IMG/VR virus record: IMGVR_UViG_2563366830_000018
Direction: 5' to 3' (one strand)
Source of the DNA: a virus
Taxonomy: Duplodnaviria > Heunggongvirae > Uroviricota > Caudoviricetes
Length of the DNA: 42,771 nt
In this document: in pieces, positions 1 through 42,771 of the stretch
Layout: every line of letters starts with the position of its first letter
Numbering within the stretch: position 1 is the first letter of the stretch
Notes under the pieces: generated by a model
The model's database searches: none
The model's input: the letters and a program-made list of their open reading frames with translations, nothing else
Told to the model about the DNA's origin: nothing
Made by a program: the position numbers and the translations under genes

Positions 1-28020: not shown

Positions 28021-29016
28021 TCAGGCCAGCACGCCTATTGCCAGCGCACGATCGATAAAACGAAATATCAGCTCCAGCTGGGAGCCATACTTCTCTTCAA
28101 ATGCCACGGTATCCGCATGCAGCTCGTCGTGATGCTTTCTGCACAAAGGCAGCACGAAGAGGTCATGCGCTTTTGTACCCATTCCCCCCTGACCGTGGCC
28201 TATCAGGTGGTGGGGATCATCAGCAGGCTTTCCACAACATGCACACGGCTGCGTCTTAACCCAGCGCGTGTACTTTTCATTAACCCAGCGGCGACGTTTG
28301 GGGCGTAACATAAAAGACTCCGGCGACTCCGGATCCACTTTCAGCGCCAGCACCTTTTTCGCTTTATCCTGGATGATGCTGGTGGCAGGAACCGAAGGCA
28401 CAAGGTCACTTTCCCGGGTGACAGACGGCACAACAGGCTTCGGTAATCTCAGTGCCTTACGGGCTGCACTTTCCGGTAAGGCATCCGCCAGGTCATTACG
28501 AATCAGCCACCAGCACAGTTCCGGCATTGTCACAACGTGACTGTCATCAAAACCGAGATCCCGACGCACAACAGACAACACCCAGCGGGCACAGTTATCC
28601 GTTGCCATTGATTCCAGCCGTTCCGTGAACTGATCGCGCAGCTGGTTATCGCAGTGCCAGCACAGACGGATTGCACCCGGAGCGTGTCGCATTGTGGTCA
28701 TGTTCTCGCTGTGCCATCCGGAATGAGGCCACTGGCAGCCTTTTTCACGAAGTAACCAGCTTTCAAGACATTCCACGCCACCAGCACGACGGATCACTGC
28801 CTCATGGCGGAACACGGCCCGAACGGCAGGATCATCCGCCAGCGGTTGTGATGCCGCCGGAACGGCACCACTGGCGAAAGATGAATAACGCTCCGGCTCA
28901 GGCTCCAGCAGGACACGCCCCTGCATAAACAGGGGCATCAGCTCTGAACCTGGCCTGAACAATACGATCCCCATACGCGGGGCAATTTCAGGGGTCAGTA
29001 GTGCTCTCACAGTCAC
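28021..29016 (-). CDS. DUF968-like protein with C-terminal Cys/His-rich (HNH-like) motif
   Basis: 331-aa product; C-terminus WVKTQPCACCGKPADDPHHLIGHGQGG...CRKHHDELH; immediately upstream of Q. Confidence 0.55.
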   Translation of the reverse strand: MTVRALLTPEIAPRMGIVLFRPGSELMPLFMQGRVLLEPEPERYSSFASGAVPAASQPLADDPAVRAVFRHEAVIRRAGGVECLESWLLREKGCQWPHSGWHSENMTTMRHAPGAIRLCWHCDNQLRDQFTERLESMATDNCARWVLSVVRRDLGFDDSHVVTMPELCWWLIRNDLADALPESAARKALRLPKPVVPSVTRESDLVPSVPATSIIQDKAKKVLALKVDPESPESFMLRPKRRRWVNEKYTRWVKTQPCACCGKPADDPHHLIGHGQGGMGTKAHDLFVLPLCRKHHDELHADTVAFEEKYGSQLELIFRFIDRALAIGVLA

Positions 29017-29017
29017 C

Positions 29018-29845
29018 TCAATGAACGGTATCGAGCAGCTTTAACAGCTCAGGAAATCGGGATTCGAAGAAATGCGGCTGCGTCTCGCGCGGATTTGCAG
29101 GACTGGTGATGTTCTTGCCGAACATGCAGCCTTTCGCGGTCAGCGACCAGAATTTTTTGATGTTGTTAATCGCGGTACGGCTGTATCGTTCGCGTTGTTC
29201 AACGATCCCCAGCTTCGCCATCTGGTGATATGCCTGATTAGCCGTCAGGCGGATACCATACTGCTTCAGCAGTGCACTCAGCGACAGCGTAGGGCGGCTT
29301 GAACCATCTGGCGCATCAGCAGGTGCATCAATGGCATAGATCGGCATAAGTTCAGGAAGACCAGCTACCTTTGATAATTTCTGGTATGCACCAAGTTTCG
29401 AGGAGTTTGACAGATTTAGAGTCTTTGCTGCTGATTCAAGCAGAATGACCCCGGATTTAATTTTGTCGGATGTGGTTTCTTCTGGTGATGAATTATGAAG
29501 CGCATCAAAAGTACGTATCACTTTTAAGCTGAATGCCGGGCTGATCCACATTGCATATGCATAGACCAGCTCTTTACAGACATACGTCCCACCATTGCGC
29601 CCCTGAATGGTGATGACAGGAATACTACGGGAATCTCCCGTAGTTTCTTCTTCCAATAATTCCACAAGAGCCTTCGTTTCAGGACGACGCATAAACTCGT
29701 GAACTTCCAGCGAACGGGAGGAGCGATTCTCACCAGCGGCAAGAAGAGCAGCTTTCTGAAGGTCGTTAAGACAGTAGTTAGATTCGAAGTACTGGCGCAC
29801 AGAAACGCCATCAATTACAAGCAACTGATTCATTGGTTTCTCCAC
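29018..29845 (-). CDS. KilA-N domain protein (antirepressor-like)
   Basis: 275-aa product whose N-terminal roughly 100 aa resemble the KilA-N DNA-binding domain; nin-region position. Confidence 0.55.
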   Translation of the reverse strand: MEKPMNQLLVIDGVSVRQYFESNYCLNDLQKAALLAAGENRSSRSLEVHEFMRRPETKALVELLEEETTGDSRSIPVITIQGRNGGTYVCKELVYAYAMWISPAFSLKVIRTFDALHNSSPEETTSDKIKSGVILLESAAKTLNLSNSSKLGAYQKLSKVAGLPELMPIYAIDAPADAPDGSSRPTLSLSALLKQYGIRLTANQAYHQMAKLGIVEQRERYSRTAINNIKKFWSLTAKGCMFGKNITSPANPRETQPHFFESRFPELLKLLDTVH

Positions 29846-29995
29846 AAATTTTTATCCACGAGCGGGACTGCACTCCCTTTTCGTTGATGCAGGATGAACT
29901 TACTGCGATTTTTAATAGTTATCAAGGATACACTGTTCATAAATACAGTATCTTTAACGAGGTAATACCCAAATTTAGGGTGTTGCTCAATTCCG

Positions 29996-30391
29996 TTACC
30001 GAGTTGCTAATTTGCAACTCGCTTTTTCGTACTTACTGATAGTGATCTCGACCTTCCCCTCCGGGATAACCGGTCCCCACTCCACCAGCATTCTTTTCAC
30101 CTGACTGTCGTCTTCCCACACACCCGCGTGGGTCAGGGCGTCAAACAGCGCCTTGTTATAGTTGTCCAGATCGCGGATCCGGTTATCCGGAGGAAACAAC
30201 ACGATCTCCACTGAAGCAGGTGCCGACGTTGGTTTCGGCAGACGACGTAACTGCTCAACTATTGCTGCACACGCCGCGCTCTGGAATTTTCGCCCCGCCG
30301 CGCTTATCAGGCTCTTACCAGCAAACGCCCCTTTGTTGGGGTGTCGCCAGTACGTGTTCACGCTGGGCGGAAAAGGCAGTATTAGCTTCAT
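29996..30391 (-). CDS. rusA: Holliday junction resolvase RusA
   Basis: 131-aa product with RusA-like motifs (PPSVNTYW, RDLDNYNKALFDALTHAGVWEDDSQV). Confidence 0.85.
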   Translation of the reverse strand: MKLILPFPPSVNTYWRHPNKGAFAGKSLISAAGRKFQSAACAAIVEQLRRLPKPTSAPASVEIVLFPPDNRIRDLDNYNKALFDALTHAGVWEDDSQVKRMLVEWGPVIPEGKVEITISKYEKASCKLATR

Positions 30392-30714
30392 ACTTTCAGG
30401 CCCCTCTCATGTAACCAGTGGGTTGCACGCAGCCTTGCGTTTTCCTCACCGGCAAGCAGTGCGCGGATAATCCCGACCGCCTCGCTGTCGTCGTCCTTCA
30501 TCGCAGTATGAAGCGTTATCCCCCGGGCCACGCCACGCTTTATCGTGATGACGCCTTTTTTCTCCAGTGCGCGAAGATGCTCCACCGCTGCATTCACCGA
30601 ACGGTATCCCAGCATGGTTGCCACCTCCTGATTGGTTGGCGGGAAGCCACGTTCTTTCTGATAAGAAATCAGCATATCCAGCACCTGCTGCTGGCATTGA
30701 GTTAACGTCGTCAT
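30388..30714 (-). CDS. LexA N-terminal DNA-binding-domain-only protein
   Basis: 108-aa product similar to recalled LexA residues 1-70 (LTQCQQQVLDMLISYQKERGFPPTNQEVATMLGYRSVNAAVEHLRALEKKGVI); no S24 peptidase domain. Confidence 0.7.
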   Translation of the reverse strand: MTTLTQCQQQVLDMLISYQKERGFPPTNQEVATMLGYRSVNAAVEHLRALEKKGVITIKRGVARGITLHTAMKDDDSEAVGIIRALLAGEENARLRATHWLHERGLKV

Positions 30715-31364
30715 GCCGCCATCTCCCTGACCAGTTTTTCCGCCTGCTGGCGAACCTGCGCCAGAAACGCCTCACCACATGCCTCAAGTTCATCGCGCCC
30801 TATGTAGCTGATTGCCGGTCCCTTCCAGGTCTTGTCGAAAACAGCAATAGCACCAGCGAAGAAAGCACCTGTTGGCACCTGCTTTTCGTCTTTCGGGATA
30901 AACCAGGCAGGCAGTTCAAAACCAATACGCCCGCGAATAAAAGCAATATGATCTGCATCTTCCGGCCACCACACTTCGCTGGTGGCAGCTTTGATCAGGA
31001 AAACATAGCGCCCGCCTTTATCACGCATGGCACTGGCATGTTTCATGATGTAACGCATGCCGGTGATGTATTGCCCCTCATGCTGACTGGCGCGGCTGTA
31101 CGGGGGATTACCAAAGGCAGCACCTTTAAGCTCCGCAAGACGTTCAGACCAGTCATGCGCCAGCGCGTTGTCTTCCGCAGTGTAATACGCAGCACATTTG
31201 GCGTTATCACCGTCAGTGAACAGATCCAGAACAAACGGGCCAAACAGGGTGTTAATTCCCCAGAAAATGTTGTCCGGCGTGCGCCACTGATCGCCCACTT
31301 CCTTCAGTTCATGGGCTGGTTTGTTCCGCAGTTCCACCAGCGCCTGGCAATATTTATTACTCAT
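30711..31364 (-). CDS. Phage N6-adenine DNA methyltransferase (Dam-like)
   Basis: Contains a GNPPY motif (the (D/N)PPY catalytic signature); start taken at the in-frame ATG that overlaps the upstream stop. Confidence 0.7.
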   Translation of the reverse strand: MSNKYCQALVELRNKPAHELKEVGDQWRTPDNIFWGINTLFGPFVLDLFTDGDNAKCAAYYTAEDNALAHDWSERLAELKGAAFGNPPYSRASQHEGQYITGMRYIMKHASAMRDKGGRYVFLIKAATSEVWWPEDADHIAFIRGRIGFELPAWFIPKDEKQVPTGAFFAGAIAVFDKTWKGPAISYIGRDELEACGEAFLAQVRQQAEKLVREMAA

Positions 31365-31858
31365 TAAGCCCCCACGAAATTCCCTGACAGATACCACTCT
31401 TCACCCGATGCAGCGCGCTTGCTGCTTTTCCGTAAGCACCGCTCACGACGTGCCAGAAAATTGTTTCGTTCTGGCTGGGAGTGGCTTTCACGGAATGCCG
31501 CCATCCACACCGTTGCAGCACGACGGTATAAGCCCCTGGACTCCAGTTCTTCAGCCTGGCGGGTCAGGCACAAAATCACACGGGGATCGTTAGTGCCGAC
31601 ATAGAAATTGCGCACAGGTCTGGTTTCACGAACTGGTTGTGGTTCCGGATCCTGCGCTCTCTCAGTCAGGCGTGGGAAATGTCTGCGTGTATCTCCTTCA
31701 CAACGGTGAGCCACACGCCCACTCTGACGTAACTTGCTTGCTGACTGCAGAACGCGCTGCCGTGAGTAACCAGCAAAAGCATCCGCAATGTCTCCGGAAG
31801 TACAGCCCGGATGGGCTTCAATGAATTTCTGAACTTCATTCAAAAGACTCATGATCAC
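31364..31858 (-). CDS. Hypothetical winged-helix protein with PerC-like C-terminal motif
   Basis: 164-aa ORF; N-terminal wHTH-like region and C-terminal LESRGLYRRAATVWMAAF resembling the PerC family. Tentative. Confidence 0.45.
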   Translation of the reverse strand: MIMSLLNEVQKFIEAHPGCTSGDIADAFAGYSRQRVLQSASKLRQSGRVAHRCEGDTRRHFPRLTERAQDPEPQPVRETRPVRNFYVGTNDPRVILCLTRQAEELESRGLYRRAATVWMAAFRESHSQPERNNFLARRERCLRKSSKRAASGEEWYLSGNFVGA

Positions 31859-32673
31859 CCCCTGAATCCTTCCGGGATCTGGCTGTAGTCCACGTTGTCG
31901 TAACTGGCTTTGAAGTACGGGTCCTCGCGTCTGACTGCAGATACCGCAGGAACTTCCCAGGATTCTTCGAAATGACGATCCGGGCCAAAGAACGTGACAG
32001 CCTGTTTCACAAATTGTGTGCCGCTGTTACCCATCGCAGATACCCAGCCCGCGTAGCGTTTCACACCTTCCAGCATGGTTTCGGGGTTTACCCCCTCATT
32101 CAAACGGGCTTTCCAGGCTTTGAAGGCTGCAGATTTTGAATTGCCACCAGCACGTTTTGGATAGGCCAGCCATGCCTGCTCAAACTCCGGAGAGTATTCC
32201 GGTCGGTTTGAACGAACTCGCACAGACTCATCAGCAGATGCACCAACAGCTATTGGTTCATTGACTGGTTCTTTGACTGGTTCAAAAGAGTGACTGGTTC
32301 TGGGTGAATCTCCTGCACTACCCCCTGGTGCAACTCCTGCACTACCTGGTGAATTTGCTGCACCAGATAGTGAATTATTTGCACTACCCCCTAGTGAATC
32401 TCCTGCACCATCAAGATGAAGGAGATAGATATTACTTGAGTTACCTTTTTCACCTTTCCGGGTGACTTTTTTTACCAGCCCGGACTCACAAAGGGCCGCA
32501 ATATGATTCATCACAGAACGTTTGCTAATCTCGCACTGGTCAGCAATATGCTGGTAGCTGGGCCAGCACTCACCCTGATCGCTGGCATTATCAGCCAGCT
32601 TAATCAGAACCAGTTTTCGCAATGGATTTCCCACTCGAATTTTCATCGCTTTAACCATCAACTCCATACTCAT
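31855..32673 (-). CDS. Replication initiator (O-like, N-terminal winged helix), putative
   Basis: 272-aa product with N-terminal wHTH and a low-complexity linker encoded by direct DNA repeats (putative iterons), as in lambda O. Confidence 0.6.
   Translation of the reverse strand: MSMELMVKAMKIRVGNPLRKLVLIKLADNASDQGECWPSYQHIADQCEISKRSVMNHIAALCESGLVKKVTRKGEKGNSSNIYLLHLDGAGDSLGGSANNSLSGAANSPGSAGVAPGGSAGDSPRTSHSFEPVKEPVNEPIAVGASADESVRVRSNRPEYSPEFEQAWLAYPKRAGGNSKSAAFKAWKARLNEGVNPETMLEGVKRYAGWVSAMGNSGTQFVKQAVTFFGPDRHFEESWEVPAVSAVRREDPYFKASYDNVDYSQIPEGFRG
32250..32410. repeat. Direct repeats (putative ori iterons) inside the replication gene
   Basis: TGACTGGTTC three times and CTGCACTACC-type units three times within about 160 bp; approximate coordinates. 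Confidence 0.5.
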
Positions 32674-32894
32674 GCAGCACCTCCGAGATGCTTCATGTTT
32701 TTTCCGGAGCGAAAGGCTATAAGCGGCATACTGACGCGGTAATTACGGCCCAGCGGTTCACAAATCACCTTCTGACATTCACGGTCAACCAGGCTAACAC
32801 GTAGAACATGCCCTGCAGGCGTGGTGTACCACTGACCCGGACGAGGACAACGGAAAGTATGATTGGTAAACCGTTTGAAAATATTCCGGATCAT
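32670..32894 (-). CDS. Small hypothetical protein
   Basis: 74-aa ORF with 4-nt overlaps to both neighbours; no recognisable motif. Confidence 0.35.
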   Translation of the reverse strand: MIRNIFKRFTNHTFRCPRPGQWYTTPAGHVLRVSLVDRECQKVICEPLGRNYRVSMPLIAFRSGKNMKHLGGAA

Positions 32895-34051
32895 TTACGC
32901 CCCCTTACCTCTGAAGGGTTCAGCGACAAATTTATGAGACTGGCCAGTAGCGCCGCGTCGTTGATGCGGTCATACAGACTTACAGCCAGCGGGGATTCGG
33001 CTTTTGCCAACATGGGATAAAGCTGCTGCAGCCAGACCTTGTGGATTACCGACAGGTGGGAGTAAAGCACGCTGGCGTTATCTGCGGCATCGCTCAGCGT
33101 GGATGGCTTTGAAAGCAGTTTTTCCATCTGGTTAAAGGCATTGATGTATGCCTCTTTGAACCGGGCAGCACGTTTACCCGTGAAACCCATAGCAAGAAAC
33201 GCAAAACCGTCTCGTGTGATTTGATAGCAAAGGAGCTTGCGTGTACCACCGTTCGGTTGATTTACCGAAATCGATGTCTCCGCAAAATTGCGGGCACAAA
33301 ACTCAGGGGAACAATCCAGAGTGCGGATCTTTTTCAGCACATCGTCGTGACGCTTGGAGAAGAAGTTGGCAACAGCCAAAGAAGTGGTAACGGCCTGGCC
33401 GTTGTCAATGGTGATTTCAGGTTGAGTGAGGGCTGGGATCGTAGCCATGATGGCAGCCTCCGTTGACAGTGAAAAACTTCCACCACCGGAAACGCCAATT
33501 TCACTGGTGGTGAACTGGACGGGGTTGGCGTAACCGGCGTCAACGGAGACCGGCGCACCTTTCGGTGCCCCCGCCCAGCCCACCATAATCTGGATGTGAG
33601 CAAATGCGGACGATAAAAAAGACGCTGGCGCGTCATACATCGCCGTTGACAATTTCAGGACGCCAATCCCGGCACCCGCTTTATAAGGTGCCTGAACAGT
33701 GTAACGTCCCGGAATTGCAGAATCAATATGCTGGTGGTCCTTCACACTCAACAAAATCACGCCTGAATTTCCACAAAGGACTAAAGCACTCATGCGGGTA
33801 GTCTTTGCGAAGATAGATAACGCGCTGTGTTTCTGGCTCCCAACGAATAACATGGACATAAAGCCCTCTTCCGTCACGAAACCAGCGGTTAAGTTCCTGC
33901 ACAACTCGCCCCCCACAGTCAGGTAAAGTTCTCTGTGGTTACTTACAGCCAGGTGATTTGGTAATCTGCATTCATGCCGTAACAACAGGTGTTCAGCGAC
34001 GCTGACCACCAGCTGTTGCGACAAACGGTTATTTGCCGTTAAACTATTCAT
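32891..34051 (-). CDS. Rha-domain phage regulatory protein with about 200-aa N-terminal extension
   Basis: Central region (from MATIPALTQPEITIDNGQAV) resembles the Rha family. ATG at 34051 overlaps the upstream stop (ATGA); internal ATG at 33448 has SD GGAGG. Confidence 0.55.
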   Translation of the reverse strand: MNSLTANNRLSQQLVVSVAEHLLLRHECRLPNHLAVSNHRELYLTVGGELCRNLTAGFVTEEGFMSMLFVGSQKHSALSIFAKTTRMSALVLCGNSGVILLSVKDHQHIDSAIPGRYTVQAPYKAGAGIGVLKLSTAMYDAPASFLSSAFAHIQIMVGWAGAPKGAPVSVDAGYANPVQFTTSEIGVSGGGSFSLSTEAAIMATIPALTQPEITIDNGQAVTTSLAVANFFSKRHDDVLKKIRTLDCSPEFCARNFAETSISVNQPNGGTRKLLCYQITRDGFAFLAMGFTGKRAARFKEAYINAFNQMEKLLSKPSTLSDAADNASVLYSHLSVIHKVWLQQLYPMLAKAESPLAVSLYDRINDAALLASLINLSLNPSEVRGRK

Positions 34052-34605
34052 GCGTTAGTTTCTCCACAACCAGAAGCAATCGACGCCACGACGCCCGGAG
34101 CTGCACACTCGCGGGCGTTACTCTTTTCTGGAGCGCAGAAGATTTTGTAGACCAGTGCTGCATGCTCCTGGAGCTTCGAAATTGAAAGATACAGTTCGTC
34201 GTTAATTGCTGTCTTCTCATGCGGTTCCACTACACCGTCTTCGATTGCTGAACGAATCTGTCTGGAATAACTGCCGATCTGTTCAATGACTTCCAGCAGG
34301 CGCTGGTTTATATCGGCGTTCTCTACTGCCTCAATTTCAGGAAGCGATACGAACACCCCACCAGCAGACTGTGCGACAGCATCCGCAATGTAGTGAGTGC
34401 CAGCCGCACGCTGTAAAACCATTGCCCATCCCAGCGGGAAAATCTGATCGCCATCTGCACGAAGGCGGTTGAATAATGCGTTCTCTGTTACATCCAGCCA
34501 CTCAGCAGCTTCAGCGTAACCCCCCGGCAACGCCGCGATAGTTTTTCTGACAGCTTTCACGTACCACTCAGGCTGTTTTTCCACTTTCCAGTGATGATTA
34601 CCCAC
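34048..34605 (-). CDS. CII-like / YdaT-family regulator, putative
   Basis: 185-aa ORF immediately after the cro-like gene; HTH-like segment AAEWLDVTENALFNRL. Family assignment is tentative. Confidence 0.45.
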   Translation of the reverse strand: MGNHHWKVEKQPEWYVKAVRKTIAALPGGYAEAAEWLDVTENALFNRLRADGDQIFPLGWAMVLQRAAGTHYIADAVAQSAGGVFVSLPEIEAVENADINQRLLEVIEQIGSYSRQIRSAIEDGVVEPHEKTAINDELYLSISKLQEHAALVYKIFCAPEKSNARECAAPGVVASIASGCGETNA

Positions 34606-34858
34606 GGCTTACCTCCTGTTCCTGTGGTTTAAACCCATTCTGGTTTTGGCTAGATTGAAAACGTGCCGGATAAAGAATCTGCATTTCGCTGATTTCACCC
34701 TTAAAAAAATTGGCCAGACGTTCTGCAAGATCGATAGATGGAATTTGTTCCAGTCTTTCAATACGACTCAGCGTCGCTGGATTGACCTGAACGCCCGCAG
34801 CAACATGCTGCAAAGTAAATCCGTGCGCCTTACGCACATTCCGTAATGGTGATTGCAT
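34598..34858 (-). CDS. cro: Cro-like HTH (XRE family) repressor
   Basis: 86-aa product with HTH GFTLQHVAAGVQVNPATLSRIE, transcribed divergently from the cI-like gene. Confidence 0.8.
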   Translation of the reverse strand: MQSPLRNVRKAHGFTLQHVAAGVQVNPATLSRIERLEQIPSIDLAERLANFFKGEISEMQILYPARFQSSQNQNGFKPQEQEVSRG

Positions 34859-34872
34859 ATAACCTCCACATA

Positions 34873-34934
34873 TTGCGTGATGAGCATATTATTTCACGCA
34901 AATATTTTGCGCAAGTTGATTTGCTTAACGCGCA
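34873..34934. promoter_or_regulatory. Rightward operator region (OR-like)
   Basis: Inverted repeats TTGCGTGA / TCACGCAA, palindromic TTGCGCAA and TTGCTTAACGCGCAA (TTGC-N7-GCAA) between cro and cI. Confidence 0.6.
34885..34913 (-). promoter_or_regulatory. pR-like promoter for the cro-like gene
   Basis: On the minus strand, TTGCGC, 17-bp spacer, TAATAT, overlapping the operator repeats; strong SD GGAGG before cro. Confidence 0.55.
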
Positions 34935-34955
34935 ATAAAGAAATGTAATAAACGC

Positions 34956-35648
34956 ATGAACATAGGAAACCGAGTCAGACAACTTCGCCAGGCGAAGAAC
35001 ATGAAAATCGCCGATCTCGCTGAAGCAATAGGAGTGGATGCGGCGAATATCTCACGCCTGGAAACAGGTAAGCAGAAACAATTCACTGAACAAGCCCTGA
35101 GTAATATTGCCAGGAGCTTAGGTGTTGATATCGCTGATCTCTTTACCTCAGACGTCAAAAGTAATACTGTATGTAAAAACAGTATTGGTGAGGATGTTGC
35201 GCAGGTGAAGGATGTATTCCGTATTGAAATGCTGGATGTCAGTGCCAGTGCGGGAAATGGCCTTATCCAGGGCGGTGATGTCATTGATGTGATTCATGCC
35301 ATTGAATACAGAACTGATAATGCTGTATCGATGTTTGGCGGACGGCCAGCCAATCACATTAAAGTTATCAACGTTCGTGGGGACAGTATGTGTCCAACCA
35401 TTGAGCCAGGAGATCTCATCTTCGTTGATATCAGTATCAATCAGTTTGATGGGGATGGTATATATGTATTTGGTTTTGATGATAAAATTTACGTCAAACG
35501 ACTGCAAATGATACCTGATAAACTGCTGGTAATTTCTGATAATCAGATTTACCGCGAATGGGGAATTACCAGCGAAAACGAACATCGGTTTATGGTCTTT
35601 GGAAAGGTCTTAATCAGTCAGTCACAAACCCTTAAGCGACACAATTAA
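34956..35648 (+). CDS. cI: CI-like repressor (HTH plus S24 LexA-type peptidase domain)
   Basis: 230-aa product with N-terminal HTH (NMKIADLAEAIGVDAANISRLETGK), Ala-Gly site (SASAGNG) and Ser/Lys dyad context (GDSMCPTI, YVKRL). No SD upstream of the ATG. Confidence 0.88.
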   Translation: MNIGNRVRQLRQAKNMKIADLAEAIGVDAANISRLETGKQKQFTEQALSNIARSLGVDIADLFTSDVKSNTVCKNSIGEDVAQVKDVFRIEMLDVSASAGNGLIQGGDVIDVIHAIEYRTDNAVSMFGGRPANHIKVINVRGDSMCPTIEPGDLIFVDISINQFDGDGIYVFGFDDKIYVKRLQMIPDKLLVISDNQIYREWGITSENEHRFMVFGKVLISQSQTLKRHN

Positions 35649-35669
35649 CCCCTACCTCAACATCAATTA

Positions 35670-35690
35670 GCCACCAGAAGGTGGCTTTTC
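35670..35690 (+). terminator. Intrinsic terminator after the cI-like gene
   Basis: GCCACC-AGAA-GGTGGC hairpin followed by TTTTC. Confidence 0.6.
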
Positions 35691-35703
35691 ATTACCCACC
35701 AAA

Positions 35704-35756
35704 TTGCATATCTCGCAATAAAAACACTTGCATAATGCGCAACTTCATTTTATCTT
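35704..35756 (+). promoter_or_regulatory. Leftward operator/promoter region (OL/pL-like)
   Basis: Two 15-mers TTGCATATCTCGCAA and TTGCATAATGCGCAA 24 bp apart, same TTGC-N7-GCAA pattern as OR; candidate -35 TTGCAT and -10 TATCTT. Confidence 0.5.
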
Positions 35757-36149
35757 TCTTTCCAGACATACAAACAAGGTACTAACAAAATTTGGTTGTA
35801 ACACGGCGTATGGCACATGCGTCGTTAGCGGTCTGGTGACGTTAAAGGGGACAATCCACTCCTTGCTCGGGCAAACAAACCAGGTAGCCGGAATGTGCAA
35901 GTCAATGATGATGCTGATAAGACGCCTAACCAGCGTGGCGATCCGGTTTGACGCCTGGGAAGAGACCAGGGTGCAACGATGAGGGCATTTATGGAACCGC
36001 GACAAAGTGTGGTGCCGTAACTGGCTAAGTGCTCTCAGCGTTGTGGTAATCCGCGAAATGGCGCGGCGGTAAGTATGGCGGGGTTACTCTTTCCCCGTTG
36101 AGGACACCGGATTGTCAGGTTGACCATACGCCTGAGTGACAACCCCACC

Positions 36150-36213
36150 ACAACAGCCACTGCTTTGGCGGTACCAGTTTGTACCCTTGCTTCCGGCTGG
36201 TACCGCTCTTTTT
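36150..36213 (+). ncRNA. dicF: DicF-like small RNA candidate with intrinsic terminator
   Basis: TTTGGCGGTACCAGTTTGTACCC resembles the recalled DicF 5' half (TTTGGCGGTATCAGTTTTACTCC); 10-bp stem GCGGTACCAG/CTGGTACCGC then TCTTTTT. 5' end unknown. Confidence 0.45.
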
Positions 36214-36214
36214 A

Positions 36215-36301
36215 CAAAACAGAGAAGAGCATCACCGGACGACGGGCTCATAACCCAATCCATCCGGGCGGCTGTCACCGCAGGTGTTCTTCTCTGTTTT
36301 G
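36215..36301 (+). repeat. Perfect 14-bp inverted repeat flanking 59 nt
   Basis: CAAAACAGAGAAGA ... TCTTCTCTGTTTTG, between the DicF-like terminator and the next gene's RBS. Confidence 0.6.
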
Positions 36302-36350
36302 TGGAGAAACCAACCGACCTTGCAGGGTCGGTATGATGAGGAGCAGCAAA

Positions 36351-36713
36351 ATGGCTAGCGTACGCAGTACTGATGTGCAGGTATTTATCGTAGAACTGGA
36401 CGGCGGCGTATTTGAAACCAAACTCGGCGCAGTTCTCAGTGAAGTCGCTTCCGGTGTGATGAACACGAAAAACAAAGGTAAAGTCTCGGTCAATCTGGAC
36501 ATCGAACCGTTTGATGAGAACCGTGTGAAAATCAAACACAAACTCTCATATGTTCGCCCGACTAACCGCGGGAAAATCTCCGAAGAAGACACCACCGAAA
36601 CGCCGATGTATGTCAATCGAGGTGGTCGCCTGACTATTCTGCAGGAAGACCAGGGACAATTACTGACTCTTGCCGGTGAACCTGACGGAAAACTCCGCGC
36701 AGCAGGTCGTTAA
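36351..36713 (+). CDS. Hypothetical protein (YfdP-like by position)
   Basis: In-frame ATG at 36351 with SD GAGGAG gives a 120-aa product (MASVRSTDVQVFIVELDGG...), first of a block resembling yfdPQRS. Confidence 0.6.
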   Translation: MASVRSTDVQVFIVELDGGVFETKLGAVLSEVASGVMNTKNKGKVSVNLDIEPFDENRVKIKHKLSYVRPTNRGKISEEDTTETPMYVNRGGRLTILQEDQGQLLTLAGEPDGKLRAAGR

Positions 36714-36778
36714 TATCGTTCGTAATAAACTGATTATTTATCTCATCACTGAATATCTTTATATAGTGAGGACTTATT

Positions 36779-37603
36779 ATGTCTCAGAACTTAGACGCAA
36801 CCGCAATTAATCAAATCCATGCCCTTATTTCTGCTCAGGGTGTTAATGAAATTATCAGTAAGATTGGTGCCGATGCTGTGGCATTGCCTGAGAATTTCCG
36901 CATTCATGATCTGGAAAAATTTAATTTAAATCGCTTCCGTTTCCGTGGTGCACTTTCCACTGCCAGCATCGATGATTTTACCCGTTATTCTAAAGATCTT
37001 GCAGATGAAGGCACCCGCTGCTTTATCGATGCCGATAATATGCGTGCCGTCAGTGTGCTTAACCTGGGTACTATTGATGAGCCAGGTCACGCAGATAACA
37101 CTGCCACTCTCAAACTGAAAAAGACAGCACCGTTCTCTGCTCTGTTGTCTGTTAACGGCGAGCGTAACTCCCAGAAGTCACTGGCAGAATGGATCGAAGA
37201 CTGGGCCGACTACCTTGTGGGCTTTGATGCTAATGGTGACGCTATTCAGGCAACAAAAGCGGCTGCGGCAGTCCGTAAAATCACGATTGAAGCAAACCAG
37301 ACCGCTGATTTTGAAGATAATTACTTCAGCGGCAAACGCTCCCTGATGGAGTCTGTCGAAGCGAAGACCAAAGACATTATGCCAGTGGCATTTGAATTTA
37401 AATGCGTTCCGTTTGAAGGTCTGAAAGAACGTCCGTTTAAATTACGCCTCAGCATTATCACTGGCGATCGTCCTGTACTGGTTCTGCGCATTATTCAGCT
37501 GGAAGCGGTGCAGGAAGAAATGGCTAACGAATTTCGTGATCTGCTTGTTGAGAAATTCAAAGACAGCAAAGTAGAAACCTTTATTGGTACTTTCACCGCC
37601 TGA
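36779..37603 (+). CDS. yfdQ: YfdQ-like protein (DUF2303)
   Basis: 274-aa ORF directly upstream of the HD-domain gene; same size and context as recalled YfdQ. Confidence 0.6.
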
Positions 37604-37730
37604 TTTCATTACTGCAAATGCCCCTGCGGGGGCATTTATGGAAACGTAATTAACTCAATAATCACCGGATGGTGAGGGCTTCCTTTTACCAGAATTCAGC
37701 GCGGTGCAGTGCATATACGTGGAGAACAAA

Positions 37731-38267
37731 ATGTCATTTATTAAAACTTTTTCCGGGAAGCATTTTTATTATGACAAGATAAATAAAGACGACATCGATA
37801 TTAACGATATCGCGGTTTCCCTTTCAAATATCTGTCGCTTTGCCGGTCATCTTTCGCACTTCTACAGCGTCGCCCAACATGCGGTTCTTTGCAGCCAGCT
37901 GGTGCCGCAGGAATTTGCTTTTGAAGCGTTAATGCATGATGCAACAGAAGCGTATTGCCAGGACATTCCCGCACCACTGAAACGCCTTCTTCCTGACTAT
38001 AAACGGATGGAAGAAAAAATAGACGCCGTAATCCGTGAGAAATACGGGTTACCCCCAGTTATGAGTACACCCGTGAAATATGCCGATCTCATCATGCTGG
38101 CAACCGAACGCCGCGATCTCGGGCTTGATGATGGCTCTTTCTGGCCTGTACTGGAAGGCATCCCGGCAACAGAGATGTTCAACGTGATTCCACTGGCACC
38201 GGGTCATGCCTACGGGATGTTTATGGAACGTTTTAACGATTTATCGGAGTTACGCAAATGCGCATGA
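37731..38267 (+). CDS. yfdR: HD-domain 5'-deoxynucleotidase, YfdR-like
   Basis: Start at the in-frame ATG with SD GGAGAA (MSFIKTFSGKHFYYD); HD-type metal-binding residues (HxxxH context, HDATEAY). Confidence 0.75.
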   Translation: MSFIKTFSGKHFYYDKINKDDIDINDIAVSLSNICRFAGHLSHFYSVAQHAVLCSQLVPQEFAFEALMHDATEAYCQDIPAPLKRLLPDYKRMEEKIDAVIREKYGLPPVMSTPVKYADLIMLATERRDLGLDDGSFWPVLEGIPATEMFNVIPLAPGHAYGMFMERFNDLSELRKCA

Positions 38268-38620
38268 ATGTTTTCGAAATGGAAGGGTTTCTTCGCGGGA
38301 AATGTGTACCGCGAGATCTGAAAGTGAATGAAACAAATGCTGAGTACCTGTTACGTAAATTCGACGCGCTTGAAGCTAAATGTGCGGCACTGGAAAACAA
38401 AATAATACCAGTGTCAGCTGAACTGCCACCAGCAAATGAAAGTGTTCTGTTATTTGATGCTAACGGAGAAGGCTGGCTAATTGGCTGGCGTTCTCTCTGG
38501 TACACCTGGGGACAAAAAGAAACCGGAGAATGGCTGTGGACATTTCAGGTCGGGGACCTTGAAAACGTCAATATCACTCACTGGGCAGTAATGCCGAAAG
38601 CACCGAAGAATAAAAAATGA
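38258..38620 (+). CDS. DUF551-like protein
   Basis: 120-aa product with a Trp-rich C-terminal half (GWLIGWRSLWYTWGQ...WLWTF); overlaps the upstream stop. Confidence 0.55.
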   Translation: MRMNVFEMEGFLRGKCVPRDLKVNETNAEYLLRKFDALEAKCAALENKIIPVSAELPPANESVLLFDANGEGWLIGWRSLWYTWGQKETGEWLWTFQVGDLENVNITHWAVMPKAPKNKK

Positions 38621-38820
38621 GCGTGATAAAAACTCATACAGGAATTGTTATCACCCGAGACGGTCCGCAGGTAAAAAAACTGCACCAGACAAAGCGGATG
38701 TGGGTCGTCGGAAAAAACGAGTTTTACCACAAAGAAACCGGACGCCGCCACTTTGCAGAAAATACTCGCCGCCGACTGCTGATCGATACCATCAAGCCTA
38801 TCGAGGTGAAGCATGTTTAA
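38617..38820 (+). CDS. Small hypothetical protein
   Basis: 67-aa ORF overlapping both neighbours by 4-8 nt. Confidence 0.45.
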   Translation: MSVIKTHTGIVITRDGPQVKKLHQTKRMWVVGKNEFYHKETGRRHFAENTRRRLLIDTIKPIEVKHV

Positions 38821-39052
38821 ACAGAACGAAAAATCTATCGCTCAAATTGCTGAGTATATCCCGCGTGCGTGCCGGGATATGCAGTTGCAGGAAGCCAAAG
38901 CACGCCTGGAGAAAAAAATTGCGCTCTATATCGATGACGGCTGTGATGCCGCCGTTCTTAACGCGGCGTTCGCGCCAGCTCTTAACAGTCATACGCGAAA
39001 GTCTTTTTTTTCGTGCATCGCAGCGCAGATCCGTAAAGGAGGCAACCAGTGA
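38813..39052 (+). CDS. Small hypothetical protein
   Basis: 79-aa ORF in the same coupled series. Confidence 0.4.
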   Translation: MFKQNEKSIAQIAEYIPRACRDMQLQEAKARLEKKIALYIDDGCDAAVLNAAFAPALNSHTRKSFFSCIAAQIRKGGNQ

Positions 39053-39648
39053 GCAACATTAACTATCAGGTACTGCGTGAAAAGGCAGAGAAAGCAACTA
39101 AAGGAAGCTACATCGTAGGGCATACATCTGTTAACCAACACGGCAATTTAACAGGAGTTTTTGTTTGTCAAAAATGGAAAGGAGAACCCGGTGGCGTAAT
39201 TGCAGAATGTCACGTTAACTGCCTGGTTGAAACAGATGCTCAGGCTTATGCAAACGCTGAATTCATAGCAGAGGCTAACCCGGCTACCGTGCTGGCACTG
39301 CTGGATGAACAGGAAAGAAACCAGCAATACATCAAACGCCGCGACCAGGAGAACGAGGATATTGCGCTAACGGTAGGGAAGCTGCGCGTTGAGCTTGAGG
39401 AGACAAAATCAAAACTCAACGAGCAGCGCGAGTATTATGAGGGAGTTATCTCTGATGGGTGCAAGCGTATTGCTGAACTGGAAGCGCGGGAAGTTCAATT
39501 ACCGACTCGCTACGACCTTCGATATGGACACCCCATAAATGCAGATGAGCGACAAGTCATGATACCTAAAGAAAATGGCAGTTGGCTTTACCTGATTGAC
39601 CTAGAACACGCATTACGCGTCGCTGACATTCGCATCAAAGGAGAGTGA
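39049..39648 (+). CDS. Ead/Ea22-like protein, putative
   Basis: 199-aa product with a central coiled-coil-like segment; typical of the early-left ea region. Tentative. Confidence 0.5.
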   Translation: MSNINYQVLREKAEKATKGSYIVGHTSVNQHGNLTGVFVCQKWKGEPGGVIAECHVNCLVETDAQAYANAEFIAEANPATVLALLDEQERNQQYIKRRDQENEDIALTVGKLRVELEETKSKLNEQREYYEGVISDGCKRIAELEAREVQLPTRYDLRYGHPINADERQVMIPKENGSWLYLIDLEHALRVADIRIKGE

Positions 39649-39649
39649 T

Positions 39650-40165
39650 ATGGCGTTAACACACCACGAACTCTGTCAGATTGCGTACAAGTTCCTTAAG
39701 CGCAACGGGTTCAAGGTTTGCTTTCATGACCGCTTTGTTGCTGTAACCAGTACCGGAGAACAGCCAGATGCTATGGGATTCAGAAATTCAGCATCATGCC
39801 TGATAGAGGCGAAGTGTTCTCGTGCTGACTTGTTGGCAGATAGAAAAAAGCGTTTCCGTAAAAATCCCTCACTTGGCATGGGCGACTGGCGATTCTTTAT
39901 TAGTGAGCCGGAAATTATTTCAGTTGAGGATTTACCTCCCGGCTGGGGATTACTTCACGTTGTTAACGGAAGAGTACGGAAAGTACATGGATGGCCCAGG
40001 GGTAATTGCTGTTGGGGTAATCCTGACGATAAGCCATTTACCGGGAATAAGCAGGTTGAATGCGATTACATGTTATCTGCATTAAGGCGCATGGAGTTGA
40101 GAGGGCACCTTAATGAAATATATGACGGTGTAATTGTTAATAAGAAAGAAGGAAACGCGGCATGA
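39650..40165 (+). CDS. PD-(D/E)xK nuclease-fold protein (MmcB-like)
   Basis: Motif GEQPDAMGF...CLIEAKCSRAD matches the PD...(D/E)xK signature. Confidence 0.55.
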   Translation: MALTHHELCQIAYKFLKRNGFKVCFHDRFVAVTSTGEQPDAMGFRNSASCLIEAKCSRADLLADRKKRFRKNPSLGMGDWRFFISEPEIISVEDLPPGWGLLHVVNGRVRKVHGWPRGNCCWGNPDDKPFTGNKQVECDYMLSALRRMELRGHLNEIYDGVIVNKKEGNAA

Positions 40166-40680
40166 TCACTATTACCAAAGAGCGACTGCTGACAATCAAG
40201 CAGTGGCGCGAAACATACGGACCGGGTAGCAACGTTGTACTGCCAGCAGAAGAAGCGGAAGAACTGGCACGAATTGCTCTGGCATCGCTGGAAGCAGAGC
40301 CGATAGGTTTCCGTTGCAGGCGCAATGATAACCTTGGTGATTGGAGTTACGTATATCATCGAGAGCCAGATGATTTTGAGCGCAAACATTTAGTGATAGA
40401 GGGCATTTACGCCGCCCCTCCAGCGCCGGTAGTGCCGGAAGAAATGTATTGGCAGGATGCGCCAGTTGAAGGCAGCAGCAAAGCGGCTGCATACGCTACA
40501 GGCTGGAACGATTGCCGCGAAGCCATGCTTCAGTCCGGAAACTTTCGGGAAAATAAAGATTCGTCAACCAATAATTTTCGGAAAATCCCGGAAGCGTCAA
40601 CCAGCTCTCCGGTAACTCCGGATGGTTGGATAAGCTGTAGTGAGCGAATGCCGGACGACAGGCAGGAGGTGAATCAATGA
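40162..40680 (+). CDS. Hypothetical protein ending in a truncated DUF551-like motif
   Basis: 172-aa ORF whose last residues (PDGWISCSERMPDD) resemble the start of a DUF551 domain before a stop. Confidence 0.45.
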   Translation: MITITKERLLTIKQWRETYGPGSNVVLPAEEAEELARIALASLEAEPIGFRCRRNDNLGDWSYVYHREPDDFERKHLVIEGIYAAPPAPVVPEEMYWQDAPVEGSSKAAAYATGWNDCREAMLQSGNFRENKDSSTNNFRKIPEASTSSPVTPDGWISCSERMPDDRQEVNQ

Positions 40681-40760
40681 GCTGGCCTGATGCAATCGTA
40701 ACTCTGGGGGTGGTATTCGCAGCAGCGTTTGTTGTGTTCTCGATTTGTCGATGGGGATAA
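40677..40760 (+). CDS. Candidate 27-aa hydrophobic peptide
   Basis: Not in the ORF track (under 60 aa). ATG overlaps the upstream stop (ATGA) and is preceded by AGGAGGTG; product MSWPDAIVTLGVVFAAAFVVFSICRWG is a single predicted TM helix. Confidence 0.35.
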   Translation: MSWPDAIVTLGVVFAAAFVVFSICRWG

Positions 40761-40764
40761 CCAC

Positions 40765-41007
40765 ATGTTCGCTTTGATTCAACGCGGTCAGATATACACG
40801 GACAGAGCTGGATACCCCGTGGTGATTACTCGCATCACTGAGCACTCAGTGTTCTTTCGACGGATGGACGGACGATCCGGGCGGGTACGCATTGGTGAGT
40901 TAAACTGCCTGTTCGAACATATTGACCACCAGGAGTACCGCAAAATTCTCGCGGACACTGAGCAGGAAAAGCACCTGAAAAAATTACGAGCCATAAAAAG
41001 GAAGTAA
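40765..41007 (+). CDS. Small hypothetical protein
   Basis: Track ORF starts with TTG at 40729; in-frame ATG at 40765 with SD GGGGA gives an 80-aa product. Confidence 0.45.
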   Translation: MFALIQRGQIYTDRAGYPVVITRITEHSVFFRRMDGRSGRVRIGELNCLFEHIDHQEYRKILADTEQEKHLKKLRAIKRK

Positions 41008-41010
41008 AGA

Positions 41011-41157
41011 ATGAATAAAGCATTTGAACGATGGGTCCACCAGCGTTACTGCAATCGCTATGACCTGACGCGAGATGTTGACGGCTTCTACTGTCGTGAA
41101 GTTGTGAAGCGAATGTTTGAAGTGTGGTGCCACTGCCGTGGGCTGAGTGTTGTGTGA
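41011..41157 (+). CDS. Candidate 48-aa Cys-rich small protein
   Basis: Not in the ORF track. ATG preceded by AAGGAAG; product MNKAFERWVHQRYCNRYDLTRDVDGFYCREVVKRMFEVWCHCRGLSVV has four Cys; ends just before xis. Confidence 0.35.
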   Translation: MNKAFERWVHQRYCNRYDLTRDVDGFYCREVVKRMFEVWCHCRGLSVV

Positions 41158-41165
41158 GGTAATAC

Positions 41166-41402
41166 ATGGGCAATGTGATTCAACTGGCTCCCAATGAATG
41201 GGTTTGTGAAAGCGTTCTTATCGCAATTACCGGGCTCAAACCAGGCACAATTCTTCGGGCCCGGAAAGAATGCTGGATGGTTGGAAGAGAGTATATTCAC
41301 GTATCACCAGACGGTAATCCAAAGCCTTCCAGTGAATGTATGTATAACAGAAAAGCAATAGATGCCTGGGTCGCCTCAATGAAAAACAAACAACCCAGGT
41401 GA
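41166..41402 (+). CDS. xis: Excisionase (DUF1233-type Xis)
   Basis: 78-aa product with the recalled motif ITGLKPGTILRARKECWMVGREYIHVSPDG; immediately upstream of int. Confidence 0.75.
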   Translation: MGNVIQLAPNEWVCESVLIAITGLKPGTILRARKECWMVGREYIHVSPDGNPKPSSECMYNRKAIDAWVASMKNKQPR

Positions 41403-41457
41403 TTTAATATCATGAAATATGTAAGCTCGTATCGCTCTTGGGCGTCTGGAGGTATCG

Positions 41458-42771
41458 ATGGATAAAGTCAAATATCCAACAGGCGTCGAAAACCACGGCG
41501 GCACATTACGCATCTGGTTTAATTTTAAAGGTAAACGTGTCAGGGAAAATCTTGGTGTCCCTGACACTGCCAAGAACAGGAAGATCGCCGGGGAACTGCG
41601 GACATCAGTATGTTTTGCCATCCGCACAGGAAGCTTTGATTATGCTGCACAGTTCCCTGACTCCCCCAACCTTCAGGCTTTTGGGGTAAGTAAAAAAGAA
41701 ATTACGGTGAAGGAACTTGAAGAAAAGTGGCTGGATCTGAAACGAATGGAAATCTCTGCAAATGCATTCAATCGCTATGAATCCGTTGCAAGAACGATGG
41801 TTCCGAAAATTGGAGGCAGTAGACTGGTGTCATCGGTAACCAAAGAGGAATTGCTGTATATCAGGAAAGATTTGCTGACCGGGTATCAGAATTCAACGAA
41901 AAACAAAGCAGCAGCAAAAGGACGGAGCGTCGTTACTGTAAATTATTACATGACGACAATCGCTGGAATGTTTCAGTTTGCTGCAGATCACGGTTACTTA
42001 GAAGCAAATCCCTTCCAGGGAATTAAGCCTCTTAAAAGAGCCAGGGCAGAGCCAGATCCGCTAACTCGTGACGAATTTATTCGCCTGATAGATGCTTGCC
42101 GACATCAGCAGACGAAAAACCTGTGGTCATTGGCTGTGTACACAGGAATGCGTCACGGTGAACTGGTCTCCCTGGCCTGGGAAGATATCGATCTGAAGGC
42201 AGGAACAATTACCATCAGGCGCAATTATACGAAACTTGGTGAGTTCACTCTACCGAAAACTGAAGCAAGCACAAACAGGGTTGTGCACCTTATCCAGCCC
42301 GCTATCAGTGTCCTGAAAAATCAGGCTGAAATGACAAGACTGGGTAAGCAGTACAACATCAAGGTGCAACTACGTGAATATGGACGTTCAGTGAACCATG
42401 AATGTACTTTCGTGTTTAACCCTCAAGTGGTTAGAAAAAGCGAACAGGTAGGTTTTGTCTACAAAGTCGATTCTGTAGGTGACTCATGGGAAACAGCCAT
42501 TAAGCGTGCAGGGATCAGGCATCGAAAGGCATACCAGTCACGACACACTTATGCGTGCTGGTCATTATCTGCCGGAGCAAACCCAAGCTTCATTGCCAGC
42601 CAGATGGGCCATGCAAGTGCCCAGATGGTATTCAATGTATACGGAGCATGGATGACTGACAGCAATGCAGAACAGATCGCAATGCTGAATCAGAAGCTGA
42701 CAGATTATGTCCCAATGATGCCCCATAGTCACCAAAGTGACACCAGAGGCTTATTAAAATCAGTAAGTTAA
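41458..42771 (+). CDS. int: Tyrosine-type site-specific integrase
   Basis: 437-aa product with N-terminal arm-binding-like region and C-terminal catalytic domain (HRKAYQSRHTYA, GHASAQMVFNVYGAW); SD GGAGG; stop is the last codon of the window. Confidence 0.88.
   Translation: MDKVKYPTGVENHGGTLRIWFNFKGKRVRENLGVPDTAKNRKIAGELRTSVCFAIRTGSFDYAAQFPDSPNLQAFGVSKKEITVKELEEKWLDLKRMEISANAFNRYESVARTMVPKIGGSRLVSSVTKEELLYIRKDLLTGYQNSTKNKAAAKGRSVVTVNYYMTTIAGMFQFAADHGYLEANPFQGIKPLKRARAEPDPLTRDEFIRLIDACRHQQTKNLWSLAVYTGMRHGELVSLAWEDIDLKAGTITIRRNYTKLGEFTLPKTEASTNRVVHLIQPAISVLKNQAEMTRLGKQYNIKVQLREYGRSVNHECTFVFNPQVVRKSEQVGFVYKVDSVGDSWETAIKRAGIRHRKAYQSRHTYACWSLSAGANPSFIASQMGHASAQMVFNVYGAWMTDSNAEQIAMLNQKLTDYVPMMPHSHQSDTRGLLKSVS

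Follow-up and report, generated by a model that had tools for sequence, protein, structure and literature searches.

A LexA-like DNA-binding protein without a protease domain in lambdoid E. coli prophages, a candidate binder of SOS boxes

The window analysed here, that is, the whole stretch of 42,771 nt (IMG/VR record IMGVR_UViG_2563366830_000018), is a lambdoid E. coli prophage whose nin region carries a gene for a 108-aa protein with a LexA-type DNA-binding domain (DBD), no protease domain and a conserved helical tail. The reading favoured here, with a probability of roughly 0.35, is that this LexA-DBD protein is a delayed-early, RecA*-insensitive putative binder of LexA-type boxes. The gene itself is not the discovery of a new system, as it belongs to a phage family that is already annotated and very common.

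Genomic context of the LexA-DBD gene

Late and early-right genes lie on the minus strand of the prophage, and cI, the early-left genes and int on the plus strand. The prophage adjoins yecD and dinI is its last gene, as read from the almost identical left end in strain SW070919. The LexA-DBD gene is located between the replication gene and the gene for antiterminator Q, which agrees with its original placement in the nin region:

27632–28018, minus strand: antiterminator Q, end of the nin region (Pfam Phage_antitermQ, E = 1.5e-47)
28021–29016, minus strand: DUF968/HNH-like gene (Pfam DUF968, E = 1.9e-81)
29018–29845, minus strand: KilA-N domain regulator gene (Pfam KilA-N, E = 1.3e-15; PHROG 129, ‘transcriptional regulator’)
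29996–30391, minus strand: RusA Holliday-junction resolvase (Pfam RusA, E = 6.4e-15); its start overlaps the LexA-DBD stop (ATGA)
30388–30714, minus strand: LexA-DBD gene (108 aa; PHROG 362; SfV orf42 family), an ORF from ATG to TGA
30711–31364, minus strand: Dam-type N6-adenine methyltransferase (Pfam Dam, E = 1.1e-45); its stop overlaps the LexA-DBD start (ATGA)
31855–32673: replication gene, the nin-region boundary opposite Q

The operon order is replication gene, PerC-like gene, dam, LexA-DBD gene, rusA, a 150-bp gap, KilA-N gene, DUF968/HNH gene and Q. Both overlaps flanking the LexA-DBD ORF, read from the sequence, are 4 nt long, and a sigma-70 promoter scan around this gene and around the two LexA boxes of the window (see below) gave no site at threshold. 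The gene is probably transcribed with the delayed-early nin genes and is translationally coupled to dam and rusA. Because it is coupled inside the early-right operon and has no promoter-like site of its own, the protein would be made only once CI has been inactivated. A gene in an early operon, acting after that point, is unlikely to set the induction threshold, and the suggestion in the original prediction that it tunes this threshold thus fits poorly with the ATGA overlaps and the lack of a promoter-like site.

A LexA-type winged helix without a protease domain

Residues 1–65 match the entire Pfam LexA_DNA_bind model (PF01726, positions 1–65 of 65; E = 2.9e-19, 69 bits against a cut-off of 23.7), while the Pfam search gave no match to Peptidase_S24 (PF00717) in the 108-aa protein. 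With TIGR00498, the NCBIfam lexA equivalog, the score is 70.4 bits, below the cut-off of 110.95, and only model positions 1–91 of 203 are covered. The protein is thus not a member of LexA proper, having no S24 domain and a score below the equivalog cut-off, and with this domain absent it would be unable to self-cleave under RecA*, as originally proposed.

A phmmer search of the PDB identified the N-terminal domain of E. coli LexA (1lea; E = 6e-16). In the AlphaFold2 model (a monomer with mean pLDDT 82, built from a shallow 21-sequence alignment) the winged helix consists of helices at residues 6–22, 28–35 and 40–52 and wing strands at 56–58 and 66–68. The top Foldseek matches of this model were 1lea and 3jso, on which it superposes with an rmsd of 1.1–1.3 Å at 51% identity; the alignment to LexA that the original prediction had proposed as a check is therefore in its favour, with an rmsd of 1.1 Å to the E. 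coli N-terminal domain. Three parts of the protein are referred to below:

30511–30714, minus strand: winged helix-turn-helix, residues 1–68 (AlphaFold2 and Foldseek)
30559–30600, minus strand: recognition helix, residues 39–52, SVNAAVEHLRALEK versus SPNAAEEHLKALAR in LexA (alignments)
30409–30492, minus strand: conserved two-helix hairpin, residues 75–102, in the place of the S24 domain (AlphaFold2, alignments)

Helix 3 contains SVNAAVEHL in the phage protein and SPNAAEEHL in LexA, with 7 of 9 residues identical. The LexA residues given as DNA contacts in a secondary citation (PMC3091678) are Ser39, Asn41, Ala42, Glu44 and Glu45, and in the phage protein these five positions read S, N, A, V and E, so that four of the contacts named there are kept, with V in place of E44. 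Replacement of E44, a contact by that account, is family-wide (V, A or F). Residues R64-G65-I66 of the wing are invariant in the PHROG 362 family alignment. Positions 42 and 45 vary among relatives from the same host range (SVNTIAGHL in Citrobacter, SSNAVLLHL in Klebsiella), and this variation at 42–45 counts against recognition of SOS boxes, since it would be unexpected if all members targeted invariant host boxes.

A conserved hairpin and possible descent from lexA

The protein had been described as consisting of the DNA-binding domain only, which understates it: the 35-residue tail forms a small conserved helical module. In the AlphaFold2 model the two hairpin helices (75–87 and 93–102) have pLDDT values of 88–90, and the linker at 69–74 is of low confidence. 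The hairpin is retained in relatives from across the Enterobacterales down to 40% identity, with the pattern EAxxhhRxLhxxxxxAxxxAxxhL, in which A97 and L101 are invariant. A structural search with the tail gave no informative match; MntR/DtxR, MarR and Rrf2-type winged helix-turn-helix regulators have a similar layout, and the matches to them were weak here. The tail plausibly supplies dimerisation.

The HMMER alignment with LexA continues as far as LexA residue 86, placing ‘…IRALLAGEE’ of the phage protein opposite the cleavage region ‘…GRVAAGEP’. That the alignment runs into this region suggests that the gene descends from a 5′ fragment of lexA. A88-G89 of the phage protein aligns with A84-G85 of LexA, is replaced by AK, AN or VG in other family members, and has no protease present to use it. 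The former cleavage-site segment is predicted with high confidence to be helical, and the C-terminus of the protein differs from the …VAA degron that cleavage of LexA exposes.

Distribution and naming

The whole protein (residues 1–108) matches the whole profile of PHROG 362 (1–106 of 106; E = 1.2e-59). Among 5426 complete E. coli genomes, 2233 carry the LexA-DBD gene, as many as four times in one genome, and versions with 95–99% identity are present in SfV (orf42, ‘unknown’), SfII, SfIV, mEp460 (gp46), phage cdtI, Stx2c phages, Stx2a_WGPS2 and others. Relatives with the tail, the loci of which were gathered with a 7-sequence family alignment, all come from Enterobacterales (Citrobacter, Salmonella, Hafnia, Cronobacter, Kosakonia, Enterobacter, Cedecea and Klebsiella), whose LexA uses CTGT-N8-ACAG.

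Public names for the protein derive from homology (‘LexA family transcriptional regulator’ at NCBI; ‘transcriptional repressor’ for PHROG 362), and several records carry wrong labels (‘SOS-response repressor and protease LexA’, ‘RecA-mediated autopeptidase’, ‘Rrf2 family’). A full-text literature search, covering few of the subscription journals, found no functional study of this coliphage protein. The PADLOC defence-system models do not include it, giving just a marginal winged helix-turn-helix match (E = 3.9e-4, 18 bits).

DinI, CI and LexA boxes in the prophage

The original prediction also pointed to a DinI-like gene and to a CI repressor with an intact S24 domain, both of which are present, and proposed a search of the prophage for LexA boxes. 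The weight matrix used in this search was built from an uncurated set of about 30 E. coli SOS boxes; known sites score 12–28 bits on it, with a median of 21. Two strong boxes were found in the window, against 0.1 expected by chance:

1–249, plus strand: DinI-like gene at the prophage end (Pfam DinI, E = 1.1e-19; PHROG 189)
29931–29950, no strand assigned: LexA box CACTGTTCATAAATACAGTA in the 150-bp rusA/KilA-N gap, an exact CTGT-N8-ACAG (21.8 bits, above the known-site median)
34956–35648, plus strand: CI repressor, helix-turn-helix plus Peptidase_S24 (Pfam S24, E = 5.8e-19), with an Ala-Gly site (SASAGNG) and GDSM and VKRL motifs
35165–35184, no strand assigned: near-consensus LexA box TACTGTATGTAAAAACAGTA inside cI, at linker codons 70–77 (25.5 bits)

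Two further boxes lie in tandem 14–61 bp upstream of dinI, just outside the window, as seen in a matching genome (NZ_CM129861.1); in L025 the dinI boxes are at 2440–2459 (20.9 bits) and 2468–2487 (20.8 bits), preceded by TTGACA. Counting the pair at dinI, the box before the KilA-N gene and that in cI, the prophage has four strong boxes. A hand-picked promoter candidate following the box at 29931 (TTGATA-17-TAAGTT) was rejected, as just 8 of 12 positions match.

An identical offset (209 nt) is seen for the box inside the cI genes of SfII, ST64B, Klebsiella phage P7641, Citrobacter and Kluyvera, the CI proteins of which are 70–96% identical to that of the window. ACTGT…ACAGT is kept in these cI genes while the flanking codons of the linker between the helix-turn-helix and S24 domains are hypervariable, indicating selection on the box at the DNA level. 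No report of LexA boxes inside cI was found in a literature search that took in few subscription journals. The idea that this box drives a CI protein reduced to its C-terminal domain and starting at Met92 was rejected, because this residue is I, V or L in relatives.

In 12 loci carrying the LexA-DBD gene, which like the other locus samples here are not independent of one another by phylogeny, CTGT-N8-ACAG was observed 11 times, against 2.1 expected, and in the same loci none of the other spacings of CTGT-Nx-ACAG or ACAG-Nx-CTGT (x = 0–20) was enriched. A scan of positions 25000–36900 for inverted repeats yielded no candidate private operator; its matches were an OR operator-like TTGCGTGA-N13-TCACGCAA, the cI LexA box and a palindrome at the 3′ end of rusA.

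Boxes and gene are not strictly linked. The segment with the rusA/KilA-N box occurs in 185 E. coli genomes, compared with 2233 that have the gene, and in 7 of 80 IMG/VR loci; the cI box is also present in ST64B and P7641, neither of which has the gene. No strict linkage between gene and LexA box was seen in the 80 IMG/VR loci, which were gathered via DUF968, are nearly clonal and give little power (71 with the gene, 6 usable loci without it). In the 71 gene-carrying loci, boxes recur inside cI, 934 bp before the DUF968 gene, and 2.3–3.6 kb downstream of DUF968, past Q; in mEp460 the box past Q falls where a DNA methylase gene starts. About one third of these 71 loci lack a strong LexA box within 10 kb. 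The constant targets of the protein, if it reads SOS boxes, would be those of the host.

Proposed function

The proposed mechanism is as follows. The LexA-DBD protein would appear only after induction or infection, from the early nin transcript, and two copies, joined through the hairpin, through wing contacts on DNA, or both, would bind CTGT-N8-ACAG SOS boxes. Once bound, the protein would repress LexA-controlled promoters anew when host LexA is gone, acting on host SOS genes and on the prophage boxes at dinI, before the KilA-N gene and inside cI, and in lytic growth or following infection the SOS state would be reshaped. What we infer about the protein here is its DNA specificity, its dimerisation, its action as a repressor and its timing. 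LexA-box binding is plausible because the free N-terminal domain of LexA still binds SOS boxes and represses, so that ClpXP must clear it (PMC10584840). Wing contacts have been held responsible for the fixed spacing of LexA (PMC8565304), and the phage protein retains the wing, together with a recognition helix that resembles that of the host rather than SHKTAHRYL of GIL01 gp6.

The points counted against this SOS-box reading were the replaced E44, the variable positions 42–45, the lack of strict box linkage, and the new specificity of gp6.

A fuller form of the SOS-box reading, possible but doubtful, makes the protein a stable mimic of the LexA N-terminal domain that is insensitive to RecA*, escapes ClpXP and closes the SOS regulon once lysis is committed. 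Such a mimic, whose gene would be present in about 40% of E. coli genomes, would turn off the SOS toxins and division inhibitors of the host, the LexA-gated genes of the phage itself (dinI, the KilA-N regulator and the cI site), and any LexA-gated antirepressors or colicins that rival elements have in that cell; the LexA-DBD::RusA fusions described below would then be the same device, with RusA as the dimerising scaffold. If SOS-box binding is correct, lambdoid phages, including Stx2c- and Stx2a-converting ones, would shut down the DNA-damage response after exploiting it as their induction signal, with possible effects on Shiga-toxin phage yield, SOS-driven mutagenesis, persistence toxins and competition between co-resident prophages. 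Should the protein have its own operator or be a partner of RusA instead, this would be an ordinary accessory nin gene.

Alternative explanations

The protein could also be a transcription factor specific to the phage and acting at an operator of its own, its LexA domain having drifted away from the SOS box to activate or repress a phage promoter. We consider this unlikely, but there is a precedent in gp6 of GIL01, the only characterised truncated LexA homologue of a phage, which recognises GaCACAnnTGTGaC and switches on the late promoter P3. The family-wide change at E44 and the variable positions 42–45 resemble the operator co-evolution of phage regulators, strict co-occurrence with LexA boxes is lacking, and short proteins with only a LexA DBD are widespread, viral structure databases showing them to be common in many phage groups. 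Against it, neither another conserved palindrome nor another CTGT spacing is enriched in gene-carrying loci; moreover, the gene lacks a promoter or operator belonging to it alone, late genes are already under Q, and the recognition helix is far closer to that of host LexA than to that of gp6, to which BLASTP gives no alignment.

It is improbable, though suggested by gene order, that the protein is a DNA-binding accessory of the neighbouring enzymes, chiefly RusA, with the hairpin docking or replacing a covalent link and the domain tethering or modulating the resolvase. In the related IMG/VR loci positive for the LexA-DBD gene, rusA is directly downstream in 71 of 71 with an ATGA overlap, and the upstream neighbour is variable (Dam in 54, PerC in 16). 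Kluyvera and Klebsiella have in-frame LexA-DBD::RusA fusions of 199–212 aa, in about 25 clusters when grouped at 90% identity; the hairpin is precisely the part missing from them, they are kept with two different RusA alleles, and the LexA DBD is also fused to DUF968/HNH (P0158) and to HNH_3 (P0208). Neighbouring genes in tightly packed operons readily fuse, however, and the fusions equally fit the SOS-box model, since dimeric RusA would replace the hairpin as dimeriser. In addition, RusA is widespread without the LexA-DBD gene (as in ST64B and P7641), and loci from Kosakonia and Enterobacter have the gene without an adjacent RusA. An E. coli ‘fusion’ (P0394) was discarded as evidence on this question, being a one-off internal deletion.

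Still less credible is a protein decoy or pseudo-substrate, in which a vestigial linker and cleavage stretch would engage RecA*, the catalytic cleft of LexA or CI, or ClpX. The HMMER and TIGR00498 alignments do span LexA residues 86–91, including the Ala-Gly, but this reading is weak because Ala-Gly is not conserved in the family and the stretch is predicted to be helical rather than the strand needed for cleavage, and it leaves the strong conservation of the DNA contacts unexplained.

A decaying, functionless remnant of a captured lexA, to which truncation relative to LexA and occasional frameshifted or fused variants (P0394, P0023, P0033) might point, is rejected, because the 108-aa form occurs in thousands of genomes, with length and tail conserved down to 40% identity, dN/dS values of 0.08–0.28 indicate purifying selection, and synteny and translational coupling are conserved.

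Comparison with known systems

Members of PHROG 362 such as SfV orf42 and mEp460 gp46 belong to the same family as the LexA-DBD protein and do not differ from it (95–99% identity, the same dam-lexAD-rusA synteny). The E. coli LexA(1–84) fragment (1lea, 3jso) shares the winged-helix fold, the recognition helix (7 of 9 residues) and the wing. This fragment is a cleavage product, whereas the phage protein is encoded by a separate gene, has V at E44, and ends in a two-helix tail without the …VAA end recognised by ClpX. In comparison with full-length LexA, the phage protein lacks the S24 domain, which provides dimerisation and cleavage.

In function the protein would group with the truncated LexA homologues encoded by phages, a kind established by gp6 of GIL01 (Betatectivirus; PMC6182141), also an early phage LexA DBD without a protease, from a phage that is likewise wired to host LexA. 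gp6 is 66 aa long, has no tail and derives from Bacillus LexA. Its helix has SHKTAHRYL, with K38, where the window protein has SVNAAVEHL, and the palindrome that it recognises, at about -43.5, is not an SOS box and serves to activate its late promoter, whereas the window protein, with its LexA-like helix, belongs to a Q-controlled lambdoid phage. BLASTP of the window protein against gp6 gave no alignment at E ≤ 100. The protein differs from truncated LexA homologues of the gp6 type in its conserved helical tail, its host-like recognition helix and its lambdoid context, and the two are independent captures of the LexA DBD; if SOS-box binding is correct, this would be the second independent capture by a phage after gp6, with the helix still host-like.

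The non-cleavable allele lexA3 (Ind-; used in PMC3121763) resembles the phage protein in that the latter would likewise be a LexA-type binder immune to RecA*. lexA3 LexA is a full-length, dimeric, constitutive cleavage-site mutant, whereas the phage protein lacks the whole domain and would be expressed only in lytic development. Finally, the dinI-antirepressor loci of Gifsy phages resemble the arrangement here, where LexA boxes precede dinI and a nin-region regulator gene. The modules of Gifsy, 186 (Tum) and N15 (AntC) use host LexA only and encode no LexA look-alike, in contrast to the prophage in the window, which has one of its own and a CI that is itself of the S24 type.

LexA box within the repressor gene

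Regulatory sites and genes discussed below are listed by position; bit scores for LexA boxes come from a PSSM built from a non-curated set of ~30 E. coli SOS boxes, on which known sites score 12-28 (median 21).
25615-26328 (-), AraC-family HTH protein gene, and 26939-27583 (-), PHROG 8498 protein gene; both between Q and the lysis genes
25932-25951, weak LexA-like site (15.6 bits) within the AraC-like gene
29931-29950, strong LexA box (21.8 bits) in the rusA/KilA-N gap (29846-29995), upstream of the KilA-N regulator gene (PHROG 129)
31364-31858 (-), yfdN-like homologue of PerC-family activators, upstream of dam
34873-34901, perfect 8-bp inverted repeat TTGCGTGA-N13-TCACGCAA between cro (34598-34858, -) and cI
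35165-35184, near-consensus LexA box TACTGTATGTAAAAACAGTA within cI (34956-35648, +), in the inter-domain linker
L025 (locus from a genome with a near-identical prophage left end) 2440-2487, a tandem pair of strong LexA boxes (20.9 and 20.8 bits) at the prophage dinI, 14-61 bp before the first position of the window

The box inside cI recurs at an identical offset (209 nt) in the cI of SfII, ST64B, Klebsiella phage P7641, Citrobacter and Kluyvera, amid linker codons that are hypervariable. This pattern suggests that LexA binding within the repressor gene is under selection at the DNA level. Met92 of CI is not conserved. No convincing promoter was found at the box on either strand, and a literature search found no report of a LexA box within cI. 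The inverted repeat between cro and cI is probably an OR operator of this immunity type.

LexA box downstream of Q

A recurrent LexA box, TACTGTAAAAATAAACAGTG, is found downstream of Q in mEp460 (L001 1712-1731) and in about 33 of the 80 related IMG/VR loci fetched via DUF968, where its distance downstream from the DUF968 gene is 2.3-3.6 kb. The mEp460 box overlaps the opening codons of a gene for a 350-aa DNA methylase, just before the lysis genes, and this gene looks like an SOS-gated moron. The window lacks TACTGTAAAAATAAACAGTG and has other genes at that position. The late-gene switch here is flanked by regulatory cargo (the AraC-family HTH, PHROG 8498 and PerC-family genes).

Architectures and annotation of the LexA-DBD family

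Kluyvera and Klebsiella prophages carry in-frame LexA_DNA_bind::RusA fusions of 199-212 aa (e.g. L008 8001-8627; P0316-P0339), without the helical tail or a stop codon and with the rusA ATG kept at the junction. They form about 25 clusters at 90% identity and involve two different RusA alleles. LexA DBDs also occur in other architectures (P0132, P0133, P0148, P0155, P0162), including fusions to a DUF968/HNH-like domain (P0158), an HNH_3 homing-endonuclease domain (P0208) and PTPS/QueD (P0153), as well as tandem double DBDs, which may act as single-chain pseudo-dimers. In ST64B (sb44, L002 1624-2517) and Kluyvera, the slot held by the LexA-DBD gene in E. coli phages is filled by a roughly 80-aa C-terminal extension of the Dam methyltransferase, unrelated to the LexA domain. 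Names given to the family in public records are inconsistent and some are wrong (‘SOS-response repressor and protease LexA’, ‘RecA-mediated autopeptidases’, ‘LexA repressor’, ‘Rrf2 family transcriptional regulator’); RefSeq phage records propagate the name ‘phosphoadenosine phosphosulfate reductase’ for the neighbouring Dam.

LexA boxes at dinI and the KilA-N gene

The window edge coincides exactly with the dinI ATG, and the prophage insertion site adjoins yecD. In L025, a TTGACA hexamer directly precedes the tandem dinI boxes.

The box upstream of the KilA-N gene is preceded by a 22-bp palindrome (30000-30021). Only 185 of the 5426 E. coli genomes have the gap segment containing this box; in mEp460 and SfII the gap is 20 bp and the KilA-N allele is 66-69% identical. 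Gifsy prophages carry LexA-gated cassettes, and the LexA box and KilA-N gene of the window are similarly arranged.

What the first reader, a model, noticed from the sequence alone, without database searches (positions are those of the whole stretch)
36150..36340. DicF-like sRNA candidate followed by a perfect 14-bp inverted repeat
Downstream of the pL-like operators, TTTGGCGGTACCAGTTTGTACCC closely resembles the recalled 5' half of E. coli DicF and is followed by a 10-bp perfect stem plus T-tract. DicF inhibits ftsZ translation and is processed from a longer transcript. Right after it a perfect 14-bp inverted repeat separated by 59 nt could be an RNase III site. The match is from memory and partial.
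Basis: partly seen in the sequence, partly recalled or inferred. Interest (0 to 1): 0.6.

Follow-up and report, generated by a model that had tools for sequence, protein, structure and literature searches.

The report
Variant dicF-position hairpin in prophage leader
The hairpin sits exactly where the cell-division-blocking small RNA DicF sits in E. coli K-12, but it is a different, unannotated version that is not predicted to block ftsZ, and it lies inside a long, highly structured leader RNA of a prophage early operon whose upstream part is a conserved, apparently undescribed folded RNA.

Summary
A 13-bp hairpin (10 perfect pairs) plus U-tract lies at 36167-36213. The 14-bp inverted repeat is the core of a 20-bp stem at 36214-36302.

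The DicF reading is only partly right. The 119 nt just upstream (36038-36156) are 88% identical to the sequence just upstream of K-12 dicF, so this hairpin occupies the dicF position. K-12 also has a long stem right after its hairpin.

It is not DicF by Rfam: no hit even at E<=10, while K-12 scores 76.7 bits. It lacks DicF's first 12 nt. Its predicted ftsZ pairing is at background (-3.2 versus -9.2 kcal/mol for DicF).

At least 13 different hairpins fill this slot in related phages, some strongly complementary to ftsZ.

The window is an E. coli O104:H4 prophage with no N-like gene found in the early-left operon. The element lies in a ~590-nt untranslated leader starting at the repressor-controlled left promoter.

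The upstream block is a covariation-supported, pseudoknotted RNA that Rfam 15 does not contain. It also occurs after the P1 ban promoter.

Most likely the hairpin is a leader terminator or attenuator that can release a small RNA. Function is untested.

The parts
35704..35756 (+). Left early promoter region. Two operator-like palindromes: TTGCATATCTCGCAA (35704-18) and TTGCATAATGCGCAA (35728-42). Inferred -35 TTGCAT (35728-33) and -10 TATCTT (35751-56).
   Evidence: The same TTGC-N7-GCAA motif occurs in the cI-cro intergenic region at 34921-35. It lies just after the cI-like gene (HTH + peptidase S24). Homology with phages of other immunity types starts at about 35775-35784. The promoter hexamers were read by eye and were not found by the consensus scan.
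35784..35979 (+). First part of the conserved untranslated leader. It ends in a hairpin with a purine-rich loop (CCTGG 35954-58 / CCAGG 35966-70) followed by GTGCAAC.
   Evidence: Conserved in phages with other immunity regions. Single-base indels against L053 exclude coding. Leader ORFs have no Pfam hit. The whole leader folds with z = -5.1. The structure of this part was not resolved.
35980..36037 (+). Helix P0: TGAGGGCATTTA (35980-91) pairs with TAAGTGCTCTCA (36026-37) and encloses a variable hairpin, directly 5' of the core element.
   Evidence: At least 9 different complementary sequence versions across related loci, e.g. AAGCGCACGG/CCGTGCGCTT and AAGAGCGCTC/GAGCGCTCTT. Absent in P1-type copies.
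36038..36156 (+). Core conserved structured RNA ('module A', the dicF-upstream element). Outer helix 36040-46/36148-54; hairpin P2 36051-55/36062-66; P3 base 36068-70/36106-08 with variable P3 about 36080-83/36093-96; P4 36109-17/36137-45 with inner 36118-20/36130-32. Candidate pseudoknot GTATGG 36073-78 with CCATAC 36124-29.
   Evidence: 105/119 identical to K-12 sequence upstream of dicF. Over 89 distinct sequences, 97.4% of cells are paired against 32-51% when partners are slid. 14 pairs show changes on both sides, and 0 of 500 shuffles reach any measure. Covariance model R1 scores 132 bits here and finds no second copy in the window. Many G-U pairs fit only the + strand. No Rfam family matches.
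36157..36166 (+). Short spacer between the core element and the hairpin. In K-12 this spacer is 19 nt longer and contains the RNase E-made 5' end of DicF.
   Evidence: Alignment. RNase E processing is reported in PMC5069750 and PMC9438474.
36167..36213 (+). The 'dicF-slot' hairpin of the finding: 13-bp stem, 15-nt loop (19 nt if the three G-U pairs at its top are left open) and U-tract. Likely an intrinsic terminator or attenuator and a possible small RNA.
   Evidence: z = -4.0. Homologous position and ends to K-12 DicF. At least 13 alternative hairpins occupy this slot in related loci. Rfam DicF negative. No ftsZ pairing predicted.
36214..36302 (+). Long stem (20 bp: 36214-33 / 36283-302) closing a three-way junction (arms 36235-67 and 36268-81). 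Candidate RNase III substrate.
   Evidence: Energy -45.5 kcal/mol, z = -7.5. Four pairs with compensatory changes among 13 variants. Analogous to the K-12 dicF-dicB stem GAATTTTGTGATG.../...CATCACAAAATTC.
36303..36350 (+). Conserved GGAGAAAC, small hairpin 36313-36332, and Shine-Dalgarno GAGGAG (36338-43) of the first gene.
   Evidence: z = -2.3, weak. Conserved across the window-type long-stem loci.
36351..36713 (+). First gene of the early-left operon, a YfdP-like 120-aa protein. It is followed by yfdQ, yfdR and further genes running to the window's right end. It gives context and is not part of the RNA element.
   Evidence: RefSeq annotation of the identical O104:H4 locus. K-12 yfdP. No Pfam domain.

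Best explanation
The finding is the central piece of a ~590-nt untranslated leader RNA. The leader is transcribed rightward (+ strand) from the repressor-controlled left early promoter of a lambdoid prophage in which no N-like gene was found in the early-left operon. The prophage is 100% identical to E. coli O104:H4 and belongs to the SfV/cdtI/CPS-53-like group.

The hairpin at 36167-36213 occupies the same slot as dicF in the K-12 Qin prophage. It lies directly downstream of a conserved pseudoknotted RNA (36038-36156) and directly upstream of a long double-stranded stem (36214-36302).

It most likely acts as an intrinsic terminator or attenuator at the entrance of the early-left operon (inferred). 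Transcripts that stop there, or read-through transcripts cut in the 20-bp stem by RNase III, could release a small hairpin RNA, as happens for DicF in K-12 (inferred by analogy).

This allele is not DicF and is not predicted to repress ftsZ. If it acts in trans, its loop (UUUGUACCCUUGCUUCCGG) must have other targets.

Shown: homology of position, the structures, their conservation and covariation, the absence of a DicF model match, and the absence of predicted ftsZ pairing. Inferred: transcription from the left promoter, termination, processing, and any trans activity.
For: Identity and context: 100% match to O104:H4 prophages. Gene order is cro, cI, a ~700-nt unannotated gap, then yfdP-like, yfdQ, yfdR. 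Operators are repeated at 35704 and 35728 and in the cI-cro region.

Positional homology to dicF: (module A 105/119 identical, DicF 28/53).

Architecture shared with K-12: core element, then terminator hairpin, then long stem, then first gene.

Hairpin and stem stability.

Covariation: long stem; upstream element; P0 helix.

No other convincing intrinsic terminator on the + strand at 36350-42771, so this hairpin is the one obvious barrier in the operon.

Not coding.

The 149-nt hairpin-plus-stem unit is present at >=80% coverage in 2481 of 5426 complete E. coli genomes, and RefSeq annotates no RNA there.

DicF biogenesis by termination, RNase E and RNase III: PMC5069750, PMC9438474.
Against: There are no expression, 3'-end or cleavage data for this allele. 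K-12 has lost this leader, so K-12 transcriptomes do not help.

The 15-19-nt loop is large for an efficient intrinsic terminator, and the U-tract has only five uninterrupted U.

Two related loci (L056, L077) have the upstream element but no hairpin, so the two parts are separable.

The promoter hexamers were read by eye.

No target for the loop was found within the prophage: only chance-level 9-mers. A genome-wide target search could not be run.
Confidence: 0.72

Rival explanations
1. It is a true DicF orthologue: a small RNA that base-pairs with the ftsZ ribosome-binding site and blocks cell division.
For: Same genomic slot and same flanks as dicF. The motif CAGUUU, which pairs with AAACU just before the ftsZ AUG, is retained. 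Other alleles in the same slot are predicted to pair well with ftsZ: L013 at -11.9 kcal/mol with an 11-nt perfect match, L007 at -7.9. Early-left operons of lambdoid phages often carry division inhibitors such as DicB (Qin; PMC5069750) and Kil (lambda; PMC3961180), and KilR (Rac) from my own knowledge.
Against: Rfam DicF gives no match at E<=10, with positive controls at 76.7 and 61.1 bits. The first 12 nt of DicF are absent and the ACUCCG core is replaced. The best accessibility-corrected interaction with ftsZ is -3.2 kcal/mol at +29..+34, the same as unrelated hairpins (P1 at -3.1, L067 at -3.0), against -9.2 for DicF.
Confidence: 0.08
2. It is a trans-acting small RNA with its own target set. 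The dicF slot would be a swappable cassette, in which different phages carry hairpins with different pyrimidine-rich loops that mask ribosome-binding sites of different host or phage mRNAs.
For: At least 13 different hairpins lie between strongly conserved flanks. Most loops are C/U-rich and anti-Shine-Dalgarno-like, and start with CAGUUU. Alleles with the same stem differ only in the loop (window, L013, L053). The unit is kept at 95-99% identity in 46% of complete E. coli genomes. DicF itself pairs through its terminator hairpin (PMC5069750).
Against: Fast-changing loops with conserved stems are also what neutral drift of a terminator would give. The stem is strong (-21 kcal/mol) and there is almost no single-stranded 5' tail. 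No target was found in the prophage. There are no Hfq or expression data. No paper in the searchable library contains the hairpin or P4-loop sequence.
Confidence: 0.3
3. The hairpin is only a regulated barrier. The conserved pseudoknotted RNA upstream (36038-36156, with P0) would be a cis-acting element that lets RNA polymerase read through it. This would work like HK022 put RNA but be unrelated in sequence. Alternatively the element could direct processing or protect the long untranslated leader from Rho.
For: The element lies just after repressor-controlled early promoters in two unrelated phage types: lambdoid left operons, and the P1 ban operon, where P1 annotates a 'dicF-like region' right after the C1 operators. 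A terminator hairpin follows within about 10-45 nt in 14 of 16 downstream classes. No N-like antiterminator gene is annotated in these early-left operons. Loops and linkers are nearly invariant and there is a candidate pseudoknot, as expected for a specific binding surface. This is the only evident terminator in the operon.
Against: There is one copy per locus and none on the rightward operon, whereas put and nut come in left and right copies. There is no similarity to putL or putR, and the model finds nothing in HK022. In Qin the element sits mid-operon after ydfABC. SfV has the same hairpin and operon but an STnc100-like module in place of this element. There is no experimental evidence at all.
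Confidence: 0.3
4. Chance hairpins in a non-functional spacer.
For: None beyond the lack of annotation in RefSeq.
Against: z-scores of -4.0 and -7.5. Conservation across phages with different immunity regions. Compensatory changes. Homology to the K-12 dicF locus.
Confidence: 0.02

Closest known systems
DicF small RNA of the Qin prophage, E. coli K-12 (Rfam RF00039)
   Same: Same slot in an early prophage operon. Same conserved 119-nt upstream block (88% identical). Same hairpin start (UUUGGCGGUAyCAGUUU) and end (CCGCyCUUUUU). A long double-stranded stem follows directly, before the next gene.
   Different: Lacks DicF's first 12 nt; in K-12 the 5' end of DicF pairs with xylR (PMC5069750). The loop is different, with no ACUCCG. 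The stem is stronger and regular. No Rfam match. No predicted ftsZ pairing. The downstream long stem is a different sequence type, and the next gene is yfdP-like rather than dicB.
'dicF-like region' annotated in phage P1 (AF234173, 68472-68573), and the 'widespread group of prophage sequences' of Faubladier and Bouche 1994 (paper not held, known to me only by title and citation)
   Same: P1 carries the same core structured element right after the C1-controlled ban promoter, followed by a terminator hairpin containing CCAGUUUG.
   Different: P1 lacks helix P0 and the long stem. Its hairpin is short (GCCCAUCUUCGGGUGGGC). It is followed by tRNA genes and ban. The annotation is a similarity note without structure or function.
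HK022 put RNAs (RNA-only processive antitermination)
   Same: A folded nascent RNA just downstream of a repressor-controlled early promoter, in a phage that makes no N-type antiterminator protein (HK022 carries nun in N's place), and upstream of terminators (PMC9378689).
   Different: put is ~70 nt with two stems and occurs as putL and putR. This element is ~119 nt with four helices and a pseudoknot, in a single copy. The only shared sequence is GCGCGGCGG, and the model gives no hit in HK022. Function here is untested.
STnc100 / PasD prophage small RNAs (RF02076)
   Same: Same plan: an outer helix enclosing several hairpins, then a terminator hairpin. In SfV an STnc100-like module (39.5 bits, below the 47-bit cut-off) replaces the core element and uses this very hairpin as its terminator. 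The K-12 dicF-dicB spacer also matches weakly, at 34.4 bits.
   Different: No STnc100 match at 35600-36500 in this window. The window's true STnc100 copy is elsewhere, at 25062-25261 on the minus strand.
StxS, a small RNA made by early termination of the Shiga-toxin phage late transcript (PMC7547250)
   Same: A regulatory RNA as a by-product of a terminator placed in front of a phage operon whose expression needs read-through.
   Different: StxS comes from the constitutive late promoter and Q-dependent antitermination. Here the promoter is repressor-controlled, so the RNA should appear mainly after induction.

Membership tests
DicF (Rfam RF00039) | Scores at or above the family's gathering score (48 bits) with the curated covariance model | tested here: not met
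   No hit at gathering score on the whole window and none at E<=10 on 35600-36500. Positive controls: K-12 at 76.7 bits and L250 at 61.1 bits.
DicF (Rfam RF00039) | Lies in an early prophage operon between the conserved upstream block and a long stem preceding the next gene | tested here: met
   Upstream block 105/119 identical to K-12. Same order of parts.
DicF (Rfam RF00039) | About 53 nt, with a single-stranded 5' part (UUUCUGGUGACG) used for some targets | tested here: not met
   These 12 nt have no counterpart, and the spacer to the upstream element is only ~10 nt.
DicF (Rfam RF00039) | Complementarity of the 3' part to the ftsZ ribosome-binding region | tested here: not met
   Accessibility-corrected best energy is -3.2 kcal/mol at +29..+34, against -9.2 at -29..-1 for K-12 DicF. 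This is a prediction, not an assay.
DicF (Rfam RF00039) | Ends in a Rho-independent terminator | tested here: met
   13-bp G+C-rich stem plus UCUUUUU, z = -4.0. Termination itself was not measured.
DicF (Rfam RF00039) | Made by RNase E (5' end) and termination or RNase III (3' end); Hfq-dependent; causes filamentation | not testable with these tools
   Needs Northern blots or RACE in rne and rnc backgrounds, Hfq pull-down, and microscopy.
Intrinsic (Rho-independent) terminator | G+C-rich stem, short loop (3-8 nt), then a run of U | tested here: inconclusive
   Stem and U-run are present. The loop is 15-19 nt, so the consensus scan did not list it. K-12 DicF also has an irregular hairpin yet terminates in vivo (PMC5069750).
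RNase III substrate | About two turns (roughly 20 bp or more) of nearly uninterrupted double-stranded RNA | tested here: met
   20-bp outer stem 36214-33/36283-302, including G-U pairs. Cleavage is not testable here.
HK022 put antiterminator RNA | About 70 nt with two stems, sequence related to putL/putR, with copies after both early promoters | tested here: not met
   Different size and fold. A single copy. No model hit in HK022. Only a 9-nt shared string.
Lambda-type nut site with N protein | boxA plus a small boxB hairpin, and an N gene as first gene of the left operon | tested here: not met
   No N-like gene in the early-left operon of the window, SfV or cdtI. CGCTCTTTTTAC at the foot of the hairpin resembles boxA from memory, but most other alleles have CCGCCCTTTTT or CCGCCATTTTT instead.
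STnc100 (RF02076) | Scores at or above 47 bits with the curated model | tested here: not met
   No match at 35600-36500 at E<=10. The true copy is at 25062-25261 on the minus strand. Related loci give 39.5 and 34.4 bits.

The most novel reading that the evidence does not exclude
The 119-nt pseudoknotted RNA at 36038-36156 (with helix P0) would be a new class of cis-acting phage RNA that controls passage of RNA polymerase through the adjacent hairpin. This would be an RNA-only read-through or antitermination device for lambdoid phages that lack N and for the P1 ban operon, unrelated to HK022 put. The hairpin slot behind it would be a hypervariable cassette from which phages launch different small RNAs, DicF being only the one allele that happened to be studied.
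Probability: 0.22. Interest if true: 0.8.

Novelty: new variant of a known kind. Interest (0 to 1): 0.55.

Why it matters
DicF is treated as a single small RNA of the Qin prophage. Here its locus appears as a three-part RNA platform: a conserved folded element, an exchangeable terminator hairpin, and a long processing stem. This particular allele is present in about 46% of complete E. coli genomes, including O104:H4 and Stx2c phages, and carries no RNA annotation.

Some alleles are predicted to hit ftsZ better than DicF itself. This one is not predicted to hit it at all. Copy counts of 'DicF' in pathogens, and phenotypes assigned to it, may therefore need to be reconsidered allele by allele.

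The upstream folded RNA is absent from Rfam. It offers a concrete, testable candidate for a question I found no answer to in the papers searched: how lambdoid phages without N, and the P1 ban operon, get past a terminator at the start of an early operon.

Tried and rejected
1. Rfam scans at gathering and permissive thresholds gave no DicF. They gave only spurious weak hits (ar7, hammerhead II, hairpin ribozyme) with E of 2-8.

2. HK022 put: I read putL and putR from the genome. Only GCGCGGCGG is shared, and the model finds nothing in HK022. Membership rejected.

3. A second copy of the upstream element on the rightward operon, as for nut and put: none in the window with filters off (next best 12.5 bits), and one copy per locus in 92 loci.

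4. Coding potential of the leader: no Pfam hits and single-base indels between relatives. Rejected.

5. boxA reading of CGCTCTTTTTAC at the hairpin foot: not conserved in other alleles. Rejected as chance.

6. A target for the loop inside the prophage: only the trivial self-antisense match and two chance 9-mers. An energy-based scan timed out.

7. Whole-length duplex and cofold energies with ftsZ were uninformative, giving long artificial duplexes and no loop-mRNA pairing. I replaced them with an accessibility-corrected scan.

8. The single genome-contig scan was wasted on too loose a pattern and returned chance hits in G+C-rich genomes. Distribution outside enterobacterial phages was therefore not assessed.

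9. Papers: Faubladier and Bouche 1994, the P1 genome paper, and Melson and Kendall 2019 are not held. Searches for 'dicF-like', for put-like RNAs and for the literal sequences found nothing on this element.

10. A riboswitch-like alternative pairing between the element and the terminator: the spacer is hypervariable in length and sequence, and no conserved antiterminator was seen. Not pursued.

Full report
**What the window is.** The 711 bases around the finding are 100% identical to prophages of E. coli O104:H4 and related strains. RefSeq annotates the following there: a Cro-like gene, a cI-like repressor, a ~700-nt gap with nothing annotated, a 120-aa YfdP-like gene, then yfdQ, yfdR and more. 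Pfam confirms the repressor (HTH plus peptidase S24), Cro (HTH) and a CII-like protein. The window also holds C4, isrK, STnc100 and three tRNAs elsewhere. The finding lies in the unannotated gap, on the strand of the early-left operon.

**The observation.** It is all there.
- TTTGGCGGTACCAGTTTGTACCC is at 36164-36186.
- The perfect 10-bp repeat is 36168-77/36197-206. It extends to 13 pairs with G-U pairs and is followed by TCTTTTT. It folds at -21.2 kcal/mol, z = -4.0.
- The 14-bp perfect repeat is the core of a 20-bp stem (36214-33/36283-302). That stem closes a three-way junction at -45.5 kcal/mol, z = -7.5.
- The hairpin loop is 15-19 nt, unusually large for a terminator, so the simple scan did not list it.

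- Rfam's DicF model finds nothing at gathering score and nothing at E<=10 in 35600-36500.
- The tool does find DicF where it should: 76.7 bits in K-12 and 61.1 bits in a natural variant.

A direct alignment with the K-12 dicF locus nevertheless shows that the resemblance is not accidental.
- The 119 nt just upstream of the hairpin are 105/119 identical to the sequence just upstream of K-12 dicF.
- K-12 then has 19 extra nt, including the first 12 nt of DicF.
- Both then share TTTGGCGGTAyCAGTTT. The loops and 3' arms differ. Both end in CCGCyCTTTTT.
- In all, 28 of DicF's 53 nt are identical.

So this is the positional homologue of dicF, with a different hairpin.

**A slot with many alleles.** I fished related loci from IMG/VR with two short patterns and sorted what follows the conserved block.
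- At least 13 different hairpins occupy this slot, nearly all followed by a U-tract. Most begin with UUUGGCGG and have a loop starting CAGUUU followed by C/U-rich sequence. K-12 DicF is one of them.
- Rfam's DicF model recognises only the K-12 type and one close variant.
- After the U-tract comes a long stem of one of two types. One is the window type (ACAAAACAGAGAAGAGCA.../...TGYTCTTCTCTGTTTTGT, then GGAGAAAC). The other is the Qin type (GAATTTTGTGATG.../...CATCACAAAATTC, before dicB).
- Both stem types show compensatory changes.
- In K-12, RNase III produces a 72-nt DicF, 19 nt longer than the terminated form (PMC5069750, PMC9438474). That places the cut in the 5' arm of the Qin-type stem; this placement is my inference from the coordinates.

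**ftsZ.** I computed duplex energies corrected for the cost of opening both RNAs against the ftsZ start region.

| Allele | Energy (kcal/mol) | Site or note |
|---|---|---|
| K-12 DicF | -9.2 | -29..-1, matching the published site |
| L013 | -11.9 | 11-nt perfect match AGUUUCUCUCC |
| L007 | -7.9 | |
| L053 | -6.1 | |
| L250 | -6.0 | |
| Window allele | -3.2 | short site inside the coding region |
| P1 hairpin (unrelated) | -3.1 | background |

This allele has lost, or never had, the anti-ftsZ core. It also has no evident target inside the prophage.

**What lies upstream.** The conserved block is a real folded RNA.
- On 28 distinct sequences, a hand-drawn structure gives 96.3% paired cells against 37-61% when partners are slid. 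The structure has an outer helix, two hairpins, one long hairpin with an inner extension, and a 3-bp base helix. It shows 13 pairs with changes on both sides against 1-4 when slid, and no shuffle reaches it.
- A covariance model built from it scores 132 bits in the window and finds no second copy there. It finds exactly one copy in each of 92 related loci.
- On the resulting 89 distinct sequences, 97.4% of cells pair and 14 pairs show double changes. This alignment was fitted to the model, so it leans towards the structure; the independent MAFFT alignment agrees.
- Two nearly invariant single-stranded stretches, GUAUGG (36073-78) and CCAUAC in the apical loop (36124-29), are complementary. They covary at one position: U-A in 80 sequences, U-G in 5, C-G in 4. 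This suggests a pseudoknot. The C-G cases may be a single event in the P1 lineage.
- Many G-U pairs mean the fold belongs to the + strand transcript.
- Directly 5' of it, a 10-12-bp helix (35980-91/36026-37) exists in at least nine complementary sequence versions.
- No Rfam family matches any of this, and I found no paper describing it.
- Its sequence conservation was noticed long ago. P1 carries a 'dicF-like region' note exactly here, right after the C1-controlled ban promoter and before a terminator, tRNA genes and ban. About 510 plasmid records match it, mostly non-mobilizable replicons of the P1 size class (~90-100 kb).

**The leader as a whole.**
- Operator-like palindromes at 35704 and 35728 match one in the cI-cro region. 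I read a plausible promoter at 35728-56.
- Homology with phages of other immunity types begins at about 35775-84, roughly at the inferred transcript start.
- The ~590-nt leader folds with z = -5.1 and is not coding.
- No N-like gene is present in this operon here, in SfV or in cdtI.
- There is no other convincing intrinsic terminator further down the operon.

**How it most likely works.**
- After repressor loss, polymerase transcribes the structured leader and meets the hairpin.
- Some transcripts end there.
- Others read through into yfdP-yfdQ-yfdR and the genes beyond, which run to the right end of the window. These may be cut in the 20-bp stem, separating the leader from the mRNA.
- Either route can release a small hairpin RNA, as in Qin.

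These steps are inferred by homology of architecture. None is shown for this allele. Three questions stay open: whether the released RNA acts in trans, on what, and what the upstream pseudoknotted RNA does. A put-like, RNA-only read-through device is attractive because of its position, its invariance and the lack of an N-like gene in the operon. It is weakened by four facts:
- the element is a single copy;
- it has no similarity to put;
- in Qin it sits mid-operon;
- SfV runs the same operon and the same hairpin with an STnc100-like module in its place.

**Verdict.**
- The finding is real and non-random.
- The label 'DicF-like' is right for position and ancestry. It is wrong for family membership and for the proposed ftsZ mechanism.
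- It is a new variant of a known kind. It is very common: 2481 of 5426 complete E. coli genomes. RefSeq annotates no RNA there.

Noticed in passing
window 36038-36156 (+), with helix 35980-91/36026-37: A conserved ~119-nt four-helix RNA with a candidate pseudoknot lies directly upstream of the finding. It is absent from Rfam 15. It is also found upstream of K-12 dicF and after the P1 ban promoter, with one copy per locus.
   Followed up: yes
L004 (phage SfV) 2336-2551; L002 (K-12 Qin) 3433-3642: Both give sub-threshold STnc100 (RF02076) matches, at 39.5 and 34.4 bits. In SfV an STnc100-like module sits between the same GUUGUGG/CCACAAC arms in place of the conserved element, and it uses the window-type hairpin as its terminator. 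The K-12 dicF-dicB spacer is also STnc100-like. Prophage leader RNAs look like shuffled modules.
   Followed up: partly
window 33503-33590 (-) and 33615-33691 (-): C4 antisense RNA (81 bits) and isrK (62 bits) lie inside the RefSeq 'Rha family' CDS (32906-34051, minus strand). The annotated start codon is probably too far upstream.
   Followed up: no
window 25062-25261 (-), 25340-25586 (-): A full STnc100 copy (129 bits) lies next to three tRNA genes, on the opposite strand to the early-left operon.
   Followed up: no
L013 (IMG/VR 3300036778_000215), hairpin after the conserved element: This allele has the same stem as the window but the loop UUUCUCUCCCUUAUUU. It carries an 11-nt perfect complement to the ftsZ ribosome-binding site and is predicted to pair more strongly than K-12 DicF (-11.9 against -9.2 kcal/mol). 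Rfam DicF does not recognise it.
   Followed up: partly
L127 (PP818812, labelled Actinobacillus phage) about 2596-2800: The dicF-slot hairpin and its spacer are tandemly duplicated, and the 5' end of the conserved element is replaced. The surrounding genes (DicA, YdaT, Kil, exodeoxyribonuclease VIII) look like an E. coli Rac-type prophage.
   Followed up: no
L250 4747-5234; L033 about 900-1359: In some relatives the dicF-slot hairpin is followed about 250-300 nt downstream, on the same strand, by isrK and C4. Several small-RNA genes are thus strung along one early operon.
   Followed up: no
L347 (K-12 CPS-53) 4560-4604: K-12 keeps only the last ~30 nt of this leader in front of yfdP. The rest is replaced by a repeat-rich stretch, so K-12 data cannot inform on this allele.
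   Followed up: yes
L346 (phage cdtI) 3555-4010 (-); window 36084-36539 (-): A 151-aa ORF on the opposite strand is annotated in cdtI (orf40) across the structured leader. It has no Pfam hit and overlaps conserved RNA helices, so it is probably spurious.
   Followed up: partly
window 35794-99, 35971-77, 36040-46, 36148-54: There are two GUUGU-type and two ACAAC-type strands. They can pair either in series (supported by covariation for 36040/36148) or nested (the single-sequence minimum-energy fold). This is a possible conformational switch.
   Followed up: partly
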